In this document: piece after piece, positions 1 through 64,000 of the stretch | How the letters are laid out: each line of letters opens with the position of its first letter | Numbering within the stretch: the stretch's first letter is position 1 | Sequence record: MN850651.1 | DNA length: 64,000 nucleotides | Reading direction: 5' to 3' (one strand) | Origin: Escherichia phage moskry | Program-made: the position numbers and the translations under genes | Notes under the pieces: model-generated | The model's database searches: none | Seen by the model: the letters and a program-made list of their open reading frames with translations, nothing else | What the model was told of the DNA's origin: nothing

Positions 1-101
1 ATTACGATTTTACCATCAACCCAGTCTAGTTTTGTAATATAGACTATATGATGAGAACCGTCTTCAAGTGTAATCAGAATCTCTTGAATGACATTTTCCA
101 T
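1..101 (-). CDS. Partial ORF, N-terminal ~33 codons of a gene running off the window start (gene 40 position downstream of uvsX)
   Basis: ATG at 101..99 opens MENVIQEILITLEDGSHH... with no stop before the window edge; weak ribosome-binding site. Confidence 0.3.
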   Translation of the reverse strand, partial: MENVIQEILITLEDGSHHIVYITKLDWVDGKIV

Positions 102-157
102 TGCTGAACGGACAATTTTAAGAGATTCATTAAACACTCGTTCTTTGCGAATGTCTT

Positions 158-175
158 CCCCTTCCGAAGAAGGGG
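158..175 (-). other. RNA hairpin, 7-bp stem with UUCG tetraloop on the minus-strand transcript, 36 nt after uvsX stop
   Basis: Plus strand ccccttc-cgaa-gaagggg is a perfect dyad; no U-run follows, so stability element rather than classic terminator. Confidence 0.5.
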
Positions 176-210
176 ATTCATCAACGATTTCTAGATTTAA
201 ATCATCGAGA

Positions 211-1383
211 TTATTCATCGAAATCTTCCATTTCGTCAAGGTCGTTTTCTATATCTGCTGCAGACGGAGCATCAGAAGTTTTAACAGGAACTTTAGTTGT
301 TGCTTTGCAATTAATAAGGTCGTTAACAGCGTCATCAACTTCTTTAATAGAAGAGATAGCACCTAGTTTATATTTAGTTTCAATTGCATCTCGGAAAGGT
401 TTGTGTTTAAACAAAGGTCCCCAGAATTCTACACAATCAGTAGCTTTAGCACGCCATGATTTTTCTTCACGAATCATTTCACCTGTTTCTTCGTCAAGGA
501 ATTCACGAGCATACCAACCGGCTTTAGGCTTAACTACAAAACCAATTTCAGTTGCCATTTCTAACAAGCCACTGAATGGGTCAATACCGCCATCAAAATT
601 AACCGTGATTGGGAAAGTAGATTTCTCTTTAACTGTACGAGATTTTTCTGCTTTCAACGTGAAGTCATAACCGGTCAATTCTGTACCTTCTTTAACCTGA
701 CGTTTAGAGATAAAGAATACAGTGTTAGCAGAGTAAAGAATACCTGTACCACCACCCATAATCTCTTTAGGATATAGTCCGCCGATTTCCATTGCTGTAT
801 GGTTGATTGCAACACACGGAATATCTTTAATAGTCAGATAAGGAGTCACAATACGGAACAGAGATTTAAGTGCCTTAGCACGAGACATATCACCTACAAC
901 TTTCTCGTTCAATGCATCTTCGGTTTCTTTCTTAGATGCAGTATTACCAATCGAGTCAATAAAGATAATAACTTTATCACCGCGTTCAATAGCGTCAAGC
1001 TGATTAGTCATATCGACTTTAAGTTGTTCGACAGACTGAATTGGTGTATGAACTACACGGTCTAAATCGACACCCATCGAACGGAAGTAAGATTCTGAAG
1101 CACCGAATTCTGAGTCATAAAACAAACAGATTGCATCTTTATATTTCTTCATATACGCTGCAACCATAGTTAGTCCAAACAATGTTTTAAAATGTTTAGA
1201 AGGTGCAGCAAAAATAGTCAAGCCTGATTGCAATCCTGCATTCAGAGCACCACCTAGTGCAATATTCAACATCGGAATACGAGTAGGGACTTCATCACGA
1301 TTATTAAACAGCTTAGACTTAGTCAAGTCTGCAGTCATTTTAGAAGTAGAAGCTTTAATCAGACGAGATTTTAAATCAGACAT
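211..1383 (-). CDS. uvsX: UvsX RecA-like recombinase
   Basis: 390 aa; near-collinear with recalled T4 UvsX (MSDLKSRLIKASTSK..., KETEDALNEKVV, GWYAREFLDEETGEMIREEKSWRAK). Confidence 0.95.
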   Translation of the reverse strand: MSDLKSRLIKASTSKMTADLTKSKLFNNRDEVPTRIPMLNIALGGALNAGLQSGLTIFAAPSKHFKTLFGLTMVAAYMKKYKDAICLFYDSEFGASESYFRSMGVDLDRVVHTPIQSVEQLKVDMTNQLDAIERGDKVIIFIDSIGNTASKKETEDALNEKVVGDMSRAKALKSLFRIVTPYLTIKDIPCVAINHTAMEIGGLYPKEIMGGGTGILYSANTVFFISKRQVKEGTELTGYDFTLKAEKSRTVKEKSTFPITVNFDGGIDPFSGLLEMATEIGFVVKPKAGWYAREFLDEETGEMIREEKSWRAKATDCVEFWGPLFKHKPFRDAIETKYKLGAISSIKEVDDAVNDLINCKATTKVPVKTSDAPSAADIENDLDEMEDFDE

Positions 1384-1437
1384 TGTATTTTTCCATAGGC
1401 ATCATTATATTTTACTCATGTTTAAAAGATAAGATGA

Positions 1438-1465
1438 TTATATACTAAGGGTTATACAGCATTTA
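1438..1465 (-). promoter_or_regulatory. Candidate T4 middle (MotA-type) promoter upstream of uvsX
   Basis: Minus strand reads aaaTGCTGTAtaacccttagtaTATAAT: MotA-box-like TGCTGTA about 12 nt upstream of a TATAAT -10. Confidence 0.4.
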
Positions 1466-1481
1466 AAAATTTAAATGGCTC

Positions 1482-2030
1482 TTAACGAGCCCATTTAATG
1501 ATTTCTGTAATCAAATAATTACGTTCGCTTGCATTAAATCCTATAACTTTGTTAGCACCATCATGATTAAGTAATTGATACGTTTGGATTTTGTTATGAA
1601 TTGCAAACTCTTCAAAATATGAAATGACTGTATTAAAACCGAATGAAGACAAAGTAATAAGGTCGTCTTCAAAACTTTCAGTCATTTCGTTACGTGTTAA
1701 AATAATTGTGAACACATCATGGTTTTGGCAAAGACGAACATAATCCTGTTCATAAACATCAAGAACCGAGTCCGCATCTTGTCGAATACGTCCATAAACC
1801 CAGTTACTAATATATCCACGGTCTAACAGATAAATCTTAGTAGGGTCTAAATAATTCAACATCGTTTCGAAACAGCCGACTTCATTTCGAGACTTAACAT
1901 CGAAACGCCCATCAACTGTTCGTTTAGGGAAATCAATCTTTACATATCTTTCACTAATTTCCATTATGTCATTAATGAAAGTTGTTTTACCAGCATTATC
2001 CGGCCCGTCTACTAAAATAATTTTAGCCAT
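1482..2030 (-). CDS. P-loop nucleoside/nucleotide kinase-like protein (dNK/dNMP-kinase fold), unknown substrate
   Basis: 182 aa; Walker A VDGPDNAGKTTF; LDRGYISNW resembles the ERS/DRS motif of deoxynucleoside kinases; distinct from gp1. Confidence 0.55.
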   Translation of the reverse strand: MAKIILVDGPDNAGKTTFINDIMEISERYVKIDFPKRTVDGRFDVKSRNEVGCFETMLNYLDPTKIYLLDRGYISNWVYGRIRQDADSVLDVYEQDYVRLCQNHDVFTIILTRNEMTESFEDDLITLSSFGFNTVISYFEEFAIHNKIQTYQLLNHDGANKVIGFNASERNYLITEIIKWAR

Positions 2031-2031
2031 T

Positions 2032-2931
2032 TTATTCCTCGATTACGACATCTTCGTATTTAGGTATATTATACGGTGAAGAAATTAAAGCATTAAAGTA
2101 GATGAACTCACCAAGACCTGGATGGAATACTTCTTCAGGATTTTCGAAATATTGAATCTTCGGACGTCCTTTAAGAATTTGATAGTACTCAGTTTTAGTT
2201 GGATTAAAAATTCGAATCAGCGCTTCTTCAGGATACTTATTTCTGTCGAAGCTATTATTTGGATCGGTTATATAAAGCGGTTGACCTAATTGAATTGCGC
2301 ATTCAACCACTTGTTCAAAACGATAACACGGGTCACTAATTCGAAATGGATGAAAAATACCATCTAGATGAATAGGAGCCAAATCACCTACAAGACGCTG
2401 CATGATGGAAGGACGTATAACTTTCTGAGTTACGATAATCTTATTACCATCTGCACCTGCGTTAACCAGCACTTCTTTTTGACGTTCATTCAACACAGTA
2501 GTTTGAAGTGAACTATTAACTGACAACATATCGGTTTTTAAGAATTCGTCAATATAAAAACGTGGTTTATTAGGGTCTGCCGTGATATTGAAATTGAATT
2601 CTACATCAAAAGCGCCGTCATAACCAGTGATATCTGTTATTAGAAAATCACAATCATAATAAGCAATTAATGAATCAACCACAAATTCATTTTCAGACCA
2701 GAAATATTTACGAGTGTTATACGCGTTATCTTTATACCATAATGGAACAAACTTAAATTCCGGGAAAAGACGTTCACATTCTTTAATATCAGATGCATTA
2801 CGTGGATATGTAATCACATCACCTGGATTAGCACGGTGCAAATGAAGTTGGAAGTTGCCATCCTTAAGGATAGCATACTGTCCAGTTTCATAAGACCGCA
2901 TACTCAAAATAGGTACGCGGAAAATAGCCAT
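2032..2931 (-). CDS. Hypothetical protein in the T4 beta-gt position; candidate DNA sugar transferase
   Basis: 299 aa ORF, stop/start abutting gene 42 homolog; no resemblance to recalled T4 beta-gt. Confidence 0.55.
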   Translation of the reverse strand: MAIFRVPILSMRSYETGQYAILKDGNFQLHLHRANPGDVITYPRNASDIKECERLFPEFKFVPLWYKDNAYNTRKYFWSENEFVVDSLIAYYDCDFLITDITGYDGAFDVEFNFNITADPNKPRFYIDEFLKTDMLSVNSSLQTTVLNERQKEVLVNAGADGNKIIVTQKVIRPSIMQRLVGDLAPIHLDGIFHPFRISDPCYRFEQVVECAIQLGQPLYITDPNNSFDRNKYPEEALIRIFNPTKTEYYQILKGRPKIQYFENPEEVFHPGLGEFIYFNALISSPYNIPKYEDVVIEE

Positions 2932-3647
2932 TAGTCAAGAAATCCTTTAACATAATCAAAATCACGTTCAAACACATGGGCACTTACCATGGTATGAGTA
3001 TAATCACCAACTTCTACACCACATTCGTTAGCGATATAATGAAGTAATTTTCCTTGGAGATAAAAATCCAACTGCATAACAACAGCACAGTTCTGAGAAC
3101 GCATATGACAGTGGGTATAAAGCTTACCATCACGAATATAATAAGTCACTGAGTCAGTACATGGATATTCAAGTGTTTCGTCCGAATCAAGCAAAGCCTG
3201 ATCAGAACTTTCTAGAATTTGGAACACAACTCTTCGAGAGTTAGGTTTCTCTTTAAGTTCTTTTAGAAGAGCCGGTAATTGGGCCGCAATGCGAGGACCG
3301 TAGAAAGTGTTGAAGTTTGCAGGCAAAGCGTCTGATTTAGGTTTAGAAATAAATTTAGCGACATTAGGATATGCCTTAAACGCTTCTTCTGCATCAGTAC
3401 CACCAGAAATCATAAACTTCCAGAAGTCTTCGGCATATTCATAAGAGATGCGGTTAATACGTGGGTCGGTCATTTTGAATGATGATGGATTGTCAACAAC
3501 TACTGTCATGGACCCGATTTCATTACAACGTCCAATACGAGAATTAGTTACGAATTCGGGGTTTTCTAAAATTTCACGATTGACTGCTTTAAATGCGGTT
3601 TGAAAATCTGCGGCTTTGATATATTTCATTGTGTTATGTTTTCCCAT
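2931..3647 (-). CDS. 42: dCMP hydroxymethylase-like enzyme (thymidylate synthase superfamily)
   Basis: 238 aa; catalytic Cys context YPCTDSVTYYIRDGK and HMRSQN parallel T4 gp42 CTNTVQYLIRDKK / NMRSND. Confidence 0.75.
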   Translation of the reverse strand: MGKHNTMKYIKAADFQTAFKAVNREILENPEFVTNSRIGRCNEIGSMTVVVDNPSSFKMTDPRINRISYEYAEDFWKFMISGGTDAEEAFKAYPNVAKFISKPKSDALPANFNTFYGPRIAAQLPALLKELKEKPNSRRVVFQILESSDQALLDSDETLEYPCTDSVTYYIRDGKLYTHCHMRSQNCAVVMQLDFYLQGKLLHYIANECGVEVGDYTHTMVSAHVFERDFDYVKGFLD

Positions 3648-3689
3648 GTTTACCTCAATACAATTTATTATATACTCAATTCGTAAAGC

Positions 3690-3929
3690 TTATTTGAATT
3701 TCTTAGCAATGTTGATATAACGTAAAGCTTCAGAATCTATACTTCCAAGAACACTATGAAGGAATGCATCAGCGTAGTATTCTAGTTGAACAGGTTCTTT
3801 AATCGCTTTAGCCGCTTTAGTTTCAAACAGGCCCATAAGGGCCTTTTTAAGAATTTGTTCGTTGCTATTAATTTTTATGGTCAAAATCTCTTCATTAAGT
3901 TGGTGGTTAAAAGTTTTTCTAGAAATCAT
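3690..3929 (-). CDS. Small hypothetical protein
   Basis: 79 aa ORF co-directional within the modification block. Confidence 0.45.
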   Translation of the reverse strand: MISRKTFNHQLNEEILTIKINSNEQILKKALMGLFETKAAKAIKEPVQLEYYADAFLHSVLGSIDSEALRYINIAKKFK

Positions 3930-5104
3930 TCCGGGTACCTCAAAGCGTCGTCAGAGTTAGTTATATCAATAATAGATATAGAATTTTCTGATAACCCATT
4001 TTTAGATAACTGGCGTTTATAATATCTTTCACAATATGTACACGTCGTCCCGCAGATTTCATTAGCACAATCGAAATCTGGATGTCTGAACCACCTTTTT
4101 TCTAAAAAGCCGTCTAACAAAGAGGTTTCAATATTTACCGTATGTGAAAACTCGGTCTCATTTTCAAGAGTGAAAATGGTCTCTAAAGGCTTCCACAATT
4201 CCAACAAATTACCTTCAAACTTTTCAGAAGCATAAGCTTCAAGAACTTTCAAAATGTAGTCGGTGCTACCTGTACGTCCCGAAACTTTAAATTGAGTGAT
4301 ACCAATATCGTTATAAAGTTTCAAATCTTGGGGACGAACAAAACGAGTTCTCAACCAGTTAAATGGGTCTGTATCACGAGCTTTAATACAGTGCTGCATA
4401 GGATATCCGTTTAAGGATTTAGCATCATCAGCCGTAACATCAGTACTATGGAAAATATAGCAAGAGTCACGATAGCTACAATGTGTTGTATACCCTTTAC
4501 CAGCATTAGAACAGAACTCATTTACAAGAACTTCAAATATTATATTGTTCTTATTGCAAAACTCTGCTGCACGCTTCAGGAAAGAAACTGAACGGTTCTT
4601 ATGAATTCCACAGCAGACCTTTTTGATATTATATTGGTCATGCAAGTATTTGATTTGAGTTACAGCATCGACATGTAGAATTGTTGAAACTTCAATCTCA
4701 ATGTCTTTATTGACTTCACGAACAATTTCCATAACAACAGGGTTAGCGATAGTAATACGCCATACGCCTATTGACCAAAGATACTGAACATAATCCTGAA
4801 TAGCTTTCTTCTTCCACTCAACTAGTTCTCTTTTTGAACCAGGATTTATCGTGTTGAGTGTATAGTTAAAGCAAATACCTAATTCGTTACAACGTTTAAC
4901 GTAGTCTTCTAACATCTTTTTGTCAACGTCAGGAAGCCTAAAATCAGGTCTGGCTGCTACAAAAGCCATTTCTCTTGTAGAGCCGTATACTTCGTTTATC
5001 AAGCTATTAGGATAAGTTTTATTGAGCTCTACGATTTTATCAAGAAGAGCTAAATCAAAATTCGTTCCGATTTTAAAAGTATTCATTTTTTTTTTGCATC
5101 TCAC
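3926..5104 (-). CDS. Hypothetical protein with C-terminal Cys cluster; candidate sugar transferase or accessory enzyme
   Basis: 392 aa; C-terminal CANEICGTTCTYCERYY; no family recognised by eye. Confidence 0.55.
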   Translation of the reverse strand: MRCKKKMNTFKIGTNFDLALLDKIVELNKTYPNSLINEVYGSTREMAFVAARPDFRLPDVDKKMLEDYVKRCNELGICFNYTLNTINPGSKRELVEWKKKAIQDYVQYLWSIGVWRITIANPVVMEIVREVNKDIEIEVSTILHVDAVTQIKYLHDQYNIKKVCCGIHKNRSVSFLKRAAEFCNKNNIIFEVLVNEFCSNAGKGYTTHCSYRDSCYIFHSTDVTADDAKSLNGYPMQHCIKARDTDPFNWLRTRFVRPQDLKLYNDIGITQFKVSGRTGSTDYILKVLEAYASEKFEGNLLELWKPLETIFTLENETEFSHTVNIETSLLDGFLEKRWFRHPDFDCANEICGTTCTYCERYYKRQLSKNGLSENSISIIDITNSDDALRYPE

Positions 5105-5145
5105 GTTAATTGATGCGATGGTTTTTGCAGGTCTTACTTAAATTA

Positions 5146-5547
5146 TTATAGATTAGGTTTATATGATTTAAATGTTTCGAATTCGCCTTTATTCATAAGA
5201 GCTTTGAATTCGTCAGGACGCATAGCTTTGTCGTCGATAATCCAATCATATACTGGTTTATGTGTTAGCAAATTATGGTACTTCAAGCCAATGTTTGCTA
5301 AGTTCTGAATCAGACTTGGGAGAATGTCAATTGCTATACGACCAGGACCTACTGACTTCATACCGCGAGCAGTGTAAAGCGTTATGGTATGCCCTGCATC
5401 ATACAGGGCATTAATGGCAGACACCATTTCGACGTCTGGTTTGAAGTTCACGTAATCACGATTGTTATTCCACTCTGTTATACAATCATCGACATCAAAA
5501 CAAAGATTAAGCATGTTTTCTACACGGTGCATTAGATTCGTTCCCAT
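5146..5547 (-). CDS. HAD-superfamily-like small phosphatase (putative sugar-phosphate phosphatase)
   Basis: 133 aa; motif-I-like FDVDDCIT, motif-II-like ITLYTARG, Lys and IIDDK downstream. Confidence 0.5.
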   Translation of the reverse strand: MGTNLMHRVENMLNLCFDVDDCITEWNNNRDYVNFKPDVEMVSAINALYDAGHTITLYTARGMKSVGPGRIAIDILPSLIQNLANIGLKYHNLLTHKPVYDWIIDDKAMRPDEFKALMNKGEFETFKSYKPNL

Positions 5548-7217
5548 TGATGAGTGATATCGCCACCAATTGGGCGATAAGAAACACCAGTTTCTTTATC
5601 AGTTAGTACCCATTTACCAGGATTTTTTGTAATCAGAGTAGCCGTTACAGGTTCTGCTACGTCATAACTAATAGAGCCGTCTTGAAGTACACGGCCCATG
5701 TTACGTAATTGCTTAGTCAGAAGTTCCATACCTTTATAATATGCAGCTACCGCTTTAAGTGGATTATTCTTGAAATAACCACCTAATGCAATCCAGATAA
5801 TTGCCACTGCCAAATGATGATACTCGTTAAACGAACTCATCTTTCCATATTTGTAAACTAATGGATTGATGTTAATAGTCACATTACAAGTTGTTTCATC
5901 AATAGTAAACTGTCCCCAGGTCGGATTAGCGTTGAATTCATCATAACCTGAAACAGCATAAAGCACTTTAGCTTCATCGTACAATTTTGGCCCGTAAATC
6001 TTGGTTTCCCCAAAATATCCACGAGGGTCGATAAACTTGACTTCGCCGTTATCAGTAATCATAGTATTACTGAAGTTCGGGTCACCATGAATAACAGAGT
6101 ACTGTCCCTGAGAACGGTTATGATAACGAATAAGGTGTTCTAAAGCTTGTTTCAGCATTGGCTTCAGACGCCCAATCTTAGTGTAGTTCACATGGGTGAT
6201 TTTACCAAATGAATCAATCAATGGTTGAATGCTTTCACAACGATCAATAACTTTCGTATAGAATTCTTTAGTGAAATCACGGCGAACAGTTTCAGGACTT
6301 ACAAAATAAGTGTCTGTGCTGAATTTCAGTGCATCTAAAATTGCATCAACAATTTGTGGACGAGCAAGACTTGATTTGGATTTAATATATTCAAATGCCG
6401 GCTTACCTTTAATGCGTTCCATTTCAAAGTTATTTTCATTAACAGAAACTAACTGAGGAACTGAATCTGATTTCACTTTAAGATACCATGAAATCTCATC
6501 TTTCTGAAGAGCTCGACCCTGTTCGGTTAATGCGAATTTAGTTACAGTTTCTTCACCAATTTCAACTGCATTAAAACTACGATTAAGTTCACGAACTTCA
6601 TGAGCTTTTTCAAGTTTAGGCATATCACCTAAATCAATTAGATTCATAAGCTCTGATTTATTGAATGCGCTGCCGTAAAGGAATTCTACGAAATCGCGTC
6701 CTTTGCAGTATTCATGAATTTCCTCATCGGTAGAACCCATATAGAATTCCCAGTCTTTGAACTGATAAATTCCTACAACATTACCACCTGTTGAACCTAC
6801 GTTAGTGATATTTTCACCGTCGAAATTATATCGACATTCGTCACCCTTAACATAGATTGCGTTAACATTCCAAGACCATGAACCAAAATCGGGAATAATA
6901 TCACACCAGTTAACAATTACATTATGGCCGTCTAAATCTTTGTGTAATTTAGCAAGAGCATAAGCAGAACCGTACGCTTCATCAACTGTACGAATAGTCA
7001 CATTGAACCCTTCTTGCTCACAATAAGCTCGAACAGTTTCAGCAAATTTTGAATGAACTACTACAATAATTTCATCTGCGCCAAGGTCAGAATAAATTGT
7101 ATACAAATTGCTCAGAATAGTGTCTTGTTTATAGTTAACAAGCACCTTAGGAATATGATGCGTTATTGGATATAAACGAGTCGCCAGTCCAGCACCAAGA
7201 ATAACAGCTTTTTTCAT
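5532..7217 (-). CDS. Bifunctional sugar-1-phosphate nucleotidyltransferase (N-term) / APH-choline-kinase-fold anomeric sugar kinase (C-term)
   Basis: 561 aa; N-term AVILGAGLATRLYPIT..PK (RmlA/GalU-type); C-term VIHGDPNFSNTM and FIDPRG (kinase catalytic loop). Confidence 0.7.
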   Translation of the reverse strand: MKKAVILGAGLATRLYPITHHIPKVLVNYKQDTILSNLYTIYSDLGADEIIVVVHSKFAETVRAYCEQEGFNVTIRTVDEAYGSAYALAKLHKDLDGHNVIVNWCDIIPDFGSWSWNVNAIYVKGDECRYNFDGENITNVGSTGGNVVGIYQFKDWEFYMGSTDEEIHEYCKGRDFVEFLYGSAFNKSELMNLIDLGDMPKLEKAHEVRELNRSFNAVEIGEETVTKFALTEQGRALQKDEISWYLKVKSDSVPQLVSVNENNFEMERIKGKPAFEYIKSKSSLARPQIVDAILDALKFSTDTYFVSPETVRRDFTKEFYTKVIDRCESIQPLIDSFGKITHVNYTKIGRLKPMLKQALEHLIRYHNRSQGQYSVIHGDPNFSNTMITDNGEVKFIDPRGYFGETKIYGPKLYDEAKVLYAVSGYDEFNANPTWGQFTIDETTCNVTININPLVYKYGKMSSFNEYHHLAVAIIWIALGGYFKNNPLKAVAAYYKGMELLTKQLRNMGRVLQDGSISYDVAEPVTATLITKNPGKWVLTDKETGVSYRPIGGDITHQWERI

Positions 7218-7258
7218 GTTGAAGTCCTCATTGGTAAGTAGGAGTATTGTACACTATT

Positions 7259-7402
7259 CTAGTTAAAGCATTCATACTTTGCTTGTAGTCCAATCATAAT
7301 CCATCCAATTACAAGTGTTGGAATCATTACTGGAGCCGTTAAGCTCCAGTAGATAGTCATGACAAGCATCAATAGTAAAAGTCCTATTGTTATTGCTTTC
7401 AT
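7259..7402 (-). CDS. Small hydrophobic membrane protein (47 aa) in imm-equivalent position
   Basis: ATG overlaps upstream stop (ATGA); MKAITIGLLLLMLVMTIYWSLTAPVMIPTLVIGWIMIGLQAKYECFN; below ORF-track size cutoff. Confidence 0.4.
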   Translation of the reverse strand: MKAITIGLLLLMLVMTIYWSLTAPVMIPTLVIGWIMIGLQAKYECFN

Positions 7403-8034
7403 TGTTCGCCTCGTAACATGGCACCTAGTGCACCGCCTGGATGGAACTTAAGGAAGTCATTAGAGGTAAATCCACGCTCAGACGAAAGGTTGATAGCGAA
7501 CGTATCGATAAGCGCTAACAACAATGTAGTGGACATAGTCGGAGCTAAAGAGTTCTCGTCAACTTCTACCGCGATACCGGTACAGAACGTATAATCAAAA
7601 AGAGCTTCGTATTCTTGTGGAATGTCAGGGTTACAATGCAACAGAATCTGTTTGACGTTCGGGCGAATCATTTTAAGATGCTTAGCCACGCCTATCATTT
7701 CTTCAGTTTTACCAGAACGACTAATATGAATCAACACATCATTAGGCGCAATGAATCCTGCATCACCGTGAGAATAATGCCCAGTGTTCAAGTACATACT
7801 AGGGATACCGAGTGAAGCAAATGTCTCAGAAGCTTTAGTTGCAATATTAGCATTCTTACCAACACCTGTAATAATTACTCGGCTTTCATAATTACTAAGT
7901 CCCGGGCGTCGAAGAGTTTCTAGAATAGCATTATAACGAGCAGGGTTTTGACTAATTACTTTGGCCATAGCGGCCAAAGAAGAAGCTTGTTTTATGATTG
8001 CGTCAATAGCGATAGTAATAGGAGTAGTTTTCAT
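7399..8034 (-). CDS. SIS-domain sugar-phosphate isomerase, KdsD/GutQ-type arabinose-5-phosphate isomerase-like (no CBS domains)
   Basis: 211 aa; GVGKNANIATKASETFASLG..HGDAGFI..ISRSGKTEE..LAPTMSTT..FHPGGALG parallels E. coli KdsD SIS domain. Confidence 0.75.
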   Translation of the reverse strand: MKTTPITIAIDAIIKQASSLAAMAKVISQNPARYNAILETLRRPGLSNYESRVIITGVGKNANIATKASETFASLGIPSMYLNTGHYSHGDAGFIAPNDVLIHISRSGKTEEMIGVAKHLKMIRPNVKQILLHCNPDIPQEYEALFDYTFCTGIAVEVDENSLAPTMSTTLLLALIDTFAINLSSERGFTSNDFLKFHPGGALGAMLRGEQ

Positions 8035-8074
8035 ATTTCTCTCATTTAATTAGTTTACCGTCCATGTCATTATA

Positions 8075-10786
8075 TCAAAAATCGAACATATCGAACAGAG
8101 ATGCTTTCTTCTCGTAATCGAGTTTCGCCGCTGATGTGAATCCTTCAAGTGGTTTAATAAATGTCTTCTCAAGGAGAACCGTGTAGTCCATCCAATGAAG
8201 TACATCATCTTTGATTAAATCAGTGATTTCAGTACCAGAAGGCCATGCGATACATTTATCACCGAATGGGTTTCCTTCACGTAAAGGCAGAACATATACT
8301 TTTTCACCTTCTACAACTTGTGGTGCATCGATATTACCTTTGATAGCCCGGTTATACGTCAGAATTCCACGAATATGGAACGGGCATTTAGGACCAGGGA
8401 ATCCACCTACATCATATTTAGCAATGTTATTCGCAGAAGATACCGACGCGATGCTAATATAATTCAATTGACGGAATTCTTTTTCAAACTCTTTAAAATA
8501 TTCTTGTAATGATTCTTCACCTTCTTGAAGCATACGACGAATACATTCCTTAAGAGCTTTCTGTACTGCTTTAGGGGTTGAAGATTTCTGTGTTTCGAGA
8601 CCCATGATTTTAAGCTTAGGTTCAGCGTATCTAGTTCCTTCCATATCCCACACGTTTAATGCATAACGTTTCTTACCAGTCCAAAATCCACCAATACCTT
8701 TAGAACCAAGCGGAGGTCCAGCGATAGCTTCTCGGTCCATGAACATCAAATGTTGCTTATTATTCATGTATTCGCACATTTCACGGAAACCTCTATCAAT
8801 AGCAGGTTCCATACGTTCACGAGCGAACTTATCTAAGAAGTCTACCCAATGGTTAGTATCGCGGAATTTAGATTCACCAACCTTATCAATAATTTTATCT
8901 GCAGATACGTAAATGGAGTCTGTATCACCATATAGAACGAAAGCTTCACCTTCTGTACCACAAACTTCATTCAGATATTCATTAACTTTACGTTCAATCC
9001 ACTGTAAAGCCATTTGACCAAATGTTGTGATTGCAGTAGCATTACGCAAATCGTAATAACGGAACCAAACGTTGCCAAGTGCACCATAAAGTGAGTTGAT
9101 AAGCAATTTACGGTTAATTTGGGCAGTCATACCTGCAACTTCAGTACGTTGAGCTCTAAACAACATTTCATTAAGAGATTTAGCAGACAACTTTTTAATC
9201 TTTTCTTTAATCTCATCGCTAAAGTCGAAACGATAATCAACATCTAATGGTTCGTCAACAGAAAGATTAGGATTATGCAACGCCTCTTTAATTATTTCAC
9301 CATTACGTTGAGCCGCAAGCATATAACCTTTATGTTCTTTACGTTGATTAAAGACTTTAGTGATTTCAGTTGGAACTACACCATCACGGTCTTTATAATA
9401 CATCATGCCGTTAGGAGAGCAACTGTACACATCAGAAGGACGTTCAGCAACAGCGTTAATATAATCATGCAATGGAGCTACTTTAAACGTTCCTGCTATT
9501 GTTTCTGGGCTAATATTCACTTGGCGAATAATACTTGGATACAGAGATGTAAGGTCGAAACTCATTACATATTTGTATCGATTTGGAATAGGTTCCTTAA
9601 CAAAAGCGCCAGGATAAGGTTGAACTGGATGCGAACGACCTTGTGGAATCACCTTGTTCTGCTCTTTAAGGCTATTGAAAATAATAGCGTCCCAAGTTTT
9701 AATTGGACTGAACACAGATTGAATCTGAATTTTAGCATAATACCCCATGTCCAAACTCAAGTTAATGAACTGGCGTTTAGCATCAATTTGCAATACACGA
9801 TACACGTCGATAATGTTATAAGAAATATATCGTTGGTGATTGCTTTCACGAAGCTTAGAAATAGGGCCGTCATATTTCAGTTTACCAACGTTCAATTCAA
9901 ATTCTGAAATGTAATCCAGAGAATATGACGGTTGGTTCGTGAAAGAGAACTTTTTGTAAAGGTCAATGTAATCAAGAACAGAGATACCGAACAATGTAAT
10001 GATTTCACGAGAACCATACATGTTTTCGATAACTTTAACACGAGTTTTACGATGTGGTGATAAACGTTTCGCAGTAGATTCGCCAAAAATATTCTTGATT
10101 CGGTTATACACATATGGAATATCAAATGACTCAACGTTCCATCCAGTCAAAATGACAGGAGTTTTCTGTTGCCAGAAGTTGAGATATTCCATCAATAATT
10201 CTTTTTCATTATCAAACGGCATATAAACGATTTTGTCGATAATTTCGGATGGAACTTCATCACCACCTTGTTCTTGAAGCTTAGCTGCAATTTCGATAGA
10301 CCATTCTTCTACATTACCATATGGAGAATTCAATAGATCAAATACGTAGAACCTGTCGTCAATTGAGTCATAATGGGTGATGGCATCAATTGGATGTTTT
10401 GCTTGTGACGGCTCAGGGAACCCATCCGGAGATGTTACTTCGATGTCGAAGTTAGCCACACGAATTTTTGTATGGTCGTATTTGATTTCATAGTTATAAG
10501 TGTCAGACAAATACGCCAATTTGAAATCGTCCATGCCAAGTGCTTCAAGTCCGATATCTTCCATGCGTTTAATCCATTGGGAGGCATCACGCATATTAGC
10601 GAACAACTTACGAGTACACGGCTTACCGTAGATATCGAAATATTTCGTAGCCTGACTTTCTGGACAATGAGCAAACAGTGATGGTTTATATTCTACTTCA
10701 CGAGTACGTTCACGGCCATTAGAATCGATGTAACGTTCAAAAATTGAATCACCAATCTGTTCAACCGTTAAGTAAAATTCTTTCAT
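8075..10786 (-). CDS. 43: DNA polymerase (family B), gp43
   Basis: 903 aa; MKEFYLTVEQIGDSIFERYIDSNGRER..., exonuclease and polymerase motifs (YGDTDS); N-terminus matches recalled RB69 gp43. Confidence 0.97.
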   Translation of the reverse strand: MKEFYLTVEQIGDSIFERYIDSNGRERTREVEYKPSLFAHCPESQATKYFDIYGKPCTRKLFANMRDASQWIKRMEDIGLEALGMDDFKLAYLSDTYNYEIKYDHTKIRVANFDIEVTSPDGFPEPSQAKHPIDAITHYDSIDDRFYVFDLLNSPYGNVEEWSIEIAAKLQEQGGDEVPSEIIDKIVYMPFDNEKELLMEYLNFWQQKTPVILTGWNVESFDIPYVYNRIKNIFGESTAKRLSPHRKTRVKVIENMYGSREIITLFGISVLDYIDLYKKFSFTNQPSYSLDYISEFELNVGKLKYDGPISKLRESNHQRYISYNIIDVYRVLQIDAKRQFINLSLDMGYYAKIQIQSVFSPIKTWDAIIFNSLKEQNKVIPQGRSHPVQPYPGAFVKEPIPNRYKYVMSFDLTSLYPSIIRQVNISPETIAGTFKVAPLHDYINAVAERPSDVYSCSPNGMMYYKDRDGVVPTEITKVFNQRKEHKGYMLAAQRNGEIIKEALHNPNLSVDEPLDVDYRFDFSDEIKEKIKKLSAKSLNEMLFRAQRTEVAGMTAQINRKLLINSLYGALGNVWFRYYDLRNATAITTFGQMALQWIERKVNEYLNEVCGTEGEAFVLYGDTDSIYVSADKIIDKVGESKFRDTNHWVDFLDKFARERMEPAIDRGFREMCEYMNNKQHLMFMDREAIAGPPLGSKGIGGFWTGKKRYALNVWDMEGTRYAEPKLKIMGLETQKSSTPKAVQKALKECIRRMLQEGEESLQEYFKEFEKEFRQLNYISIASVSSANNIAKYDVGGFPGPKCPFHIRGILTYNRAIKGNIDAPQVVEGEKVYVLPLREGNPFGDKCIAWPSGTEITDLIKDDVLHWMDYTVLLEKTFIKPLEGFTSAAKLDYEKKASLFDMFDF

Positions 10787-10798
10787 TTAATTTCCTTT

Positions 10799-10814
10799 AG
10801 ACGAGTTATTGTCT
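10799..10814 (-). promoter_or_regulatory. gp43 translational operator hairpin (autogenous repression site)
   Basis: Minus-strand RNA AGAC-AAUAACUC-GUCU, the loop I recall for the T4 gene 43 operator, just 5' of SD AAGGAAA and AUG. Confidence 0.6.
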
Positions 10815-10845
10815 TTTGTTTGTTGATGAACTTATTATACTCCAA

Positions 10846-10863
10846 ATGGGACCGAAGTCCCAT
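10846..10863 (-). other. UUCG-tetraloop hairpin between regA and gene 43
   Basis: Minus strand AUGGGAC-UUCG-GUCCCAU, 5 nt after regA stop. Confidence 0.55.
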
Positions 10864-10867
10864 TGCT

Positions 10868-11245
10868 TTAATTACCAATTGTATATTTTGCTTTCAAAGT
10901 CCAGTCATCTTTCTGTTTAAAAGAGATAACACGGAAGTTATTAGTTAGGCCAAACAGATCTTCACGAGCAGAGTCTTCAATAACAATCAATCCCCAGTCT
11001 TCAAGCAACTGGGCAATCGAATCACGTCGTTGGTAGTCTTCACCATCAATATCAACTTGACGCCCGTCCATACGCAACATTTCTTTAAAGTGGACGATGT
11101 AATATTTACCTTGCTTTTGGAGGATATGACAGGACTGATAAAGAACTTTATCCTTGTTATTAGCGATGCCCATACGGGTCAGAGTCTCTTTGACTTTAAG
11201 AAAATCTTCGGGGTTCTTCAATTTAATTTCGATCATTTTTACCAT
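10868..11245 (-). CDS. regA: RegA translational repressor
   Basis: 125 aa; ...[44 protein letters not shown]... matches T4 RegA. Confidence 0.95.
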
Positions 11246-11802
11246 TCCAATGCTAATTTTTTAAATTGTTTTTGTTCTTTCACATTTTTTGTAACTTCTT
11301 TGAGAAACTCATCAGTGACCATGGCCTTCAGTTCTTTAAGGACTATTGGCAGCTTGTTATTTTTTTCAAGGAGCCGCTTATACTCGGTAGCATCATTCAT
11401 GTTGATTGTGTAACGTTTCATCAACAGTTTGATAACTAGTAACTCTGAAGTGTCTTCGACTAGTTTAGCCCATTTAGAGAATCGACGACCATGCGGAATT
11501 GCCGCCATCATATAGTTGAAGTGCGCTTCATCACTTAATTCAGAACCGACTAAGTTCATCATGTAAACGGCTGGCATACATTCCGGGAACTGTGATAATG
11601 AGTTCTCAACCATAAATTTTGAGTAGTCGACCTGAGCAATTGACATAGATTTCTTTTCATTAATAGCATTAATGATTTTAAAGAATTCATTCTCAGGTTT
11701 TTCTTTAAACATGTCAGCACATTTTTGAATCGCATCAGCGTCGTTAGACTTCCATGCGATTTGGTGCTCGTTAAGCTGGACGTCATCATCAAATAAGTTC
11801 AT
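11239..11802 (-). CDS. 62: Clamp loader small subunit gp62
   Basis: 187 aa; matches T4 gp62 ([31 protein letters not shown]). Confidence 0.93.
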
Positions 11803-11803
11803 A

Positions 11804-12766
11804 TTATTTCCAAGTCAGTTCGCAGGTCAGTTGAAGAAGCATATACATAACATGTAATTCAATATTACTTGCTAATCCATGAAACTTATTATTTTCGCCT
11901 GCAATTTCATAAAGCGAAATAATACTTTTACCAGGTGCAACTTGGTCATAACATTCTGAAACTAATTTATCGATGAACCATGAATAATCTGCAGCATATT
12001 TTGGAGCTAATGCACGAAGTTGTTTGATATCTTTGTTCTTCATTGCTTCGATAACATCAGAGACTGTGCCACGGTCATTAGTTACGATAGACAAAATACC
12101 AGCATCAAGAACACCTTTAGACGAGTACTGGTCTAATTGTCCAATTGTACGGCGAAAGTCCGGAAAGTTCTTTTTAACCAGAGCTGCAACAACTTTCATA
12201 TCAGCGATTTCGATATTTTCGTTCTTACAGATTTCAACCATACGATGAATCATTTTCTTCATCATCGAGATTTTATCTTCTTCGGTTGGACGTCCGAATT
12301 CGATAACTCGACAACGACTACGTAATGGTTCAATAATTCCATCGATGTTGTTAGCAGTAATAATAATAGAACAGTTACTAGAGAATTCTTCCATGAATGT
12401 ACGAAGATGGCGTTGTGATTCGGCGAGGCCACTACGGTCAAATTCATCGATAACGATAACTTTCGGCTTGCCTTCCATTGAGACTGAACGAGCAAATGCA
12501 GTTAACGGACCGCGTACAAAATCAATCTTACAATCAGAACCGTTGACGAACATCATTTCAGCATTGATATCATTACATAATGCTTTTGCTACGGTTGTTT
12601 TACCTGTACCAGGAGAAGGAGAGTGCAAAATAATATGAGGAAGTTTTCCTTTAGATACTAAAGACTTGAATGTTTCATGGTCATACGCAGGCAGAATACA
12701 TTCGTCAATGGAAGAAGGACGATATTTCTGTTCTAGAATGTGTTCTTTGGAATTGATAGTAATCAT
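11804..12766 (-). CDS. 44: Clamp loader ATPase gp44
   Basis: 320 aa; Walker [16 protein letters not shown] box; T4 gene order. Confidence 0.93.
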
Positions 12767-12791
12767 GTAATTTTCCTCATTATCATTAAAC

Positions 12792-12809
12792 TGGAGGATT
12801 TCTCCTCCA
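12792..12809 (-). other. Hairpin with GAAA tetraloop in 45-44 intergenic region
   Basis: Plus tggagga-tttc-tcctcca perfect dyad 26 nt upstream of gene 44 ATG. Confidence 0.45.
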
Positions 12810-12841
12810 TAATCGTATCACAATAAACGTAAAGCTTTGAC

Positions 12842-13528
12842 TTAGAAGTCGTGAGTAGAATCGGCTTCCATCGCAATAACATAACTTACTTGAGAGCTTT
12901 CAAACTTGGCTGCAACTTTATCACCGGCTCCCCACAACATTACTTTATAGTTACCTGGTTGGATTTTCATATTAGCCATATTGATTACGAAGTTAAAGTT
13001 ATTAGAACCGTCATAATCAGTAAGAGTCAAAGAATACTTAGGACGAGTTAGTCCGGAATCTTCAACTTTATTGTAACCGTTGATAACAATTTTACCATCT
13101 TTATTTGTAATAGCAATTGTATCAATCTGAAGACCACGTGAAACTCGAAGCAATTGTTGAAGGTCTTCAGCTTTAATTTCAGTAATCACAGAAGCCACTG
13201 GGAATTGAATTGGCTTATTAGGAAAAACAATGGTGCTCTTGTCAGCGGCAGGCCAATAAACTGTGGAACGTGTATCTGCAATTTTAATGTTGCCATCAGT
13301 GTGCATTGAAATTTCAGCATCATCAGACACTAGACTCAAAATGCTTAAGAAGCTATTCAAATCATAAAGTGCTACGTCAAAATCAATTTCATCAGAGATA
13401 TTTGCTTCCGCATAAGTGGTGCCATTAACTGCACGAGTCATAATAAATTTACCTTGACTCAGCAGAATGCCGGAGTTAATAGAGGCAAAGTTTTTCAGAA
13501 TAGCGATAGTATCTTTAGACAGTTTCAT
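12842..13528 (-). CDS. 45: Sliding clamp gp45
   Basis: 228 aa from internal ATG at 13528 (MKLSKDT..., SD AAGGAAA upstream); matches T4 gp45; ORF track extends to 13543. Confidence 0.93.
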   Translation of the reverse strand: MKLSKDTIAILKNFASINSGILLSQGKFIMTRAVNGTTYAEANISDEIDFDVALYDLNSFLSILSLVSDDAEISMHTDGNIKIADTRSTVYWPAADKSTIVFPNKPIQFPVASVITEIKAEDLQQLLRVSRGLQIDTIAITNKDGKIVINGYNKVEDSGLTRPKYSLTLTDYDGSNNFNFVINMANMKIQPGNYKVMLWGAGDKVAAKFESSQVSYVIAMEADSTHDF

Positions 13529-13570
13529 TTTATTTCCTTTCAAGACAATTCAAAGTTTATAACAAATTTA

Positions 13571-13987
13571 TTATGCAGCAACCATCTGCTTTTTAATAGC
13601 TTCAGGCAGTGATTCAATATATTCTGGAATTTTAGAAGCAACAATTTCGCCAGCGGCAATTAGTTGTTCGTCGGCATCAACACAGTAGAAATCTTCCAGA
13701 CGCTCAGAACCGTCTTTATCAAGAATGATTTTTCCGCCGGCTTCAATAGAATCTTTATAGTGCTTACGCATCAGATGAATCCACATATCAGATACATCAT
13801 TATCAATAAAACCATAAATCATAAAACGAGTTTCTTGTGGCAAAGATTGGAGTTTTTTAGCACTTGCGTCATCACAATGCAGGACCCATGCTTTACGAAC
13901 ACGATTATGGTTATGTGGGTTAGCGTCAGTACGGATAGAAGTAACTTTCAGATCAGCAGCAGTGAAACCTTTAGCAGTAGTAAACAT
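13571..13987 (-). CDS. rpbA: RNA polymerase-binding protein RpbA-like
   Basis: 138 aa ORF in the 45-46 position. Confidence 0.6.
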   Translation of the reverse strand: MFTTAKGFTAADLKVTSIRTDANPHNHNRVRKAWVLHCDDASAKKLQSLPQETRFMIYGFIDNDVSDMWIHLMRKHYKDSIEAGGKIILDKDGSERLEDFYCVDADEQLIAAGEIVASKIPEYIESLPEAIKKQMVAA

Positions 13988-13999
13988 ATTATTTCTCTC

Positions 14000-14200
14000 T
14001 TATTCGTAGAAGTCGGTAACTGTCCATGCGGAATTGCGATTAGACATTATTTTATTATACTCATCTTTAAAAGCAGATTTGAGCATTTGTTCAGTAACAA
14101 TATGTTCTTCACCTGAAAACGTATTGGTCAAAACATATTTTTTAATTTCAGGGACAACGAGAAGATGTTGGCCAGTTGAATACTCCATGTTGTTCTCCAT
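14000..14200 (-). CDS. Small hypothetical protein
   Basis: 66 aa ORF between rpbA and 46. Confidence 0.45.
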   Translation of the reverse strand: MENNMEYSTGQHLLVVPEIKKYVLTNTFSGEEHIVTEQMLKSAFKDEYNKIMSNRNSAWTVTDFYE

Positions 14201-14242
14201 TTAATTTGATGTGGTCATTATAACCACATCGTGTTAAAGCGT

Positions 14243-15931
14243 TTATGAAACAGTCATTACCGTAAATCGTCCAACTTTGCTCATCTGAAGATGTTGTCCA
14301 TAACGTTGAGGGTCATGGTCTCGATGAGAGATAATGAACACATTAGTATTTTGTAAACTTCCAAGAATGGTATCTATAGCCTTAACAGCCTCAGAATCGA
14401 CAGCACCATCAAAAACCTCATCAAGAATCAGAGTGTTGATTTTAACACCAGAGACCTTTTCAGCAATATCTCGCCATGTAAACAACAACGCGATATCGAT
14501 ACGTGCCTTTTCACCTTGACTAAATGAAGCATAACTAAAATCTTCACGACCACGTGATTTTATAGATTCATTGAATTCTTCATCAATAGAAAACACGTAA
14601 TCAGCTTCCATGATTTTAAGATAATGGTTAATCTGCTTGTTGAACAGAGGCACATATTTTTTAATGATAGCACCTTTAATACCAGAATCTTTTAACATAT
14701 CTGTGATAATACCACGATGGTATTTTTCAAGAACGATATCCGATTTTGTTTTAATGATTTTATCAAGTTCTTTTTGAAGCAAAGCTATCTCATCGGCATG
14801 GTCGATAAATTCCGCCGAGGCTTGTTCTATTGCAGCTTTAACTTTCTTAGCTTTATCAATAGTGGCAATCATTGCTTGTTTCTTGGTACGAATATCAGAT
14901 GCAAGGTCCTGTTTAGTCTTAACATTAGCTCTATATTCGTCCACTAGGACACTCAGATTATCTCTGTGACAGGTAAGTTGCTCGAATGAGTGATTACATT
15001 CATGAAGCTTATCGGTAATCTTAGAGACAATAGGATCACCCTGGTGCAACTGTGATGCACAAGTAGGACATGTACCACCATCATGATACATCTTAATAAC
15101 TTTGTTATATGAGTCGATTTTAGATTTAATCAAGAATGCTTCTTGTCCGATCTTGTTGAATGCCTCAGTAGGGTCTTCATCAAGAACGATATTAAGTAGT
15201 CGCTCATTAGCTTCTTCGATTTCTGCTTTTAATGAACGAGCTTCTTTGGCTAGGTCGTCATACATATTCTGTAGACGCGCTACATTATCACCAGATAATT
15301 TCTTTTGACGTTCGATATTCTCGTTATAAATCTTAATTTGTTGGATAACACCATCTTTCTTAGCATCGAGAACTTGTCCCTGGGAATTAAGTTCTCGAAC
15401 TTGAGACTTATTGATTTTATCCATTTCGGCGAGTGTGCCGACTTCTAAAAGGTCTTCGACAAGTTTTCTACGAGCAGGGGTGCTAAGAGCCATGAAAGGG
15501 GTATACCCTGCCGTCCCAAGCACAACGATCTGTTTAAAAGACGCGTATGACATTCCGATGCTACGTTCAAATTCTTCTTGGAAGTCACGACTGCTGGCAG
15601 ATTCATCAAGACGAACACCGTCAACGGAGATTTCGAAAATATTGGGCTTTTGGCCTCGTTTAATGAAGTATTTTTTATCATCGAATTCCATCCAAAGCTC
15701 AACTAAGAGCTCTTTCTTGTTCGTGCTATTAATGATTTGTCCTTTCTTAACATCACGAAATGGTTTACCGAAAAGTCCGAAAGTAATGGCTTCTAACATC
15801 GTAGATTTACCACCGCCATTTTTACCAGTGATTAATGTCTTTTGGACTTTATCTAATTGGATATCAATAGGATTCCCACCTACCGACATGATGTTTTGAT
15901 AACGAACACGATTTAATTTAAATGATTTCAT
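14243..15931 (-). CDS. 46: Recombination endonuclease subunit gp46 (Rad50/SbcC-like)
   Basis: 562 aa; Walker A GKNGGGKSTMLEAI, CPTC zinc hook, LILDEVFDG. Confidence 0.95.
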   Translation of the reverse strand: MKSFKLNRVRYQNIMSVGGNPIDIQLDKVQKTLITGKNGGGKSTMLEAITFGLFGKPFRDVKKGQIINSTNKKELLVELWMEFDDKKYFIKRGQKPNIFEISVDGVRLDESASSRDFQEEFERSIGMSYASFKQIVVLGTAGYTPFMALSTPARRKLVEDLLEVGTLAEMDKINKSQVRELNSQGQVLDAKKDGVIQQIKIYNENIERQKKLSGDNVARLQNMYDDLAKEARSLKAEIEEANERLLNIVLDEDPTEAFNKIGQEAFLIKSKIDSYNKVIKMYHDGGTCPTCASQLHQGDPIVSKITDKLHECNHSFEQLTCHRDNLSVLVDEYRANVKTKQDLASDIRTKKQAMIATIDKAKKVKAAIEQASAEFIDHADEIALLQKELDKIIKTKSDIVLEKYHRGIITDMLKDSGIKGAIIKKYVPLFNKQINHYLKIMEADYVFSIDEEFNESIKSRGREDFSYASFSQGEKARIDIALLFTWRDIAEKVSGVKINTLILDEVFDGAVDSEAVKAIDTILGSLQNTNVFIISHRDHDPQRYGQHLQMSKVGRFTVMTVS

Positions 15932-16182
15932 ATGTATTCTCTTCGAATGAAGTCCTCTACATATTTTAACATGTCATCTCTATCAGCAAAATATTCATCT
16001 AGTTCTGCATACATAACAACACCTGGCGCGTACTCACAGGTAACATACATTGTTCCAAAGAAACGAGGAGTTGATTCCTCGTAATTCTCAGTCCATTCAA
16101 CGATACCAATATAACCGTCACCAATACTAAATTCATGACGATGGATTTCATAATCAGTCTTCGTCATTATACGCATCCTCAA
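15928..16182 (-). CDS. Hypothetical protein
   Basis: 84 aa, overlaps stop/start of neighbours. Confidence 0.5.
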   Translation of the reverse strand: MRMRIMTKTDYEIHRHEFSIGDGYIGIVEWTENYEESTPRFFGTMYVTCEYAPGVVMYAELDEYFADRDDMLKYVEDFIRREYI

Positions 16183-16411
16183 TACACGCTTCAGCCATTT
16201 TAAGAATAGAACTGGGAGTATCGTTGTCCATTATATTAAAGCTAAATTCAATAGCCCAGTCGGTGCAGACATGAACTGCTTTAACTTCATTGCCTTCAAC
16301 GCGTAATGGCTCAATCCAATACTTGATAGTGTTCTCGAATCCATCATCATCTTTAACGTCTATTTCAACTTCAAGCCCGAGCCCAGCATTGTTAAATTCA
16401 TCTAAAGTCAT
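16154..16411 (-). CDS. Hypothetical protein
   Basis: 85 aa acidic ORF. Confidence 0.5.
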   Translation of the reverse strand: MTLDEFNNAGLGLEVEIDVKDDDGFENTIKYWIEPLRVEGNEVKAVHVCTDWAIEFSFNIMDNDTPSSILKMAEACIEDAYNDED

Positions 16412-17427
16412 TGTGTTGCCTCAATATAAAGTTCGTTGGAATATTTGACCAGCGCTTCTCTGTCTTCGTCTGAGATATCTGGAATCGCGTCAATATATTC
16501 TTTAATGATATCTTGAAGTGATTTAATCTCGATTTCCTGGTCGTCATCAGATTCAACACTGTTATCAACTTTAGAAACCATACGAAGAGAGTGAACTACT
16601 TTTTCAAGTTCAGATTCAAACTTAGTCAAATCTGAATCAATTTCTGATACTATAACACGTACGGCTAGATTAGTATAATCAGAATAATTGATTTTGCCTT
16701 TAAACGGATAAGTGATTCGTCGATGCCATGTTGTTTCATTAGGAATAAATTCCATACGTTCAACATCAGTGTCAAATACCCAGAATCCTCGAGGGTCGTT
16801 CTCATCACCTGCAGTAAGGGTCCATGGTGTCCCAATATATTTGACGTTAGCAGCTTCAGAGATTGTGTGGAAGTGGCCGGACCAGACTTGTTTATAGGTC
16901 TTTAAGAAATCAGGTTCAAGCCCATGAGACTTCATTCCTTTATAGAAATAAAAGCCGTTCAGTTCCCAGTGACCAACACAATACGCAGCAGAAGAAGTCT
17001 TGATGTGCTCTAAGATTTCACCTGTATTTTCTTCACACATCCATGGAACGATATCAATCAGACATCCGTCAAAATCTACAGTAGTTGGATGTTCGTAAAT
17101 AGTAAAGTTTTCAAATTGAGTTAACAATTCAGAAACAGTGTTAGGTGTTATTGTATTTTTAAACGCCATGTCATGGTTTCCTATCGTGACATGAACGTGA
17201 ATGCCTGCTTTAGAAATCATATCAACGATTTCACGATTGAATTCCATTGTACGATGTGTTATTGCTTTACGGACGTCAAACCAATCACCGTACTGAATCC
17301 AAGTTTTAATCCCGTGTTTCTTAGAGTATTCAATTGCTTGACGAATACCGTCACGTTGAATATCTTGGACCCATGGGTCGTCTTGTTTGACTCCGATATG
17401 GAAGTCGCCTAAGTGCAAAATTTTCAT
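16408..17427 (-). CDS. 47: Recombination nuclease subunit gp47 (Mre11/SbcD-like)
   Basis: 339 aa; MKILHLGDFHIG, GNHD, GHWELNGF phosphoesterase motifs. Confidence 0.95.
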   Translation of the reverse strand: MKILHLGDFHIGVKQDDPWVQDIQRDGIRQAIEYSKKHGIKTWIQYGDWFDVRKAITHRTMEFNREIVDMISKAGIHVHVTIGNHDMAFKNTITPNTVSELLTQFENFTIYEHPTTVDFDGCLIDIVPWMCEENTGEILEHIKTSSAAYCVGHWELNGFYFYKGMKSHGLEPDFLKTYKQVWSGHFHTISEAANVKYIGTPWTLTAGDENDPRGFWVFDTDVERMEFIPNETTWHRRITYPFKGKINYSDYTNLAVRVIVSEIDSDLTKFESELEKVVHSLRMVSKVDNSVESDDDQEIEIKSLQDIIKEYIDAIPDISDEDREALVKYSNELYIEATQ

Positions 17428-17473
17428 ATTATTTCCTCATTAGTTAATTCATTTTATCATCCGTTTATAAAGC

Positions 17474-17500
17474 AAAAAAAAGGAACTCCGAAGAGTTCCT
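17474..17500 (-). terminator. Rho-independent terminator (UUCG hairpin plus U-run) upstream of gene 47
   Basis: Minus strand AGGAACUC-UUCG-GAGUUCCU followed by UUUUUUUU. Confidence 0.7.
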
Positions 17501-17672
17501 ATCCACATAGTACACCGTACAGAGGCTCATTTGAACTTTTAAATCGAATGGGCTTGTATGTAATAGTTCCTTCGGCTTTAGCTTTATCATAAGACTCTTT
17601 AAAACGTCTCATTCTTTCTGCTTTGCCTTTACTGATTTTATCGAAATTTTCAGAAGTCGGGATGTTCGTCAT
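17499..17672 (-). CDS. Small hypothetical protein (57 aa)
   Basis: MTNIPTSENFDKISKGKAERMRRFKESYDKAKAEG...; SD GAGGTG upstream; not in ORF track (size). Confidence 0.4.
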   Translation of the reverse strand: MTNIPTSENFDKISKGKAERMRRFKESYDKAKAEGTITYKPIRFKSSNEPLYGVLCG

Positions 17673-17711
17673 GCATAATCACCTCTCAGAAAATACCTAA
17701 ATCGATTTCTC

Positions 17712-17933
17712 TCATCGTTTCCACCATTTCTTAACTTGAAATGAATCAACCCACACGAGTTGTTTTGGGTCTGCCTTTACAATAGGCGGACAAATTTCTG
17801 TAATAGAACCGTCGTGATATTCCTTTTCGGAAATTTTAACACAAAGAGGACCACCTAATTTAATGGTGAACCCTGCGTTCAGCTTCAGACGTTTAAACTT
17901 TGTTTGAACTAGCGCCATTAATGATGTCCTCAA
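17712..17933 (-). CDS. Hypothetical protein
   Basis: 73 aa ORF. Confidence 0.45.
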   Translation of the reverse strand: MRTSLMALVQTKFKRLKLNAGFTIKLGGPLCVKISEKEYHDGSITEICPPIVKADPKQLVWVDSFQVKKWWKR

Positions 17934-18216
17934 TAGCCTGACGAGTAGTAATCCACTGGATTTTAATTAACTTGTCATTATATGGTTGTCGTAGAATATC
18001 CCGAGATTTCTTAATAGCATATTCATAAGCTTCGAAGTTGTTTTGAATTGCTGCTTCTTGAGCATGAGCATAAAGACGGTTTAGTTCAAAACGATTCTTT
18101 TTAAGAATCTTTTCAGATTTTTTACGTGCTTCAGCTTCATTTTTCTTTTGGATTTCTTGTAGCATTTTAGCTACTGCATCTTCTGCTTCTTTATTTTCAA
18201 TAATCTCGGTAGTCAT
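17893..18216 (-). CDS. Hypothetical protein, Lys/Glu-rich helical
   Basis: 107 aa ORF. Confidence 0.5.
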   Translation of the reverse strand: MTTEIIENKEAEDAVAKMLQEIQKKNEAEARKKSEKILKKNRFELNRLYAHAQEAAIQNNFEAYEYAIKKSRDILRQPYNDKLIKIQWITTRQAIEDIINGASSNKV

Positions 18217-18217
18217 A

Positions 18218-18427
18218 TTATCTCATTAAATTAAAATAAAAACGTCCATCCTCTTCAATACAGAACTCATACTCAACCGGAGTCCCATTTATCGAAAATG
18301 ACACGTCATGTGGGTTCAAAGGGTCGATGTCAAAATTAATTTTAAATTCACGACCCAACAATTTTACCAAATAAGGGATTGCTTCGTCAAAAGGTTCTTC
18401 TAAGTAGTTAGAGATGTCAATTGTCAT
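18218..18427 (-). CDS. Hypothetical protein
   Basis: ORF track 18218..18511; internal ATG at 18427 avoids overlap with gene 55. Confidence 0.45.
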
Positions 18428-18974
18428 CCTCATATAAAAAATCCAAACTAGGCGAATCGCTAACAACTTCCTTCTTTTCAGCCCCAGGAGCTTTATAAGC
18501 GGATTCTTCATAATGCGTCATTTTATCGTAGATGTCTTGAATAAACGTTTCATCTACCAACGCTACCATATCATCGTCATGACTGTCGTAGACATTATGA
18601 ACGAAGTAACTATATTTCTTTGCAACTTCCTTACGTTCTTTTTTGATACGTTGGACAAAAGCATTAAAACAAGCTCGAGTTATGTATGCATGTGGGTTAT
18701 TGTACTTAGTTTCGTCGAAATTATGAAGTCCCTTAATAGAGGCTTCAATCCCATCTGCAATCATCTCCTGCTTCCAAGACTGGGTATATCCTGAAAAGTT
18801 GAAACGTTTGGACAGGCCTTCGGCGATAAGCATAATTGCTAAACCGATGGTATCATTCTGACGAATAATTTTGTTTGGGTCTTTATTATTTAAGAGCTCC
18901 TTTTTCCACTCGATTATAGCGGCGAGAAGCTCTTTATTATTCACATAGTTATTTTTAGGTTTTTGTTCAGTCAT
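18417..18974 (-). CDS. 55: Late-transcription sigma factor gp55
   Basis: 185 aa from ATG 18974 (SD AAGAGG); [20 protein letters not shown]...[27 protein letters not shown] matches T4 gp55. Confidence 0.93.
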
Positions 18975-19046
18975 AAGTACCTCTTGGCTCAATTCATAGG
19001 TCTATTATATCATAATATTTAGAGACCTATCTTAAAGCACGAGATA

Positions 19047-19316
19047 CTATCGGAGCAAACAATACGCCTGGAATACTTTTTCCATTAAACGTTTGAACTC
19101 ATGGATATCGATATAAAGCTCAGTAAGACCGGCATTATAAAGAAAATCTAAAAAGTTCTCATGTGTTTCGTTATAGTCGCCTTCGTTTAATTGAGATACA
19201 TGAGTTTCCCAAAAACCAACACCTTTAACGAATGGAAAATACGTGACTTTCATGTATTCGTCAACATAAAATTCGCCCAGCTTTTCTTCAGTTATACTGA
19301 TTCGAGTTATTTTCAT
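19047..19316 (-). CDS. Hypothetical protein
   Basis: 89 aa ORF. Confidence 0.5.
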   Translation of the reverse strand: MKITRISITEEKLGEFYVDEYMKVTYFPFVKGVGFWETHVSQLNEGDYNETHENFLDFLYNAGLTELYIDIHEFKRLMEKVFQAYCLLR

Positions 19317-19540
19317 TCTAGTTCCTTTGCTGCTTCAAGAGCAGCATCCAGCGAATCAAATTGGTCAACGAAATCAATATTCAACGCATCGTCAACCGTA
19401 GCATATAACCACCATTGTTTGAATTCGTATTCTAGGATAAATCCAGGCCCTTCAATCTGAGGAAGACCTAGGCTATTTGTACCAACTTCGTAACCAGCTA
19501 GACGCAGGTCATTAATCAAAGTTTCTGTTAATACGCTCAT
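19313..19540 (-). CDS. Hypothetical protein
   Basis: 75 aa ORF, start overlaps upstream stop. Confidence 0.5.
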   Translation of the reverse strand: MSVLTETLINDLRLAGYEVGTNSLGLPQIEGPGFILEYEFKQWWLYATVDDALNIDFVDQFDSLDAALEAAKELE

Positions 19541-19917
19541 TTTACCGCCTTAACAATTTTCAGGTCAACGAATTTTTTCTTACGTTGATTTTTCATACGA
19601 CGGATAGTCTTTTCAGAGATTTCATGTTTCTGATAAGCTTTAGATTCAACACCAAATGCAGCAACGTCAAATTCAGAAAGAATATATTGTACTAGAATTT
19701 CACGAATAGAATTACGTCCAATTTTCTGGTCGTGTTTTTGCATGATTTCATAAAGACGGAATTCCCACGCATCAAGAACTTGAGGAGTAACAATATTGCC
19801 AGATTCCAGAAGAGCAACAACTTTATCGAAAGCGAAAGAATTAACTACGTTTTTGATTTTAGTAGACATATTATTTTCCTCGGTTATTTTATTATCCAAC
19901 GAGAGAATTATACTCAT
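19537..19917 (-). CDS. Hypothetical protein
   Basis: 126 aa ORF (start may be internal Met). Confidence 0.5.
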   Translation of the reverse strand: MSIILSLDNKITEENNMSTKIKNVVNSFAFDKVVALLESGNIVTPQVLDAWEFRLYEIMQKHDQKIGRNSIREILVQYILSEFDVAAFGVESKAYQKHEISEKTIRRMKNQRKKKFVDLKIVKAVK

Positions 19918-19935
19918 CTCTCAAGAGTTTGTATA

Positions 19936-20175
19936 CTATTTTTTAAGCATGAAAAGTAAGTAATTTGTATCACGTGGAGTAATATCAACACCCATATCAA
20001 AGATGCCTTTATAGATTGGGTATTTGTTTTCGGTTGTATCGAAGCTGAAACTATTTCCATCACAACTAACAGTAATAGCATCTGTTAAAATGTCATACTC
20101 AATCCTAACAATTGAATCCCCAATTTTAACGTCGAGGTGTTTTTTGAATTTGATAAAATCTAATTCTTGGGCCAT
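19936..20175 (-). CDS. Hypothetical protein
   Basis: 79 aa ORF. Confidence 0.45.
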   Translation of the reverse strand: MAQELDFIKFKKHLDVKIGDSIVRIEYDILTDAITVSCDGNSFSFDTTENKYPIYKGIFDMGVDITPRDTNYLLFMLKK

Positions 20176-20238
20176 GATATTTTACTCATTTTAAGACGAT
20201 AGGAAGATAATAACATGTCTTCCTATCGTTGTACATTA

Positions 20239-20451
20239 TTAACCGAACTTTTTAGCGCCTTTCCAGCCTTCGTACATAACTGCACAAGTCAATAGTACAG
20301 CGTGCTGGCATTCTTTGTATTTGTAAACCCAGAACCAGCGTAAGAAGTCTTCATCCTCAACGCCGTTGAGTTTCATATTGGCAAAGAATTCTGCACGTTC
20401 TTCACGAAGCTTTTGCGATAACATAGATTCAGGATTCATTTTGTGTTCCAC
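20239..20451 (-). CDS. Hypothetical protein
   Basis: 70 aa ORF. Confidence 0.45.
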   Translation of the reverse strand: MEHKMNPESMLSQKLREERAEFFANMKLNGVEDEDFLRWFWVYKYKECQHAVLLTCAVMYEGWKGAKKFG

Positions 20452-20663
20452 GCCCCATTTTCATCGATGAACTTAATCCAGTCATTTACAGACCATTTAG
20501 TTGTATCACCCTTTGGATTAACATTTAAAGTGTATAATCCCTGCTTAAAAAGCATTCGTTTGATATTCATAATTTCCTCAACTGTAACGATAACATTCGT
20601 TAGCTTTACGTTTGGCTTCAGTATGAGAAGTATTATAATCATAATCTTCTTTACTGTAAACAT
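20436..20663 (-). CDS. Hypothetical protein
   Basis: 75 aa ORF. Confidence 0.4.
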   Translation of the reverse strand: MFTVKKIMIIILLILKPNVKLTNVIVTVEEIMNIKRMLFKQGLYTLNVNPKGDTTKWSVNDWIKFIDENGAWNTK

Positions 20664-20901
20664 CTTTTTTCAACTTACGAACTTCTTTGCGGAGTTGTCG
20701 ATTCATTTCGTTCTTGACTTCAGAATCAACGCCTTTCATACGTTTCCATTTATCTGAGCGGAAGATGTTTTCAACCATGTCTTTGTGGCTAACACCGTCA
20801 GGAGCTTTACGCTTACCAAAATAGTCGTAATCGCGAACTTTCAAATCTTTACGACGATATGTTTTACCCATAAGTACCTCAGAGGTTGATTGATACGACA
20901 C
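20578..20901 (-). CDS. Hypothetical basic protein
   Basis: 107 aa Lys/Arg-rich ORF; overlaps previous ORF so one start is probably internal. Confidence 0.4.
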   Translation of the reverse strand: MSYQSTSEVLMGKTYRRKDLKVRDYDYFGKRKAPDGVSHKDMVENIFRSDKWKRMKGVDSEVKNEMNRQLRKEVRKLKKDVYSKEDYDYNTSHTEAKRKANECYRYS

Positions 20902-21127
20902 GTTTGATAAAATTCACTTCACTTACTGAAAGGTCTTTAAGACCGATTGATTCTAAACGCTGAGTAAGCGTCAACATCGGGATATAATCCCAATGAGTTT
21001 TATTTGCTTGATAAGTACGGACGCCATTAGCAATTTCAACATGCAAATCGGAAATGGTAACGAATACCAGACGCTCGTCATCAACTTTAAGGGTTAGAAC
21101 AACTTTCTTTGAATCTAAACTAATCAT
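20879..21127 (-). CDS. Hypothetical protein
   Basis: 82 aa ORF. Confidence 0.45.
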   Translation of the reverse strand: MISLDSKKVVLTLKVDDERLVFVTISDLHVEIANGVRTYQANKTHWDYIPMLTLTQRLESIGLKDLSVSEVNFIKRVVSINL

Positions 21128-21468
21128 GGCTTAATTTCCTTCGCAATTGAACAGAAGATACCACGGTCACAAAGCATTTCGCCAATTTCTGGATATTTGA
21201 TTGAACGGTACCAAACATCCAGGCTTGAAACTCTGGTTATCTGTACTGCATTACCGTTGACAGAATAGTACTGGTCAACCTTAATTTCTTTATCTTCAAT
21301 TGTCATTTTATTTTCCTCTATAGTAGATGGTTTAATCTTAACACATTTATTGAGGATGTAAACTGTTTTATGAAAATATTTTTTGATTTGAGAGGGGCAC
21401 AAGGAGATAGTGAAGTGAAGATTCCAATGGATTATATTAGAAATGAGATAAAGAAGACCAGGCGGCAC
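21124..21468 (-). CDS. Hypothetical protein
   Basis: 114 aa ORF. Confidence 0.45.
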   Translation of the reverse strand: MPPGLLYLISNIIHWNLHFTISLCPSQIKKYFHKTVYILNKCVKIKPSTIEENKMTIEDKEIKVDQYYSVNGNAVQITRVSSLDVWYRSIKYPEIGEMLCDRGIFCSIAKEIKP

Positions 21469-21472
21469 CTGG

Positions 21473-21796
21473 TCAATCTTCTATGATATCAGAGTCATAT
21501 CCTAATGAAATCAAGGACTTTTTAAACTCTGCAATATTCTTTTGTTTCTTATCATTTAAAAATATGACAGGATAACGAATATTAAGTGAAGTGAATCCTG
21601 CACGTTTAGCAAGAGATACGATTAAAGGACGGTCATATTCAATCTTACCATTATTAGTGAGGACTTTATAAAATGTATAAGGAGCATTGAGCTCCTTTAA
21701 AAGTTTTGTAACAGTATAACATCCTGGACAACGTCCAACTTCTTCAGGGATGCCATAAATTTCAATCTTGTTCTTTAAGTTCGAGTTTTGTTCCAC
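21473..21796 (-). CDS. Thioredoxin/glutaredoxin-like redoxin (CPGC motif)
   Basis: KIEIYGIPEEVGRCPGCY...; ORF track extends to 21925 but that overlaps the upstream gene; GTG start at 21796 assumed. Confidence 0.45.
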   Translation of the reverse strand: MEQNSNLKNKIEIYGIPEEVGRCPGCYTVTKLLKELNAPYTFYKVLTNNGKIEYDRPLIVSLAKRAGFTSLNIRYPVIFLNDKKQKNIAEFKKSLISLGYDSDIIED

Positions 21797-22079
21797 GAGA
21801 AATAATTCCTTGGTAAGCCCAATAAGGAGGATTAACAGAATCCTCACCAGAGTTTTCTTCAGGAAAATAAACCTGGATAACGAAGCCGGATTCATCAAAG
21901 GTAAAATAAACCGTAGGCAGTTCACCTAACAAATCGGCACGAGCGTTGATTTCTTCGAGGTCTTGTTCACGTCCAGCCCAAAAACTAGGATTTAGACTAC
22001 ATTCATAGAAATAATAGTCATTACCGAACATATCAAAACCTTTCCAACTCTCTACCACATACCGCTCAAAACTAATCAT
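21762..22079 (-). CDS. Hypothetical acidic protein
   Basis: 105 aa ORF. Confidence 0.5.
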   Translation of the reverse strand: MISFERYVVESWKGFDMFGNDYYFYECSLNPSFWAGREQDLEEINARADLLGELPTVYFTFDESGFVIQVYFPEENSGEDSVNPPYWAYQGIISRGTKLELKEQD

Positions 22080-22081
22080 AA

Positions 22082-22297
22082 TTAAGCCTTTTTATCAAGA
22101 ACAGAATTCAGTTTATTAGTAATTTTGTCCAAACGTTCATTGAATTCGCTGGAGGATAAACCCTTTTCTGGAGAAATTAAACTAATCACGAAAAATACAC
22201 CAGTAAAAGGAATAAGAAAAATAGCTCCAACTGCCATAAACAAAAAGAACGTTACAGTTGTAAGAAAATCAGCTAAACCTTTACGAAATTTATACAT
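22082..22297 (-). CDS. Small membrane protein
   Basis: 71 aa with one hydrophobic helix. Confidence 0.45.
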   Translation of the reverse strand: MYKFRKGLADFLTTVTFFLFMAVGAIFLIPFTGVFFVISLISPEKGLSSSEFNERLDKITNKLNSVLDKKA

Positions 22298-22407
22298 ATT
22301 TACCCTTAATTAACTAAGCATTGATAAGCACTAAACTATATTGGGAATAAAATTCTGGACCAAAACGAAAAATCATATCATTTATAGTATCCATAATATA
22401 ATTCAAT

Positions 22408-22878
22408 TTAATCATGTTTCCACACCCCATCTGTATTTGACCAAAGTCGCTGATTATCTGATCCTCGCCACAGCTTTTTAGTCGGAAGATTTTTCTCATA
22501 CTTCCCATCAATAATAACATCAACATATTTAAGCATTTCTAGTTGTTTAATATCTTCAAACTTATATCCTGTCCACAACCAAATGCTTTTATTAGGATAA
22601 AGATTTTTTACTGTTTGAGCAATGCGATGAATAACATCTCGGTTATCAGGATAGAGAGGGTCTCCTCCTGTTATAGTTAATCCTTCTATATAATCATTAT
22701 TCAAACATTCAATTAATTGTTCTAGTGTCTCTCCAGTGAATGGAGCACCATTTCTAGCGTTCCATGTTGATTTATTATAACACCCTTCACATTTATGCAA
22801 ACAACCTGTAACGAAAAGAACGACCCTACAACCAGGGCCATTCACAAAATCGCAAGGATAAAATCTATCATAATTCAT
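22408..22878 (-). CDS. nrdG: Anaerobic ribonucleotide reductase activating protein (radical SAM)
   Basis: 156 aa; CxxxCxxC (CLHKCEGC) near N-terminus; overlaps nrdD start. Confidence 0.9.
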   Translation of the reverse strand: MNYDRFYPCDFVNGPGCRVVLFVTGCLHKCEGCYNKSTWNARNGAPFTGETLEQLIECLNNDYIEGLTITGGDPLYPDNRDVIHRIAQTVKNLYPNKSIWLWTGYKFEDIKQLEMLKYVDVIIDGKYEKNLPTKKLWRGSDNQRLWSNTDGVWKHD

Positions 22879-24692
22879 TGGTGTTTAACCCTATGCATGA
22901 TTTCTTTATTTTTGCCTAGATTAAATCCGCGTTCGTTCGGGTTTCCAAGATAACCGCATGTTCTTCTTATAGTGTTCATCTTTTTAGGATCAGTTTCTCC
23001 GCAAACTGAACAAACAAATCCATTTTCGGTAGGAGTCATTTCATGAGTACTTCCACATGTAAAACATTTATCTACTGGCATATTAACACCAAAATAATCT
23101 AAATGTTGTGCAGCATAATCCCAGACAGCCTCAAGTCCCTTTAAATTGTTTTTCATATCTGGAAGTTCAACATAAGAAATGTGACCACCTGTCGCAATGA
23201 AATGATATGGCGCTTCACGAGAAATCTTTTCAAACGGAGTAATATTTTCTTCTACTGAAACATGGAAACTATTAGTGTACCAGCCTTTATCAGTGACATC
23301 CTTTACACTTCCATATTTTTCTGTATCAAGTTTACAGAAGCGATAACAAAGGTTTTCAGCAGGAGTGGAATATAAACTAAAAGCAAATCCGGTTCTTTCA
23401 GTCCACTGTTTAAGATGAGCATTCATTTTAGTTAAAATTTCTTGTCCAATATCACGACCGACAAGAATATTCAATTCGTGAATACCAATGTATCCTAGGG
23501 ACACTGAACTTCTACCGTTTTTAAATAACTCAATTATATCGTCATCAGGTTTAAGACGAACCCCGAATGCACCTTCTTGGTAAAGAATAGGAGCAACAGT
23601 CGCTTTAACTCCTTTTAAGGAACTAATTCTACACATCAAAGCTTCAAAACACAGGTCCATTCGTTCATTGAACAATTCGGCAAATTTCTGTTCATTGAAT
23701 TGTGTTCCAATATAAGAATCTAACGCAATACGAGGAAGATTCAGTGTTACAACGCCAAGATTATTGCGTCCATCAAGAATTTCATTGCCAGTTGAATCTT
23801 TCCATACGCTCAAGAAACTACGGCAGCCCATTGGAGAAACAGGAACTGAAGAACCGGTAATAGCTTTATTATTCTTAACCGAAATAATATCAGGATACAT
23901 TCTTTTGCTTGCGCACTCTAGAGCAAGCTGCTTAATATCATAGTTCGGATCATCTTTATAAAGATTAACACCTTCTTCAACAAACATAACAAGCTTAGGG
24001 AAAATAGGAGTTATTCCATCACGACCAAGACCTTTAATGCGGTTTTTAAGAATTGCTTTCTGAATCATTCGTTCAGTCCAGTCGGTTCCTGTACCAAATG
24101 TAATTGTTACAAAAGGAGTCTGTCCGTTTGAACTAAAGAGAGTATTTACTTCATATTCATAAGCTTGGAATGCATCGTATACGTCTTTTTCTGTTTTAGA
24201 TTGAGCATAATTCAACGCATCAGCGATTTGCCATTTTTCTGCATCTTCAACATGTTTAGCGTATGTGCGTTTAACATAAGGAGAAAGAACTTTATCGACA
24301 TTCGCAAATGTAGTTCCGCCATATTGGTGTGAAGCAACTTGTGCGGTAATTTGTGCCATAATTGCAGTAGCAACGCCAATAGATTTAGGCGTTTCAATTT
24401 GAGCATTGCCTAATTTAAATCCATTCTCAAGCATCCCCTTTAAATCGACTAAACAGCAATTGGTAAACGGAAGAGCAGGAGAATAATCAATATCATGCAT
24501 GTGAATGATTCCGCTTTCATGCGCATGCATAATAAAAGACGGGACCATATTTTTGGCAATGTGCTTAGACACAATACCAGCCATAAGGTCCCGTTGAGTT
24601 GGAAAAACACGAGAATCTTTATTAGCATTCTCGTTCAAAAGATCTTTATTAGTTTTATAAATTAATCCTTCAATTTCTTTTTCAATTTTCAT
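22875..24692 (-). CDS. nrdD: Anaerobic ribonucleoside-triphosphate reductase (glycyl radical enzyme), intron-less
   Basis: 605 aa continuous ORF; C-terminal CxxC Zn site and RRTCGYLG glycyl radical motif. Confidence 0.95.
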   Translation of the reverse strand: MKIEKEIEGLIYKTNKDLLNENANKDSRVFPTQRDLMAGIVSKHIAKNMVPSFIMHAHESGIIHMHDIDYSPALPFTNCCLVDLKGMLENGFKLGNAQIETPKSIGVATAIMAQITAQVASHQYGGTTFANVDKVLSPYVKRTYAKHVEDAEKWQIADALNYAQSKTEKDVYDAFQAYEYEVNTLFSSNGQTPFVTITFGTGTDWTERMIQKAILKNRIKGLGRDGITPIFPKLVMFVEEGVNLYKDDPNYDIKQLALECASKRMYPDIISVKNNKAITGSSVPVSPMGCRSFLSVWKDSTGNEILDGRNNLGVVTLNLPRIALDSYIGTQFNEQKFAELFNERMDLCFEALMCRISSLKGVKATVAPILYQEGAFGVRLKPDDDIIELFKNGRSSVSLGYIGIHELNILVGRDIGQEILTKMNAHLKQWTERTGFAFSLYSTPAENLCYRFCKLDTEKYGSVKDVTDKGWYTNSFHVSVEENITPFEKISREAPYHFIATGGHISYVELPDMKNNLKGLEAVWDYAAQHLDYFGVNMPVDKCFTCGSTHEMTPTENGFVCSVCGETDPKKMNTIRRTCGYLGNPNERGFNLGKNKEIMHRVKHQ

Positions 24693-25162
24693 TTTAAACT
24701 CTTTCTAAGCTGCTTTTTGAATGAAGCTATTAATTGTGTTTTAGTATCAGATTCATTATATTCAAATCCTCTTTGAAGCATCTCGGTCATCATTTCCTCT
24801 TTACCTAGTCTTGAGAACTCTTTAGTTTTGTCTGGAACAAAATTAGGATGGACATTATTATCAGAATAGTCTTGTTTCAAATAAGCAAGAAGAGCTTCAA
24901 GCCATTCGAGGTAATCAACGTTTTGACCTTTAAGACCAGAACGGTTGAACTTATGCTTCATTTGACCTTCTGCTGCATTGCACAGGTTACATAGTAAACC
25001 ACGAACCTTACCAGCTTTTGGCCCGTTTAATTCATGGTCGTGGTCAAGATGGTTACCTTGAACATCAGGGTCTAATTCACGGTGGCAAATAGGACACTTA
25101 CCATTCTGTGCATCATAAAATTTTTGTTTTTCTTCTTTATATTTTGCGCCTGATAATAACAT
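24689..25162 (-). CDS. 49: Endonuclease VII (Holliday junction resolvase) gp49
   Basis: 157 aa; CPICHRE..HLDHDHE..CNLCNAAEG matches T4 gp49. Confidence 0.93.
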   Translation of the reverse strand: MLLSGAKYKEEKQKFYDAQNGKCPICHRELDPDVQGNHLDHDHELNGPKAGKVRGLLCNLCNAAEGQMKHKFNRSGLKGQNVDYLEWLEALLAYLKQDYSDNNVHPNFVPDKTKEFSRLGKEEMMTEMLQRGFEYNESDTKTQLIASFKKQLRKSLK

Positions 25163-25197
25163 GATAAACCCTTACCTTAAATAGATAAGGGTATTTA

Positions 25198-25623
25198 TTA
25201 ACTTAAACGTCTTTCTAAATATTCAATGTATTCTGCGGCTGCTTGCATCAGGTTACCTTCATAGCCGTCGTTATTTTCTTGTCCGGCTAATTTAGCTAAT
25301 GCATAAGAAATTCGTTCACCTTCGAATTCACCAAGTTTACTACCTAGCACATCCGCAATATCAGCCGAATCAATTTCTTCGAGTTCATCTATTGAATGGG
25401 ATTCCCAGAAGCACCAAAGAGAAGTATCACGGTCATAGATGCAAAGTTTCTCACCTGTGTTCAACATCACTTCGATAATGCCATGGTCGCCATAACCATC
25501 TTCGGTAGTAGTACCAATTACCTTGATGATCGTATCTTTCTTTAATTCAGGAAACTTGACTTGTAGTTCTTCATCTTCTTTAACAATCTTGAACCATTTA
25601 CCGCGAGTTTCAGAAATATTCAT
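25198..25623 (-). CDS. Hypothetical acidic protein
   Basis: ORF track 25198..25761; internal ATG at 25623 (MNISETRGKW...) abuts the stop of the upstream small gene. Confidence 0.5.
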   Translation of the reverse strand: MNISETRGKWFKIVKEDEELQVKFPELKKDTIIKVIGTTTEDGYGDHGIIEVMLNTGEKLCIYDRDTSLWCFWESHSIDELEEIDSADIADVLGSKLGEFEGERISYALAKLAGQENNDGYEGNLMQAAAEYIEYLERRLS

Positions 25624-25624
25624 A

Positions 25625-25822
25625 TCAATATTCTCTATAAAAGTTACGATGAGAACGTTTAGCTTTGCGAAGCTGACGTTTAGTAGGACGAACTGTAAAT
25701 GGTTGTCCAGAGAAAAAATTCGGATCGGTTTTAATAAGCAAATACCAATCATGTTTGCCATTTTTTAATAAACGGTACAATAATTTAACTTGCATAATAA
25801 TCTCTTCCCATTTCCATATCAA
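25625..25822 (-). CDS. Small hypothetical protein, basic C-terminus
   Basis: 65 aa ORF. Confidence 0.45.
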   Translation of the reverse strand: MIWKWEEIIMQVKLLYRLLKNGKHDWYLLIKTDPNFFSGQPFTVRPTKRQLRKAKRSHRNFYREY

Positions 25823-25923
25823 TTAATTCATTTATTGAAGGTTCATCATAACACGTTTCTTCGTCGTTGTAAACTGATTCGACGTCTGGCTCGACCGTCT
25901 CCCATCGAGCCGAATACCATGGT

Positions 25924-26133
25924 TTAACCGCGGAGCTTATTGAGCTCTTCATAATCAACCCAAGATTCTAGCCCAGATGGCAAATCAGATTCAATTTCCC
26001 AAAGAAGCTCTTCAATTTTCTGAAGACGATCTAATTCTTCAACAGGAATAGTAACCATTGATGGAGCTCTTGCTGCACTAATATCGTAAATCATATTTAC
26101 CCCAGTTTGACCACACAATCGCCATATTTCCAC
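25924..26133 (-). CDS. Hypothetical protein
   Basis: 69 aa ORF. Confidence 0.45.
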   Translation of the reverse strand: MEIWRLCGQTGVNMIYDISAARAPSMVTIPVEELDRLQKIEELLWEIESDLPSGLESWVDYEELNKLRG

Positions 26134-26312
26134 TTAGAAATAGACTTTTCGCCATTAGAATAATAAACTTCGAGTTTAGCACGATTATTTTTAATTTGAA
26201 TAACCTTGGCTGTCATCAAAGTTCCATACCCATAGTAAACTGCAACTTCATCACCTACATATACCGCGTTTCCACGGTAGTCATGGATATAATCAGTTCC
26301 TTTAAGCATCAT
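26097..26312 (-). CDS. Hypothetical protein
   Basis: 71 aa ORF. Confidence 0.45.
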   Translation of the reverse strand: MMLKGTDYIHDYRGNAVYVGDEVAVYYGYGTLMTAKVIQIKNNRAKLEVYYSNGEKSISKWKYGDCVVKLG

Positions 26313-26572
26313 TTAAAATATTCCCGCAGTTGATCAAATCCACCAATGTGACTTCCGTCAGGAGCAAACACTTGAGGCATAGTCAATCCAACTTGTGATT
26401 TACGTCCAAGCTTAACCAGAAGCTCAGCAATTTTTTCTTCATCGAATACACCTTTTTCTGGCATAACATTAATGAATTCAAATGGCTGTTTCTTAACAGT
26501 CAGCAATCGTTTAGCATTATCACAATAAATGCATTTATGAATAGTAGAGTCATACCCGTACACTTTAAACAT
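26309..26572 (-). CDS. nrdC: Glutaredoxin (T4 thioredoxin) NrdC
   Basis: MFKVYGYDSTIHKCIYCDNAKRLLTVKKQPFEFINVMPEKG... matches T4 NrdC; start at internal ATG. Confidence 0.92.
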   Translation of the reverse strand: MFKVYGYDSTIHKCIYCDNAKRLLTVKKQPFEFINVMPEKGVFDEEKIAELLVKLGRKSQVGLTMPQVFAPDGSHIGGFDQLREYFK

Positions 26573-26978
26573 TATTTTTCCTTTCATCGATTAAATATGC
26601 AACGCCAAATACAATACATGTAATAAAACCTGTGATACAGATAGAAACCAACAACACTGTACCAAAGAACCAAATCAGGTTATCTTTAGTAGTTTGTTTG
26701 ATATCCATCTCACGAATTTCTATAGCTATCGTATCACCTTTATTCAGAAGCGTATAAAACGAAGGTGATACACGCCTGTCAAAAACTCGTCCTTGTTCAT
26801 CTTTATAAACTGCAATAAATTCTAATTTAGAATATTTTCCTGTAGATTGTCCTGAGATTAATTCCACTACCTCCACAGGAATTACTTTAGTTTCCATGTA
26901 AGTATTCTGGCTGTTCCAAATGAATGGAATGATGGCAAAAACTAAAGCTGCGATAAAACAACGAAGGCTATATCTCAT
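26565..26978 (-). CDS. Membrane protein (two TM segments)
   Basis: 137 aa ORF, hydrophobic N- and C-terminal segments. Confidence 0.5.
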   Translation of the reverse strand: MRYSLRCFIAALVFAIIPFIWNSQNTYMETKVIPVEVVELISGQSTGKYSKLEFIAVYKDEQGRVFDRRVSPSFYTLLNKGDTIAIEIREMDIKQTTKDNLIWFFGTVLLVSICITGFITCIVFGVAYLIDERKNNV

Positions 26979-27283
26979 TATAATGTTCTCTCAAATTTGT
27001 GGAAGCATTTACGGCATTTCAATTTCAAGTTATCAGTGGTCCAGTTAACCAGTTGGACTTGGATAGTTCCACATTCCGGGCATGGATGTTTTGCTGCCGA
27101 TTTGGCAGCATTTTCACGTCGTTCAACCATTTTCATTATTTCGTTCCATGCCGGAGGAACGAACTCTTCTTCACCGTGGATTTTATCTCGCTGAACAAAT
27201 TCGATCTTTGAACTATCGTCAATAAACTTAACCAAGCCATGATTAGTGCTCATATCAATATCCTCTAAAAGACGTAGTTTCAT
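26978..27283 (-). CDS. Zinc-ribbon protein
   Basis: 101 aa; CPEC...CRKC. Confidence 0.5.
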   Translation of the reverse strand: MKLRLLEDIDMSTNHGLVKFIDDSSKIEFVQRDKIHGEEEFVPPAWNEIMKMVERRENAAKSAAKHPCPECGTIQVQLVNWTTDNLKLKCRKCFHKFERTL

Positions 27284-28233
27284 TATAACACCTCAATGGC
27301 ATTTCGTAAACCATCCGCTTTCGCATTCAGAGCTTTTAACGATTTAGTTTGTTCTGCAATCTGGGCTTCGACTTCTTTCAGACGAGATTTGAGATATTCG
27401 CGTTCTTCTCTTAAGTTATCAACTTTTTCTGCTTTAGGCTCTTTAATAGGCTTAGGCTTATACTCGTTAGGGTTCTTCAACTTAATTTGAATGCGAGAAC
27501 TGTATAACATTGAACCATTATCTTCGGTTTCATCATACATTTCTACCACGTCCATGATTCTTAACATCATGCGAAGTTTATAAGACAGCGAACGAACGGT
27601 TTTGTTGCGCTTATTAATTTCTTCGGCTTTCATGGTACCGAGATTACGTGAGTAGTAATAAGGAACCTGGATATCAATTGATAATGATGCGTTACCATTA
27701 CCGGTTGGTTTGAATACTGCAGTAACCCAATCTTTAACATGAACTTTATTTGTACGATCATCGCCGCCTGTGAATAATTTACGAGAATGTTTAAAAAGCA
27801 TATTCACTTGGTTATTGAATTCACAAGCAAATTTATCAGCAAATTTAGTTTCAGGAATGGTAGATAACCAATCAGCCAAATGAGTCTTTTTAACATCATT
27901 AACAATAGTGAATTCAACCAAATCGGTTTTAGATGTCACAGATTTAATAAAGCTCGGCTTCATAAAGTTTTTAATGTTATCGCGAGCTACAGTAGAAGAT
28001 AATAAACGAGAACGTTTGAACCATTGAAGCAACGTCCCTAACGAATGAGAATACGCATTTTGAGTATCTTTACAGATATGATTTTCTTGGCCTATGTATG
28101 TACCAAAATCGCGAAGAATACCACTTACTACATCTCGGTGTGGAACATCAAATCCTAGTGCACCAGAAGCACGTTGGGCATGAACGTTAGCGATAAGACC
28201 TGCAAAGTATTCAATGTAATGTGAACGTGTCAT
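27283..28233 (-). CDS. Hypothetical protein with C-terminal coiled coil
   Basis: 316 aa; own upstream early promoter cassette at 28261-28291. Confidence 0.55.
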   Translation of the reverse strand: MTRSHYIEYFAGLIANVHAQRASGALGFDVPHRDVVSGILRDFGTYIGQENHICKDTQNAYSHSLGTLLQWFKRSRLLSSTVARDNIKNFMKPSFIKSVTSKTDLVEFTIVNDVKKTHLADWLSTIPETKFADKFACEFNNQVNMLFKHSRKLFTGGDDRTNKVHVKDWVTAVFKPTGNGNASLSIDIQVPYYYSRNLGTMKAEEINKRNKTVRSLSYKLRMMLRIMDVVEMYDETEDNGSMLYSSRIQIKLKNPNEYKPKPIKEPKAEKVDNLREEREYLKSRLKEVEAQIAEQTKSLKALNAKADGLRNAIEVL

Positions 28234-28260
28234 AATATTTTCCTCTCATTAAGATAGATT

Positions 28261-28291
28261 CATTATACTCCAACCATCCTTGGTTGTAAAC
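28261..28291 (-). promoter_or_regulatory. Early sigma70-type promoter with internal dyad (PeSL-like cassette)
   Basis: Minus strand GTTTACA-aCCAACCAtccTTGGTTGgag-TATAAT; near-identical copy at 29281-29311. Confidence 0.6.
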
Positions 28292-28295
28292 TATT

Positions 28296-29255
28296 TTATG
28301 ATTTTAATGCATTCATTGCGTTAAAAAGTTTAGAATACTGCAACTGGAGATTCGTTACAACACTTTGAGCATCACGAAGTTTAGCTTGTGCTTTGTCAAG
28401 TTCAACAGACAGTTGGTCCATAGTGGCCTTGATTTGATTATAATGGTAATCTTCGGCCGGAAGAAGGTCATTAGAAACATTTAGTTTTACTGCAGACAGT
28501 TTGCACACATTTGGCAAACCTTTAAACATTGATTTACCCGAAGTAGAATAAGCACTTAGGACTTCGGCCTGTTCAATTGGGGTCCCAGTAAGCGATGCTT
28601 CAAACGTTGCATTTTCCTTTTTAAGATTTTGATAATATTCGGAGTCTTTGTGCCACCATGGCGCAGGAACCTTTTTACCAATAGATACACGAGCCTGGAT
28701 AGCGATATGGCCCTTATTCTTGATAGGGTTGATAATATTAAGCTCACGAGAATAAATTGCTTTAATCTGGTGAATATTATCACCTAAAACTTCCAACGCT
28801 TGGTGGAATACACGAGCAACGTTATCATTCTTAGGTTTATACGTAAGAGTGAACTCATTCTCACTGATAACCATGATTTCCAACTTATCGTAAGTATATT
28901 TCAAATGTTTCATGTTAATTGCTTGAGGATGAATACGAGAAGCAATGGCCATCAGATTGTTAAGGTTATTCCGGAACTGCTTAGCGAAATATTGTCCTTC
29001 ACCGCCAATACAAAAATTACGAAGTTTCTGTTTGGCTAATAAACGGCTGAACTCACCATTTTTAATGAACTCTTTAACGGGTGTGTTAGTAACGCATTCA
29101 AATTGAGTAAACTTACGAGAAGTAATCCCATAATATGAACAGACTTCCTCAATCTCTTCAGGAGTCTTTACAGGCATACGGATAGGATTAGGTCCTGGAG
29201 TATATGCGTTCGAGGTAAATTCTTTGATAAGTTCTTTACGTGTAATAAAAGCCAT
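28296..29255 (-). CDS. Hypothetical protein with C-terminal coiled coil
   Basis: 319 aa. Confidence 0.55.
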   Translation of the reverse strand: MAFITRKELIKEFTSNAYTPGPNPIRMPVKTPEEIEEVCSYYGITSRKFTQFECVTNTPVKEFIKNGEFSRLLAKQKLRNFCIGGEGQYFAKQFRNNLNNLMAIASRIHPQAINMKHLKYTYDKLEIMVISENEFTLTYKPKNDNVARVFHQALEVLGDNIHQIKAIYSRELNIINPIKNKGHIAIQARVSIGKKVPAPWWHKDSEYYQNLKKENATFEASLTGTPIEQAEVLSAYSTSGKSMFKGLPNVCKLSAVKLNVSNDLLPAEDYHYNQIKATMDQLSVELDKAQAKLRDAQSVVTNLQLQYSKLFNAMNALKS

Positions 29256-29280
29256 TTTATATTCCTCATGTTGAAAAATT

Positions 29281-29311
29281 TATTATACTCCAACCATCCT
29301 TGGTTGTACAT
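29281..29311 (-). promoter_or_regulatory. Early promoter / PeSL-like cassette (repeat copy)
   Basis: tattatactccaaccatccttggttgtaca repeats the 28261 element. Confidence 0.55.
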
Positions 29312-30306
29312 CATTCCTTAAGAAGTTTTACTACTTGAATAAGATTAGCTCGTTCTGTTTTATTTTTACCATTTAAGCCTGCTAATCGTGAGATTTCATC
29401 GTCAGTCTGTTGAATAGTTACATTAAGTTCGTTAATCAAAGCTTCAAAGTATTTGATTTGCTCAGCATGTTTTGATTCAAATTTCTGAACAGGAATAACG
29501 TCTTGGTTCAGTTCATCAATAAGGTCTTTAAGAGCATCTTCTTGGTTGATATCATATTCAACTTCTTTTATTTCTTCAACGAGCTCGTCTTTATATCTAA
29601 CGTCTTTTAGTCCTGGTGCTGGTCCTGAAATCTCTTCTTTAAGAGTACAAACATATCCAATACGGTATCCAATGCCGTCTCGCTTGATATCAACTTCGTC
29701 GATAAATCCACAATGTTTAAGACCAGAGCCGATTAGGTCAAAATATCCTTGACGTCGTCCTTCAAACGTTACACGAACTACTAAGACAGTTTTACCTGCA
29801 ACCTTTTGAAGCTCACATTTATAAAAGTCAGTTGAACCTGAATAACTTGGATGAGTTTTAAAGTTCATCTGACGATCTAGGCCCATTTGTAAGCGTGCTG
29901 TTACGGCCATAAAACGTGTTTGGTTCTCGTTAAGATGAGCAACAATCCATTTCAAAGGCATTTTACACTGTTCACGACCGAACAAATCAGTACGTCCTAG
30001 ATTACGCAGGATGTTGTTAGAGTTAATCATCGACAGAACGTTAAGTTTATTCAGCGCGCTGAAGATTCCATCAGCCATTGATTTTCCATAACCTTTACAC
30101 GCTTTAATAAGTGCTCGCGGCAGATTAGTATAGATTTCAGACGGCATATGAAAATCAAATTTACTAACCAGTAATTGATGAACTTGGATAGCAATTTGTT
30201 CATAATTAAGTGCTCTGCGATCGTTATGGTCTTTAAACCACACTTTAATCTGTGAAGCACATAAACCGTTAATTTCATGTTTTACCGCATCAGATGTAAT
30301 GCTCAT
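29311..30306 (-). CDS. Hypothetical protein with C-terminal coiled coil
   Basis: 331 aa. Confidence 0.55.
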   Translation of the reverse strand: MSITSDAVKHEINGLCASQIKVWFKDHNDRRALNYEQIAIQVHQLLVSKFDFHMPSEIYTNLPRALIKACKGYGKSMADGIFSALNKLNVLSMINSNNILRNLGRTDLFGREQCKMPLKWIVAHLNENQTRFMAVTARLQMGLDRQMNFKTHPSYSGSTDFYKCELQKVAGKTVLVVRVTFEGRRQGYFDLIGSGLKHCGFIDEVDIKRDGIGYRIGYVCTLKEEISGPAPGLKDVRYKDELVEEIKEVEYDINQEDALKDLIDELNQDVIPVQKFESKHAEQIKYFEALINELNVTIQQTDDEISRLAGLNGKNKTERANLIQVVKLLKE

Positions 30307-30368
30307 AACTATTTCCTCAGATTGAATTGGAACTCAAAACCATTATAACCCGTCCTTGGGTAAAGCGT

Positions 30369-30893
30369 TTATGCGTGAACCGTCTTTAAACGTTCTTCAA
30401 ATTTCCGAAGAAGTGCTTGGCGTTCTGCTCGTTGTTCCGTATAAGTTTTAATACGACCTGAAGTGAGGGCGTATTGTTCGTTTACCGATTCCTTCATAAA
30501 ATCAGGAATCTCACGACAAGCTTTTATTTCGTCGAACTTGTCAATAACTGCTTGTTGTTCTGCAATCAGATTGTTGTAGTATTCGATATCCGATTTAATG
30601 TTTTGGATATCAGACTCAGTAGGCATGTTACGTGCTTTACGTTTTGCCTGATACTCTGCGTTTGTAGCACGACTCCAGTGAAGAGTACGTTTTTTGTTAG
30701 TGTTTTTATAGACTTCCAAAATCCCAACTGAATCGATGATAACAATCCAGTTCCAACGGCTTTTGTAAATCTCTCCTCCAGAAACGGTAATCTCGTTACC
30801 GCATGCTACTTCATTAAAGAACTTGCTTTGTGCTTCAGATTTAAATTTACCGTCGTTATAATTTACCAGGTTGAAAATATCTTTAGCGTTCAT
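30369..30893 (-). CDS. Hypothetical protein
   Basis: 174 aa. Confidence 0.5.
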   Translation of the reverse strand: MNAKDIFNLVNYNDGKFKSEAQSKFFNEVACGNEITVSGGEIYKSRWNWIVIIDSVGILEVYKNTNKKRTLHWSRATNAEYQAKRKARNMPTESDIQNIKSDIEYYNNLIAEQQAVIDKFDEIKACREIPDFMKESVNEQYALTSGRIKTYTEQRAERQALLRKFEERLKTVHA

Positions 30894-30951
30894 GTTTTAC
30901 CTCCAGTAGTTGATAGGTCTATAATAACATAACTATAGACCTTGTAAACAA

Positions 30952-31239
30952 CTAAAAGAAACTTTTTTCGGTATTTTTTCCACTGAACCAAACCGACTTC
31001 GGGATTTTTTGTAATTTTTCAGATTTAAGTTTCTCTTCCAGTTCTTTCTTATATACACCCTTGTCGTACTGGAGCATCTCTATGGCATTCTTTTGCAAAC
31101 GATCTAAGGTAATTAAGGCTTTAGTTTTTCCTTTCAAGGAAGAGTCCTGGCGAACCTCCTCGCTATATTGCATCGTAGAACTAACCATACGATGAGCATA
31201 CAGTTCGACTGCGGCTTTAATTTTTTGCATAAAATCCAT
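30952..31239 (-). CDS. Hypothetical protein
   Basis: 95 aa. Confidence 0.45.
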   Translation of the reverse strand: MDFMQKIKAAVELYAHRMVSSTMQYSEEVRQDSSLKGKTKALITLDRLQKNAIEMLQYDKGVYKKELEEKLKSEKLQKIPKSVWFSGKNTEKSFF

Positions 31240-31377
31240 AACATATCCTCTTTGATTTGTACATCATTATTTTTAAATATTTCTATGCCCTCAGTAGGTT
31301 CCTGGTGTCCTTCTTTGAGGTAAGCCATATGATTATTCATCTTTATGGCTTTTGTTACCTCAGAACTTCCTATAAGC

Positions 31378-32379
31378 TTATTTCAGTAAAGTTACTTCAG
31401 AGATTTCCTCCCAACCATCTTTATCAGTTGAAATAAAATCTGCTACATAAAGAGCCGTACGTAATGATACATTGCGAAGACGAGATACGTTAGCCTTCAT
31501 CCAGGACAATGCTTTATACGTTTCTGCATCAGTCAGACCACGTTTCTGCATCATGTCAGTAGATAATATTACATCTTCAACTCGAACCATAATCTCTTCA
31601 TTAGAGTGTACTCCAAGGTCGAGATACACTGAACGAGATACTAAAGCTTGAAGGTGTGGAGCAAGTTTCGAACCGCGTTCTAACTCTTTATCGATATCAA
31701 CGTTTGTAATGAAAACGATAGTACCTTCAAACTCAAATTCTTTATCAATACCCTTATCATCGAGATAAGATGACGCAGTGCTCCAACAAACTTTGCGTTT
31801 ATCTCCGGTATCTAATGCTGCTTTAAGAAGATTCAAGATGTCCATATCTGAGAATACGTCAACGTCATCGATTAAGAGAACGCTGTCTGCATCACGGTTG
31901 AGCCAAAGTTGTTCGTAAAGGCCAATACCAGAGATTTTACCATTAATGCTTTTGTATTTGATGAAACCATTATCATTAGCATTATTAAGTGCTTTATCCA
32001 GAGAATACGTCTTACCAATACCGGCTGCACCTGAAATAATGAGTGAACGAATTTTGCCATCGATAATGCCATTCGTCATCATGTTCATTACTTTAAAGCG
32101 TTTGTTGATACGAGTTTTCATATCTTCAGTGCTTTCAACAACTGCAACTGGTGATGTCTCAACTCTTTCCATTACGATGTCTGATTTGAAGACCCATACT
32201 CCACGTTCAGAACCATCAATCATAACGAAAATTTTACCGTCACCTAAGTGGGAACATTCAGGATTAAGCTTTGCTGGGAACCAGGTCTTTGTGGCAACAT
32301 AAGAACCAGAGATTTCGTTATTACGATAGATACCTTTTTTGATTTGAACGTTGAACATTTTATTCTCCAATTTACTCAT
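31378..32379 (-). CDS. AAA+ / P-loop ATPase domain protein
   Basis: 333 aa; Walker A ISGAAGIGKTYS, Walker B LLIDDVD. Confidence 0.6.
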   Translation of the reverse strand: MSKLENKMFNVQIKKGIYRNNEISGSYVATKTWFPAKLNPECSHLGDGKIFVMIDGSERGVWVFKSDIVMERVETSPVAVVESTEDMKTRINKRFKVMNMMTNGIIDGKIRSLIISGAAGIGKTYSLDKALNNANDNGFIKYKSINGKISGIGLYEQLWLNRDADSVLLIDDVDVFSDMDILNLLKAALDTGDKRKVCWSTASSYLDDKGIDKEFEFEGTIVFITNVDIDKELERGSKLAPHLQALVSRSVYLDLGVHSNEEIMVRVEDVILSTDMMQKRGLTDAETYKALSWMKANVSRLRNVSLRTALYVADFISTDKDGWEEISEVTLLK

Positions 32380-32454
32380 TTCGTTTCGATAGGTCTATAA
32401 TAACATATCCTAAAAGCATGTACACTACTTTTTAAAAATATTTTAACCCCCTAA

Positions 32455-32470
32455 AGGGACCCGAAGGTCC
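32455..32470 (-). other. UUCG-tetraloop hairpin
   Basis: Plus gggacc-cgaa-ggtccc; follows the 93-aa gene on the minus strand. Confidence 0.5.
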
Positions 32471-32476
32471 CCACAT

Positions 32477-32758
32477 TTACTTATCACACTTAGCAACATA
32501 ATTAGGCATATCACAGAATACGGAGCGAGTAACTACTCGACCCTTTGACCATGCTTCAGTTGCTTGTCCGGCCGTGCTATTAATATAGCTTGATTTAATG
32601 TTCTCAATACCCTGAGAATGTGATGCATTTACCGAACCATTGGAAGGCCCAGAAGACTGGCTACCACCAGCTCCTGCACTACCGCTGGCTGCACCCGTGG
32701 TAGCACCAACAGAGAATGCCATCATTACTGCGAATAAACCAATTACTAATTTTTTCAT
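32477..32758 (-). CDS. Small secreted Gly/Ser-rich protein with signal peptide
   Basis: 93 aa; MKKLVIGLFAVMMAFSVGA signal-like N-terminus. Confidence 0.5.
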   Translation of the reverse strand: MKKLVIGLFAVMMAFSVGATTGAASGSAGAGGSQSSGPSNGSVNASHSQGIENIKSSYINSTAGQATEAWSKGRVVTRSVFCDMPNYVAKCDK

Positions 32759-32789
32759 ATTTACCTCAAGTTAATGGTTATTTATCTAT

Positions 32790-33779
32790 TTATTTATAGT
32801 AAGAATTATGATTTTCGAGATAGACTTGCTCAAGGAAATCATCCCAGAAACTCATATCTACTTTTTGTTGCATACCATTCTTGGCAGCTCGTTCTGATGC
32901 TTGTTCAACTTGGTCAACGATATCTTCTAGGAATTCTTGTACAGTTTTAAACGTATGTTTACCAAGCTTAACATCGAGAATAAATGGAGCATCCTGAAGT
33001 GGGTAAACCAGGTCGCCGGTTTTGTAAATTTCTAATAGTTGAAGTCCACCACGACATGCATGACTCAATGCTTTCCAGTCAATACCTTCGTTGGCTTCTG
33101 CCTTACGAGCACGTTCACCATAGTTCTCTTCCAGTTTAACCAGGATGGCATTGAACTCTTTATTGGTTAACGTGTCTTGGAACTTACGGTCTAACAGATT
33201 ATAGAATGTTTGCTTACCTGTTTTCTCGTTTTCGGTTTCAACCCACGAAGCAAATTCACCTACAGGCAGAACATTCTTCATATGTGATAAACGAATTACT
33301 GCACCATTATCAAAGTATTGTCCCCATTCATTAGAACGTTTAAGGGCTTGACGAAGAACAGCCAGTCGAGAACCCTTGACACCGTATTTAGAAGCTTGCT
33401 TACGGACATACCCTAAATAAGATTTCATGTTAGTGGTATAGAAACGAGACCTGTTATCTTGAATATACTTCCATACATCAGGCAAATCAGATTTAACTAC
33501 TAGACTTTGTGGAGTGTGAAGCATATCTAATGCGACGGTTTCACCATCCGTAGCTAGTTTAAAGAAATATTTGAGACTATACAACTCATGGTCCACGTCG
33601 TCTTTTGTGTTCTTAGAAGATGTGTTATTCGTGTTCTTGCTCATATGTTCTTTAACGTTACCGGTCAAGATATCACGAGCATGAGGGACATAAATTTCTT
33701 TAAAATCAACGTCAGATTCTGGGGTAGACGTTCCATAAAGGTGGCTACCAAAGTAGCCTTTCATAATTGTTTTCATCAT
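32790..33779 (-). CDS. Pol-beta-superfamily nucleotidyltransferase-fold protein (minimal NTase), unknown substrate
   Basis: 329 aa; N-terminal GYFGSHLYGTSTPESDVDF fits the hG[GS]x(9-13)Dh[DE]h signature. Confidence 0.5.
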   Translation of the reverse strand: MMKTIMKGYFGSHLYGTSTPESDVDFKEIYVPHARDILTGNVKEHMSKNTNNTSSKNTKDDVDHELYSLKYFFKLATDGETVALDMLHTPQSLVVKSDLPDVWKYIQDNRSRFYTTNMKSYLGYVRKQASKYGVKGSRLAVLRQALKRSNEWGQYFDNGAVIRLSHMKNVLPVGEFASWVETENEKTGKQTFYNLLDRKFQDTLTNKEFNAILVKLEENYGERARKAEANEGIDWKALSHACRGGLQLLEIYKTGDLVYPLQDAPFILDVKLGKHTFKTVQEFLEDIVDQVEQASERAAKNGMQQKVDMSFWDDFLEQVYLENHNSYYK

Positions 33780-34249
33780 TTAGCCTTATATTCAAGAGTA
33801 GGACAGACTTTTTCTTTACGAGCTTTAAGGTATTCGCCTATTAATGATTTCTTACGTTCAATAGGCTCAAGTCCATTTTTAATTCGTTCTTGGTTTTGTG
33901 CAATGAACTCAATTTCTTTATAATATTTTCTGTCGTTATATTTGTCTAACAACCAAGACGGACCAATTACCAACCCGGTAGCAATAAAAGCCATGACTGC
34001 TACCATTAAAATGCCTACACCGATTGAAGCCGGAACTAATGACCATAGACTGCTAAAAACAAAGAATTTAGTTAAAATTTCCTGGCCAATGATTGTGACT
34101 GCGGCTAAAATCGCAAATCCAATAATTGAAACAGCCAATACCGGGATTAACGTTTTCCAAAAATAAGCACACAACGTTTTCGGACGATTCCATGTACTAT
34201 TGAACGCGGCATAAAGTTTAAAGTGCCAAGAGTTTTCATTGATAATCAT
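33776..34249 (-). CDS. Integral membrane protein
   Basis: 157 aa, 3 predicted TM helices. Confidence 0.5.
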   Translation of the reverse strand: MIINENSWHFKLYAAFNSTWNRPKTLCAYFWKTLIPVLAVSIIGFAILAAVTIIGQEILTKFFVFSSLWSLVPASIGVGILMVAVMAFIATGLVIGPSWLLDKYNDRKYYKEIEFIAQNQERIKNGLEPIERKKSLIGEYLKARKEKVCPTLEYKAK

Positions 34250-34258
34250 AATAATTCC

Positions 34259-34792
34259 TTATTTCAAAGTTGGGATAATAGAATCGAGATAAGCTTTAAG
34301 AGCAACTGCCTCATCTTTGTCTAATGTAATGATATGTTGACGAAGGTCATCAATTTGGCGAATAACTACGACATCACCATCTTCATAAGAAGGATTAACG
34401 CCTAGGACTGTTGTATAGTCAGGGCGGTCCTGATTTGTAATAAAAGCATTACGGCATTTAGCCCATTGAAGTTTGGCCTTTTTGGCTGTTTCAGATTCCA
34501 TTAATTCTTTCACCTTAGTGACAAATGTTTTCCAATTATTGATAGAAAAACATTCGTCTTCAGTTTCGATATTGGCTGCGTTGTAAAGACCAGGATAAAA
34601 ACGAACTTGGAGGTCTTCACCAATGTTAATTACCTCTCGACGACGTCCAGACGGATTGAGTTTCAAAATCTTGTCCAGTTCCATAGGAAGAATAGTAGCA
34701 GCATCATCTTCTTGTGTCAGAACATACACATAACCACGTTTTTCGATACATAAATCACCAAACAACTCGGTTGTTTCAATTACAGTTTTCAT
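34259..34792 (-). CDS. Hypothetical protein
   Basis: 177 aa from ATG (track start 34804 is TTG). Confidence 0.5.
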   Translation of the reverse strand: MKTVIETTELFGDLCIEKRGYVYVLTQEDDAATILPMELDKILKLNPSGRRREVINIGEDLQVRFYPGLYNAANIETEDECFSINNWKTFVTKVKELMESETAKKAKLQWAKCRNAFITNQDRPDYTTVLGVNPSYEDGDVVVIRQIDDLRQHIITLDKDEAVALKAYLDSIIPTLK

Positions 34793-35137
34793 ATTATTCA
34801 CCAATTAAAGTTTCAACAAAATTCACCAAATCATTCAGACAAGCATCAACCTGTTTTTCATAAAAGTCTTCGTTATCATTTACTGCGTGATAAGCTACAT
34901 CATTCAAATCCGAATCGGCTTCACGTAAGTCATGGATAAGGTCCATCAATTTATTAGCTTGTTCACGGGTCATTTTACCATACTCGTTTCAATAAGATTC
35001 ACTATGCCGTTTACCATGTTATAAGTAAACATCGGATAATTGTATTGTACTACAACATAAGCGATAAGCAAAAGTTTCATTTTGTTCTCCGTTTGTTTTG
35101 ATAGGACTACTATAACATAGTCCTACCAAGATGTAAA

Positions 35138-35368
35138 CTACCGATTGTGTTTTAAATGTTGATAAAGTTCTTCAACTTGTTTAGGGTCCAAAACAATTAG
35201 GTCATTTTCTTGACGAAGATAAATCCATCCCTTATCCCCAGGTCCATTTTTACAAAACATCACCACCATATCATCTTCAGCGCTTTCAGGTAAAAGTTCA
35301 AGTACACCGTCTTCAGATTTTCCAGTATAATCGTAAAGCATAATATCCTCACATAATCTCGTTAACAT
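35138..35368 (-). CDS. Hypothetical protein
   Basis: 76 aa. Confidence 0.45.
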   Translation of the reverse strand: MLTRLCEDIMLYDYTGKSEDGVLELLPESAEDDMVVMFCKNGPGDKGWIYLRQENDLIVLDPKQVEELYQHLKHNR

Positions 35369-35597
35369 ACATTTGCAATTCGGTGTGGGCGTCAGCCATC
35401 TTTTTCATAGCTCTGTTAATGTCGATGTCTCCATCTTCGCAACCATGAGCATTTTCCCAATCAGATACCGCATTAGCGTACTCTTCAATCAAAAACATTA
35501 ACTTAGAAATTTTTTCTTTACGTGACATAACGTTCTCCTCTAGTAAGTAAGGTTTACTATAACACAACCTGAGGAGAAGTAAACTGATAGATGCCAA
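35349..35597 (-). CDS. Hypothetical protein
   Basis: 82 aa. Confidence 0.45.
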   Translation of the reverse strand: MASISLLLLRLCYSKPYLLEENVMSRKEKISKLMFLIEEYANAVSDWENAHGCEDGDIDINRAMKKMADAHTELQMYVNEIM

Positions 35598-35622
35598 AAA
35601 GCCCCAACCATAAGGAAGGGGC
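35596..35622 (-). terminator. Rho-independent terminator after rI
   Basis: Minus strand GCCCCUUCC-UUAU-GGUUGGGGC followed by UUUUUGG. Confidence 0.65.
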
Positions 35623-35629
35623 TAGTAAA

Positions 35630-35932
35630 TTAGATAGATGTAGGCTCTAATTTTATTTTCATGAACTCGGCAAATTGTCTGGCAGTTTTTATGCCTTGTT
35701 CATGACATTCAAATGCATCATCACAGGGGCTATTTTTGTAATGCTTTGCCATATACTTATAGAATTTTTCAGAATTCTCGACATTTTGAATTTCAAACAA
35801 AGTATATACGTTTTTAATCCCTGATTCCATAAAGTTATCAAAATATGGGTCAACATATGCAGTGCCAACAATAGGAGTTGTTGCTGCAAAAAACCCCAGC
35901 ATCGCCATGACAGCTATCGCTCTTAAGGCCAT
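35630..35932 (-). CDS. rI: Lysis inhibition regulator rI (periplasmic, signal anchor)
   Basis: 100 aa; MALRAIAVMAMLGFF...VDPYFDNFMESGIKNVYTLFE...CDDAFECHEQG resembles T4 RI. Confidence 0.85.
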   Translation of the reverse strand: MALRAIAVMAMLGFFAATTPIVGTAYVDPYFDNFMESGIKNVYTLFEIQNVENSEKFYKYMAKHYKNSPCDDAFECHEQGIKTARQFAEFMKIKLEPTSI

Positions 35933-35944
35933 ATAGGCCTCCTG

Positions 35945-36157
35945 TTAATTTTGGCCAGTATTTATTTTTCGCCTTTGGACGGCCTTAACATCTGTGAGGT
36001 ATTTTTCCAGCTTGCGCTTGCGTGTATAATCAGCTTTAGAACCAGTTTGACGGATATCCTCGTTTAAATGAGAAATAGAATGTCCTAATTCTCTTCGGAT
36101 TTCATCCAATTGGGTTACAGTAAGATTACGAAGTTGTCTTTCGTTTAATTGCTGCAT
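35945..36157 (-). CDS. Hypothetical protein
   Basis: 70 aa; TATAAATA late-promoter-like motif upstream. Confidence 0.5.
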
Positions 36158-36184
36158 ATATACCTCTTGGTTAGATATTAGTAT

Positions 36185-36766
36185 TTATAACAACCCTGTC
36201 AAATCATTCCAATGCTTCCGGCATAATGACACATATCTATCGGTATCACCAATTTCAATTTGACTGCCATCTGTAATTGGAAGTCCGTCTTCCGTGACTC
36301 TAGCTACCATTGTGGCCTTTTTACCACAATGACAGACACCTTTAAGTTCAACAAGCTTATCAGCAATAGCCATTAATGCTTGAGAACCTTCAAATAGATT
36401 ACCTTTAAAATCTGTTCGTAGTCCATATGCCATTACCGGCACATTGTATACGTCAACAATACGACTAAGTTGATACACCTTTTCAGTAGTTAAGAACTGA
36501 GCTTCGTCAACAAATACACAGTGAATATCCTTTTGTGCTGCAGCCCATTTATAGAATTCAAAGATATCCATGTCTTTTGTAATTATATTGGCGTCCTGAC
36601 GAATACCAATACGAGAGACTATTTCACCTTTTGAATCGCGAGTATCAATAGCCGGTTTAAGAACTAATACACCCATGCCACGTTCTTTATAGTTATGTGC
36701 GGCAGTAAGTAATGAAGCAGACTTACCAGCGTTCATAGCGGCATATGTAAAAATTAAACTAGCCAT
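36185..36766 (-). CDS. tk: Thymidine kinase
   Basis: 193 aa; MASLIFTYAAMNAGKSASLL...VCHCGKKA matches T4 Tk. Confidence 0.95.
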   Translation of the reverse strand: MASLIFTYAAMNAGKSASLLTAAHNYKERGMGVLVLKPAIDTRDSKGEIVSRIGIRQDANIITKDMDIFEFYKWAAAQKDIHCVFVDEAQFLTTEKVYQLSRIVDVYNVPVMAYGLRTDFKGNLFEGSQALMAIADKLVELKGVCHCGKKATMVARVTEDGLPITDGSQIEIGDTDRYVSLCRKHWNDLTGLL

Positions 36767-36956
36767 AAGAGTCCTTAGTTAAATTTTCTAAATATGTTTC
36801 CAAATCATTTTCAGCTTTATCGATAGATTTTACTAATTCGTAATATGTTTCGGCATCTCCATAATCAGAAGATAATTCAAAAGACAAATCCTTTTCTAAA
36901 CTAATAATTTCACCAACTAAAAATAATATTTCGTTCTTTTGTTCGCGAGTAATCAT
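36759..36956 (-). CDS. Hypothetical protein
   Basis: 65 aa. Confidence 0.45.
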   Translation of the reverse strand: MITREQKNEILFLVGEIISLEKDLSFELSSDYGDAETYYELVKSIDKAENDLETYLENLTKDSYG

Positions 36957-37159
36957 AAGGAATTTATATAATCAATGAGTTCTTGTTCTTTATTATCGAA
37001 TTCTTTAGAAAGTTCTTCGTACTCGTTTGCGCTAAAAGGACCGCATTCATTACAAACTTTTTCCAATTCGCTATTTTTATCCATAACTTCGTGGATAAGA
37101 GAAAAGAGTCTGTCTTTTTGTTCTTTACTTAAACTCATAACCATGTCACCTTTAAGCAA
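36953..37159 (-). CDS. Hypothetical protein
   Basis: 68 aa. Confidence 0.45.
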   Translation of the reverse strand: MLKGDMVMSLSKEQKDRLFSLIHEVMDKNSELEKVCNECGPFSANEYEELSKEFDNKEQELIDYINSL

Positions 37160-37362
37160 TATTCTTCTACATGTTGTTTACGGCCTTTCTTATCAATAAA
37201 GGTATATTCAACGAATGTTCCGATGTAGTCTTTATCTACATCATGTGGACTATTAATTGGACATTTAGTACGACAAATGCGTTCCCATTGACGAATAATT
37301 ACTGCCTTATTCTTTGGATCGTATGGATGTGGATAATGTATATTCATAATAACGGTTCCCAA
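37135..37362 (-). CDS. Hypothetical protein
   Basis: 75 aa. Confidence 0.45.
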   Translation of the reverse strand: MGTVIMNIHYPHPYDPKNKAVIIRQWERICRTKCPINSPHDVDKDYIGTFVEYTFIDKKGRKQHVEEYCLKVTWL

Positions 37363-37841
37363 TCAACAATCACAATTTCTAGTTTAGTAGAATACGTATC
37401 TAAAATCTCTTCGATGACATCCCAGTTTCCACCACCAATACCTGCGCCAATTCTTGGCATATAAATTACAGGCTTTGTTATCTTATTCTTTCCGAATTCA
37501 TTTAATTCTATTATACAATTCATTAAAGCAGAGTACTCAAAATTAGGTCCAGGCTCAAACTGCGTATAAAGATTAAAGCAATAAGCTTTATGGGTCTTAA
37601 AATATTTTTCATAAACCGAATAAGACCCGAGTTTAGACTCGTCTCCATATGCAGTTTGAAGTTTATCGGCTTCCAGAATTTTTGGATAAGCCTTTGCTAA
37701 TTGTCCTGCCACACCGGCGCCCATTGTATGAAAACAATTACACCCATGAGCAATATTATTACCTTTAGAAAACAGGGCGACAATATCGCCCTTGATATAG
37801 TTTTTAATCACTTGCTGCAAGTCCTCTATTATAAGAGTCAA
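37344..37841 (-). CDS. Macro-domain-like protein (putative ADP-ribose binding/processing)
   Basis: 165 aa; GNNIAHGCNCFHTMGAGVAGQLAKAYP resembles the NxxN...GxGVAxx macrodomain motif. Confidence 0.45.
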   Translation of the reverse strand: MTLIIEDLQQVIKNYIKGDIVALFSKGNNIAHGCNCFHTMGAGVAGQLAKAYPKILEADKLQTAYGDESKLGSYSVYEKYFKTHKAYCFNLYTQFEPGPNFEYSALMNCIIELNEFGKNKITKPVIYMPRIGAGIGGGNWDVIEEILDTYSTKLEIVIVDWEPLL

Positions 37842-38151
37842 CTAGACGGTCTACCATAGAATTGCATGCTGCCTTATCTTTAGGTTCCGCCACCGAGCAT
37901 TCTAATATTTGCCATTTTTTATAGTATCTTTTAATTAAGGTAGACGCCTTGAACCTACTAGACGCCCCATCTTTTTCTCCGTCTTTATACGCATATAACA
38001 ATTTTTGTGAAAAATCTACTTTACACTCTTGACTTTTACCACAATAATCAGACGCCGTTCTGTTTGTATACTCCGTTACATCAGTATATGTAGTATTAGC
38101 AAGAGCGTTAAATGAAACCAAGCCAACTATTAAAGCCAACATTTTGGTCAT
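37804..38151 (-). CDS. Secreted protein with signal peptide (vs-position)
   Basis: 115 aa; MTKMLALIVGLVSFNALA. Confidence 0.5.
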   Translation of the reverse strand: MTKMLALIVGLVSFNALANTTYTDVTEYTNRTASDYCGKSQECKVDFSQKLLYAYKDGEKDGASSRFKASTLIKRYYKKWQILECSVAEPKDKAACNSMVDRLVDSYNRGLAASD

Positions 38152-38690
38152 TCTTTTATTTCCAGTAGTTTATTTGATTTAAGGTAATTAGCCTTTTCTA
38201 GGACTTCAGAAGCATATTTACTTCCAGCACTCGTCTTCCATCCCGCATTATATGAGGATATAGCTTTTCTTATATCCCCGTTATGTATATTTAACCAATA
38301 AGAAAATTCTATATAAGCCCATCTGGCTGAATTAGACCGCTTAGATAGCATTTTCTTAATTTGGGCATCAGTCATATTGTAACCAAGCTGGTTAATTCTT
38401 GCCCTCATTGTTGGTAGATAATTTTGGAACATTCCATACGCATGGTGACCTTTCTTATCTTTAAGATTAATACCGGCAGATGATTCTTGCCATAGTATTG
38501 CGGCCATTATGTATCCAAGTCCTTTCTTATGCATATTTTCATGCGTTTTAAATTTTCCATCCTTAGAAAACTGTTCCCCAAACTGATAAGCATAATTCAA
38601 GTTATCGAGTTGGACATTACTAAAAGTATGCTCGGAGCTATGTGCTGATAATGAAAGAGCAAATAGACCAGCGAGTAGTGCTTTTCTCAT
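38148..38690 (-). CDS. Periplasmic lytic-transglycosylase-like protein
   Basis: 180 aa; signal peptide; ILWQESSAG...YGMFQ motif typical of SLT domains. Confidence 0.55.
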   Translation of the reverse strand: MRKALLAGLFALSLSAHSSEHTFSNVQLDNLNYAYQFGEQFSKDGKFKTHENMHKKGLGYIMAAILWQESSAGINLKDKKGHHAYGMFQNYLPTMRARINQLGYNMTDAQIKKMLSKRSNSARWAYIEFSYWLNIHNGDIRKAISSYNAGWKTSAGSKYASEVLEKANYLKSNKLLEIKE

Positions 38691-38698
38691 GTTTACCT

Positions 38699-39157
38699 CT
38701 AGATTTTAATCACTGCTTTAGAAGCTTTTCCTGGTAGTCGTTTACTGTTAATAATAGCCATTCTGCATTGAAGAGTCTTCATTTTGAATGCCGGATTTTC
38801 GCGACAAACTGTAAGTCCCAACCAAAGATTTCCATCAGTTATTTCTAAACGGCCTGGACGGTATTCGACACCTTCGACAAAATCTTCATCAACATCTGGA
38901 CGTGCCGGCATTGATAAAAATTCTGCAACTTCTTTAACATGATTTTTTACTTTACGAAATAATTCAAAAACGTAATTCTCATCTATTTCTCTCTGGATGG
39001 CACGATCTAAGAGATGTTGAGAATACTTGATATGAAAGCCTGGTAGTCCAAGAGACTTTGCAGCATCTTTTATACTGGCATTTATTTTGCGGAACTCCGT
39101 TTCAAAGATTCGACGGAGTTTATTACGGCGGATAAAAACTTCCGAATTGATAGTCAT
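38699..39157 (-). CDS. regB: RegB endoribonuclease
   Basis: 152 aa; MTINSEVFIRRNKLRR...HLLDRAIQREIDENYVFELF...LQCRMAIINSKRLPGKASKAVIK matches T4 RegB. Confidence 0.93.
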   Translation of the reverse strand: MTINSEVFIRRNKLRRIFETEFRKINASIKDAAKSLGLPGFHIKYSQHLLDRAIQREIDENYVFELFRKVKNHVKEVAEFLSMPARPDVDEDFVEGVEYRPGRLEITDGNLWLGLTVCRENPAFKMKTLQCRMAIINSKRLPGKASKAVIKI

Positions 39158-39217
39158 TTTGATTTCTCCTCTAGTTGACAGGTCTATAGTAACACAACTA
39201 GAGGAGATGTAAACTGC

Positions 39218-39427
39218 TTATTCTTGGAATGGTGTGAGTTTTCCAGCTATCGAACAAATTTCTACCATTGCAGGATAAAACTCTTTCACTTGTTCAAGGC
39301 GCTGGACAGCGTACCGCATTTCGCCTTCTTCAAGACAAGCCACCTGGTCATCGAGCAAATATTTATGGTAACCAGTACAGGCTTCACTAATGATACGTTG
39401 GAATTCTTGCAAACTTTCAATTTTCAC
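39218..39427 (-). CDS. Hypothetical protein
   Basis: 69 aa. Confidence 0.45.
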   Translation of the reverse strand: MKIESLQEFQRIISEACTGYHKYLLDDQVACLEEGEMRYAVQRLEQVKEFYPAMVEICSIAGKLTPFQE

Positions 39428-39693
39428 TAGTATTTTTCCTCAGGTCGAAATACTGCACGACACGCCCACATGCTGGCTTCTTTTAGATGTTGCTTAGCGT
39501 ACTTAAGAGCCTGCACTGCATCCATATCTTCTTTGGTTTGTTGCTCTGTTTCGTTTTCTTTCAAGATATATGCTTCTTCAATCAGAGCATCAAACAACAA
39601 TCCAAGACGGACTTCAGCATCTTTAATAGCGTTCACTTTACCGATTTTATCATCAGTATGCGGCTTGTAGCCTTTGATGTCTTCAATCGACAT
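39427..39693 (-). CDS. Hypothetical protein
   Basis: ORF track 39427..39861 truncated to internal Met to limit overlap with the next gene. Confidence 0.4.
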   Translation of the reverse strand: MSIEDIKGYKPHTDDKIGKVNAIKDAEVRLGLLFDALIEEAYILKENETEQQTKEDMDAVQALKYAKQHLKEASMWACRAVFRPEEKY

Positions 39694-39907
39694 AAGGAAT
39701 TTCCTCATCAGTGGCAAGGTCATATTCGACCAATTGGATAGGCTCATTAATACCATATCCACGTACAGTGATATCAGTTGTCGGATAGTTTCCAGTAATA
39801 TCACCCATTCTAAATGATTCAATGAATGATTGCTCGCCTGAGCAACTAAACCAGGCGGCAAAACATTTTAAAACATCTTCAGACCCTTCTATAATCAATT
39901 TAGCCAT
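39683..39907 (-). CDS. Hypothetical protein
   Basis: 74 aa. Confidence 0.45.
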   Translation of the reverse strand: MAKLIIEGSEDVLKCFAAWFSCSGEQSFIESFRMGDITGNYPTTDITVRGYGINEPIQLVEYDLATDEEIPYVD

Positions 39908-40269
39908 TATAGACTCTCAGTAAAGGTACGAGCGATAACGTCGCGCTGCTGTTCTGGAGTCAGAGAGTTAAAGCGAACTGCATAACCGGATACACGAATG
40001 GTCAGCTGCGGATATTTTTCCGGATGCTTAACTGCATCTTCCAGAGTTTCACGACGCAGAACATTAACGTTCAGGTGTTGACCACCTTCAATTTTAACTT
40101 TAGGTTGATGTTCAATTTCAATTTCACGGGCATTCAAACCGTAGAAAATTTCCGGGTCTACAATAGCGTCTTCTTTAAAAGTCTTAGAGACAATAATCCG
40201 GGCTTGAGTACCGTCTTCAAAATAAATAGTGCCTTTGTGTGTGCCTTCAAGAATTTGATATGCTTTCAT
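39907..40269 (-). CDS. Autonomous glycyl radical cofactor (GrcA/YfiD-like)
   Basis: 120 aa; C-terminal [59 protein letters not shown] matches recalled E. coli GrcA. Confidence 0.85.
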
Positions 40270-40275
40270 ATAACC

Positions 40276-40584
40276 TCAATTAGAAAATAAATTTATCCAA
40301 GTTTTTTCTTTAATCAAAAATGGGTCGGAATTAAACGCCATTAAACTTTGAGTGATTAATCCCTTAAATGGCCCATCAATAAATTCCATTTTGAAATGTG
40401 GAATACTAGTCATCAACCGTGCATTAGGAGCAGTACAAAGAACCTGCTGCCCTGCGAACGGACCTTTAGTCAAACGATATCGTTTAGGTTTAAAATGGTA
40501 AATCTCGTAATTTTCTACAAGGGCCCTTTTATTGCATACTGGGCTGTTATAACAATACTCAAAAACTTCAATAGTGGTCATCAT
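40276..40584 (-). CDS. Hypothetical protein
   Basis: ORF track 40276..40632; internal Met start avoids overlap. Confidence 0.45.
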   Translation of the reverse strand: MMTTIEVFEYCYNSPVCNKRALVENYEIYHFKPKRYRLTKGPFAGQQVLCTAPNARLMTSIPHFKMEFIDGPFKGLITQSLMAFNSDPFLIKEKTWINLFSN

Positions 40585-41120
40585 TGCATTCCAATCACAA
40601 AAAATTGAGGACGAGCAATACCGCCGTTGCAATATTTACTTTTGCAACAGTGTTGGACTGTTTTAATATGGATGTCGTAAATCTTATCCATATCAGGAGC
40701 TTTAATAGGCTCGTCAATTATATACAGAATACGAGAAAGCGTTAATCCACGGAATTTATGTCCTTCATTACCAATAAAACTACGGACAGAATCAGTAAAT
40801 AAACGGAATCGAATATCATCGCTAGAATAACGAGAAAATTCTTTTTCAATGTTGCCAGCAGAAATTTTAGCATAAGCTGAAGTATTAGAAAGAACAATAA
40901 CTGTTCCACCATCATACAGCCAATTAGCAGCAAAATTAGTTACTGCGGTCGATTTACCTGATTGTCTGCCGCCGTCTAAACGAAGTGTACAGTACTGCTT
41001 GAGTACGTCTTCGAATGGTGGGATATAACCGTTCTTACAAATTTCTTCTACTCTAGCATCAGAATGGTGTGTAAAAGCATTCATCAGGGATAGATAAGGA
41101 CCAGTTAAAAATGTTCTCAT
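40581..41120 (-). CDS. P-loop NTPase-like protein
   Basis: 179 aa; Walker A DGGRQSGKSTAV. Confidence 0.5.
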   Translation of the reverse strand: MRTFLTGPYLSLMNAFTHHSDARVEEICKNGYIPPFEDVLKQYCTLRLDGGRQSGKSTAVTNFAANWLYDGGTVIVLSNTSAYAKISAGNIEKEFSRYSSDDIRFRLFTDSVRSFIGNEGHKFRGLTLSRILYIIDEPIKAPDMDKIYDIHIKTVQHCCKSKYCNGGIARPQFFVIGMQ

Positions 41121-41288
41121 TTAGTTTCTCTTAAGGTTGGGGCCATTCCATGGCGCATGAATTGTCCATTTCTGTATTTACCCATTACCGCACTTGGGCA
41201 CGACCTTATTACAGGTTGGAAAAGGTACATCACTCAGAGGACTCGACGTTCATGAGGAGAGGTTGCGTTTCCCTTTATTAGGCAAGAA

Positions 41289-41618
41289 TTATACTCTAGG
41301 CTTTTGAGCTTGTTTGGTATTGGATTCCCATGCGGCTTTGGTAATTTTGTTAGCGGCATAACCAAAGGCATTAGATAGAACACCTTTAGAGTTGAATACA
41401 TCCAATCCAATAAGTACACCGGCTGTGTTAAATTTAGGAGCAAAGTACGCATTAGTTTTAGAAAGAGCTTTTTTCAATTCAGGGTCTTGAACCAAGCTAT
41501 CAAAAACACCTTTACTATTTACTTTATATGTTACTTTGGGATTTTTACCTTCTTCGATAGCAGCTTTCTGTTCCGCAGATAATGTAACTTCAGTGATAAA
41601 CTCCTGATATGTTTTCAT
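41289..41618 (-). CDS. Internal (capsid-injected) protein with capsid-targeting sequence
   Basis: 109 aa; N-terminus MKTYQEFITE matches the T4 IP targeting sequence MKTYQEFIAE. Confidence 0.75.
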   Translation of the reverse strand: MKTYQEFITEVTLSAEQKAAIEEGKNPKVTYKVNSKGVFDSLVQDPELKKALSKTNAYFAPKFNTAGVLIGLDVFNSKGVLSNAFGYAANKITKAAWESNTKQAQKPRV

Positions 41619-41643
41619 TTTGTTCCTATTGTTTTAATTTATG

Positions 41644-41958
41644 TTATTCTTTAGGGAAGTTTTTAGAGTATGCGTCATAAAGTTTATTACCGATGCGACG
41701 GAAGACTTTAGCTGCAAAACGGTTTTCAGGGTTTTTAATCATGATTTGCATCATGTAAGTTCCTGCATCCGAAAGAGCTTCTTCATAGTACCCATTAATT
41801 TCTTTAAGAGTCCTACGTTTACCACCAGGACCATCAACAGTAATTTTCCATTTACCTGTAGAAGTGCGGCTCGGTGGCTCAACTTGTTCAATCCAAATAT
41901 AACCACCTTCAACGCGTTGGTTGGCGGATTCTGCAATAAATTCTTTATACGTTTTCAT
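41644..41958 (-). CDS. Internal protein with capsid-targeting sequence
   Basis: 104 aa; MKTYKEFIAE; early promoter GTTTACG-N17-TATAAT upstream. Confidence 0.75.
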   Translation of the reverse strand: MKTYKEFIAESANQRVEGGYIWIEQVEPPSRTSTGKWKITVDGPGGKRRTLKEINGYYEEALSDAGTYMMQIMIKNPENRFAAKVFRRIGNKLYDAYSKNFPKE

Positions 41959-42021
41959 TTTTGTTTCCTTGTTTGTTTTGATAGAGTAATTATACCATAT
42001 TAATACTTAAGCGTAAACAAT

Positions 42022-42282
42022 TTAAGCTTTACCGCCAGAAATAATTCCGAAGTTGTTAAAATCATATCCAATATCGTCAACATCTACTTTAGGACTTGCT
42101 ACAACATAAGCAATTTCACTACGTTTTGCATAGGTGTTGATTTCTTTACCATCGCCACCTAAGAAAGAATACCCATTACGTTTTAATGAGCCAAAGTCTT
42201 CCGCATCACCAATGAAAGCTTTAACTTTAAATTTAGGGTCTTTGGCATCTGCTTCATTGATAAATTCTTGATACATTTTCAT
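42022..42282 (-). CDS. Internal protein with capsid-targeting sequence
   Basis: 86 aa; MKMYQEFINE. Confidence 0.7.
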   Translation of the reverse strand: MKMYQEFINEADAKDPKFKVKAFIGDAEDFGSLKRNGYSFLGGDGKEINTYAKRSEIAYVVASPKVDVDDIGYDFNNFGIISGGKA

Positions 42283-42288
42283 TTTTCC

Positions 42289-42702
42289 TTAGTAAATTGA
42301 TTTACCATAGTATTTGTACCAAGTCGGACGTTGAGCAATTTTTTCATCTAAGCGTGCTTGACTTATCGCAATGGACGCTTCGGACGGGACATAATTATTA
42401 CGAAATTCGGCAGGGATGTCGGAAATATCCTGGACTGTCGTGTCCTTGATTTTGAAACCACGTTTCAAGCATTCAGCGATTAGCTCGATTTGTCGTAAAC
42501 GTAAAAATTCGAGTTTGTCGTAAAAGAATGTTACGTGACCTGTGCCTAAGATAAATGTTGGAGAGATTTTAAAATCCTTTACACGTTTACCGTTTTGAAC
42601 ATGTTTACGGACTGCACCAAATACGCGTGGTAATTCACGATACTCAGCCATAAGATGTTGGTCGGCCAGTTCAGAAACAAGTGTTAAATTGATACGGGTC
42701 AT
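42289..42702 (-). CDS. denV: Endonuclease V, pyrimidine-dimer DNA glycosylase
   Basis: [35 protein letters not shown]... matches T4 DenV; start at internal ATG. Confidence 0.95.
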
Positions 42703-42760
42703 AATTTCCTCCAAGTAGTTGATGAATGTATAGTATCAAAACCCTTGGAGGAAGTAAACA

Positions 42761-43042
42761 CTATTTTTCTGAAGCGCCTGAAATATATTTTTCAAGACGT
42801 TGTTTCATTAGCGAGCCGTTCTTAGCGATTTCTTCCGGTTTATCGCACATACGTAACAAGGCTTCAAGCTTAGCGATATCGCTAGTACGTTCAAATTTGC
42901 GAGTATCTATCTTACTAGCAAGTTCAGAAATACGTGCTAGTAGACTTTCGGCTTCAACCAAAGCTGCACCTAGCTTAGTTGCAAATGTGTCAGTAGCTTC
43001 GTTAAGAATAGATTCTGATAAAAATTCACTATATGTTTTCAT
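42761..43042 (-). CDS. Internal protein with capsid-targeting-like N-terminus
   Basis: [10 protein letters not shown]...; start taken at internal Met of the track ORF. Confidence 0.65.
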
Positions 43043-43527
43043 ATATACGCTTTCCAAGTTCCTGTTTTAAATGTTGAGATTACACGTTTCGCGCGATTAG
43101 GTGTCTGACGATACCATTTAGATTGGGCTAGATTTACTGCCGCTTCATCCCAACGTTTCTGATGAAGCATACGAAGAGAATTAGTAAAACCGGCGACGCC
43201 TGCTACACCCATTTGGAAGACCATATTGACCAATGCACAACGACGAACCGCATCTAAAGAATCATATACCGGTTTAAGTTTAGCATTACCCAAGATTCCG
43301 CGAACGGCTTTATCAACGTCTTCATTAAATAGCTTTTCAGCCTCATCAAGGGTAATTGTACCGTTGCATTTACGTCCGATCATTCTGTCAAGTTCAGCTT
43401 TAGCTACGGCTAAAGACGGGTTCTTTGTTACTAAATGGCCTATGCCAATCGTCCAAAAGCCTTCGGTGTCTTTGTATAAAGTCAGTCTAAGACCTTCGTC
43501 ATTACGAAGCATTTCAAATATATTCAT
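43039..43527 (-). CDS. e: Lysozyme (endolysin) e
   Basis: [32 protein letters not shown]... matches T4 lysozyme. Confidence 0.97.
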
Positions 43528-43561
43528 AATACCTCCCACGTTTATAGGAGGTATTTATTAC

Positions 43562-44020
43562 TTATAGGAGGGTGGTGATCACCTTATATAATGATTTGCC
43601 CATTACATATTCCCATTGAGAAGGTTTAATTAAAGCGAATGCATCAAATTCAGGAATCTGTCGTCCGTCTGGGAATGTATGATAGGAATTACAAACACTG
43701 TTTCTGAATTGCTCGTGCTCTACAGGGATGGTATATAGGAACAGATGAATATTCTTATTGTCTGAGTAATGATGTTCGCCTAGGTCTTTCAGGAAGGCAG
43801 GGTCATATTGTGTAAACCCAGTTTCTTCTTCGCATTCACGAATAGCGGCTTCGATAGGAGATTCGCCAGGTTCGACACGGCCTTTAGGAATATCCCACCG
43901 ATGAGCTAATGCACCTTTAGGACGAGAACCAGTTACACGCCCCATGAATAATTCTTTATCTTCGGTAAGGAAAATAATACCGGCTGATAGTTCTTTCACT
44001 TTATTTTTCTTACTCATCAT
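43562..44020 (-). CDS. nudE: Nudix hydrolase
   Basis: 152 aa; Nudix box GRVEPGESPIEAAIRECEEETG. Confidence 0.9.
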   Translation of the reverse strand: MMSKKNKVKELSAGIIFLTEDKELFMGRVTGSRPKGALAHRWDIPKGRVEPGESPIEAAIRECEEETGFTQYDPAFLKDLGEHHYSDNKNIHLFLYTIPVEHEQFRNSVCNSYHTFPDGRQIPEFDAFALIKPSQWEYVMGKSLYKVITTLL

Positions 44021-44261
44021 CTCGGTCCCATGATTTGGCCATTAATTCGGACATAAATTCTTCAATGCGCGTTTCTTTAGATGGACTTTCACTATTAGAG
44101 ACCGCAAGTTTGTAATCTGCAATAGGACAGAACATATCAAGGTCCATATTAAGGTCGTCTTTGATTTTTTCTTCTGACACATCTTTATCATATGTGTACA
44201 GATAACTATCACATGATTCTGATTTAATGTAAATTGCTATACTCATCTCAAATTCCTGCAT
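44010..44261 (-). CDS. Hypothetical protein
   Basis: 83 aa. Confidence 0.45.
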   Translation of the reverse strand: MQEFEMSIAIYIKSESCDSYLYTYDKDVSEEKIKDDLNMDLDMFCPIADYKLAVSNSESPSKETRIEEFMSELMAKSWDRDDE

Positions 44262-44734
44262 TCGGTAATAAAACGTTCAACTTCATTATTCTTGGCCTTT
44301 ATCCTGTCTTTACGTTCCTGTAAACTACTTTTAACAAGATTAATAATGATGCCTACAGTACCTCCACCAATTATACCGCCAATTATACTTACGATAGCAG
44401 ATGCTAATAAGATAGCAATAATATCAACAAAACCGAAAGAACTCACCTTAGTACTAAAAAACCACACTGACGGTACAAATATAATCCATCCTGTTATCCA
44501 TTGGCACTTATTGAAAAACTTTTCAAGCTCAGCTTGAGTTGTTCGTATTACTTCATCGATAGGTTGATATCCATTAATGTATCTGTTCACAATAATACCT
44601 GCTGGCTGGTCGATTTTAAATTCTTGGCAAATACGTTTCACTAAGTAGGATGGACATCCTGTCCAATCCACTGAATAGTACGAAATACCTTCATTGCCGT
44701 CGTCAATATTAGACCAATATAGTTTGTTAATCAT
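44243..44734 (-). CDS. Membrane protein
   Basis: 163 aa; Gly/Ile-rich TM segments. Confidence 0.5.
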   Translation of the reverse strand: MINKLYWSNIDDGNEGISYYSVDWTGCPSYLVKRICQEFKIDQPAGIIVNRYINGYQPIDEVIRTTQAELEKFFNKCQWITGWIIFVPSVWFFSTKVSSFGFVDIIAILLASAIVSIIGGIIGGGTVGIIINLVKSSLQERKDRIKAKNNEVERFITECRNLR

Positions 44735-45420
44735 TACCAGCCTTCCATAGGGAATTCTAGATAAACTTGAGCGTTGACACGAATTTCATTGGTAATCTTT
44801 TTAACTCGGTCTGTATTACGAGATACACGTCCGAACCAACGCCATCCATTACTAATTGCACGAGAACCAGTGTGCCATGTTTGCCAATCAAACTGAAGAA
44901 GAGTACGGTCCGGAGCTTCCCATTTCTCTAGTTCACCTTTTTCAATTTTTTCGAGGACTTCTTTGTGCCACTGACGATAGATAAGTTCGCCATCAGGAAT
45001 CTGACTGAACTCTGCAGTTCCTGTTGCAAAATGAGTAGGACACACATCAGCGTTAACAAGACCAAGAATGTGTTCAGACAAATAGCGAGGATTGTCATAG
45101 TCAGGTTGTCCTGCAGTAATAAAGTGTTGACCAACCGGAATATCCGGGCGTGGTACATCGTCATGGTGATAACCTGGGATAGCAGGGTACCAACCGGGCA
45201 TCAGCATGTGGACTCGTGAATCAAATACAACCTGGTCGGTGTTCCAATCATCTGGCAAGTTCATGATGAAGCTGCGAGTAATAGGACCGCCGTTATTATA
45301 AGCAAATTCTAAACTACAGTTGAAGAACATAGGCTCGTTTTTAATCTGGTCGTTTTTAATCGCATGAGCAAAACCACCTACTGCACGAGCTTGACTATTA
45401 AACACTTTAGAACTATTCAT
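44734..45420 (-). CDS. Hypothetical protein
   Basis: 228 aa. Confidence 0.55.
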   Translation of the reverse strand: MNSSKVFNSQARAVGGFAHAIKNDQIKNEPMFFNCSLEFAYNNGGPITRSFIMNLPDDWNTDQVVFDSRVHMLMPGWYPAIPGYHHDDVPRPDIPVGQHFITAGQPDYDNPRYLSEHILGLVNADVCPTHFATGTAEFSQIPDGELIYRQWHKEVLEKIEKGELEKWEAPDRTLLQFDWQTWHTGSRAISNGWRWFGRVSRNTDRVKKITNEIRVNAQVYLEFPMEGW

Positions 45421-45421
45421 A

Positions 45422-45727
45422 TTATTTTCCTCGACATTCTTTAATGAAATTTTCTAGATTGGTAGATTCAATAGCTTTTTTACGAGCTTCTGCGTGTTCT
45501 TCTTCGGACAATTTACGTTTATAATTGACCCAGACATTATGGTCGAAACCAGACGTGGCATATAATAACAAAGCTCCAACGAATAGCAAAAATGGTGATA
45601 AAAATATACAACCAGGAACACCATCCATACTGTAAGCCTTTTGTAATACTGCAACAGAAAGAGTTGCGTAAAAAGGTGATGCAAGTATTGTTAAAAGACC
45701 AATTCGGTTGGTTTCGCCTAATTTCAT
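45422..45727 (-). CDS. Membrane protein
   Basis: 101 aa, two hydrophobic helices. Confidence 0.5.
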   Translation of the reverse strand: MKLGETNRIGLLTILASPFYATLSVAVLQKAYSMDGVPGCIFLSPFLLFVGALLLYATSGFDHNVWVNYKRKLSEEEHAEARKKAIESTNLENFIKECRGK

Positions 45728-45785
45728 AATATTCTCCTCATGTTTTAATAGGACTACTATAACATAGCCCTATCAGTTTGTACAC

Positions 45786-46004
45786 TTATTTTGACATTTC
45801 TTCGATGTCACGACGATACCCATCACGAACTTCACGAAGAGCTTCAAGGCCACACATAGGCTCGATACCAGTAATGTGAACTTGATTAATCTGATACTCT
45901 ACATCTTCTAACTGAGCGAAAACATAACGACGTTCTGCTGCACAACCAGGTTTAGCTTTACCGAAACGTTTATTCAAAGTAGTCATTTTTATATCTCCAT
46001 TCAC
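45786..46004 (-). CDS. Hypothetical protein
   Basis: 72 aa. Confidence 0.45.
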   Translation of the reverse strand: MNGDIKMTTLNKRFGKAKPGCAAERRYVFAQLEDVEYQINQVHITGIEPMCGLEALREVRDGYRRDIEEMSK

Positions 46005-46066
46005 TCATTTGTTTTGATAGGTCTATAGTATCAACAACTACAGACCTTGTAAACTGTTTTGTGAAA

Positions 46067-47023
46067 TTATTTGAAAGGTTTTACCATATGAAAGTTTTGT
46101 TTGAAACGCTTGACGTAATCGTCGTGTCCTAAGCTTTGGTACATACTTACTACTTTGCTATAATTTTCCCAAGCGAACTCACGGAACCATCCTGATGTGA
46201 TTGATGTACAGACCTTTTCAAGGGCCATCATAAAACTATCACGTGGATGGATTTTAAAGTCATTAGGAATCTGAGAACGTTCTAATGCTAGTACACATGA
46301 TTCTTCATATACACCGGCCAATTTGACCATTTCTGGTAATGATTCGAACTTCTCGCGTGAGGTCATGACTTCAGAACCATCTTTCATGTAAAATGTATAC
46401 GCTGGACGGTCTGTTAGTGCAATGGCTTCGTGAATAGTATCATGGTCATATGTATAGATGTCATCTTTAAAGAACGCACTTTTAGAAGTGTCAAGAACAG
46501 GGTGAGCATAGTTCAAAGTTTCTTTTTGGCGTTTCAGCATAATTTCAGTAAGTTCATCGTTCAGTGTAACACCTTTACCACGAAGATACTGAATATGGTT
46601 CATAGTCTTTAAAAAGAATGGATTATTTTTCTTGAAACGATGAGACATCTTAATTGCAAGACATATCTCAGGAGTTGCCCAGTAAAACCCGTTCAAACGG
46701 TCTTTAGACAAATTTTTCTCAGCGTATTTTAAAAGGTCATAAGAAGACGTGAAATCTTCAGGAGTGAGTTCACCGACTAATTCACGGACATTAGTGATTG
46801 CCGGAACAATATATGCTTCAAAATGAGTTTCGCGTCCATTATGGAAGCATTTGAAAACTTGGACATCAGGGTTATCTTGGTGAACATATACACCCATCAT
46901 TTGATTTTTGAATGCATTCCAAGAACCTTGGTCCGCAATAAAGTCCCAATCACTATTTTTAATAGCGCTAGAATCAATAAGACCGTGATAGTGAAGTGCA
47001 CGAGAACCAATAACTAACATCAT
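46067..47023 (-). CDS. Hypothetical protein, possible nucleotidyltransferase-fold N-terminus
   Basis: 318 aa; VIGSRALHYHG...SDWDF weakly resembles the GS...DxD NTase signature. Confidence 0.45.
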   Translation of the reverse strand: MMLVIGSRALHYHGLIDSSAIKNSDWDFIADQGSWNAFKNQMMGVYVHQDNPDVQVFKCFHNGRETHFEAYIVPAITNVRELVGELTPEDFTSSYDLLKYAEKNLSKDRLNGFYWATPEICLAIKMSHRFKKNNPFFLKTMNHIQYLRGKGVTLNDELTEIMLKRQKETLNYAHPVLDTSKSAFFKDDIYTYDHDTIHEAIALTDRPAYTFYMKDGSEVMTSREKFESLPEMVKLAGVYEESCVLALERSQIPNDFKIHPRDSFMMALEKVCTSITSGWFREFAWENYSKVVSMYQSLGHDDYVKRFKQNFHMVKPFK

Positions 47024-47051
47024 AATATTTTCCTCGGATTAATTCATTAAC

Positions 47052-47303
47052 TTAAATTTCACGACATGCGATATTATATTCATCCCAGAGGTCATCATGT
47101 GAAGCCTCTACCAATGGAACGATTGTACCGTTTATGTCTTCATTATAAGGGCAAATTGTACAGTGCGCATCTTCGAATCGGATGCCTTTGTGTTCAGATT
47201 TTTTATAACGCATATCGAATATCTTTGCAAACTTTTCACGAGTAATGGTTTTACCAACTACTTCGGTTCCGATACTTTCGTAATAAATCATTGTGGACTC
47301 CAT
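47052..47303 (-). CDS. Hypothetical protein
   Basis: 83 aa. Confidence 0.45.
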   Translation of the reverse strand: MESTMIYYESIGTEVVGKTITREKFAKIFDMRYKKSEHKGIRFEDAHCTICPYNEDINGTIVPLVEASHDDLWDEYNIACREI

Positions 47304-47353
47304 TTAATTTGATAGGACTACTATAACATAGCCCTATCTTGTTGTAAACTGTT

Positions 47354-47551
47354 TTAGCAAGAATAACTAGATGATACCCAGCCTTGAACAGTGATACTAT
47401 TGTTGGATAATGAGATCGCGTCCTGGAGATTCAGACCTGCGTTATCTTCAATCCACAATGTAACTTCTTCGCGTTCTTCTGTTGCAATTTGGAACAGGTT
47501 TTCCAGAGCAGCTACTGCCGTACGTACAGCACAATCTAATTCACGAGACAT
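47354..47551 (-). CDS. Small protein, C-terminal WVSSSxxC family member
   Basis: 65 aa ending QGWVSSSYSC. Confidence 0.5.
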   Translation of the reverse strand: MSRELDCAVRTAVAALENLFQIATEEREEVTLWIEDNAGLNLQDAISLSNNSITVQGWVSSSYSC

Positions 47552-47560
47552 ATGATTTCC

Positions 47561-47833
47561 TTAACAAGTGTGAGAAGATGCAACCCAACCGCCATCTTCA
47601 AGGCTCAAGTTGTAGTCGTATTGGTAAACGTCAGCCCATTCAGCATAGCCGTTTTTTGTACAACGTTCAAGATCGGCTTTAAGATGTCCGGGTGAATGAT
47701 AGGTTCCACCCATACCATAAGCTGGATACAAGTCGAATGTTGTGTTTTGTTTATCAGCAATTTCTTTGGCAGCCTCAATAGCTGCATAGATTTTTGCTAC
47801 GGCTTCAGCCAGTTCGGTTTGTTCTTTAGACAT
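47561..47833 (-). CDS. Small protein, C-terminal WVSSSxxC family member
   Basis: 90 aa ending GGWVASSHTC. Confidence 0.5.
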   Translation of the reverse strand: MSKEQTELAEAVAKIYAAIEAAKEIADKQNTTFDLYPAYGMGGTYHSPGHLKADLERCTKNGYAEWADVYQYDYNLSLEDGGWVASSHTC

Positions 47834-47842
47834 AATGATTCC

Positions 47843-48148
47843 TTAGCACAACGCAGAAGACGAAACCCAAGCACCTTCAGTAATAACGTAACCATTACCT
47901 TCACGCTTAACATCGCCACCATTATTTTCAATTTCATCTTTCATCCACTGGGATACGATTTCACCCTTAGGATAATAAGTACGACCGCTACCATAATCAC
48001 CTACAGAAAATGATACGGCATATTGGTCTGCGATCTTTGTTGCTTCTTCTTCGATACGTTCAGCTTGATTCAGAAGTTTATAAATTGCATCTGAAGCGGA
48101 TTTGGCATCATTAAACTCTGGTACTTTAATTTCAATAATCTTACTCAT
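47843..48148 (-). CDS. Small protein, C-terminal WVSSSxxC family member
   Basis: 101 aa ending GAWVSSSALC. Confidence 0.5.
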   Translation of the reverse strand: MSKIIEIKVPEFNDAKSASDAIYKLLNQAERIEEEATKIADQYAVSFSVGDYGSGRTYYPKGEIVSQWMKDEIENNGGDVKREGNGYVITEGAWVSSSALC

Positions 48149-48246
48149 TTTCTACATTCCTTAATAAAGTTTTCGATTGTTTCATTTTCACGTCTAGCTA
48201 GGAGTTCATTATAACTAATCATTTGAGAAGCGTAAACAGCATAAAT

Positions 48247-48669
48247 TCAGTTCAGGCTTTTGCATCTTATCTCCTTAACGAATTCCATGGCTTCGTCATA
48301 TTCATATTTTTTAACAGCCTCGTCATATTGAGCTCTTGCTTTTGCACATTGAATTTTCCATTCGCGTACTCGAGCTCTATAATGTCGTCCTTGGTACCAA
48401 TATCCCACCCAATTAATAGGCATTAATAAAAATGGCACAATAAACGACCCGGCTATAATAAGTAAAAACACTGCATCAGACGATATAACTTCACTAGAAT
48501 CTAAAACAGCTCCTATAATCATAAAGATTAAAAATGCTAAAGCTAAAATAGGGCCAAATAGTACTTCGTTTGGGATTAATTTACGTTTGTATTCGTATGC
48601 CCAGGGCTTAATTGGCATGTACAGGGTTGGCTTTGACATATTCTCTACATTCCATAATAAATTGCTCAA
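48247..48669 (-). CDS. Membrane protein
   Basis: 140 aa; two TM helices then basic C-terminus. Confidence 0.5.
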   Translation of the reverse strand: MSNLLWNVENMSKPTLYMPIKPWAYEYKRKLIPNEVLFGPILALAFLIFMIIGAVLDSSEVISSDAVFLLIIAGSFIVPFLLMPINWVGYWYQGRHYRARVREWKIQCAKARAQYDEAVKKYEYDEAMEFVKEIRCKSLN

Positions 48670-49210
48670 GGATTAAATTGTTAGTGAAATTAGGACTAAC
48701 AACCATAGTTTCATAAAGCGCATCAATAGCACTTAAAGCATCAACTCTCTTAAGCAAAGGCTTGCCTTCATACATAGTTTCAGAATCGACGATTAAAGTG
48801 AAGTAGTATTTTTTATTATTGACCAGAACTTCTGTATCAATATAAAACATGTTAGACCTTAAAAGCTTGTCTCTAAAACCATAATAATCTTTAGAGCATT
48901 CGCTGATATATTCCCATTCAGTGTTTAAACAACAAACAGACCATGTAGGAGCAACGAACTCAGTGAATCTAATATCATGGTCTGCAACTAGTTTAGCAAT
49001 AGCTCCGATATCATGAATCATAATACCTGGGGCTAATAAAGATTTTCTGCTATGGCTAGCCGTTTTCTCAGTAGTCTCATAAGAAGACGACCAGTACCAT
49101 TTACGTCCAGTTGCAACATATCGTAATGAATCAACTAAAGACGTAGGTGGATTTACCTTATCTCGGAACTCTTCGAACATTGAGTCAATATCATTATTTT
49201 GGTTTCGCAT
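48608..49210 (-). CDS. Hypothetical protein
   Basis: ORF track 48608..49231; probable start at internal Met. Confidence 0.5.
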   Translation of the reverse strand: MRNQNNDIDSMFEEFRDKVNPPTSLVDSLRYVATGRKWYWSSSYETTEKTASHSRKSLLAPGIMIHDIGAIAKLVADHDIRFTEFVAPTWSVCCLNTEWEYISECSKDYYGFRDKLLRSNMFYIDTEVLVNNKKYYFTLIVDSETMYEGKPLLKRVDALSAIDALYETMVVSPNFTNNLILEQFIMECREYVKANPVHAN

Positions 49211-49259
49211 GTTAACTCCTTTATTATCCAAAAGGAGGACCGGAGTCCTCCGTATTATT

Positions 49260-49868
49260 TTATTTCAAAGAGTTAATATATTCTTGTACATCTGCAGAAG
49301 TGGTTTCGACACCAGCTGGAGTGCCATTGAACGTTTCAACACGAGTCAGAGTGTCTTCGATATCAACCTTAGTCAGTGCAGCGATTTCAATTACATCATC
49401 AGCCGTAGAGATACCAAGGGCATTAGCTGCTCGAGTTTCACGAATGTATTCGAGTTTGATTGCCAGATTCTGACGAGCATCGTCAAGTTCAACCACCTTA
49501 CGAGCAATTTCAATTCGCATAGCGGCATACCCGTCAGCTTTTGTATTAAGTTGTTCGGCAGTTCGACGATACAGAAGACCAAGCTTAGCATGCATGGTAA
49601 CATCTTGTCCTTCGGCCAGGAGCTTACGAATTTCACGTTCCTTAGAAGCGGCTTGCTTGTTCTTTTCATTAACAAGTTCGCGAATACGTTTTTCTTCATT
49701 AATAGATTTAACAGAAGCCGTTTTTAGTTCTTTGATTTGGGTAATCAACTTATCTGCAGCTGCGTTATACTGTTCTTCGACAGTCAGATTTTTAGCCATA
49801 GCAGTACCCAGTTTAGTGCGGATGAATTCAACAAGTTTCTTCAGTGTGTTCATATTATTACCTTTCAA
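49260..49868 (-). CDS. Coiled-coil protein
   Basis: 202 aa, heptad-rich. Confidence 0.5.
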
Positions 49869-49923
49869 TTGGTGGTTTATTATCCAACGAGAGCATTATA
49901 CTCTGCTCTCAAGAGTTTGTAAA

Positions 49924-50151
49924 TTATTTTTTAATCAAATTGACATAAAACTTGGCGTCTTCGGGGTGCATGCCTTCGCAGTATTCTTCAACCATGAACT
50001 TCTTAACAGCTTCATAAGGACCACTCAGATTAAGCTCGGTTGTCCAGAACTTGGAATCTTGTACTGAATCGATACGAACTTCAGGGTGACGGTTGCGAAT
50101 AACTTCTTCTGTGTATTCATAATCAACGACATCAATACTAACTTTAGCCAT
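49924..50151 (-). CDS. Hypothetical protein
   Basis: 75 aa. Confidence 0.45.
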   Translation of the reverse strand: MAKVSIDVVDYEYTEEVIRNRHPEVRIDSVQDSKFWTTELNLSGPYEAVKKFMVEEYCEGMHPEDAKFYVNLIKK

Positions 50152-50430
50152 TTTGTTTTCCTCTTGATTTGATAGGACTACTATAACATAAACTTACTTA
50201 GATGTAAATTATTTCAACGTCACCTTTAGCTGCTTTATAACCTTCAGCCCAAGATACAACAGAGTTTTTATCTGAGGATTCAAATTCAGGCATTGGACTT
50301 TCACCAATATTCACACAGTATGTTTCTTCATTTTCATCGAACCAAATAATTAAAGTAGTCATTTTGTTTACTCCTCTGTAGTTGTTAAGTCTATAGTATC
50401 ACCATCCTTGGTGATTGTACATCATTATTT

Positions 50431-50736
50431 TTAATTTTTCCAACTTAACAACTTGTAGTGTCCTTCATTCATACGTGGTTTATCCCAAGAAATACTAATA
50501 TATGATTCACTGTCAATAGAAATCGCCGGGTTTTTCTCTACCGTAAGACCTTCACTTTCCAGCCATTCAATAGTATTTGCGCATAAATCAGAAGAACACC
50601 TCATCGGGAACCGGCAAGATTTTTCACCTTTAGCTGCAGTGTTATACATCTTTTCTAAAATACGCTTTTGCACGTTTTTAAAAATAGTTTCAGCAGATTC
50701 TTCAGATTTTTTATTCAGTTCAGTGTAAAGACTCAT
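50431..50736 (-). CDS. Hypothetical protein
   Basis: 101 aa. Confidence 0.45.
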   Translation of the reverse strand: MSLYTELNKKSEESAETIFKNVQKRILEKMYNTAAKGEKSCRFPMRCSSDLCANTIEWLESEGLTVEKNPAISIDSESYISISWDKPRMNEGHYKLLSWKN

Positions 50737-50825
50737 AATATTCTCCTCATGTTTTGATGGGTCTATAGTAACACATCTAGGGAAGAAGTAAACAACTTTT
50801 TCAGTAAGTTATAGACCCCCTAATG

Positions 50826-50841
50826 GGGACCGAAGTCCCCA
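50826..50841 (-). other. UUCG-tetraloop hairpin after internal-protein gene
   Basis: Plus ggggac-cgaa-gtcccc. Confidence 0.5.
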
Positions 50842-50845
50842 TTCT

Positions 50846-51478
50846 TTACTTACGAGTTTTTGCATACTGAGCAGCGTCAGCAGCCAAACGACCTGCCTGA
50901 CGAAGTTTTTCTTTAATCTCATCATGAAGTGGTTGAGTATACTTCAAACCTTCGATAGTCAAATAAAGACGATAAAGGTCTGGGGTATCAAGGTTGTTGA
51001 TATGTTGGCCATTACGAAGACTATTGAATTCACGAACGAGTGAAGATGTATCGGATTCAATATCACGAACAAGCGAAGATAGTTGTTTATATTTTTTTTC
51101 CAGGCTAGAAGTATCAAACTTAAGAGCAGGAGCTTTAGGAGTTGCTTTTACTTCAGGCTTAGGCTTAGGTTCAGGTTTTGCTATTGCTTTAGGGGTCGCA
51201 GGTTTAGGAATGGTAGGAGCAGGTTTTACTTTAGGCGAACCCGATTTAGCAGAAACACCACCACTAACAATATCTTTGAATGCTTTAGAAGCTCTGTAAT
51301 ATTCTTTTTGGCTGGAAGTGTCGATACCGTACATGGCTTGAACGTTTTTGAAAAACTCTGTACTAGTTTTTGTACCAGAAATAGCATCGTAAGCAGCTTG
51401 CCATTTCTCTTTTGTCATACGTACGCCGGCTTCGGTGATTACTTCCGTTTCGGCTAAAAATTCATTAAAAGTATACAT
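50846..51478 (-). CDS. Internal-protein-like head protein with Pro/Lys-rich linker
   Basis: 210 aa; N-terminus MYTFNEFLAE (targeting-sequence-like); PKVKPAPTIPKPATPKAIAKPEPKPKPEVKATPKAP; TATAAATA late promoter motif at 51512-51519. Confidence 0.6.
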   Translation of the reverse strand: MYTFNEFLAETEVITEAGVRMTKEKWQAAYDAISGTKTSTEFFKNVQAMYGIDTSSQKEYYRASKAFKDIVSGGVSAKSGSPKVKPAPTIPKPATPKAIAKPEPKPKPEVKATPKAPALKFDTSSLEKKYKQLSSLVRDIESDTSSLVREFNSLRNGQHINNLDTPDLYRLYLTIEGLKYTQPLHDEIKEKLRQAGRLAADAAQYAKTRK

Positions 51479-51522
51479 TGATGGTCCTTAGAAAGTGGGT
51501 TTATTGTTTACTATATTTATAC

Positions 51523-51550
51523 AAAAAAGCCCCAACCTTTCGGAAGGGGC
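51523..51550 (-). terminator. Rho-independent terminator
   Basis: Minus strand GCCCCUUCCGAAAGGUUGGGGC followed by UUUUUUG. Confidence 0.65.
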
Positions 51551-51853
51551 TATATACCTTGTCGGGGTTCCACCTGCTAAGGCAAGTGTTTGTACGAAAC
51601 GCCGGGATTCGAACCCGGTTATTAAGTAGTTGACGCTACTCAATATTTTTAAAAGGCCATATCTCGACCATATCCGAACGTTCCGTCAAAAACGCTACTC
51701 GGCTTACGGCAAAGATATTTCCTCGAATCGATAATTCGGTGCGCCGTTTCTGCTGTGATGTAAGGGGATATTAACAAATCGTAAAGATTTATTAAGACCA
51801 GTCCTTACTCAGGGAACATCAGTCCGACGACTTACCGGTAGCGACCCGGCTTC

Positions 51854-52198
51854 TTATTTTGACATATCATCAATTTGCTCTCGACGCCGACGCCATAGAT
51901 TAATCGCTTCATTAACACATTCGGCGTTTGGTATATGACGGCAATAATATAATGATTCGCGTTTCTGGAACCGATGTTGCAATGGGATTTCGTTTAAAAG
52001 GTCTTTACGGTCAAAGTATTCAAAACTAGTTAACCCAGAACGGTTTTTAAGGAACTTCCAATGACCGAATTCATTTTGAACATAGATGTAATCTGCATGT
52101 TGGTATAACAAATTAATCAATCGGTCTGAAATAACTGTATCATGTTCGTTAAAATAAAACGTTAAATCATGAACTACTAAGTAAACATTACCTTTCAT
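51854..52198 (-). CDS. Hypothetical protein adjacent to tRNA genes
   Basis: MKGNVYLVVHDLTFYFNEHD...; ORF track start at 52246 would overlap tRNA-Arg, so internal Met preferred. Confidence 0.45.
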   Translation of the reverse strand: MKGNVYLVVHDLTFYFNEHDTVISDRLINLLYQHADYIYVQNEFGHWKFLKNRSGLTSFEYFDRKDLLNEIPLQHRFQKRESLYYCRHIPNAECVNEAINLWRRRREQIDDMSK

Positions 52199-52219
52199 AT
52201 TTTCCTCACTTGAAGTTGG

Positions 52220-52293
<74 letters not shown>

Positions 52294-52299
52294 AATATA

Positions 52300-52373
52300 T
52301 GACCCAGACCAGATTCGAACTGGTAACCTTTCCCTTATGAGGGGACTGCTGCTAACCATTGAGCTACAGGGCC
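52300..52373 (-). tRNA. tRNA-like gene, anticodon CAU (Met or lysidine-Ile type), irregular D-arm
   Basis: T-arm ACCAG-TTCGAAT-CTGGT, anticodon loop CTCATAA, acceptor GGCCCTG/CTGGGTC with one U-U mismatch; D-stem does not pair canonically. Confidence 0.5.
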
Positions 52374-52452
52374 TAAATAACTTTCTATTATGAAAGGCAC
52401 TTTAGAGCACCTTTGGTAATAGAGGGTATGAATTAATAATAACACATAATTC

Positions 52453-52968
52453 TTAAAGCAAATCAATCATTTTAACAGTCGGCAAAACGATTTCTTCTTC
52501 AATATAAGCAAATTCAACACATTCAACTACACGCAAGAAATCATAATCATAATATTCAGAAGCATTGCCAAGAATATCAGTGAGACCTTCTGATACCAAA
52601 TATCCATTCTCACGGAACAGGTCAAATACACGTGATTCGTCTTCTTCAGATTTATTACCGAGGTCGACTTCAATATCAAAGACCTTTTTAATGAATTCTG
52701 GATAAAGATGGTCTGAGAACAGTCCTTCAACCAAGTATTCATAGATTAAAAGCGAGCAATCACTGAATAGTGTATTACCACAGTAACGTTCAGCTTTAGT
52801 ACTAGAATGACGACTCTTAAATTTCTTCAAGAGATATTTAAACTGTTGGAGCTCATGCTCTTCTACACCAAATAATGTTTTGGTTTTATAGTTGTCACCG
52901 TCATTTTCCGAAGTAGTGACATCAATTACGTAACCCTTAGGAATTGTACTGCCTAAACAAATATTCAT
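52453..52968 (-). CDS. Hypothetical acidic protein
   Basis: 171 aa. Confidence 0.5.
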   Translation of the reverse strand: MNICLGSTIPKGYVIDVTTSENDGDNYKTKTLFGVEEHELQQFKYLLKKFKSRHSSTKAERYCGNTLFSDCSLLIYEYLVEGLFSDHLYPEFIKKVFDIEVDLGNKSEEDESRVFDLFRENGYLVSEGLTDILGNASEYYDYDFLRVVECVEFAYIEEEIVLPTVKMIDLL

Positions 52969-52972
52969 TTAC

Positions 52973-53263
52973 TCACCGTACCATATTAATGTAATTATAT
53001 TCAATGCAACGTAATTTCAAAGGATTCTTGAAAATATCATATTCAAGAGGGCCTTTTTCTGTTTCAATAAAGAAATCAAAGTTCACACTATTAAATTTGC
53101 GGTCTTCCCAAAGTAATTTAACCTGTGAAGATGAACGGTCGACGTAAACCTTTTCAACTTCAAAGTGGGTCAAAATACCATAGTAATCGACTAGTGCTTT
53201 AGCTGCAGCTCGGTCGCTTTCATATCCATTCTCAACGGATTTTACCTTAGCATAAAGAATCAT
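52973..53263 (-). CDS. Hypothetical protein
   Basis: 96 aa. Confidence 0.45.
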   Translation of the reverse strand: MILYAKVKSVENGYESDRAAAKALVDYYGILTHFEVEKVYVDRSSSQVKLLWEDRKFNSVNFDFFIETEKGPLEYDIFKNPLKLRCIEYNYINMVR

Positions 53264-53622
53264 GAATGTTCCACCATTTCAAAGGTATGAGCATCAACAA
53301 TATGATACCAGTCAAAATTTTCTTCTGCGTTTTTATAAATTTCGCGAAGAGCCTCAACAGTTTTTCCTGTAGCAACAAGATCATCAATACCGCCAAGAGG
53401 ATAACAGTCGTAACCAGCAAACAGAAGGAAATTAATAGTTTCTGTAGGTTCTGGATGCAGAATACCGTTATCATCTACCACTTCAAAGAAAGTGTAAGAA
53501 GGAGTACAAGTTTTAATCCAAGCCCAGGCTTGAGCTGCTGAATCAAATGGCCTGCGTATCAAACGACAATCAGGGTCTTTAGAAGGATTTGCTTCAAAAT
53601 CTGCATATACATGATATTTCAT
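53260..53622 (-). CDS. Hypothetical protein
   Basis: 120 aa. Confidence 0.5.
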   Translation of the reverse strand: MKYHVYADFEANPSKDPDCRLIRRPFDSAAQAWAWIKTCTPSYTFFEVVDDNGILHPEPTETINFLLFAGYDCYPLGGIDDLVATGKTVEALREIYKNAEENFDWYHIVDAHTFEMVEHS

Positions 53623-53829
53623 TTACTCACCTTTTGCAATTTTATCCATAACGATAGCGATTAAGCCGATTAGAAATGCTACTACCAATGAGATAGAATT
53701 TTCTGTTGTTGTCAGTAGTCCACAAATGAATCCTACAAACATCGAAAAACTAAAAGCCATTGAAGCAATTACTACAGCAACATTACGAATCAGTTCAGCG
53801 CGTTTCATTTTATTTCTCCATTTACTCAT
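53623..53829 (-). CDS. Small membrane protein
   Basis: 68 aa, two hydrophobic helices. Confidence 0.45.
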   Translation of the reverse strand: MSKWRNKMKRAELIRNVAVVIASMAFSFSMFVGFICGLLTTTENSISLVVAFLIGLIAIVMDKIAKGE

Positions 53830-53878
53830 TTGTTTTGATAGGACTACTATAACATAGTCCTATCAGCATGTAAACTAC

Positions 53879-54166
53879 TTACAGAAGAGTTTTTGCAATA
53901 ATTTTAAGCTGAGCTACAGAAATATGCTTAGCTTTAAACAGTGCAGTCTCTTCAGCCGGAGAGATAACAATAGTAGCGCCATCTTTCTTAGCAGACCATC
54001 CATCCCCTAAGTAAACAGTACCTTTTACTTCTTCGCCGTCAACCAGGCCAATCATTGGTTTACCCTCACGTCCTTTATTTGCTTTAATAACTTCGGAAGT
54101 AAGGGTTGCTTCGGTTAGAGTAGAAACATTAGCATCAGGTGATATAAATTCTTTATAGGTTTTCAT
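53879..54166 (-). CDS. Internal protein with capsid-targeting-like N-terminus
   Basis: 95 aa; MKTYKEFISP... Confidence 0.6.
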   Translation of the reverse strand: MKTYKEFISPDANVSTLTEATLTSEVIKANKGREGKPMIGLVDGEEVKGTVYLGDGWSAKKDGATIVISPAEETALFKAKHISVAQLKIIAKTLL

Positions 54167-54243
54167 TTTATTTCCTTGAGGTCGTTTATTTGATAGGATG
54201 ATAGTAACACACCATCATCCTTATGTAAACTGTTTTGTGAAAA

Positions 54244-54929
<686 letters not shown>

Positions 54930-54933
54930 TTTA

Positions 54934-55668
54934 TTACCTTAAGATTGTTTCAATTTTAGAATAAAGCTCTTCTAAAGAGCCGTCGTTTGTAATAACTAAA
55001 TCGCCTTCTTCAATAGGCAACCCAGCTTCTGTAATATGTTTATCGGTGGATTCCGTACCAGAGCGAACCACATGAATAACTGTAGCACCCATCGCTCTAG
55101 CGGTTTCCATTTCATGGACTTGACGTGTATCGGTTACGACATAGTAATCGAAATCACTTCCAATATAATCCATATAGTTTAATGCAAAAAGCTTAACCCA
55201 ATACATACGGTCAAATAAATTAACGACAACATCCGTACCGAGGGCTTGCATAAGACGGCGGATTGACCATGTGTCGTTGATATTATTTATAGCTTCACGC
55301 AGGGCTTCATATGGTTTAATATCTAGATACGAATATCCACCTTCTAACGATGATAATACTTTAACATTATTAATCGGTAAATATTGACTTTGTAAATAAA
55401 TTAGCGCTTCTTCCATTAATTCAATAACATCCAACTTATTGATATTTAATGGCGTTTCACGGTCGTATCCAACACCTTCAAAGTATTCATATTTCAACTC
55501 AGTGAATACATCAGGGTTTTCAGCATGTTTACGTCCCCAGGCTATTGCTAGAGCGTCTTTAATCGGATAGGCCAATTGGTATTTTACGGATTTAAAGTTT
55601 GAATTGATGTAATCAGCAGTGGTGTCTTTACCACTACGTTTGATGCCGCTTAAAAAGATTAGCTCCAT
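54934..55668 (-). CDS. 1: Deoxynucleoside monophosphate kinase gp1
   Basis: 244 aa; MELIFLSGIKRSGKDTTADY...WSIRRLMQALGTD...ITNDGSLEEL matches T4 gp1. Confidence 0.95.
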   Translation of the reverse strand: MELIFLSGIKRSGKDTTADYINSNFKSVKYQLAYPIKDALAIAWGRKHAENPDVFTELKYEYFEGVGYDRETPLNINKLDVIELMEEALIYLQSQYLPINNVKVLSSLEGGYSYLDIKPYEALREAINNINDTWSIRRLMQALGTDVVVNLFDRMYWVKLFALNYMDYIGSDFDYYVVTDTRQVHEMETARAMGATVIHVVRSGTESTDKHITEAGLPIEEGDLVITNDGSLEELYSKIETILR

Positions 55669-55721
55669 AGGTTTTCCTCATATAATTTATGAGTGATTAT
55701 AACATACGGAGCTAGAAGCGA

Positions 55722-56312
55722 TTAACGCAAGGAAGGGTGTCTAGAAATGGATTTAGATTCGGCTGCCTGACGTGGTTGTTGAGATACAATGACTTCGCCA
55801 TCCTTTTCTATCGTCATATACGCGTAGTGAATAGTTGCTACGCACGTAACGGCAGGGTCAGAGTCTTCAGTGTAACTAAATTCAATTTCACTCAAATCAG
55901 AAATCCATGGTTTATAGAAATTTGCCGTCAAAACGACTTCTGTCTTATTGTTGTTTAAAATGTGCAAAGTAACAAACTCAGGACCATCGGAGTGGGCCGT
56001 ATTGTGTCCGGTTATATAGTTATTAGTGCTGAGCATCCATTTATACATGTTCATCCAGGACATCATGTCTTCATCAACTATAAATCGTACAATAAAAGGG
56101 TCATATTCAAATGTGGTGCCTGCACGCATTGCACGTCCTAACCCCATTGTGCCTGTCACAGTTTCAACAACAGGAATTCTCACACCTGGCAATGGAGCCG
56201 TTTGGGCATTGAGCACAAAACCTGAAGTTCGTGTACTATCCGGGATATCCACAACAAAGTTTGTTATATTTGTTTGGTTAAAAATCTGTCTCGCTGGACG
56301 AGTCATAAGCAC
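55722..56312 (-). CDS. 3: Tail completion / sheath stabilizer gp3
   Basis: 196 aa in T4 gene order between 1 and 2; N-terminal start uncertain. Confidence 0.65.
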   Translation of the reverse strand: MLMTRPARQIFNQTNITNFVVDIPDSTRTSGFVLNAQTAPLPGVRIPVVETVTGTMGLGRAMRAGTTFEYDPFIVRFIVDEDMMSWMNMYKWMLSTNNYITGHNTAHSDGPEFVTLHILNNNKTEVVLTANFYKPWISDLSEIEFSYTEDSDPAVTCVATIHYAYMTIEKDGEVIVSQQPRQAAESKSISRHPSLR

Positions 56313-56408
56313 CTCAAAAACGCTTTAATAAAAATACAGTATAATGGTTTTAGGTCTCTTCCATTAATCTGGTTCAACAGAATATCAGAAGAACGGAAGA
56401 GAATAGAA

Positions 56409-57230
56409 TTAAGATTTCCAAACAGTATTCGCAGAGAAACGTTTTCCTTTTGACATAAACTGCTGAGTAGGTAACATGATTATGTTAGCCCAGTCTTTAG
56501 GAGCTATTTCTGTTATTGTTCCTCTAATGTGGCCTGGCAGGTATGCTTTAATCATTTTGTCAGCACCTTGAAATCCTTTCACCTTGCTCCAGTCTATCTT
56601 CAACTTTGTGTTATTAGTAATAGTAGTTGTGCTAGCATATTGCTTCAGCAATTCTTCAAGAAACTGTTGACGTGCTTTAGGTGGGATATAGTGCAAGTTT
56701 AACCCGTACATCAAATTATGTTTACCTAATCCCAAATAAATAATTAAAGGATATCGGTCCCAATACGGCAGAGTATCTTTATGTTTAGCATCATACACGT
56801 AAGTATAAATTTTGCCTGGCGTAGGCTTGACTACTTTATGACCTTTTACACTTTTCTTAATTGTTTCAACAAACCACTTAGATGATTTGTTGTTTACTGC
56901 TGCGCCTTCATTTCTAATCTTTTCTCGTATTGAACTGCGAAACGAGTTTATCATCAGAAGTTGACGTTCTTGCTTATTGAGTTTATTTTTAGGTTTAGAT
57001 TCAAGCGTTTCAATTTTCTGTGCAGTCTTAATAGATGATGCATATCTAGACATTGCAGATGTAAACGACGAGTATTTTATTCCTTTTGATTCTGCAAATG
57101 CTTTTGCAGTGATTCCTTTCTCTTTAGCTTTCTTGTATTCTAATCCTATCTCAATCCATTTTCTTTCATTCATAGACTGAGCAATCTTAGGGGCTTGTAC
57201 GCCTTCAGATATAATTTGGAATATGCTCAT
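56409..57230 (-). CDS. 2: DNA end-protector protein gp2
   Basis: 273 aa (T4 gp2 is about this size), gene order 3-2-4. Confidence 0.7.
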
Positions 57231-57232
57231 AA

Positions 57233-57682
57233 TTACCCCTTGTATCCGAGTTTTCTAAGTCCGTCTTCGGTTAGAACTCGAAATTTTATATTTCTCTTTT
57301 CAGCAACAGCCGAGGCAGCTTTCCATTTGTCACAGTTCACAGACCAGGTATATATTTCATTCATATAACGTTTCTTTGCTGCAGTCGTAAGATTTGCAGG
57401 CTTAATAGGTGGTTGAGTTTCTTTCTTTGGTTTTATTTCTACAAAGAACTCTTGACCTGATGCATCTTTCATCCATATGTCCATATAGTATCGACGTTTC
57501 TTACCTTCAGCATTACAAAAATATGGAATTACTGCCGTTTCACTACCCCATGCAATAATTTCTGGATTTTTATCCAACCATTCGAAAAAGAATTTTTCCC
57601 AGTTTGAACGATACGTTATTTTGGTATGGTCTCCACGGTATTTTTTTAAATTTTTTGGGACCCATTTACCAGAGTAGGCCAT
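57233..57682 (-). CDS. 4: Head completion protein gp4
   Basis: 149 aa from ATG 57682 with SD GGAGG; [18 protein letters not shown]...[31 protein letters not shown] matches T4 gp4. Confidence 0.9.
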
Positions 57683-57694
57683 GTTGTCCTCCTT

Positions 57695-57717
57695 ATAAAT
57701 AGTATTATTATTTATAC
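57695..57717. promoter_or_regulatory. Divergent late promoters (TATAAATA) for gene 4 (minus) and gene 53 (plus)
   Basis: Plus TATAAATA at 57695-57702; minus-strand TATAAATA encoded at 57710-57717. Confidence 0.6.
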
Positions 57718-57743
57718 CAATTTCATATTGGAAGGAGACTATC

Positions 57744-58319
57744 TTGTTATTTACATTCTTCGACCCAATAGGATATAGTGCTAAAACAGTTAATAAGAAC
57801 GCACCTACTATTCCTATGACAGACATATTTCGTAACTATAAAGAGTACTTTAAGCGTGTTGCTGCCAATTATAGATTACGTTCTTATTATATTAAAGGCT
57901 CTCCGCGTCCTGAAGAACTAGCAAACATAATTTATGGAAACCCTCAATTATACTGGGTTCTTTTGATGTGTAACGATAACTACGACCCGTATTATGGTTG
58001 GATTACATCTCAGGAAGCAGCGTATCAAGCTTCTATTCAGAAATATGCAAATGCTGGTGGAGACCAAATTCTTTACCATATTAATGAGAACCGTGAGAAA
58101 TTTTACAATTTGGTTTCATATCCAGACGAGCCTTTAGTGTGGTACGATAAAGGTGATGAAGCTCGTAAGTATCCGCAATATAAAGGACCTTTAGCTGCAG
58201 TAGATACTTATGAAGCTGCAGTATTAGATAATGAAAAACTTCGTAAAATAAAAATTGTTGCAAAAGAAGATATAAACTCGTTTATCACAGATTTGATTCG
58301 TGAGATGGAGATTGCATAA
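57744..58319 (+). CDS. 53: Baseplate wedge protein gp53
   Basis: 191 aa; LFTFFDP...PRPEELANIIYGNPQLYWVLLMCNDNYDPYYGWITSQEAAYQ matches T4 gp53; apparent TTG start after GGAGG. Confidence 0.88.
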   Translation: MLFTFFDPIGYSAKTVNKNAPTIPMTDIFRNYKEYFKRVAANYRLRSYYIKGSPRPEELANIIYGNPQLYWVLLMCNDNYDPYYGWITSQEAAYQASIQKYANAGGDQILYHINENREKFYNLVSYPDEPLVWYDKGDEARKYPQYKGPLAAVDTYEAAVLDNEKLRKIKIVAKEDINSFITDLIREMEIA

Positions 58320-60052
58320 TGGAAATGATTAGCAGTAGCCTTAATTGGTTCGTGGGTGTTGTCGAGGACAGAATGGACCCATTAAAACAAGGGCGAGTTC
58401 GAGTGCGAGTAGTTGGACTTCATCCCGCACAGAGAGTACAAGGCGACGTGCAGGGTATTCCTACAGAAAAACTTCCATGGATGACTGTTATTCAACCTAT
58501 TACGTCTGCATCAATGTCAGGTATTGGTGGTTCTGTTACAGGTCCTGTTGAAGGAACTCGAGTATATGGTCATTTCTTAGACAAATGGAAAACAAACGGG
58601 ATTGTACTTGGTACATATGGCGGAATCGTACGTGAAAAGCCTAATAGACTTGAAGGTTTTTCAGACCCGACAGGTCAGTATCCGCGACGTTTAGGTAATG
58701 ATACGAACGTATTAAACCAAGGTGGTGAAGCTGGTTATTATTCGAACTCTAACGTAATTCAAGATAACAACTTAGATTATGGTATAAACCCAGACGATAC
58801 AGATTTAGCAAATATTCCAGAAGATGATGACCCTAATTTTACAATAACGGAAATGTTACGTCGTGATGAAGGTCTTCGTGATAAAGTGTATTGGGACCAT
58901 CTCGGGTATCCTACAGTAGGTATTGGACACCTTATCGTAATGGAAAAGACCCGAGATATGTCTCGAATTAATAAATTGTTATCTGATCAAGTAGGGCGTG
59001 AAGTAACAGGAAATCCGGGAACTATTACATTAGAAGAAGCAACAGCGTTATTTGAGAAGGACCTTGCTAAGATGCAGAAAGACATTCGTTCTAATTCTAA
59101 AGTAGGTCCTGTTTATGCTAAAATGAACAGATCTCGCCAAATGGCATTAGAAAACATGTGCTTCCAAATGGGCGTTGGTGGTGTAGCAAAATTCAATACT
59201 ATGCTTAAAGCAATGGCCGAAGGTGATTGGAAAACTGCATACAAATCTGGGCGCGATTCATTATGGTTCCAACAGACTAAAGGACGCGCTTCACGTGTAA
59301 CAACAATTATTTTAACCGGTAACATGGAATCATACGGTGTTCCTGTTAAAACACCGCCTTCACCAGGAGTTGGTGCCGATTTAGTTACTAGAAATACCGA
59401 TTCAGAAGACCCGGCTGGTCCTCCTGTTCCATTAGATTCACGCATCCTTTTTAAAGAACCGGAATCAAGTTATCGTGGTGAGTATCCATACGTTCATGCT
59501 ATGGAAACAGAAAGTGGTCATATCCAAGAATTTGACGATACTCCAGGTAATGAACGTTATCGTTTAGTTCATCCAACAGGGTCATATGAGGAAGTTTCTC
59601 CGTCTGGGCGACGTACTCGTAAAACTGTAGAAGACCTTTTTGACATCACTAATGGTGATGGGAACTTCTTGATTTCTGGCGATAAGCTTGTTAACGTTGG
59701 TGCTAATGAAATATATTATAACATGGCAGACCGCCTCCATCAAATAGACGGCAATGACACAATCTTTATTCGTGGTAACCAATCTAAAACTGTTGAAGGC
59801 GATGGAACTCTTTACGTTAAGGGTAATATCAAAATAGTTGTTGACGGAAATGCAGATATTCTTGTTAAAGGTGATGCTAAAACTCAGGTCGAAGGGAATC
59901 ATGATTACACCGTCAACGGAAACGTTAAATGGACTGTTAATGGTAATGTTGATATGACTGTTGCCGGGGATTGGGCAGAAACAATGTCTACAATGAGCTC
60001 AGTAGCTTCAGGACAATACACTGTTGACGGATCTCGTATTGATATTGGGTAA
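58319..60052 (+). CDS. 5: Baseplate hub / tail lysozyme gp5
   Basis: 577 aa; MEMISSSLNWFVGVVEDRMDPLKQGRVRVRVVGLHP, lysozyme domain, C-terminal beta-helix VxGxxxV repeats. Confidence 0.97.
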   Translation: MEMISSSLNWFVGVVEDRMDPLKQGRVRVRVVGLHPAQRVQGDVQGIPTEKLPWMTVIQPITSASMSGIGGSVTGPVEGTRVYGHFLDKWKTNGIVLGTYGGIVREKPNRLEGFSDPTGQYPRRLGNDTNVLNQGGEAGYYSNSNVIQDNNLDYGINPDDTDLANIPEDDDPNFTITEMLRRDEGLRDKVYWDHLGYPTVGIGHLIVMEKTRDMSRINKLLSDQVGREVTGNPGTITLEEATALFEKDLAKMQKDIRSNSKVGPVYAKMNRSRQMALENMCFQMGVGGVAKFNTMLKAMAEGDWKTAYKSGRDSLWFQQTKGRASRVTTIILTGNMESYGVPVKTPPSPGVGADLVTRNTDSEDPAGPPVPLDSRILFKEPESSYRGEYPYVHAMETESGHIQEFDDTPGNERYRLVHPTGSYEEVSPSGRRTRKTVEDLFDITNGDGNFLISGDKLVNVGANEIYYNMADRLHQIDGNDTIFIRGNQSKTVEGDGTLYVKGNIKIVVDGNADILVKGDAKTQVEGNHDYTVNGNVKWTVNGNVDMTVAGDWAETMSTMSSVASGQYTVDGSRIDIG

Positions 60053-60055
60053 TAT

Positions 60056-60571
60056 ATGGCACAAATACTTCCTTTAAATACCGACTTAGGAGAAGACATG
60101 GAAGGGGCGTCTATTGACGTCCTTTTTACTCCACAGTTAGAAACAACCGAAACTTTAGTGTCAATAAATATAACAGATTATGAACCGACACAAGGCATTA
60201 CGGTAGATGGTAATCGTTTATATGGAACATATGAAAGTGTGTTTAGCTTTTCTTCGGATGCATTGAAATACCGATTAAATGATGATTTTGAAACCGCATC
60301 TTCATGGGATGATTTACCAAAAGATGAATCCACACAGTTATATTTGTGGAGAGCTCCTCAGAATCTTCGTAAAGTGTTTAGTTATACGGTTGAAATGATT
60401 TATAACTACCAAGAAGAAAGTTCATCAGGCGGTTCTAGAAGTGACTCTGGTACAGAACCTCCACCGGCTCCAGTACAAAAAACTCTTACTAAGGTTTATA
60501 CAAAAACTATAGTAGGAAATTGGAGCAAATGGGCTCATCAATTACGAAACTATGTTTATGCGAGGCCGTGA
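60056..60571 (+). CDS. 5.1: gp5.1-like protein
   Basis: 171 aa ORF in T4 5.1 position. Confidence 0.6.
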
Positions 60572-60573
60572 AA

Positions 60574-60867
60574 ATGTCTGGCTTAAGTTACGACAAGTGC
60601 GTTACAACAGGTCATGAAGCATGGCCTCCTACGGTAATTAACGCTTCTCAATCTAAAGTATTCACCGGCGGTATTCCTGTTCTTGTGGCAGGAGACCAAA
60701 TAACACCTCATACAGAAATTAAAAAACCATACGAGACTCATGGAGGTGTTACTGAACCTCGTACATCTAAAGTATATGTCACCGGTAAAAAGGCCGTTCA
60801 AATGGCTGACCCAATTTCATGCGGGGATACTGTTTCTCAGGCCTCGTCAAAAGTCTTTATCAAATAG
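60574..60867 (+). CDS. 5.4: PAAR-repeat spike tip protein gp5.4
   Basis: 97 aa from ATG 60574 (MSGLSYDKC...); Gly/Val-rich PAAR-like; ORF track start 60520 overlaps 5.1. Confidence 0.75.
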
Positions 60868-60875
60868 GAATTAAA

Positions 60876-62849
60876 ATGGCAAACACTCCTGTAAATTATC
60901 AATTAACCCGAACAGCGAATGCTATTCCCGAGATTTTTATCGGGGGCACATTTGCCGAAATCAAACAGAACATTATCGAATGGCTTAATGGGCAGAATGA
61001 ATTTCTTGATTATGATTTTGAAGGTTCACGCTTAAACGTATTGTGCGACCTTTTAGCATATAACACTCTTTACATCCAACAGTTCAGTAATAGTGCAGTG
61101 TATGAAAGTTTTATGCGTACTGCAAACTTGCGTAGTTCTGTTGTACAAGCGGCTCAAGATAACGGATATCTGCCTTCATCTAAATCAGCAGCACAAACAG
61201 AAATTATGCTCACATGTACGGATGCATTAAATAGAAACTATATCACCATTCCACGTGGCACTCGTTTCTTAGCATACGCTAAAGATACTTCTGTTAACCC
61301 ATATAACTTTGTTTCTACCGAAGATGTCATTGTAGTTAAAGACAAAAATAACCAATATTTTCCACGTCTTCGATTAGCTCAAGGACGTATTGTTCGCACT
61401 GAATTAACATTTGATAGATTAAAACCTATCATTATTCGTGATAAGAATATTGACCGTAATTTGGTTAAGTTGTATGTTGACGGAGCAGAATGGATTAACT
61501 GGACTCGTAAGTCGATGGTTCACGCTGGTTCTACGTCAACAATCTATTATATGCGTGAAACAGTTGATGGGAACACCGAATTTTATTTTGGTGAAGGCGA
61601 AATCTCTATTAACACATCAGAAGGTGCGTTAACATCTAACTATATTGGTGGCCTTAAACCTGTTCAGGGTTCTAAAATCGTAATTGAGTATATTTCTACT
61701 AATGGCGCAGATGCTAACGGTGCTGTAGGATTTTCTTATGCTGATACATTAGCTAATATCACGGTAATCGATATTAACGAGAACCCTAGCAATAACCCGG
61801 ACTTTGTTGGGGCCGACGGTGGTGGTGACCCTGAAGATATTGAACGTATCCGCGAATTAGGCACAATTAAACGCGAAACTCAACAACGTTGTGTAACCGC
61901 TTCCGACTATGACACATTCGTCTCTGAGCGGTTTGGTTCTATTATTCAAGCGGTTCAAACATTCACGGATTCATCTAAACCAGGGTACGCATATATTGCT
62001 GCTAAGCCTAAATCTGGATTGTATTTGACTTCTGTCCAACGCGATGATATCAAAAACTATTTAAATGATTATAACTTAGGGACTATTACACCTGTTGTTA
62101 TTTCGCCTGATTATTTGTTTATCAAAATGAATATCAAAGTTACATACGCGTTGAATAAACTCCAAGAATCAGAACAATATCTTGAAGGGCAGATTATTAA
62201 TAAAATAGACCGATATTATATCGAAGATGTAGAAATTTTTAACTCATCGTTTGCAAAATCTAAAATGCTAACTTATGTCGATGATGCAGATATTTCTATT
62301 ATTGGTTCTTCAGCTACTATTCAAATGGTTCGCGAAGTACAAAACTTCTATAAAACGCCTGAGGCCGGTATTAAATACAATAATCAGATTAAAGATAGAT
62401 CGATGGAATCTAATATATTCTCGTTTGATTCGCACAGACCTAATCCAGAAAATGCAAACGAAACTATTAAATACGGTGTTCGCATAGTATCTTCTGACCG
62501 TAATGACCGTGGCATAGGTCAAGTTATTATTGGTCCATTTGCAGACGGTGATGTTGTTGAAAACGAAAATATACAACCTTATACAGGTAATGATTTTAAT
62601 AAACTTACTGTTACTGACGGACGAAACAAATACTATTCAATTGGTGAAGTGAATTATCCTGCCGATTCGATTTATTGGAACATTGCTAAAATTGACCTCA
62701 CTTCAGACCGTTTTGAAGTTCAAACAATTGAACTTTATTCCGACCCTGCAGATGATATTATTTTTACAAAGGATGGTTCTTTAATCGTATTCGAAAATGA
62801 CTTACGTCCTCAGTACTTAACTATAGATTTGGAGCCTATTTCACAATGA
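60876..62849 (+). CDS. 6: Baseplate wedge protein gp6
   Basis: 657 aa from MANTPVNYQLTRTANAIPEIF (T4 gp6 N-terminus); ORF track start 60819. Confidence 0.93.
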   Translation: MANTPVNYQLTRTANAIPEIFIGGTFAEIKQNIIEWLNGQNEFLDYDFEGSRLNVLCDLLAYNTLYIQQFSNSAVYESFMRTANLRSSVVQAAQDNGYLPSSKSAAQTEIMLTCTDALNRNYITIPRGTRFLAYAKDTSVNPYNFVSTEDVIVVKDKNNQYFPRLRLAQGRIVRTELTFDRLKPIIIRDKNIDRNLVKLYVDGAEWINWTRKSMVHAGSTSTIYYMRETVDGNTEFYFGEGEISINTSEGALTSNYIGGLKPVQGSKIVIEYISTNGADANGAVGFSYADTLANITVIDINENPSNNPDFVGADGGGDPEDIERIRELGTIKRETQQRCVTASDYDTFVSERFGSIIQAVQTFTDSSKPGYAYIAAKPKSGLYLTSVQRDDIKNYLNDYNLGTITPVVISPDYLFIKMNIKVTYALNKLQESEQYLEGQIINKIDRYYIEDVEIFNSSFAKSKMLTYVDDADISIIGSSATIQMVREVQNFYKTPEAGIKYNNQIKDRSMESNIFSFDSHRPNPENANETIKYGVRIVSSDRNDRGIGQVIIGPFADGDVVENENIQPYTGNDFNKLTVTDGRNKYYSIGEVNYPADSIYWNIAKIDLTSDRFEVQTIELYSDPADDIIFTKDGSLIVFENDLRPQYLTIDLEPISQ

Positions 62850-64000
62850 CAGTAAAAGCGCCAGCAGTCACAAGTCTCAGAATATCCAAGTTGTCCGCTA
62901 ACCAAGTTCAAATACGCTGGGATGACGTTGGTGCTAATTTCTACTATTTCGTAGAAATCGCTGAGACTAAAACGGCAGACGGTGGAATAATTCCCCCTGC
63001 CAGCTACAGATGGATAAATTTAGGATATACTCCTAATAGCAACTGGTTCGAAAATAGCTTAGACCCATTAACTTCTTATATTATTCGTGTATCAACTGCC
63101 GCCGAAGGCTTTGAGAGATCTGATTGGGTATATACCGAAATATTTGAATCATTTCAGACTAACGCGTATACATTTCAACATATGATTGAAATGCAATTGG
63201 CTAACACTTTTATTAGAGAAAAATTTACAAATAACAACATGGCTTATGTCGATTTTAATAACGACACTATAATGGCAGCTCTAATGAATGAATCGTTCCA
63301 ATTTAGCCCTGCTTATGCAGATATTTCATCTATTAAAAATTTCATTATTGGCGAAAATGAGTATCATGAAATTCAAGGTTCGATTCAACAGGTGTGTCAT
63401 GATATAAACCGTGTTTATTTGATGGAATCCGAAGGAATTCTTTATTTGTTTGAACGGTATCAGCCTGTGGTTAAAGTCTCTAATGATAAGGGACAAACCT
63501 GGAAATCGGTTAAATTGTTTAATGACCGTGTAGGGTACCCTGTATCAAGAACAGTGTATTACCAGACAGATTACACCACGTATGTTCTTGGGTACGATAA
63601 ATTATTTTACGGCCGTAAATCAACTGACGTTCGTTGGTCTGCTGATGATGTGAGATTTAGTTCTCAAGATATAACATTTGCTAAAATTGGTGACCAGTTA
63701 AATTTAGGATATGATGTAGAAATATTTGGTAACTATGCATCATTACCTGCTAACGTATCACGTATTGCAGAAGCTATCGTTTGCAATGACGATTATGTAT
63801 ACGTTGCTGCTCGAGATAAAGTTCGTTTTATTAAAACTAGTAATGCCCCTATTGATTCAGACCCGTTATCTCCGACATATTCCGAACGTTTGTTTGAACA
63901 AGAAACATTTAACATCACAGGTAACCCTAAGGCAGTTTGCTATAAAATGGATTCTGTCGGTGGTAAAATATTTGCACTGATTATTGGTGAAGTTGTTAAT
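62846..64000 (+). CDS. 7: Baseplate wedge protein gp7 (5' partial, continues beyond window)
   Basis: ATG 62846 overlaps gp6 stop (ATGA); MTVKAPAVTSLRISKLSANQVQIRWDDVGANFYYFVEIAE matches T4 gp7. Confidence 0.93.
   Translation, partial: MTVKAPAVTSLRISKLSANQVQIRWDDVGANFYYFVEIAETKTADGGIIPPASYRWINLGYTPNSNWFENSLDPLTSYIIRVSTAAEGFERSDWVYTEIFESFQTNAYTFQHMIEMQLANTFIREKFTNNNMAYVDFNNDTIMAALMNESFQFSPAYADISSIKNFIIGENEYHEIQGSIQQVCHDINRVYLMESEGILYLFERYQPVVKVSNDKGQTWKSVKLFNDRVGYPVSRTVYYQTDYTTYVLGYDKLFYGRKSTDVRWSADDVRFSSQDITFAKIGDQLNLGYDVEIFGNYASLPANVSRIAEAIVCNDDYVYVAARDKVRFIKTSNAPIDSDPLSPTYSERLFEQETFNITGNPKAVCYKMDSVGGKIFALIIGEVVN

Follow-up and report, generated by a model that had tools for sequence, protein, structure and literature searches.

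Internal protein genes of the T4 type around denV and at two further sites in an RB69-like Mosigvirus

Introduction

Why should neighboring genes of a phage encode proteins that begin almost alike and continue with unrelated bodies? The question is raised by the region around denV in an RB69-like Mosigvirus, of which a stretch of 64 kb, called the window in the following, has been analyzed here. Mosigvirus-type phages are widely isolated for phage therapy. A preliminary description of this DNA had assigned four ORFs of the region, together with two further members, to the capsid-targeted internal proteins (Ips) known from T4, and had suggested that the set may be tuned to a differently modified genome.

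The Ips are the first phage molecules to face host defenses and help to set the host range. In agreement with the earlier statement that the injected T4 proteins counter modification-dependent restriction, T4 Ip1, Ip2, and Ip3 each inhibit a distinct type IV enzyme of the GmrSD family, with no cross-protection (PMC12373910), and IPIII is required on strain ECOR17 (PMC9391042). Variable IP loci and over 30 IP variants have already been described in the literature, as has the role of T4 Ip1–3 as specific GmrSD inhibitors. The array studied here is real, was correctly interpreted, and is largely known already. The value of the present work lies in an ordered catalogue and in two families that lack annotation; the established picture is unchanged, and no new principle emerges.

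Results and Discussion

Genes and Their Setting

The six tag-bearing ORFs and their surroundings are collected in Table 1. The coordinates of the four ORFs in the denV region are confirmed, and the two more distant members that had been listed also exist, with the tag motif at residues 4–10. Five of the six lie in the known variable IP loci, i.e., the denV–e region and the ipI–57B region, while 50846-51478 is outside both, at a third site flanked by e.8 and rnaC. Within the array, denV is placed between the third and the fourth tag ORF. The third has its start codon 7 nt past the denV stop codon, and the start codon of the fourth, a member of the Ip5 family, overlaps the e stop codon in the sequence ATGA, e being translationally coupled to it. 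The gene of the prohead protease lies outside the window.

Table 1. Tag-bearing ORFs, landmarks, and regulatory elements of the window
Feature	Coordinates	Strand	Length	N-terminus or sequence	L/I-x-E site	Remark
Tag-bearing ORF	41289-41618	minus	109 aa	MKTYQEFITE	ITE10	
Tag-bearing ORF	41644-41958	minus	104 aa	MKTYKEFIAE	IAE10	Ip10 family
T4-early-type promoter-like site	41989-42017	minus		(G)TTTACG, 17 nt, TATAAT		TG before second hexamer; upstream of Ip10-family gene
Tag-bearing ORF	42022-42282	minus	86 aa	MKMYQEFINE	INE10	
denV (endonuclease V)	42289-42702	minus				conserved landmark within hotspot; not an internal protein
Tag-bearing ORF	42761-43042	minus	93 aa		LSE10	Ip5 family
e lysozyme gene	43039-43527	minus				landmark at hotspot boundary
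Tag-bearing ORF	50846-51478	minus	210 aa	MYTFNEFLAE	LAE10, ITE16	
Late-promoter consensus, exact T4 form	51514-51521	minus		TATAAATA		36 nt upstream of 50846-51478
Tag-bearing ORF	53879-54166	minus	95 aa	MKTYKEFISPDANVSTLTEA	LTE19	ipI orthologue
Inverted repeat	54195-54221	minus	11 nt	GTTTAC ... TACTAT		inside early-type promoter region upstream of ipI

Sites resembling early-type promoters are located ahead of the Ip10-family gene, denV, and ipI. The site at 41989-42017, which is a consensus match only, agrees at 10 of 12 positions and is the sole strong site in the array; the number of sigma-70-type sites in the region is not above that in shuffles. An element comparable to the promoter and inverted repeat ahead of ipI has been reported at IP loci (PMC2839356). 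The late-promoter match at 51514-51521 is preceded by a GC-rich hairpin with a T run, and its assignment to the 50846 gene is suggestive, by position only, the six exact TATAAATA matches in the window being not above chance. No exact match to this consensus lies inside the denV array; late synthesis of the array genes, a prerequisite for packaging, would be expected because they are coupled to e and denV and because of the T4 precedent.

The Capsid-Targeting Sequence

T4 IPII and IPIII both have the N-terminus MKTYQEFIAE, and T4 IPI begins with MKTFKEFTSTTTPVSTITEA. Six matches to the core motif [YF]xEF[ILM]x[EP] are present in the six-frame translation of the 64 kb, and all of them are residues 4–10 of the six minus-strand ORFs, so that the search gave no seventh tag-bearing member in the window. 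In 200 shuffled sequences the mean is 0.195 and the maximum is 2.

Residue 4 is Y or F and residue 7 is F in every one of the six proteins, and each has an L/I-x-E site, at residues 8–10 in five of them and at residues 17–19 in IpI, in accord with the known specificity of the prohead protease gp21 (PMC9026906). Mutagenesis of the T4 tag has shown that residues 4 and 7 matter for targeting and residues 8 and 10 for processing, and that the 10-residue tag is enough to package foreign proteins in T4 (PMC9026906). All four of these residues are kept in the six proteins of the window. The tag-coding DNA forms a family of 32-nt direct repeats with an identity of only 72–81%, in which Thr3 is encoded by ACA, ACG, ACT, and ACC and Ile8 by ATC, ATT, and ATA. 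Because synonymous codons vary within the tag, it is the tag peptide that is under selection. In a set of 85 ORFs that carry the tag at related loci, hardly any variation is seen at K2, T3, I/L8, and E10 or in the small residue at position 11, none of which had been demanded by the search pattern.

Protein Bodies

Once the tags are removed, BLASTP gives no matches for the bodies except for that of 53879 with the T4 IPI body (92.7% identity), and hhalign of 12 tag-stripped family alignments yields a probability below 10% in all 66 pairs, which upholds the earlier view that the bodies are unrelated to each other. T4 IPII or IPIII bodies are not found among the window proteins. A common origin of 41289 and 41644, both of which match phrog_3966, was considered and rejected, as their BLASTP similarity is limited to the tag region and the tag-stripped profile comparison gives a probability of 0.1%. 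It is likely that phrog_3966 mixes two families, since the joint match vanishes without the tag. The five proteins other than IpI have no Pfam, NCBIfam, or PDB sequence match; the sub-threshold noise included low-complexity matches to CsgH, filamin, HLA, and TonB.

The identity of the ORFs as internal proteins is corroborated by their context and by homology to IpI, Ip10, Ip5, and "internal head protein" entries, four of them (53879, 41644, 42022, and 42761) falling in families named or annotated as such. The most direct case is 53879-54166, the orthologue of RB69 ipI, which matches Pfam PF11634 (IPI_T4) at 1e-49 and PDB 2JUB over residues 20–95; homology to these two is limited to this member among the six. 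The PDB IPI* chain begins at residue 20 of the window protein, and the propeptide comprises 19 residues ending in LTE, followed by A, leaving a mature IPI* of 76 aa. GmrSD cuts RB69, and the IpI of this phage protects it (PMC6024577).

The 41644 ORF, in which S follows the tag, is the counterpart of RB69ORF124c, of which the RB69 record holds a truncated form. Its product is 72% identical to a protein of phage SP18 annotated "Ip10, similar to Ip10 of Bacteriophage Pol" and 96% identical to the Ip10-family members of the Tequatroviruses SH7 and slur11. The 42761 ORF corresponds to RB69ORF127c, again with S after the tag; it matches phrog_3499 "internal head protein" (2e-46) and has 47.6% identity over 90% of its length to RB15 ip5 (Z35082) and to ipV of phage PST. 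Relatives of Ip5 are also encoded by Tequatroviruses. The counterpart of RB69ORF125c, 42022-42282, has A after the tag, a predicted mature form of 76 aa with a pI of 5.2, and a match to phrog_2667 "internal head protein" (1e-21). Its family is present in 219 phage records, several of which, including SP18, VR7, and S16, are annotated as internal head protein. The AlphaFold2 model of this protein, built from a 5-sequence alignment, has a pLDDT of 48.9 and is unusable.

For the other two members, 41289-41618 and 50846-51478, the public records give only "hypothetical" despite the tag, and no Ip name is attached to their families in the database records examined. The former is the orthologue of RB69ORF123c, with V after the tag and a predicted mature form of 99 aa (pI 9.7). 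Its unnamed family is represented in 90 phage records, with an identity of at least 95% in 76 of these; the protein is largely confined to Mosigvirus, with distant copies (36–38%) adjoining denV in Dhakavirus AnYang.

The 50846 protein begins with MYTFNEFLAE/TEVITE/AG, the slashes marking the predicted cuts, while its homologues start with the canonical MKTYNEFLNES..VLSEAG, in which the second L/I-x-E site is conserved. Its predicted mature form (~21.5 kDa, pI 9.8, net charge +14) would consist of a helical N-domain and a C-domain of three helices, joined by a disordered Pro/Lys/Ala linker. The AlphaFold2 model has a pLDDT of 71, and a Foldseek search of it against the PDB gave no structural match, the hits being generic helical hairpins, all with E-values above 0.3. 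The family, which matches phrog_2280 (function unknown), is found in 138 phage records, functional annotation being absent among the matches listed, and in only 13 clusters among 1.84 billion representative proteins. It occupies a fixed locus, with allelic variants, in Mosigvirus, Dhakavirus, and Enterobacter, Serratia, and Yersinia phages, is absent from T4, and has its C-terminal domain replaced in some members (P0038, P0041). As a single family at a fixed site in several genera, it looks less like an arms-race cassette.

Cassette Exchange at the Hotspot

The variability of the region was assessed with denV as the anchor for 80 related loci, of which those on 36 T4-like contigs whose denV identity was 60% or higher were used. 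In these 36 contigs, the number of tag-bearing ORFs per denV locus ranges from 0 to 5, and the ORFs belong to at least 15 unrelated families, arranged in differing order to either side of denV. The closest relatives carry an IPIII-family body in place of the Ip10-family body of 41644. In the comparison with a relative of 95% nucleotide identity, the homology ends at 41930, where the tag of the Ip10-family gene has its last codon, and returns at 41627, 9 nt ahead of the next tag gene, the IPIII-family body lying in between. Swaps among close relatives thus break exactly at the tag-coding repeat. At the ipI locus, RB69 ORF156c is missing here relative to RB69, and the junction is in the repeated promoter–RBS–tag segment. 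The mapped junctions show how shared tag-coding DNA enables the exchange of these inhibitors. We have also considered a recent inter-genus transfer of the Ip10 cassette, which has 86% nucleotide identity to Tequatrovirus SH7 while its flanks have 71–80%; the difference is too modest, and the transfer was rejected.

Proposed Function and Alternatives

Taken together, the six ORFs are quite probably T4-type internal proteins that act as injected, probably anti-restriction effectors. Each product would carry an N-terminal capsid-targeting sequence of ~10 residues (19 in IpI), which is expected to dock it on the scaffolding core of the prohead. Cleavage by gp21 past the Glu of the L/I-x-E motif is predicted after residue 10, after residue 16 in the 210-aa protein, and after residue 19 in IpI, and the freed bodies (8–21 kDa) would remain in the head and be ejected with the DNA, and hence would act ahead of phage gene expression. 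Most likely, each body would bind and block a single variant of a first-line nuclease of the host, and the best candidates are type IV enzymes of the GmrSD/BrxU family directed against sugar-modified cytosine DNA, here arabinosyl-5-hydroxycytosine. Both flanks of denV, the ipI–57B junction, and the third site beside rnaC are recombination hotspots, where recombination in the repeated promoter/RBS/tag segment swaps the bodies and gives each phage its own combination. The tags, the cleavage motifs, the homology to named Ips, the swap junctions, and the modification genes are established here, and we infer the packaging, processing, injection, and targets of these particular proteins; the searchable literature yielded neither proteomic nor genetic data on them and no virion proteomics of RB69-type Ips. 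Among the six, only IpI has a known target, and the anti-restriction role is derived by analogy from three T4 proteins, because the non-IpI bodies have no Pfam, NCBIfam, PDB-sequence, or structural match.

As for the differently modified genome, the window does encode the RB69-type arabinosyl-5-hydroxycytosine cluster (cf. PMC13326640), and arabinosylated DNA is cut by GmrSD/BrxU enzymes (PMC6024577, PMC13390438), that of Mosigvirus by BrxU (PMC13390438). This part of the earlier proposal stands. Tuning of the set to the modification is unproven, because several Ip families are also present in phages with glucosyl-hmC. As judged from their distribution, the families are not specific to the arabinosyl modification, IpI being shared with T4, and Ip10 and Ip5 being also found in Tequatrovirus, and the specificity of the T4 Ips is for the enzyme variant and not for the DNA adduct. 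Each uncharacterized Ip body is a candidate specific inhibitor of type IV restriction, and the Mosigvirus set provides five such candidates in phages with arabinosylated DNA.

The proteins could instead be packaged and injected but have other targets, such as other immediate defenses, host transcription or metabolism (as for Alt), or competing phages. Such a role would fit bodies that are unrelated to Ip1–3 as well as to each other, with a characterized homologue for IpI alone, and the action of all Ip-locus proteins against GmrSD is a hypothesis of PMC12373910, in which three proteins were tested. However, all three of these T4 Ips proved to be GmrSD inhibitors without cross-protection (PMC12373910), and a GmrSD family that is extremely diverse and cuts arabinosylated DNA (PMC13390438, PMC6024577) would select for many specific inhibitors; we consider other targets rather unlikely. 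A little less likely again is that some members, above all the basic 50846-51478, serve chiefly to build or assemble the head core or act as DNA counterions, in line with the morphogenetic side of T4 IPIII and not as anti-defense effectors. Three of the bodies are strongly basic (pI 9.6–9.8), as would also be expected under the older view of structural proteins associated with DNA, and mature 50846 is near T4 IPIII in size and charge, has a putative TATAAATA late promoter of its own, and forms one family that keeps its double cleavage motif and its locus in several genera; moreover, T4 IPIII-minus and IP0 mutants show aberrations of head assembly (PMC9026906). Yet the family is missing from T4, the swapped C-terminal domain in P0038 and P0041 is typical of accessory and not of core functions, and IPIII, the structural precedent, is itself a GmrSD inhibitor (PMC12373910).

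It is very improbable that the shared N-terminus is a recombination by-product of conserved translation-initiation regions and that the proteins are ordinary unpackaged early proteins. The early-type promoter-like sites before the Ip10-family gene, denV, and ipI and the cassette junctions within the RBS/tag segment would be compatible with this, but the conservation at the amino acid level with free synonymous change, the near invariance of the tag in the 85 ORFs, the sufficiency of the T4 tag for packaging foreign proteins (PMC9026906), and the functioning of RB69 IpI as an injected inhibitor (PMC6024577) all argue against it. The reading as injected, probably anti-restriction internal proteins is preferred.

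The 50846 product may be a late-promoter-driven, doubly cleaved, and modular protein, with a conserved N-domain and an exchangeable C-domain joined by the Pro/Lys/Ala linker. That this family constitutes a third IP locus overlooked in database annotations, and that 41289 is an inhibitor of a type IV enzyme recognizing arabinosyl-5-hydroxycytosine DNA, are two tentative proposals, possible but on the whole doubtful. If true, the third locus at 50846 would conflict with the published confinement of Ip genes to two loci.

Comparison with Known Systems

The window proteins resemble the T4 Ips in the tag, their copies being 1–4 positions off MKTYQEFIAE, in the L/I-x-E motif, in the location in the denV–e and ipI–57B intervals, and in the mature size of 8–21 kDa. 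While 53879-54166 is a direct IpI orthologue, the other five bodies have no relationship to the T4 Ips. The arrangement differs as well: both denV-locus genes of T4 lie between denV and e, whereas in the window one lies there and three lie beyond denV.

The polymorphic Ip families of the T-even phages, Ip4–Ip12 (Repoila et al. 1994 and Comeau et al. 2007, as cited in PMC12373910, PMC2839356, and PMC4122927) and others, likewise have unrelated bodies behind a conserved leader and are found at small hyper-variable loci with early-promoter/stem-loop flanks, as in the window. The Ip5 of Tequatrovirus is at ~70–75 kb, about the ipI locus of T4, whereas that of the window adjoins e and denV.

A broader parallel, drawn in PMC12373910 itself, is with the anti-CRISPR and anti-defense hotspots, which also hold small, unrelated, and rapidly exchanged genes at fixed positions, each probably directed against one variant of a defense. 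Unlike the products of such hotspots, those of the genes described here would be preloaded in the virion through a shared cleavable peptide and hence act before gene expression, and the DNA encoding the Ip tag doubles as the recombination junction.

Tag-Bearing Genes and Their Families

The six ORFs that the preliminary description had listed as opening with a T4-type capsid-targeting sequence (the tag) are all present, on the minus strand. In the T4 reference proteins the tag reads MKTYQEFIAE (IPII and IPIII) or MKTFKEFTSTTTPVSTITE followed by A (IPI). Six-frame translation of the 64 kb yields the core motif [YF]xEF[ILM]x[EP] six times, always as residues 4-10 of a listed ORF, while shuffled sequences averaged 0.195 and never exceeded 2; the list is therefore real and complete for the window. 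The L/I-x-E motif, which is the cleavage specificity of the prohead protease gp21 (PMC9026906), occurs in all six proteins, at residues 8-10 in five of them and 17-19 in IpI, the 210-aa protein having a second site at residues 14-16 that its homologues keep. Among 85 tag-bearing ORFs of related loci, found with a pattern that left these positions free, K2, T3, I/L8, E10, and a small residue at 11 are nearly invariant. At the DNA level the tags are a family of 32-nt direct repeats with only 72-81% identity and free synonymous variation (Thr3 as ACA, ACG, ACT, or ACC; Ile8 as ATC, ATT, or ATA); it is the peptide that is conserved.

Positions and assignments of the features discussed
Feature	Position	Strand	Assignment
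Unnamed family	41289-41618	-	90 records, nearly all close relatives; annotation hypothetical only
Ip10 family	41644-41958	-	72% identity to "Ip10" of Shigella phage SP18
Internal head protein	42022-42282	-	phrog_2667 match; annotated so in SP18, VR7, S16
Inverted repeat upstream of denV	42706-42715 / 42744-42753		perfect, 10 nt
Ip5 family	42761-43042	-	ip5 of RB15 (Z35082), 47.6% identity over 90% of length
210-aa protein	50846-51478	-	138 records; no functional annotation among the 30 matches listed
rnaC homologue	51593-51731	-	99.3% identical to T4 over 139 nt
rnaD homologue	51738-51857	-	87.6% identical to T4
tRNA-Arg(UCU), tRNA-Met(CAU)	52217-52373
IpI	53879-54166	-	Pfam IPI_T4, 1e-49; PDB 2JUB aligned to residues 20-95
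Arabinosylation cluster	1482-8034	-	RB69-type, cytosine
299-aa ORF	2032-2931	-	counterpart of RB69 gp46:47, by position
Thymidylate-synthase homologue	2931-3647	-	part of arabinosylation cluster
U32-like protein		-	part of arabinosylation cluster
NTP-transferase	5532-7217	-	RB69 counterpart gp52:53, an NTP-transferase/kinase fusion
SIS-domain isomerase	7399-8034	-	part of arabinosylation cluster

The remainders of the proteins (the bodies) had been described as unrelated, and this is borne out. With the tag removed, BLASTP gave no match among the bodies or to T4 IPII and IPIII, the sole exception being IpI, which is 92.7% identical to T4 IPI. Tag-stripped alignments of 12 body families from related loci, compared in all 66 pairs with hhalign, reached a top probability of 8%; these alignments are shallow, and very remote structural kinship would remain compatible with them. 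The 41289-41618 and Ip10-family proteins have nothing in common beyond the tag. Both match phrog_3966 over their full length (1e-32 to 1e-34), which in view of the null comparisons is best read as a PHROG mixing two families that the 10-residue leader apparently brought together.

The 2JUB alignment fixes the mature N-terminus of IpI. The SP18 Ip10 is itself annotated as "similar to Ip10 of Bacteriophage Pol", and the window protein has 96% identity in the Tequatroviruses SH7 and slur11; the Ip5-family protein also matches ipV of phage PST (Tequatrovirus). Distant copies of the 41289-41618 gene (36-38% identity) adjoin denV in Dhakavirus AnYang and others, and on these matches it is the sole family largely confined to Mosigvirus.

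The segment 41000-43600 is 97-98% identical to the Mosigvirus genomes BEU50 (so classified), JK36, APCEc01, and RB69 (at 63156-65761). The RB69 counterparts of the four denV-region ORFs (RB69ORF123c, 124c, 125c, and 127c) are all labelled "hypothetical", and two of the four are "internal head protein" in the APCEc01 RefSeq annotation. The RB69 record of 2003 (AY303349) has apparent frameshifts in ORF127c, ORF124c, and the 210-aa-family gene. ORF127c (64922-65215; 3267-3560 of the fetched locus L001) reads MKTYMNFYQNLSLNEATD, differing from the 18-residue stretch of the window, its tag having been lost through two mutually compensating frameshifts; ORF124c is cut to 90 aa, the window protein aligning in two pieces. 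A similar sequencing error was reported in RB69 genes 46/47 (PMC13326640).

Cassette Junctions around denV

With denV as anchor, 80 loci were fetched from viral contigs, 36 of them T4-like (at least 60% denV identity). The T4-like loci carry 0-5 tag-bearing ORFs each, from at least 15 mutually unrelated families lying on either side of denV in varied order, IPIII being found on both sides. Against a locus of 95% nucleotide identity (L005), collinearity stops at window position 41930, the last tag codon of the Ip10-family gene, and restarts at 41627, 9 nt ahead of the ATG of the next tag gene; between these breakpoints L005 has an IPIII-family body. Another locus (L004) has, in addition, lost the 41289-41618 gene or never had it. 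In Shigella phage SH7 (Tequatrovirus; NC_054942 58633-63947) the locus has no denV, e being followed directly by an Ip10-family gene, a 157-aa tag-bearing gene, and then the vs genes.

Comparison of window 54144-54244 with L084:5232-5700 shows that RB69 has an extra tag gene between ipI and 57B, ORF156c (MKTYQEFIAEATKADKNF..., 108 aa), which the window is without. The 55 nt at window 54144-54198 align to both RB69 copies of a promoter/stem-loop-RBS-tag segment, and this double alignment indicates that the indel stems from recombination between the two copies, which are direct repeats.

As in T4, the Ip10-family gene, denV, and ipI each follow an early-type promoter-like site (GTTTAC, about 17 nt, TAnnAT); at denV and ipI the site also contains inverted repeats, in agreement with the "IP-associated elements" (PMC2839356). 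The repeat upstream of denV has the same arrangement in T4; one arm, CTTGGAGGAA, holds the denV Shine-Dalgarno and the other lies just past the GTTTAC element, which suggests that ribosome access to denV may depend on the promoter that made the transcript.

The 210-aa Protein

This gene, with e.8 and rnaC as its neighbours, is found at neither of the two classical IP loci. Upstream of it are a hairpin with a T run and then an exact T4 late-promoter consensus, TATAAATA. RB69 carries a divergent allele here (L084:1929-2491), split into ORF148c and ORF149c, which starts MKTYAEFLTE and reaches an hhalign probability of 89% to the 210-aa family, partly driven by the tag. The rnaC homologue is conserved far above the surrounding DNA; neither it nor the rnaD homologue reaches the Rfam gathering score.

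The tag reads MYTFNEFLAE. Homologues in other genera start MKTYNEFLNES..VLSEAG, and more distant ones MLKFKDILTES, MITFNEFLNES, or MLQYNEFLKES; by this comparison MYTFNEFLAE is read as lineage-specific drift. The AlphaFold2 model (11 sequences, pLDDT 71) predicts a small helical N-domain (residues 13-72), a disordered Pro/Lys/Ala linker (74-115), and a three-helix C-domain (121-208), and a Foldseek search of the PDB with it gave no significant match. Among 1.84 billion representative proteins, a profile search recovered only 13 clusters of the family, two of which (P0038 and P0041) have a different C-terminal domain. Both retain the tag, N-domain, and Pro/Ala/Lys linker, and their C-terminal domains are unrelated, which points to domain swapping inside this family as well.

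DNA Modification and Comparison with Known Systems

The set had been suggested to be tuned to a differently modified genome. The window does carry an arabinosylation cluster, with uvsX on one side and the DNA polymerase gene on the other. Its 299-aa ORF and NTP-transferase, single ORFs here, are both split in the RB69 record. Such a cluster was shown to make arabinosylated 5-hydroxycytosine (PMC13326640); RB69 DNA is cut by GmrSD, with protection by RB69 IpI (PMC6024577), and arabinosylated Mosigvirus DNA is cut by BrxU (PMC13390438). On this point the suggestion has the right selective background. None of the results, however, demonstrates adaptation to the adduct as such: the IpI, Ip10, and Ip5 families are shared with glucosyl-hmC Tequatroviruses. 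Specificity in T4 is for the enzyme variant: Ip1, Ip2, and Ip3 each block a different GmrSD enzyme with no cross-protection, and all Ip-loci proteins were proposed to target GmrSD variants (Silas et al. 2025, PMC12373910).

The six-gene feature is real, and the internal-protein interpretation is supported at the sequence level. This interpretation, including the anti-restriction role in T4, coincides with the accepted view (PMC9026906, PMC12373910, PMC9391042). A review covers the tag, the mutagenesis done on it, and the view that it allows T4-like phages to load a variety of proteins (PMC9026906), growth on ECOR17 needs IPIII (PMC9391042), and polymorphic IP loci with more than 10 Ips are credited to Repoila et al. 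1994 as cited in PMC12373910. The principle of variable tag-bearing Ip loci is thus already known; the present analysis adds the gene-by-gene family assignment, cassette junctions resolved to the base at the tag repeat, and two families unannotated in databases (41289-41618 and 50846-51478), the latter at a third locus.

What the first reader, a model, noticed from the sequence alone, without database searches (positions are those of the whole stretch)
46067..47023. Second possible nucleotidyltransferase-fold protein
The 318-aa protein begins VIGSRALHYHG...SDWDF, a looser match to the NTase GS...DxD signature than the 32790..33779 protein. Two NTase-like accessory proteins in one phage would be unusual.
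Basis: inference. Interest (0 to 1): 0.4.

Follow-up and report, generated by a model that had tools for sequence, protein, structure and literature searches.

The report
Phage nucleotidyltransferase with small-protein partner genes
The flagged gene very probably encodes a real, active nucleotidyltransferase of a large, uncharacterised phage-only family, and it always sits beside arrays of tiny acidic proteins with an invariant tail that may be its substrates or partners.

Summary

The family is large (733 phage genomes; 1,608 clusters at 50% identity), essentially phage-restricted, and unstudied.

"Two NTases in one phage is unusual" is wrong. The other one is the T4 NrdC.11 ortholog, found in 1,521 phage records.

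New observation: the gene belongs to a conserved module. In 26 of 27 long-form lineages, spanning unrelated phage families, 1-6 tandem genes for small acidic proteins ending in W-x-x-S-S-x-x-Cys(COOH) lie next to it, usually just upstream. The window has three, at 47354-48148. The short-form enzymes have a different adjacent small-protein family in 7 of 7 loci.

Best reading: an active transferase that works on or with these small proteins. The acceptor is inferred, not shown.

The parts
46067..47023 (-). Gene for the 318-aa nucleotidyltransferase (Pfam DUF7277 + DUF7275; PHROG 2141)
   Evidence: ORF. Pfam E 1e-27 and 2e-79. PHROG 2141, E 1e-150. SD GAGGAAA upstream.
46712..47023 (-). N-terminal minimal Pol-beta NTase catalytic domain (aa 1-104): strand 2-5, helix 6-12, strand 26-31, helix 32-41, strands 45-47, 54-61 and 64-73, helices 75-82 and 93-104
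47003..47008 (-). Codons for G6-S7 (hG[GS] motif at the strand 1 / helix turn)
   Evidence: 99% and 97% conserved in 151 representatives.
46943..46951 (-). Codons for D25-W26-D27 (metal-binding DxD on strand 2)
   Evidence: D25 99% (rest E), D27 100%. Invariant in distant short forms.
46817..46819 (-). Codon for E69, the third catalytic carboxylate (hEh on strand 64-73)
   Evidence: E or D in 149 of 151. Lies in a predicted strand.
46070..46672 (-). C-terminal all-alpha domain (aa 118-318; DUF7275). K125, H128, K139, H194, D195, H198, E240, E241, E248 and R249 are 100% invariant.
47843..48148 (-). Small acidic protein 1 (101 aa; ends ...GAWVSSSALC); phrog_899
47561..47833 (-). Small acidic protein 2 (90 aa; ends ...GGWVASSHTC); phrog_899
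47354..47551 (-). Small acidic protein 3 (65 aa; ends ...QGWVSSSYSC); phrog_4882; divergent body, same tail
47052..47303 (-). 83-aa ORF (phrog_3723, unknown function) between the small-protein array and the NTase gene. Whether it belongs to the module is uncertain.
   Evidence: It did not recur across lineages in the neighbourhood clustering.
48208..48236 (-). Sigma-70/early-type promoter-like site (TTTACG-17-TATAAT) upstream of the first small gene
   Evidence: consensus match only.
47320..47348 (-). Second promoter-like site (TTTACA-17-TATAGT, TG-extended) upstream of the 83-aa ORF and the NTase gene
   Evidence: consensus match only.

Best explanation
The gene encodes a catalytically competent nucleotidyltransferase of the DNA-polymerase-beta superfamily.

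Mechanism: the small N-terminal domain (G6-S7, D25, D27, E69) binds NTP and two Mg2+ ions and transfers the NMP to a hydroxyl group on an acceptor. The acceptor is held in the cleft formed with a large, very conserved, family-specific all-helical domain (DUF7275).

Context: it is the enzyme of a conserved two-component module found only in phages, in an early-gene region. The other component is a tandem array of small acidic proteins.
- Long-form enzymes, as here, pair with proteins ending in W-x-x-S-S-x-x-Cys-COOH.
- Short-form enzymes pair with an unrelated family carrying G.Y.SWDG..W.

Most likely acceptor: a conserved Ser of these small proteins. That would be protein nucleotidylation, as CitX/MdcG, GlnD/GlnE or MntA perform on their dedicated protein partners. 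The modified small proteins would then act on host targets.

Shown here: fold, conserved catalytic residues, the module and its distribution.
Inferred: catalytic activity (about 0.9), a functional link to the small proteins (about 0.8), and the small proteins being the acceptors (about 0.35).

For: Catalytic residues are 97-100% conserved over 151 diverse representatives and in 28-34% identical short forms.

Module evidence:
- Neighbourhood clustering of 88 loci in 30 lineages finds the small family on the same strand, almost always upstream, within 2.5 kb, and none farther out within +/-6 kb in the representative loci. Counts: 22 of 30 lineages by HMM, three more by relaxed search, one more very short ORF.
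- 163 of 170 members end in Cys. W at -8 is 83% conserved, S at -5 90%, S at -4 83%. Median pI 4.4.
- The strict tail motif occurs 3 times in the 64-kb window against 0.02 expected, all at 47354-48148.
- In the complete 99-kb genome of the unrelated Pseudomonas phage phiPsa300, all members sit at 83141-85426, directly upstream of the NTase gene at 85507.
- Reverse test: 4 of 4 small proteins found by their own profile have the NTase gene 40-1,500 nt downstream.
- T4's syntenic region lacks both components.
- Short-form enzymes have a second adjacent small family in 7 of 7 loci.
- SD sites and 9-nt gaps indicate co-expression.
Against: No experiment or co-fold links the enzyme to the small proteins, so adjacency is the only evidence.

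Long and short forms share every invariant catalytic and C-domain residue, yet pair with non-homologous small families (hhalign probability 0.8%). That fits a common non-protein substrate with the small proteins as regulators at least as well.

The closest structures act on tRNA 3' ends (MenT) or small molecules (ANT(2''), LnuA), not on proteins.

RNA-repair genes occur nearby in a minority of loci: RNA ligase in 4, PNKP in 11, YqeY in 4, TROVE in 1.

An unrelated 83-aa ORF separates the array from the enzyme gene in this window.

No Pfam or PDB sequence hit ties the family to any protein-modifying NTase.
Confidence: 0.45

Rival explanations
1. A MenT/AbiEii-like RNA 3'-end nucleotidyltransferase. 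It would add nucleotides to tRNA or other RNA ends, either to disable host translation or to repair CCA ends damaged by host defence. The small acidic proteins would be inhibitors or regulators, as the 68-aa antitoxin MenA1, encoded upstream of MenT1, blocks its active site.
For: The best structural neighbours are MenT1, MenT3 and MenT4, with the A-adding enzyme also present. The helical lobes of 5uvd and TglT are the only thematically consistent weak hits for the C-domain. MenA1 is a small protein encoded upstream of menT1 (PMC10435456). Invariant K125 lies about 98 residues after D27, similar to the D41-K137 spacing in MenT1 (numerical analogy only). RNA ligase, PNKP, YqeY or Ro60 genes lie nearby in some loci. 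Carrier phages have tRNA genes.
Against: None of 43 members hits the AbiEii/DUF1814 Pfam model even at E<=1. The protein is acidic to neutral (pI 6.4; C-domain median 7.4), which is not typical of an RNA binder. Arrays of 1-6 divergent paralogs with an invariant tail do not resemble one-to-one antitoxins. The family is absent from bacterial isolate genomes. RNA-repair neighbours are a minority.
Confidence: 0.22
2. A small-molecule nucleotidyltransferase, like ANT(2'')-Ia or LnuA. It would nucleotidylate a metabolite, antibiotic or nucleotide-derived immune signal bound by the acidic His/Asp/Glu cluster of DUF7275. The small proteins would be unrelated or regulatory.
Against: No sequence similarity to any aminoglycoside or lincosamide NTase family. 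It does not explain the near-obligate adjacency of small-protein arrays in both enzyme subtypes. No ligand is suggested by any conserved biosynthetic neighbour.
Confidence: 0.18
3. A non-catalytic NTase-fold scaffold (pseudoenzyme), or a chance GS...DxD match in an unrelated fold.
For: The loose motif occurs by chance in 2.3% of shuffles and in 5 of 96 window ORFs. No sequence-level NTase family hit.
Against: Fold search is unanimous. All five catalytic positions are 97-100% conserved across a family of 1,608 clusters at 50% identity, which is not expected for a pseudoenzyme.
Confidence: 0.03

Closest known systems
MenT / AbiEii (DUF1814) nucleotidyltransferase toxins (MenT1 8an4, MenT3/TglT 6j7n, MenT4 6y56)
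   Different: No Pfam AbiEii hit. The C-lobe is far larger and has no solved relative. MenT motif IV is not identifiable, because position 143 is His in the query. Phage-only rather than a bacterial TA or Abi locus. Partner genes form arrays of divergent paralogs with an invariant C-terminal tail. tRNA activity is untested.
Small-molecule NTases ANT(2'')-Ia (4xje) and LnuA (4wh5)
   Different: No sequence relationship. Different C-domain. No antibiotic-resistance context.
Protein-modifying Pol-beta NTases with a dedicated protein partner: CitX/MdcG (Ser of a small acidic acyl-carrier subunit), MntA (Tyr of HepT), GlnD/GlnE (from established knowledge, not tested here)
   Same: The proposed logic is the same: a Pol-beta catalytic domain forms a phosphodiester bond to a hydroxyl side chain of a specific protein encoded next to it. 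CitD and MdcC are also small (about 100 aa) and acidic, with a conserved Ser.
   Different: Resemblance is by analogy only. No Pfam hit to CitX, MdcG or MntA (NCBIfam MntA E 0.076 is for the other protein, NrdC.11). No structural comparison was available. The acceptor residue is not demonstrated.
T4 NrdC.11 / RlaP family (the window's other NTase, 32790..33779)
   Same: Pol-beta NTase-fold accessory protein of T4-like phages. Same genome.
   Different: No detectable sequence similarity. Different Pfam family (RlaP PF10127). Present in T4 itself and in 1,521 phage records. No small-protein array was examined for it.
Pfam DUF7277 + DUF7275; PHROG 2141 (long form) and PHROG 6944 (probably the short form)
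   Same: The protein is a full-length member.
   Different: These entries carry no function, no fold assignment and no mention of partner genes. No paper mentions them.

Membership tests
DNA polymerase beta-like nucleotidyltransferase superfamily (fold level) | Minimal alpha/beta core with a mixed sheet: strand-helix-strand-helix-strands | tested here: met
DNA polymerase beta-like nucleotidyltransferase superfamily (fold level) | hG[GS] motif between strand 1 and the following helix | tested here: met
   V4-I5-G6-S7. G 99%, S 97% (rest G) in 151 representatives.
DNA polymerase beta-like nucleotidyltransferase superfamily (fold level) | [DE]h[DE]h on strand 2, plus a third carboxylate h[DE]h on a neighbouring strand | tested here: met
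   D25-W-D27-F (99% and 100%). E69 in F-E-A-Y is E or D in 149 of 151 and lies in predicted strand 64-73.
DNA polymerase beta-like nucleotidyltransferase superfamily (fold level) | Mg2+-dependent nucleotidyl transfer activity | not testable with these tools
   Needs biochemistry.
MenT / AbiEii (DUF1814) | Match to the DUF1814/AbiEii sequence model | tested here: not met
   No hit for the query or any of 43 homologs at E<=1.
MenT / AbiEii (DUF1814) | Motif III Lys and motif IV Asp in the C-lobe (MenT1 K137, D152) | tested here: inconclusive
   Invariant K125 is at a comparable distance from the DxD. The candidate acidic position 143 is D in 91% of the family but His in the query. No residue-level superposition was available.
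MenT / AbiEii (DUF1814) | Bacterial toxin-antitoxin or Abi locus | tested here: not met
   Only 5 loci, all MAG contigs, among representative genomes of 185,579 species. No PADLOC hit.
RlaP / NrdC.11 family | Match to PF10127 or similarity to the window's NrdC.11 ortholog | tested here: not met
   No Pfam RlaP hit. BLASTP E>6.
HD-domain phosphohydrolase (considered for the C-terminal domain because of SHR...YDHDxIH) | HD fold and H...HD...D motif matching HD models | tested here: not met
Pfam DUF7277 + DUF7275 / PHROG 2141 | Scores above gathering threshold over the full model lengths | tested here: met
   97.1 and 266.4 bits against a cut-off of 27. PHROG E 1.3e-150.
Protein-nucleotidylating NTases (CitX/MdcG, MntA, GlnD/E) | Sequence-family membership | tested here: not met
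   No Pfam or NCBIfam hit to these families.
Protein-nucleotidylating NTases (CitX/MdcG, MntA, GlnD/E) | Covalent NMP-type modification of a dedicated partner protein | not testable with these tools
   Only gene adjacency was shown.

The most novel reading that the evidence does not exclude
The enzyme and the small acidic proteins form a previously unrecognised, phage-specific post-translational modification system. The NTase would attach a nucleotide to the invariant Ser of the W-x-x-S-S-x-x-Cys tail, and to the SWDG Ser of the second family in short-form systems. This would create arrays of nucleotidylated mini-effectors for host takeover or counter-defence. A more radical variant is that Ser activation is followed by elimination and attack by the terminal Cys, giving a RiPP-like thioether ring.
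Probability: 0.3. Interest if true: 0.8.

Novelty: new variant of a known kind. Interest (0 to 1): 0.6.

Why it matters
This gives a fold, a catalytic site and a testable partner to one of the larger 'hypothetical' families of big virulent phages. The family spans T4-like phages, Phapecoctavirus, Otagovirus, Menderavirus, actinophages and jumbo phages: 733 sequenced phage genomes and about 1,600 clusters at 50% identity.

A near-obligate pairing of a Pol-beta transferase with arrays of small acidic proteins carrying an invariant Ser-Ser...Cys C-terminus has not been described. If the small proteins are substrates, this would be a new kind of viral protein modification. If they are inhibitors of a MenT-like enzyme, it would be a phage-borne toxin/antitoxin-like or tRNA-end module.

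Either way it yields simple experiments in an E. coli phage system (RB69-like Mosigvirus).

Tried and rejected
2. Relationship to the other NTase (NrdC.11/RlaP): none by BLASTP.
3. Defence or anti-defence libraries: no PADLOC hit for the query or for the Acinetobacter homolog annotated 'DefenseFinder protein'. I take that label to be an automatic structure-based annotation; this is my inference.
4. PDB sequence searches with the protein and with the profile: only a spurious PsaB match.
5. Apparent Rosetta-stone fusion of small protein plus NTase (P0205, 377 aa): artefact. The DNA has an in-frame TAG between the two ORFs and the locus does not translate to the query.
6. Weak small-family HMM hit at 36759..36956: lacks the tail, so not counted as a member.
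8. Literature searches for DUF7275, DUF7277, PF23940, PF23942, RB69ORF names, phage NTase anti-defence and RiPP-type precursors found nothing on this family.
9. Search for other conserved neighbours: none beyond the small families. NAMPT, PNKP, RNA ligase, YqeY and Sir2 recur only in minorities of lineages.
10. Bacterial homologs: only 5 MAG contigs. This search uses near-invariant peptide patterns, so very divergent members could be missed.

Full report
OBSERVATION. The ORF exists at exactly 46067..47023 but is read on the minus strand. The plus-strand frame is full of stops. A GAGGAAA Shine-Dalgarno precedes the ATG. The loose pattern alone would not be convincing. It occurs in the N-terminal part of 5 of 96 ORFs of at least 100 aa in the window, and in 2.3% of shuffles of the protein.

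CONTEXT. The window is an RB69-like Mosigvirus: 99.4% protein identity to Escherichia phage DCP548. The gene lies in a minus-strand early-gene region upstream of nudE and e (lysozyme). Promoter-like sites lie at 48236-48208 and 47348-47320.

FAMILY. The protein matches two Pfam domains of unknown function: DUF7277 (aa 2-101, E 1e-27) and DUF7275 (aa 120-305, E 2e-79). It also matches PHROG 2141, function unknown. It has no NCBIfam, PADLOC or PDB sequence match. tblastn finds it in 733 phage records, almost all annotated 'hypothetical'. The hosts are Escherichia, Acinetobacter, Aeromonas, Pseudomonas, Vibrio, Klebsiella, Gordonia, Streptomyces and others. The large protein collection holds 2,239 clusters at 90% identity. 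The exhaustive profile search finds 1,608 clusters at 50% identity, 581 of them at E<=1e-30, and the best 150 all share the same ~300-aa architecture. Among one genome for each of 185,579 bacterial and archaeal species, only five loci turned up, all on metagenome-assembled contigs. The family is therefore essentially phage-restricted. No paper mentions the DUFs.

IS IT A NUCLEOTIDYLTRANSFERASE? Yes, at the level of fold and active-site signature.
- In 43 diverse homologs, G6, S7, D25, D27 and a third acidic residue, E69, are invariant.
- In 151 representatives of 50%-identity clusters (median 42% identity to the query): G6 99%, S7 97% (otherwise G), D25 99% (otherwise E), D27 100%, E69 E or D in 149 of 151.
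- The same residues persist in 28-34% identical, shorter homologs from Streptomyces, Gordonia and Vibrio phages.
- An AlphaFold2 model built on the alignment is confident (pLDDT 92.2, pTM 0.87). It places GS at the turn after strand 1, DxD on strand 2 and E69 in strand 64-73.
- Foldseek's top hits are also NTases, with probability 1.0 but marginal E-values.
- No Pfam NTase model is hit, including AbiEii/DUF1814 and RlaP, by the query or by any of 43 homologs. This is therefore a distinct family within the superfamily, not a member of the MenT family.

'TWO NTASES IS UNUSUAL' IS NOT SUPPORTED. The 32790..33779 protein hits RlaP (PF10127, E 1.7e-12) and PHROG 388 'nucleotidyltransferase'. It is 78% identical to T4 NrdC.11 and occurs in 1,521 phage records. 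Many T4-like phages therefore carry both. The two proteins are unrelated in sequence.

A CONSERVED MODULE. I collected 80 loci from viral contigs plus annotated phage loci, called ORFs, and clustered the neighbours.
- One neighbour family stands out: small proteins (median ~90 aa, pI 4.4) on the same strand, usually upstream, often as 2-6 tandem paralogs.
- 163 of 170 members end in Cys as the last residue. W at -8 is 83% conserved, S at -5 90% and S at -4 83%, while the rest of the protein averages 23% column identity.
- In representative loci of 30 lineages (65% identity threshold), 22 have at least one member within 2.5 kb, and none lies farther out within the +/-6 kb flanks.
- Relaxed searches add L077, L035 and L069 and L054. 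That gives 26 of 27 long-form lineages.
- In this window the strict motif W-x-x-S-S-x-x-C-stop occurs three times against 0.02 expected, all at 47354-48148. Each ORF has an AAGGA Shine-Dalgarno, and the gaps are 9 nt.
- In the complete 99-kb genome of the unrelated Pseudomonas phage phiPsa300, all members lie at 83141-85426, immediately upstream of the NTase gene at 85507. In Phapecoctavirus nieznany (first 50 kb) they lie at 30722-31706, upstream of 31797.
- Conversely, four small proteins retrieved by their own profile all have a DUF7277/DUF7275 gene 40-1,500 nt downstream.
- T4's syntenic region lacks both components. The window block ~44.7-48.1 kb is an insertion between the e.2 and e.4 homologs.
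- The small proteins have no Pfam family, no PDB relative and no name (phrog_899, phrog_4882; RB69ORF139c).

SHORT FORMS. About 250-aa homologs (578 clusters) lack residues ~32-115 of the long form but keep all invariant residues. They have no tail-motif neighbours. Instead, all 7 loci examined (L003-L005, L104-L107) have one or two adjacent copies of a second small acidic family. That family is ~115 aa, pI 4.4, with conserved G.Y.SWDG..W...V...V...Y, has no Pfam match, and is not homologous to the first family by hhalign. Both enzyme subtypes therefore come with dedicated arrays of small acidic proteins that carry a conserved Ser/Trp motif.

MECHANISM.
Shown: fold, catalytic signature, module and distribution.
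Inferred:
(a) The enzyme is active (about 0.9).
(b) It functions with the small proteins (about 0.8).
(c) The small proteins are the acceptors, nucleotidylated on the conserved Ser (about 0.35). Three arguments favour this. Arrays of divergent paralogs sharing only a short invariant motif look like multiple substrates of one enzyme. The extremely conserved C-domain would match an invariant tail. Pol-beta NTases that modify a dedicated neighbouring protein are established (CitX/MdcG on a small acidic carrier protein's Ser; MntA on HepT; GlnD/GlnE); this last point is from general knowledge and was not tested here.

Against (c): long and short forms share every invariant residue but pair with non-homologous partners, which fits a common non-protein substrate with protein regulators. 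The nearest structures act on tRNA ends or small molecules. RNA-repair genes are nearby in a minority of loci.

Rivals: a MenT-like RNA-end transferase with MenA1-like small inhibitors (0.22); a small-molecule transferase (0.18); a pseudoenzyme or chance match (0.03).

An apparent fusion of a small protein to the enzyme (P0205) proved to be a read-through of an in-frame TAG and is not evidence.

VERDICT. Its rarity argument is wrong. The real interest lies in an uncharacterised, widespread, phage-only two-component module. I rate it a new variant of a known kind (a Pol-beta nucleotidyltransferase with a novel second domain and dedicated small-protein partners), interest 0.6.

Noticed in passing
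window 47354-48148 (-): three ORFs 47843..48148, 47561..47833, 47354..47551: Tandem small acidic proteins ending W-x-x-S-S-x-x-Cys(COOH) (phrog_899 / phrog_4882, no Pfam). This is a large uncharacterised phage family that is almost always immediately upstream of the DUF7277-DUF7275 gene, across unrelated phage families.
   Followed up: yes
L003 4630-5322; L004 4600-5420; L005 3360-3656; L104 2089-2898; L105 3800-4213; L106 3725-4447; L107 3749-4433: A second, non-homologous small acidic family (conserved G.Y.SWDG..W...V...V...Y) lies adjacent to every short-form (about 250 aa) homolog examined. No Pfam match.
   Followed up: partly
It is present in 1,521 phage records.
   Followed up: partly
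window ~44734-48148 versus T4 67.6-68.7 kb (L092): Relative to T4, the block between the e.2 homolog (44243..44734) and the e.4 homolog (48247..48669) is an insertion. It carries the module plus four other unknown ORFs: 228 aa phrog_1843, 101 aa, 72 aa and 83 aa.
   Followed up: partly
L098 107-1240 (protein P0205): A database protein that looks like a small-protein/NTase fusion is a gene call that read through an in-frame TAG. The small ORF here ends ...SSGGPACW, not in Cys.
   Followed up: yes
L106 2024-2992; L107 780-2324 and 5072-6025; L003 2064-2723; L102/L103 ~1-1046; L100 3422-3868; L104 1076-1570: RNA-repair-type genes (RNA ligase, PNKP, Ro60/TROVE, YqeY) lie within a few kb of the enzyme gene in a minority of lineages. 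PNKP occurs in 11 loci, RNA ligase in 4, YqeY in 4 and TROVE in 1.
   Followed up: partly
L006 8203-9003; L005 6556-7317; L008 1-1670; L089 11206-15120: NAD-related genes (Sir2, NAMPT, NMNAT/Nudix, PRPP-synthetase-like) recur in the same accessory regions of several carrier phages. A NAMPT-like family appeared in 4 lineages about 4 kb away. Significance not assessed.
   Followed up: no
window 52217-52373 (-): Two phage tRNA genes, tRNA-Arg(tct) and tRNA-Met(cat), lie about 5 kb upstream of the module. This corresponds to the T4 tRNA region.
   Followed up: no
L002 4662-5615 (Acinetobacter phage phi1_092060 CDS0146): A full-length homolog is annotated 'DefenseFinder protein' in GenBank, although it hits no PADLOC model. 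It is probably an automatic structure-based label reflecting the AbiEii/MenT-like fold.
   Followed up: partly

Follow-up and report, generated by a model that had tools for sequence, protein, structure and literature searches.

Small phage proteins with a conserved Ser-Ser-x-x-Cys C-terminus and their linkage to a predicted MenT-like nucleotidyltransferase

Introduction

Why should three neighbouring genes of a bacteriophage give their products the same C-terminal pattern, with a cysteine as the very last residue? The question is raised by Escherichia phage moskry (MN850651.1), of which a stretch of 64,000 nucleotides, here called the window, was analysed. An initial annotation of this DNA had singled out a tandem triplet of small open reading frames (ORFs) at 47354–48148, all ending in W-V-[S/A]-S-S-x-x-C. 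The three products were regarded as paralogs, and the terminal Cys was taken to suggest a shared modification or binding function. The triplet as a whole was read as a local gene-family expansion in an accessory region.

Locus and gene layout

The window belongs to a T4-like Mosigvirus of the RB69/PhAPEC2 group, and the 901 bases around the triplet are 98–99% identical to more than 130 phage records. The triplet lies in a variable region, with the e lysozyme and nudE genes on one side and tRNA genes on the other; ipIII and other IP genes are also found near it. T4-type internal head proteins carry at their N-terminus a capsid-targeting sequence (CTS) of the MKTYQEFIAE type, which the prohead protease removes. 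Judged by eye, the N-termini of the triplet proteins (MSKIIEIK, MSKEQTEL and MSRELDCA) are unlike this sequence and form the start of a conserved helix region; the family also occurs in non-T4 phages.

All genes and sites described here are on the minus strand. Paralog 1 (47843..48148; 101 aa, RB69ORF139c type) is an acidic protein of predicted α/β build with the loop YGSGRTYYPKG and the end GAWVSSSALC; the codons for its tail, W-V-S-S-S-A-L-C, were located in the sequence at 47846..47869. Paralog 2 (47561..47833; 90 aa, RB69ORF137c type) has the central loop YGMGGTYHSPG and ends in GGWVASSHTC (tail codons 47564–47587), and paralog 3 (47354..47551; 65 aa, RB69ORF136c type), which consists of an N-terminal helix and the tail and lacks the YGxGxTY segment, ends in QGWVSSSYSC (tail codons 47357–47380). 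In all three genes TAA comes immediately after the terminal Cys codon, and this stop codon overlaps a TAAGGAA Shine–Dalgarno sequence 9 nt before the next ATG.

Downstream of the triplet, at 47052..47303, lies a gene for an 83-aa protein of unknown function (assigned to phrog_3723), followed at 46067..47023 by a gene for a 318-aa protein with the Pfam domains DUF7277 and DUF7275, a putative nucleotidyltransferase (NTase). The distance from the triplet to the NTase gene is 331 bp. Before paralog 1, a T4-early-type promoter-like site (GTTTACG-N17-TATAAT, 48208..48236) matches the consensus at 10 of 12 positions, and no late-promoter TATAAATA was found near it. A second promoter-like site, GTTTACA-N17-TATAGT at 47320..47348, stands between the triplet and the pair formed by the 83-aa and NTase genes. 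Both sites are consensus matches only.

The tail motif and paralogy within the window

The three consecutive ORFs with their common end were recovered exactly where they had first been placed. The window has 961 stop-to-stop ORFs of 30 aa or more, and none but these three either ends in W..S[ST]..C or contains W[VIL][SA]SS anywhere, with a chance expectation of 0.005 such ORFs per shuffled window. The central segment that had been described as common to the two longer proteins (YGMGGTYHSPG in one, YGSGRTYYPKG in the other) is likewise present.

That the three are paralogs also holds, with modest pairwise similarity and a family HMM that matches every one of them. In BLASTP comparisons, the 90- and 101-aa proteins align with E = 1e-6 (30% identity over 73 residues) and the 65- and 101-aa proteins with E = 3e-4, while the alignment of the 65- and 90-aa proteins (E = 6e-4) covers the tail alone. 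The family HMM gives E values of 5e-24, 3e-23 and 2e-4 for the 101-, 90- and 65-aa proteins, respectively. By its sequence, the 65-aa protein is the weakest member, its place in the family being supported by the tail, the N-terminal helix and the position in the array. The 101- and 90-aa proteins match phrog_899 (E = 1e-22 and 5e-19), and the 65-aa protein matches phrog_4882 (E = 1e-36). The window proteins are bona fide members of their PHROG and Pfam groups (phrog_899, phrog_4882, phrog_2141 and DUF7277/DUF7275), but these groups are labelled ‘unknown function’ and record neither the tail motif, nor the array structure, nor the linkage described below.

Scans of the three proteins with Pfam, NCBIfam and PADLOC gave no match above threshold. 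Weak matches to Peptidase_S78_2 and E217_Gp32 (E ~0.01) lie under the gathering scores and were rejected. One homolog (P0211) is called ‘regulator of RNase E activity RraB’ at JGI; this single automated label lacks Pfam support and was also set aside.

The wider family of small proteins

A profile search over 1.84 billion representatives (cut-off E ≤ 1e-3) yielded 195 clusters, nearly all of 70–120 aa and with alignments that reach the very last residue. The 152 representatives examined have a median length of 87 aa and a median net charge of −8, and in the majority of them the terminal Cys is the sole Cys. Far from lacking the motif, the outcome that the initial annotation had named as counting against it, homologs keep the strict end W-x-[S/A/P]-S-S-x-x-C in 133 of 152 cases, or in 143 if one extra residue is permitted. 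No variation is seen at W(−7), S(−4), S(−3) and C(0) within the 133 strict matches. The C-terminal Cys motif is the most conserved feature across at least 195 clusters, which upholds its status as a conserved functional element, and the suggestion of a shared modification or binding function is consistent with these findings.

The central YG.G..Y loop is typical of the family rather than universal; it is present in 132 of the 152 representatives, with the consensus YGMGGTYYP. Its Y-G-x-G-x-T-Y form is found in the 101- and 90-aa paralogs and is missing from the 65-aa one, and loop-less, tail-bearing proteins like the latter also occur in other arrays. Family bodies diverge to 20–30% identity, and since the most divergent members retain the N-terminal helix and the tail alone, the tail can be regarded as the core of the family. 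An Aeromonas phage homolog from a word-based search with the 101-aa query, which returned few relatives, still keeps W-M-S-S-S-D-Q-C.

This picture allows for some variation. The fetched loci gave 183 distinct family ORFs, of which 176 have Cys at the end. The spacing from Trp to Cys is 7 in 147 of these ORFs, 5 in 20 and 8 in 7, and it varies inside one array. Some homologs contain internal W-x-S-S-G-C-S repeats, so that the motif can also occur away from the C-terminus.

An AF2 model of the 101-aa protein (pLDDT 90.8) has a helix at residues 15–43 followed by strands, with W94 in the last strand and S97–C101 as a terminal turn. Judging from this model, the small proteins are predicted to be folded acidic domains in which a long N-terminal helix packs on a small sheet and the tail is exposed. 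No solved structure matches the predicted fold. A profile search of the family against PDB sequences returned only low-complexity helical matches, and 350 further homologs carry neither a precomputed Pfam domain nor an informative name.

Age and distribution

The initial annotation had interpreted the triplet as a local expansion, and this part of its reading is not supported in that form. At the DNA level, similarity among the three window genes is limited to a single 25-nt repeat, and arrays of one to six members are found again in unrelated phages. Other T4-like genera have clear orthologs of the 101- and 90-aa types, similarly arranged, at 50–64% identity; those of the 90-aa type, with 53–61% identity, also hold the same array position. 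The order of 101-aa type, 90-aa type and short third member is kept across several T4-like genera. A recent tandem duplication was therefore rejected; because the DNA repeat is so short and the orthologs of each paralog span genera, the duplication is regarded as old and maintained, not recent.

The tail family is present in at least 486 phage records (195 clusters) and the NTase in 734 phage records (more than 2,200 protein clusters). Together they span T4-like, rV5-like, phiPsa374-like and jumbo phages of Escherichia, Klebsiella, Aeromonas, Pseudomonas and Acinetobacter, many of which are candidates for therapeutic use. In 185,579 bacterial and archaeal species, each represented by one genome, only five contigs were found, all of them from metagenome-assembled genomes (MAGs), and in four of the five the tail proteins are upstream of the NTase. 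The combination is essentially confined to phages.

The partner enzyme

In two unrelated metagenomic phage contigs with family members, a DUF7277 + DUF7275 gene is found just downstream, and one of the two has four consecutive family genes plus a fifth. Genes for NADAR, Nudix and NAMPT proteins are accessory neighbours in metagenomic loci.

The corresponding 318-aa protein of the window matches DUF7277 and DUF7275 with E = 1e-27 and 2e-79. DUF7277 is an N-terminal Pol-β-type nucleotidyltransferase core (IGS...DWD) and DUF7275 a helical domain. Across 78 homologs, G6, S7, D25, D27 and E69, the GS...DxD...E signature of Pol-β nucleotidyltransferases, are invariant, and in the helical domain numerous His, Cys, Lys and Arg positions do not vary either; the hhGS...DxD N-terminus is retained in 76 of 80 loci. 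The predicted structure (pLDDT 92) has as its closest folds, with scores in brackets, the Mycobacterium tuberculosis toxin MenT1 (10.1), the aminoglycoside nucleotidyltransferase ANT(2″) (8.6), MenT3/TglT (8.5), MenT4 (7.8) and LnuA (7.2). On this model, the protein is apparently an active NTase of the MenT/ANT structural class. Enzymes with this fold transfer NMP to hydroxyl groups.

At the level of sequence, the protein belongs neither to DUF1814/AbiEii nor to a further named family. The 78 homologs match DUF7277 and DUF7275 only (E ≤ 1), and a profile search of the NTase against PDB sequences returned no match, MenT included. The PHROGs entry gives its function as unknown, and a few depositors have named the protein ‘putative nucleotidyltransferase’. 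The charge of the enzyme was considered as a clue to its substrate and discarded, as a pI of ~6 offers no hint of a nucleic-acid substrate.

Genetic linkage

The association was approached from both sides. Starting from the enzyme, 80 viral loci were collected via the NTase alignment and searched with the family HMM in six frames over ~8 kb on each side. Of 154 family matches in the ~16 kb, with both strands scanned, 151 are on the NTase strand at most 3156 bp upstream, 3 are 170–330 bp downstream, and none is on the opposite strand. The tail family is present in 71 of the 80 loci; grouping the NTases at 70% identity gives 28 clusters, of which 27 are positive. Of the 9 negative loci, 4 have divergent tail-bearing ORFs directly upstream. 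Arrays comprise one (21 loci), two (26), three (21) or six (3) members. In the opposite direction, a degenerate DNA pattern that encodes YGMGGTY was the sole means of fetching loci; 43 of them hold a family ORF, and where there was enough downstream sequence, or the NTase had already been found, a locus was counted as testable. In all 33 testable loci the NTase gene follows downstream in the same orientation at a distance of at most 1.2 kb, and it is also present with two family members that were looked up independently. Among named phages, adjacency is seen for example in Pseudomonas phage PE09, Escherichia phages phiWec179, PNJ1809-36 and Schickermooser, Aeromonas phage 60AhydR15PP and Acinetobacter phage Berthold, the last with three family members.

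Other neighbours of the triplet served as a control and are common to close T4-likes only; the 83-, 228- and 202-aa genes, among others, were for this reason rejected as further components. Homologs of the 83-aa gene are present in 15 of the 80 NTase loci, all close T4-likes, and the gene is thus lineage-specific. A tie between the NTase and tRNA genes was dismissed on similar grounds. The two are near each other in 28 of the 36 T4-like loci; among the 44 divergent loci this holds for 4 only, so their proximity is synteny by descent.

The tail family and the NTase very probably form one functional two-component phage module. Dependency within it is asymmetric: the NTase can stand alone, and examples with an intact NTase motif and no tail proteins come from a CC31-like phage and from actinophages of Gordonia and Streptomyces, whereas no tail protein was seen without the NTase among the 33 testable family-first loci.

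Proposed mode of action

The tail is probably the element through which the small proteins interact with the NTase. The triplet would be the small-protein half and the MenT-like NTase encoded at 46067–47023 the other. The NTase would recognise and act on the exposed W-x-S-S-x-x-Cys-COOH tail, which would occupy the acceptor site used in MenT enzymes for the tRNA 3′ end, and the nucleotidyl group would pass to the hydroxyl of a tail Ser or to the thiol of the Cys. The paralogs would be protein substrates or carriers that offer one common handle to the enzyme, and their divergent bodies would let each play its own downstream part in early infection.

It is tentatively proposed, as the most likely of the readings considered here though with rather less than even confidence, that the NTase modifies the small proteins covalently as its substrates. 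The invariant tail positions are nucleophilic or small (Ser, Ser and the terminal Cys), with one Trp as an anchor; such nucleophilic residues are not typical of interfaces and hence point to a substrate. A single enzyme serves several long-diverged paralogs whose bodies diverge freely, which also favours this interpretation, and the variable Trp-to-Cys spacing (5, 7 or 8) inside one array is easier to reconcile with a flexible substrate tail than with a rigid interface. The transfer of NMP to hydroxyls by enzymes of this fold, which in MntA extends to a partner protein, argues in the same direction. Several points weigh on the other side. Since the model places the Trp in the last β-strand and leaves only the last 4–5 residues free, the tail may be short if it is to reach an active site; the internal repeats of some homologs place the motif at sites other than the C-terminus; in the window, an unrelated gene and a promoter-like site stand between the two halves of the module; and the chemistry that would require both Ser and a terminal Cys is left unspecified.

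The precedent deserves a closer look. In the type VII toxin–antitoxin (TA) system MntA–HepT, a minimal NTase AMPylates a Tyr of its partner protein, so that a protein hydroxyl is the NMP acceptor. In the phage module too, a gene for an enzyme of predicted NTase fold is paired with one for a small protein. The partner in the phage module, however, is not a HEPN RNase and matches no known fold or Pfam family; the proposed acceptor is a Ser/Cys tail rather than a Tyr beside an RX4-6H motif; and the gene order is reversed.

In the main rival reading, the small acidic proteins would be antitoxin-like or regulatory inhibitors that form a non-covalent complex with the NTase and thereby block its activity or set its timing. 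In MenAT systems, MenT enzymes add nucleotides to tRNA 3′ ends, and MenA1, a 68-aa helical protein whose gene lies upstream, blocks MenT1 (PMC10435456). By analogy, the tail would plug the acceptor site, where the Trp would stack as a base does while Ser, Cys and carboxylate would sit at the metal site, and the true substrates of the NTase would be tRNA or RNA 3′ ends. The gene order agrees with this idea, and the nearest structural relatives of the NTase are indeed toxins neutralised by small upstream antitoxins such as MenA1 (PMC10435456). The window NTase also shares with MenAT/AbiE enzymes a Pol-β NTase fold with GS...DxD motifs. Nevertheless, its domains are DUF7277 and DUF7275 and not DUF1814, and membership of DUF1814/AbiEii is lacking at the sequence level. 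MenAT systems have one partner, whereas the module has 1–6 paralogous ones, and these are folded α/β proteins with the invariant W-x-S-S-x-x-Cys end that MenA proteins do not have. A TA pair needs no set of up to six long-diverged paralogs per enzyme with conserved orthologs. Moreover, CC31-like phages and actinophages manage with an intact-motif NTase and no tail protein. Finally, the module is not a chromosomal or plasmid locus of bacteria; it belongs to lytic phages, in which addiction makes little sense, and is nearly absent from bacterial genomes (five MAG contigs in 185,579 species). On balance, inhibition appears somewhat unlikely.

Alternatively, the small proteins could be adaptors or specificity factors, with the tail as a docking handle and variable bodies that bring different host proteins or RNAs to the NTase for nucleotidylation. 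A conserved handle on divergent bodies, several maintained paralogs per enzyme and the fact that they were never found without the enzyme would all suit such a role, yet a docking handle should not require an invariant Ser-Ser and a Cys as the very last residue. No candidate targets are known, and the 65-aa paralog and similar minimal members have little body with which to bind any, which makes this explanation quite improbable.

Least convincing, and very doubtful, is the notion of independent early effectors (DNA/RNA mimics, or anti-defence decoys against host AbiE/MenT-type toxins) that travel with the NTase through shared regulation or common descent and use the tail for a host target or metal site: small acidic early-region proteins are typical of phage host-takeover and anti-defence genes, and the accessory NADAR, Nudix and NAMPT neighbours of metagenomic loci also count in its favour, but two-way linkage across very divergent phages with no other conserved neighbour, and a strand and order fixed in 151 of 154 matches, are hard to explain without a direct functional tie.

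If the small proteins are substrates, the nature of the product can be considered by analogy. The NTase might nucleotidylate the Ser-Ser-x-x-Cys tails and give a stable protein–NMP or protein–oligonucleotide conjugate, or else activate the tail for Ser elimination and closure of a Cys thioether ring of the lanthionine/AviCys type at the very C-terminus, the modified effectors then serving early takeover or counter-defence; this scheme, which draws on the likeness to the Ser/Cys spacing of lanthipeptides and AviCys, is speculative and, taken as a whole, unlikely.

Relation to other modified proteins

The S-x-x-C C-terminus of epidermin forms AviCys, and the Ser at −3 from the terminal Cys in the module has the spacing of the AviCys pair. 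Arrays of RiPP genes, such as those for lanthipeptides, resemble the module further in that a single enzyme serves several tandem paralogs, all with the same invariant segment for recognition or modification. They differ in other respects. The module proteins are, according to the models, confidently folded domains of 65–100 aa and not leader–core peptides; no protease or exporter accompanies them; and the setting is a lytic phage. No Pfam family for LanB, LanM, LanKC, LanL, LanC or LanD was found in the partner or its neighbours.

In other small proteins, C-terminal ends are the sites of enzyme-catalysed attachment, namely the EDWGE tail of LysW and the GG tail of ThiS/MoaD. These resemble the phage family as small acidic proteins whose last few residues are the most conserved. 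Folds, tail chemistry and enzyme class (ATP-grasp or E1-like versus NTase) all differ, and there are no biosynthetic pathway genes near the module.

Significance

Apart from the few depositor names mentioned above, both halves of the module carry only ‘hypothetical’ annotation, and in the literature searched no mention of the tail family or of the DUF7275 enzyme was found. The fold of the small proteins, the tail motif and the array architecture are undescribed. An NTase with small partner proteins is a kind of system already known; the evidence points to its two-part phage version being undescribed.

The terminal Cys after Ser-Ser, genetically locked to an NTase, provides a concrete handle that is accessible to mass spectrometry. 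Its study could reveal a protein modification not described before, or could show the module to be a relative of MenT/AbiE toxin systems that phages carry. In both cases, understanding of host takeover by phages and of NTase biochemistry would gain, and a block of genes in the ‘hyperplastic region’ of T4-like phages would acquire a function.

Genes around the NTase and the triplet

In the window, genes for tRNA-Arg(tct) and tRNA-Met(cat) (52217–52373, minus strand) lie upstream of the tail-family paralog triplet, at a distance of about 4 kb. This nearness of tRNA genes to the module formed by the triplet and the NTase, the nucleotidyltransferase-fold gene downstream of it, is conserved in T4-like phages only.

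NTase homologs also occur in actinophages, namely gp16 of Gordonia phage Smoothie (L164; 2856–3809) and gp205 of Streptomyces phage Blueeyedbeauty (L165), and the IGS...DxD motif is present in both. Upstream of these two homologs there is no tail-family gene; in Smoothie, two paralogous 77-aa genes, gp12 and gp15, are found there instead, and a tRNA cluster follows downstream. In Blueeyedbeauty, an RNA ligase is encoded 2 kb upstream of the NTase homolog.

A metagenomic phage contig that encodes the family member P0211 also harbours an NMNAT/Nudix fusion with an adjoining NAMPT-type enzyme (L005; 3255–5801), an arrangement similar to the gene pairs by which phages reconstitute NAD+. There is no support for the name 'RraB' that JGI gives to P0211.

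The e.3 remnant and a second C-terminal motif

Compared with phage PhAPEC2, the window lacks the greater part of the T4 e.3-like gene, which encodes a membrane protein of 119 aa; only its final 33 codons (...ENFIKECRK) have been kept (48145–48246, minus strand). The remnant begins immediately past the stop of the e.4-like gene and contains the promoter-like site that precedes the triplet.

A conserved C-terminal motif, (E)NFIxECRxK, is common to a second group of neighbouring window proteins, all encoded on the minus strand: the e.3 remnant itself, a 101-aa ORF (45422–45727) and an e.2-like ORF (44243–44785). Comparable C-termini (FITECRGK, FISRCRIKR and FINDCRKARK) are found at a CC31-like locus (L027).

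Possible distant relatives

Adjoining the thymidine kinase gene (phrog_653) of the window, a 65-aa ORF (36759–36956, minus strand) gives a weak match to the family HMM (E = 0.0015), which spans the helix and an SFELSSDYGDAETYY segment. This ORF is without the Cys tail, and may be either a very distant relative or a chance match.

In the NTase loci L050, L052, L055 and L074, no family member is located upstream of the NTase. About 6 kb downstream of it, and on the opposite strand, these loci encode a 147-aa protein ending ...GTYAWCSSSMEC, possibly a tail protein that has diverged and moved to a new site.

Variants of the tail

In the RB69 reference genome, the 101-aa paralog has as its ortholog RB69ORF139c (P0002), annotated with 71 aa and the end ...SQWYEK. 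Either a frameshift or a truncation seems to have cost this copy its Cys tail, or its short form seems to reflect a sequencing error.

Other homologs carry additional copies of the motif. Tandem fusions occur, for example in P0156, where a whole member ending GWAASSQSC continues, in the same reading frame, into another unit of helix plus tail. Fusions or internal motifs are seen in P0156, P0049, P0164, P0199 and P0235, and also at the loci L040 and L079. Since the acidic linker of some homologs holds internal W-x-[S/D]-S-G-C-S copies, the tail motif is not invariably terminal.

What the first reader, a model, noticed from the sequence alone, without database searches (positions are those of the whole stretch)
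51555..51853. About 300-nt ORF-free structured region with tRNA-like T-arm next to the tRNA genes
Between the terminator at 51523..51550 and the next gene there is no credible ORF. The minus strand carries a canonical T-arm (CCGGG-TTCGAAT-CCCGG, plus coordinates about 51601..51617) and a potential acceptor-like pairing partner about 150 nt upstream (GAAACGG near 51745). This could be a stable small RNA comparable to T4 species 1/2 RNAs, a degenerate tRNA, or an interrupted tRNA.
Basis: seen in the sequence. Interest (0 to 1): 0.5.

Follow-up and report, generated by a model that had tools for sequence, protein, structure and literature searches.

The report
T4 species 1/2 small RNAs

Summary
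Window 51857..51593 (minus strand) is orthologous to the T4 genes rnaD (species 2 RNA, 88% identical, with an invariant 5' 45 nt and 3' 25 nt) and rnaC (species 1 RNA, 138/139 identical). A conserved 37-nt trailer and the operon terminator follow. Flanking protein genes are only 65-80% identical to T4.

The T-arm (51618..51602) belongs to rnaC.

Across 27 distinct homologues from several Tevenvirinae genera and from Marfavirus, 96% of cells pair in one fold and 27 of 47 pairs show compensatory changes. The fold has four parts:
- a 7-bp acceptor-like stem with a conserved tandem U.U;
- a length-conserved long arm;
- a 10-bp hairpin;
- a T-arm.

The two apical loops (UUGACG and CGUCAA) are exactly complementary and co-vary (UUGGCG/CGCCAA), which indicates a kissing interaction.

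In Karamvirus, rnaC fills a slot between two tRNAs. rnaD-like RNAs follow tRNAs in Karamvirus, Jiaodavirus and Vequintavirinae.

There is no Rfam family, tRNA call or host homologue. Function is unknown in the literature; a tRNA-pathway-matured protein-binding mimic is my inference.

The parts
52436..52462 (-). MotA-box-like middle promoter (TTTGCTTTA, then TATTAT about 12 nt downstream) just upstream of tRNA-Met; likely start of the transcription unit
   Evidence: Regex scan. T4 has a middle promoter just upstream of its tRNA cluster (PMC2330249). This is a consensus match only.
52300..52373 (-). tRNA-Met (CAT)
   Evidence: ARAGORN; Rfam tRNA 54 bits
52217..52293 (-). tRNA-Arg (TCT)
   Evidence: ARAGORN; Rfam tRNA 71 bits
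51854..52201 (-). 115-aa ORF with a GAGGA Shine-Dalgarno sequence, phage family phrog_3355 (function unknown), inserted between tRNA-Arg and rnaD. Its TAA stop overlaps the T4-defined 5' end of rnaD.
   Evidence: E = 2.4e-50; no Pfam family. T4 has rnaD 1 nt after tRNA-Arg.
51738..51857 (-). rnaD (species 2 RNA) orthologue, about 120 nt. It has a 5' hairpin GCCGG-GUCGCUA-CCGGU (51850..51834), a closing stem GUCGUCG (51831..51825) with CGGCGCAC (51746..51739), an inner stem and a variable long arm.
   Evidence: Alignment to T4 rnaD: (106/120, conserved blocks identical). Core fold: (98.9% of cells paired, 7 of 15 pairs compensatory).
51732..51737 (-). 6-nt A/U-rich spacer GAAUUA between rnaD and rnaC. 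The same AAUUA-type leader separates a tRNA CCA end from rnaC in Karamvirus.
51593..51731 (-). rnaC (species 1 RNA) orthologue, 139 nt by the T4 annotation
   Evidence: 138/139 identical to T4 rnaC; covariance model hit of 156 bits; z = -4.56
51724..51730 (-). rnaC acceptor-like stem, 5' strand CGAUUCG. It pairs with 51601..51595 (CGUUUCG), with a conserved tandem U.U in the middle.
   Evidence: helix 1 is 100% paired; position 3 is A-U in 9 sequences and G-C in 18
51653..51723 (-). rnaC long arm, about 22 bp with internal loops. Its length is conserved to within about one nt even where the sequence is unalignable. The apical loop UUGACG is at 51689..51684.
   Evidence: helices 2-5, with 16 pairs showing compensatory changes
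51620..51645 (-). rnaC 10-bp hairpin with loop CGUCAA (51635..51630), the exact complement of the long-arm loop (kissing interaction)
   Evidence: the 6 loop-loop pairs are 100% paired in 27 of 27 sequences, with A-U changing to G-C in the Marfavirus type
51602..51618 (-). rnaC T-arm CCGGG-UUCGAAU-CCCGG, contiguous with the acceptor 3' strand as in a tRNA
   Evidence: the middle pair occurs as G-C, U-A and A-U
51595..51601 (-). rnaC acceptor-like stem, 3' strand CGUUUCG, followed by the conserved tail U-ACAA (UCCAA in Marfavirus)
51556..51592 (-). Conserved trailer containing the hairpin CACUUGC-CUUA-GCAGGUG. In Dhakavirus it follows rnaD directly, with rnaC precisely absent.
   Evidence: 36/37 identical to T4
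51523..51550 (-). Intrinsic terminator of the tRNA/rnaD/rnaC unit
   Evidence: Sequence. In T4, transcription terminates after the species I RNA gene (PMC2330249). Annotated as a terminator in the close relative G2469.

Best explanation
The region carries two non-coding RNA genes, the orthologues of T4 rnaD (species 2 RNA) and rnaC (species 1 RNA). They are the last genes of the tRNA transcription unit.

Shown here:
- Homology and synteny with the T4 genes.
- The promoter-like site upstream and the terminator downstream.
- A covariation-supported fold for each RNA.
- rnaC has a tRNA 'top half': a 7-bp acceptor-like stem stacked directly on a 5-bp, 7-nt-loop T-arm. Its D and anticodon arms are replaced by a long arm and a 10-bp hairpin whose apical loops are complementary and co-vary.
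- In Karamvirus, rnaC sits in a tRNA-sized slot between two tRNAs.

From the literature on T4: both RNAs accumulate as stable species, are part of the roughly 1.75-kb tRNA precursor, and have no known function.

Inferred biogenesis: the RNAs are cut out of the polycistronic precursor by the host tRNA-maturation enzymes. RNase P would act at the rnaC 5' end, using the acceptor/T-arm minihelix. RNase E-type cuts would fall in the A/U-rich spacers, followed by 3' trimming.

Inferred function (about 0.3 probability):
- rnaC does not decode. It acts as a stable tRNA mimic that occupies or recruits a protein recognising the acceptor/T-arm end of tRNAs. The partner could be a host tRNA-processing or modifying enzyme, or a tRNA-end-targeting immunity toxin.
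- rnaD is an independent structured RNA that influences host-strain-specific infection efficiency.
For: Identity:
- One search aligns the whole stretch to T4 rnaD, the spacer, rnaC and the trailer.
- One search gives 138/139 identity for rnaC, 106/120 for rnaD and 36/37 for the trailer. Flanking genes are 62-80% identical.
- One search shows the T4 annotation and gene order.

rnaC structure:
- RNAalifold finds 42 pairs, 26 of them compensatory.
- Including the kissing helix, 96.9% of cells pair on 13 sequences and 96.0% on 27 distinct sequences. Register-shifted controls give 35-46%.
- 27 of 47 pairs show changes on both sides, and no shuffle out of 500 reaches the observed values.
- The kissing helix is paired in 27 of 27 sequences, with UUGACG/CGUCAA changing to UUGGCG/CGCCAA.

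rnaD structure: the core is 98.9% paired and 7 of 15 pairs are compensatory.

tRNA-pathway context:
- rnaC lies between tRNA-Trp and tRNA-Gly in Karamvirus, with a 5-nt leader and 3-4 nt before the next tRNA.
- rnaD-like RNAs lie directly after tRNA-Asn in CC31, RZH and KP185, and after tRNA-Met in the Vequintavirinae phage W70.
- Marfavirus encodes a true CCA after the discriminator.

Literature:
- The RNAs are stable, accumulate late and were validated by Northern blot; their function is unknown (PMC9697503; PMC3014915).
- They are part of the tRNA precursor that terminates after species I (PMC2330249).
- A single convergent SNP in rnaD raised virulence of the T4-like phage BW1 on ECOR34 from 0.17 to 0.98 (PMC12685909).
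Against: - No experiment here shows expression, RNA ends or processing in this phage.
- In T4-type phages the 3' tail is UACAA, not CCA, so charging and CCA-dependent recognition are doubtful.
- A lineage of homologues (Winklervirus type) has a non-canonical T-loop, UGCAU(G)C. T-loop-specific recognition therefore cannot be universal.
- The acceptor stem carries two U.U mismatches.
- The kissing helix rests on one evolutionary compensatory event. An approximately 26-bp-equivalent arm kissing a 10-bp hairpin from the same junction looks sterically strained in cis; this is my reasoning and was not computed.
- From my own knowledge: T4 deletions that remove the tRNA region are viable on laboratory strains, so any function is conditional.
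- The BW1 SNP could have been a pre-existing variant, and it lies in the variable arm of rnaD.
- No conserved protein-gene neighbour points to a partner.
Confidence: 0.85

Rival explanations
1. The structured region acts only in cis. It would be a 3' processing or stability module of the tRNA operon, protecting the precursor from 3' exonucleases and organising RNase cuts. The 'stable RNAs' would then be inert by-products.
For: In T4-type phages the RNAs sit at the 3' end of the tRNA unit, before the terminator. No trans function has been found in 50 years.
Against: - rnaC keeps the same fold and length when it lies in the middle of a tRNA array (Karamvirus), after an ORF or hairpin (Kanagawavirus), or in Marfavirus.
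- rnaC and rnaD occur independently of each other.
- Near-invariant single-stranded and loop sequences, and 99% identity against 65-80% in the flanks, exceed what a passive stabiliser needs.
- Both accumulate as abundant RNAs.
Confidence: 0.1
2. The 3' roughly 94 nt of rnaC is a real, unusual class-II-like tRNA. Some GenBank records annotate it as tRNA-Lys(UUU).
For: Annotators call tRNA-Lys(ttt) here in G2133, phage 55, G4507 and G29. Rfam gives tRNA-Sec a weak 17 bits. An internal CGGAACG can pair with CGUUUCG, and the linker contains CUUUUAA.
Against: - ARAGORN finds nothing, and Rfam scores are far below threshold.
- The internal acceptor strand is mismatched (A.C) in most Karamvirus-type sequences. 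It is absent in fGh-Ecl01, Kosakonia 305 and Marfavirus, which keep the terminal stem.
- CUUUUAA is not conserved and does not sit in a 7-nt loop.
- Covariation supports a different fold, in which GGAACG pairs locally with CGUUU.
Confidence: 0.02
3. It is an interrupted tRNA: the T-arm plus CGUUUC pairs with GAAACG about 150 nt upstream, with an intron-like insert between them.
For: There is a 6-nt complementarity between 51750..51745 and 51601..51596. In phages that carry both RNAs, rnaC has U rather than C at the position that improves this match.
Against: - GAAACGG lies inside mature rnaD, whose CGGCG pairs with GUCGUCG.
- There is no rnaD, and no GGAACG, upstream of rnaC in Karamvirus, Moonvirus, Kanagawavirus, Winklervirus or Marfavirus.
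- No group I or other intron model matches.
- A 6-mer match between two RNAs of about 130 nt is expected by chance several times over.
Confidence: 0.02
4. The region encodes a small protein: the 42-aa ORF at 51649..51777, annotated as hypothetical in relatives.
For: The ORF is listed and annotated in G2469 and in many other records ('hypothetical protein' under the match).
Against: - It has a TTG start in the variable arm of rnaD and no Shine-Dalgarno sequence, and it spans two RNA genes.
- The upstream half is replaced by a tRNA in Karamvirus.
- The variation consists of base-pair compensatory changes, not synonymous changes.
Confidence: 0.01

Closest known systems
Bacteriophage T4 species 1 RNA (rnaC) and species 2 RNA (rnaD)
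   Same: These are orthologues. rnaC is 138/139 identical, and rnaD is 88% identical with identical conserved blocks. The order (rnaD, 6-nt spacer, rnaC, trailer, terminator) and the position at the end of the tRNA unit are the same.
   Different: In this Mosigvirus a 115-aa ORF (phrog_3355) separates tRNA-Arg from rnaD, whereas T4 has 1 nt between them. The tRNA set is reduced to Met and Arg. The variable arm of rnaD differs.
tRNA top half (acceptor/T-arm minihelix) and the tRNA-like domain of tmRNA
   Same: A 7-bp terminal stem is directly continuous with a 5-bp T-stem and a UUCGAAU loop. The RNA is located in tRNA arrays. The rest of the molecule exits where the D and anticodon arms would be.
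   Different: - No anticodon loop, no tag reading frame and no G3.U70.
- A tandem U.U in the stem.
- A 3' UACAA tail instead of CCA, except in Marfavirus.
- Not detected by ARAGORN or by the Rfam tRNA and tmRNA models.
Plant-virus tRNA-like structures and bacterial YrlA (Y RNA-like) tRNA mimics
   Same: These are non-decoding RNAs that imitate part of a tRNA to engage tRNA-binding proteins. This comparison rests on my own knowledge and is a lead only.
   Different: There is no sequence or model similarity; the only YrlA match lies on the real tRNAs. Those RNAs have different architectures, with no kissing-loop body.
   Same: One RNA carries two loops that are complementary to each other and co-vary. 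This allows intermolecular ring or dimer formation. The comparison rests on my own knowledge.
   Different: There is no homology and no link to packaging genes. Whether pairing in rnaC is cis or trans is unknown.

Membership tests
T4 rnaC (species 1 RNA) | Full-length sequence homology to T4 rnaC | tested here: met
   138/139 identical; 156-bit hit to a covariance model built from 13 homologues, this copy among them
T4 rnaC (species 1 RNA) | Position at the end of the tRNA unit, between rnaD and the trailer and terminator | tested here: met
T4 rnaC (species 1 RNA) | Shared conserved secondary structure | tested here: met
   96% of cells paired, 27 of 47 pairs compensatory
T4 rnaC (species 1 RNA) | Accumulates as a stable RNA of about 140 nt in infected cells | not testable with these tools
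   Shown for T4 only, by Northern blot (PMC9697503)
T4 rnaD (species 2 RNA) | Sequence homology to T4 rnaD and position immediately upstream of rnaC | tested here: met
   106/120 identical, with invariant 5' and 3' blocks and the same 6-nt spacer
T4 rnaD (species 2 RNA) | Shared core fold (5' hairpin, closing stem, inner stem) | tested here: met
   98.9% of cells paired, 7 of 15 pairs compensatory, across Tequatrovirus, Mosigvirus, Dhakavirus, Gaprivervirus, Karamvirus, Jiaodavirus and Vequintavirinae
Canonical tRNA | Cloverleaf with D-arm and a 7-nt anticodon loop, detectable by tRNA models | tested here: not met
   ARAGORN finds none. No Rfam tRNA match is listed in this stretch at gathering score or at E up to 10; the only tRNA-clan match is tRNA-Sec at 17 bits against a threshold of 47.
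Canonical tRNA | Acceptor stem contiguous with the T-arm | tested here: met
Canonical tRNA | 3' CCA end and aminoacylation | tested here: inconclusive
   Encoded UACAA here, UCCAA in Marfavirus. Addition of CCA or charging cannot be tested.
tmRNA | Tag reading frame, pseudoknots, G3.U70 alanine identity | tested here: not met
   ARAGORN finds no tmRNA and Rfam finds none. Position 3 is A-U or G-C.
tRNA interrupted by a group I intron | Intron core detectable, with exons forming a cloverleaf | tested here: not met
   No intron family at E up to 10. The proposed 5' exon partner is not conserved.

The most novel reading that the evidence does not exclude
It would work as a decoy or adaptor for a factor that recognises tRNA acceptor/T-arm ends, for example an immunity toxin that modifies or cleaves tRNA 3' ends. 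rnaD would be a separate structured RNA that is sensed by, or blocks, a strain-specific host defence. Together they would make these 50-year-old orphan RNAs RNA-based host-range determinants of T4-like phages.
Probability: 0.15. Interest if true: 0.75.

Novelty: already known. Interest (0 to 1): 0.35.

Why it matters
The genes themselves are textbook T4 features, so the finding is not new. Three points still make it useful.

- **An open question becomes testable.** The function of these RNAs has been open since the 1970s. The covariation-supported architecture found here gives concrete handles for experiments: the tandem U.U acceptor stem, the length-conserved arm and the co-varying complementary loops in rnaC, and the core fold of rnaD. 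I found no description of this architecture in the searchable literature.
- **The RNAs are mobile modules.** Each occurs without the other and is embedded in tRNA arrays. They are spread beyond Straboviridae, into Marfavirus and Vequintavirinae.
- **Annotation is poor.** There is no Rfam family. Among the roughly 800 matching phage genomes, the records I looked at mostly leave the locus unannotated, or label it 'hypothetical protein' or 'tRNA-Lys'.

Tried and rejected
**RNA family and tRNA searches**
- Rfam at gathering thresholds and at E up to 10 found nothing in the region. ARAGORN found nothing there either.
- Hammerhead-like reading of the rnaD core (CUGAUG ... GAAAC): rejected. The core deviates from the consensus, no Rfam ribozyme model matches, and the motif is not kept in the Karamvirus and Jiaodavirus homologues.

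**Functional ideas**
- PrrC/tRNA-Lys decoy, based on CUUUUAA in the rnaC linker and the 'tRNA-Lys' annotations: rejected because the motif is not conserved.
- rnaD hairpin loop CGCUAC pairing with GUAGCG in rnaC: judged to be chance. Several 6-mer matches are expected between RNAs of this size, and the loop differs in W70 and CC31.

**Database scans**
- The genome-contig scan used too loose a pattern.
- The same loose pattern on viral contigs gave 109 loci, of which 16 were real after filtering.
- A tighter 3'-half pattern on metagenomes and viral contigs found only T4-type, Winklervirus-type and Marfavirus-type copies plus 4 chance hits. No new loop variants appeared.
- BLAST against 5,426 E. 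coli genomes found nothing, and BLAST against plasmids found nothing meaningful.

**Literature**
- Searches for a function, or for the old processing work (p2Sp1, species 1 RNA), found no functional study. The Miller 2003 review is not held.

Full report
**What is there**

All genes in this part of the window run on the minus strand. The window comes from a T4-like phage of the genus Mosigvirus; the best matches are vB_EQ1, G2469 and RB69-type phages at 97-99% identity.

- The T-arm CCGGG-TTCGAAT-CCCGG is at 51618..51602, one base off the stated coordinates.
- GAAACGG is at 51750..51744.
- A hairpin plus U6 terminator is at 51550..51523.

Only short ORFs with TTG or GTG starts cross the stretch. 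ARAGORN finds only tRNA-Met (52373..52300) and tRNA-Arg (52293..52217). Rfam finds nothing in the region, either at gathering score or at E up to 10.

**Identity**

Aligning the region with the annotated T4 genome settles what it is. Window 51857..51738 corresponds to T4 rnaD ('species 2 RNA', 119 nt). Positions 51737..51732 are the 6-nt spacer. Window 51731..51593 corresponds to T4 rnaC ('species 1 RNA', 139 nt). Positions 51592..51556 are a conserved trailer that precedes the terminator.

| Segment | Identity to T4 |
|---|---|
| rnaC | 138/139 |
| rnaD | 106/120, all differences in the central arm |
| trailer | 36/37 |
| neighbouring genes trna.2, trna.3, trna.4 | 65-80% at the DNA level |

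The RNAs are therefore under much stronger constraint than their surroundings.

**Transcription unit**

A MotA-box-like middle promoter (TTTGCTTTA, then TATTAT) lies at 52462..52436, just upstream of tRNA-Met. A T4 late promoter, TATAAATA (51521..51514), follows the terminator and heads the next gene.

The unit therefore reads: promoter, tRNA-Met, tRNA-Arg, a 115-aa ORF of phage family phrog_3355 (51854..52201), rnaD, rnaC, trailer, terminator. This matches what is described for T4, where one precursor of about 1.75 kb carries the tRNAs and both RNAs and terminates after species I (PMC2330249). The inserted ORF is a difference from T4, where rnaD starts 1 nt after tRNA-Arg.

**Structure of rnaC**

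I collected homologues from the following groups:
- Tequatrovirus and Mosigvirus;
- Karamvirus (ZX13, Pet-CM3-4, fGh-Ecl01, CW742);
- Moonvirus (KM16);
- Kanagawavirus (Kosakonia 305);
- Winklervirus (Virsaitis27);
- Marfavirus, which is not a member of Straboviridae (P545, Potts1);
- IMG/VR contigs.

All are 140-143 nt long over the same span (1 nt short of the annotated T4 5' end, 3 nt past its 3' end), even where the central 60 nt cannot be aligned.

RNAalifold predicts 42 pairs, 26 of them with compensatory changes. The window copy folds into the same structure with z = -4.56.

The architecture is a four-way junction:
- an acceptor-like stem, CGRUUCG/CGUUYCG, with a conserved tandem U.U; its third pair is A-U in T4-type phages and G-C elsewhere;
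- a long arm of about 22 bp;
- an A-rich linker;
- a 10-bp hairpin;
- a T-arm, directly continuous with the acceptor 3' strand; its middle pair occurs as G-C, U-A and A-U.

I also noticed that the apical loop of the long arm (UUGACG, 51689..51684) is the exact complement of the hairpin loop (CGUCAA, 51635..51630). In the Marfavirus type both change together, to UUGGCG and CGCCAA.

Counting the whole structure including this kissing helix gives these figures:

| Alignment | Cells paired | Register-shifted controls | Pairs changed on both sides |
|---|---|---|---|
| 13 sequences | 96.9% | 35-44% | 27 of 47 |
| 27 distinct sequences | 96.0% | 35-46% | 27 of 47 |

None of 500 shuffles reached the observed values, and the six loop-loop pairs are intact in 27 of 27 sequences. 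The loop-loop covariation rests on a single evolutionary event. The data cannot say whether the pairing is within one molecule or between two.

GAAACGG belongs to the 3' closing stem of rnaD. In Karamvirus, Moonvirus, Kanagawavirus, Winklervirus and Marfavirus there is no rnaD upstream of rnaC, yet the terminal partner CGGUUCG is always present and co-varies.

Some GenBank records call the 3' 94 nt of rnaC 'tRNA-Lys(ttt)'. That reading uses an internal CGGAACG as the acceptor strand. This strand is mismatched in most Karamvirus sequences and absent in fGh-Ecl01, Kosakonia 305 and Marfavirus. In the conserved fold it pairs locally instead. The 'anticodon' CUUUUAA is not conserved.

**tRNA-array context**

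In Pet-CM3-4, fGh-Ecl01 and CW742, rnaC fills the gap between tRNA-Trp and tRNA-Gly exactly. It has a 5-nt A/U leader after the CCA and 3-4 nt before the next tRNA.

The same AAUUA-type leader separates rnaD from rnaC here. The 3' tail is U-ACAA everywhere except Marfavirus, which encodes U-CCAA.

This is the arrangement expected for an RNA released by the tRNA-maturation machinery. RNase P needs only an acceptor/T-arm minihelix (established knowledge). That step is inferred and was not tested here.

**rnaD**

rnaD has an invariant 5' block of about 45 nt and a 3' block of about 25 nt, flanking a variable arm.

Related RNAs occur in several contexts:
- without rnaC in Dhakavirus, where rnaD is joined directly to the trailer;
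- after tRNA-Asn in Karamvirus CC31 and RZH and in Jiaodavirus KP185;
- directly after tRNA-Met in the Vequintavirinae phages W70 and A73.

Across 12 sequences the core fold (5' hairpin, closing stem GUCGUCG/CGGCGCAC, inner stem) is 98.9% paired, against 31-49% in shifted controls. Seven of its 15 pairs show compensatory changes. rnaC and rnaD are thus separate modules that can each occur alone.

**Distribution**

About 800 phage genomes in the INPHARED collection match. Scans of IMG/VR and of metagenomes with a specific 3'-half pattern found only the same enterobacterial-phage types. No match exists in 5,426 complete E. coli genomes, and none of significance in plasmids. My genome-contig scan used too loose a pattern and returned only chance hits.

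**Function**

The literature available here says the roles of RNAC and RNAD are unknown (PMC3014915, 2010; PMC9697503, 2022; PMC12685909, 2025). They accumulate late and are detectable by Northern blot.

One experimental hint exists. [quoted passage not shown] Virulence rose from 0.17 to 0.98.

From the anatomy I commit to the following, as inference. rnaC is a non-decoding, tRNA-derived mimic matured by the tRNA pathway. It presents an acceptor/T-arm end on a rigid body locked by a loop-loop interaction, and it acts by binding a protein that recognises tRNA ends. rnaD is an independent structured RNA involved in host-strain-specific interactions. I give this functional part about 0.3 probability. 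Identity, gene boundaries by homology, and the folds are secure.

Points against a simple tRNA-mimic role:
- the non-CCA tail in T4-type phages;
- the U.U mismatches in the acceptor stem;
- a lineage with a non-canonical T-loop, UGCAU(G)C;
- the dispensability of the T4 tRNA region on laboratory hosts (my own knowledge).

**Verdict**

The feature is already known (T4 rnaC and rnaD) but functionally orphan. The added value here is the covariation-supported architecture, the co-varying complementary loops, the modular distribution in tRNA arrays beyond Straboviridae, and the recognition that many database records mis-annotate the locus.

Noticed in passing
window 51514..51521 (-): A canonical T4 late promoter, TATAAATA, lies immediately after the terminator. 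It heads the 210-aa ORF at 50846..51478 (phrog_2280, function unknown).
   Followed up: partly
window 52436..52462 (-): A MotA-box-like sequence, TTTGCTTTA, followed by TATTAT lies just upstream of tRNA-Met. It is probably the middle promoter of the tRNA/rnaD/rnaC unit.
   Followed up: partly
window 51854..52201 (-): A 115-aa ORF with a strong Shine-Dalgarno sequence (phrog_3355, no Pfam family) is inserted between tRNA-Arg and rnaD, where T4 has 1 nt. Its stop codon overlaps the T4-defined 5' end of rnaD, so the 5' end of rnaD or its processing may differ in this phage.
   Followed up: partly
L246 476..613 (Karamvirus CC31); the same place in L248 and L247: After the rnaD-like RNA there is a further unannotated gap of about 140 nt, with hairpins, before tRNA-Asp. 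It may be another RNA embedded in the tRNA array.
   Followed up: no
L017 and L018, about 465..527 (Marfavirus P545 and Potts1): A GC-rich hairpin, GGGGTGG...CCCACCCC, lies between tRNA-Met and the rnaC-like RNA.
   Followed up: no
L016 535..674; L041, L101, L112, L263: A lineage of rnaC homologues (Winklervirus type) replaces the T-loop UUCGAAU with UGCAU(G)C while keeping the stem and the rest of the fold.
   Followed up: partly
L245 1500..1596 (Vequintavirinae W70; A73 is identical): An rnaD-like RNA lies directly after tRNA-Met in an rV5-like phage. It is a mosaic, with the T4-type core and a Karamvirus-type arm, which indicates horizontal exchange of these RNA modules.
   Followed up: partly
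L007, L008 and L249 (Dhakavirus) compared with window 51593..51737: rnaC is precisely absent: rnaD ...GCGCACCGA joins straight to ACACTTGCC of the trailer. Homing endonuclease genes are annotated next to the locus in several relatives (ZX13, AnYang, CW742, IME341). This suggests cassette-like gain and loss.
   Followed up: partly
GenBank records MK327928 (L010 971..1064), OQ599310, NC_054919, MK327940, MK327934: The 3' 94 nt of rnaC is annotated as tRNA-Lys(ttt), or a 42-aa 'hypothetical protein' is called across rnaD and rnaC. Both look like annotation artefacts.
   Followed up: yes
window 52217..52373 compared with L001 3174..4531: This phage has only two tRNAs (Met, Arg) where T4 has eight, and its tRNA-Arg is not similar in sequence to the T4 tRNA-Arg.
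   Followed up: no
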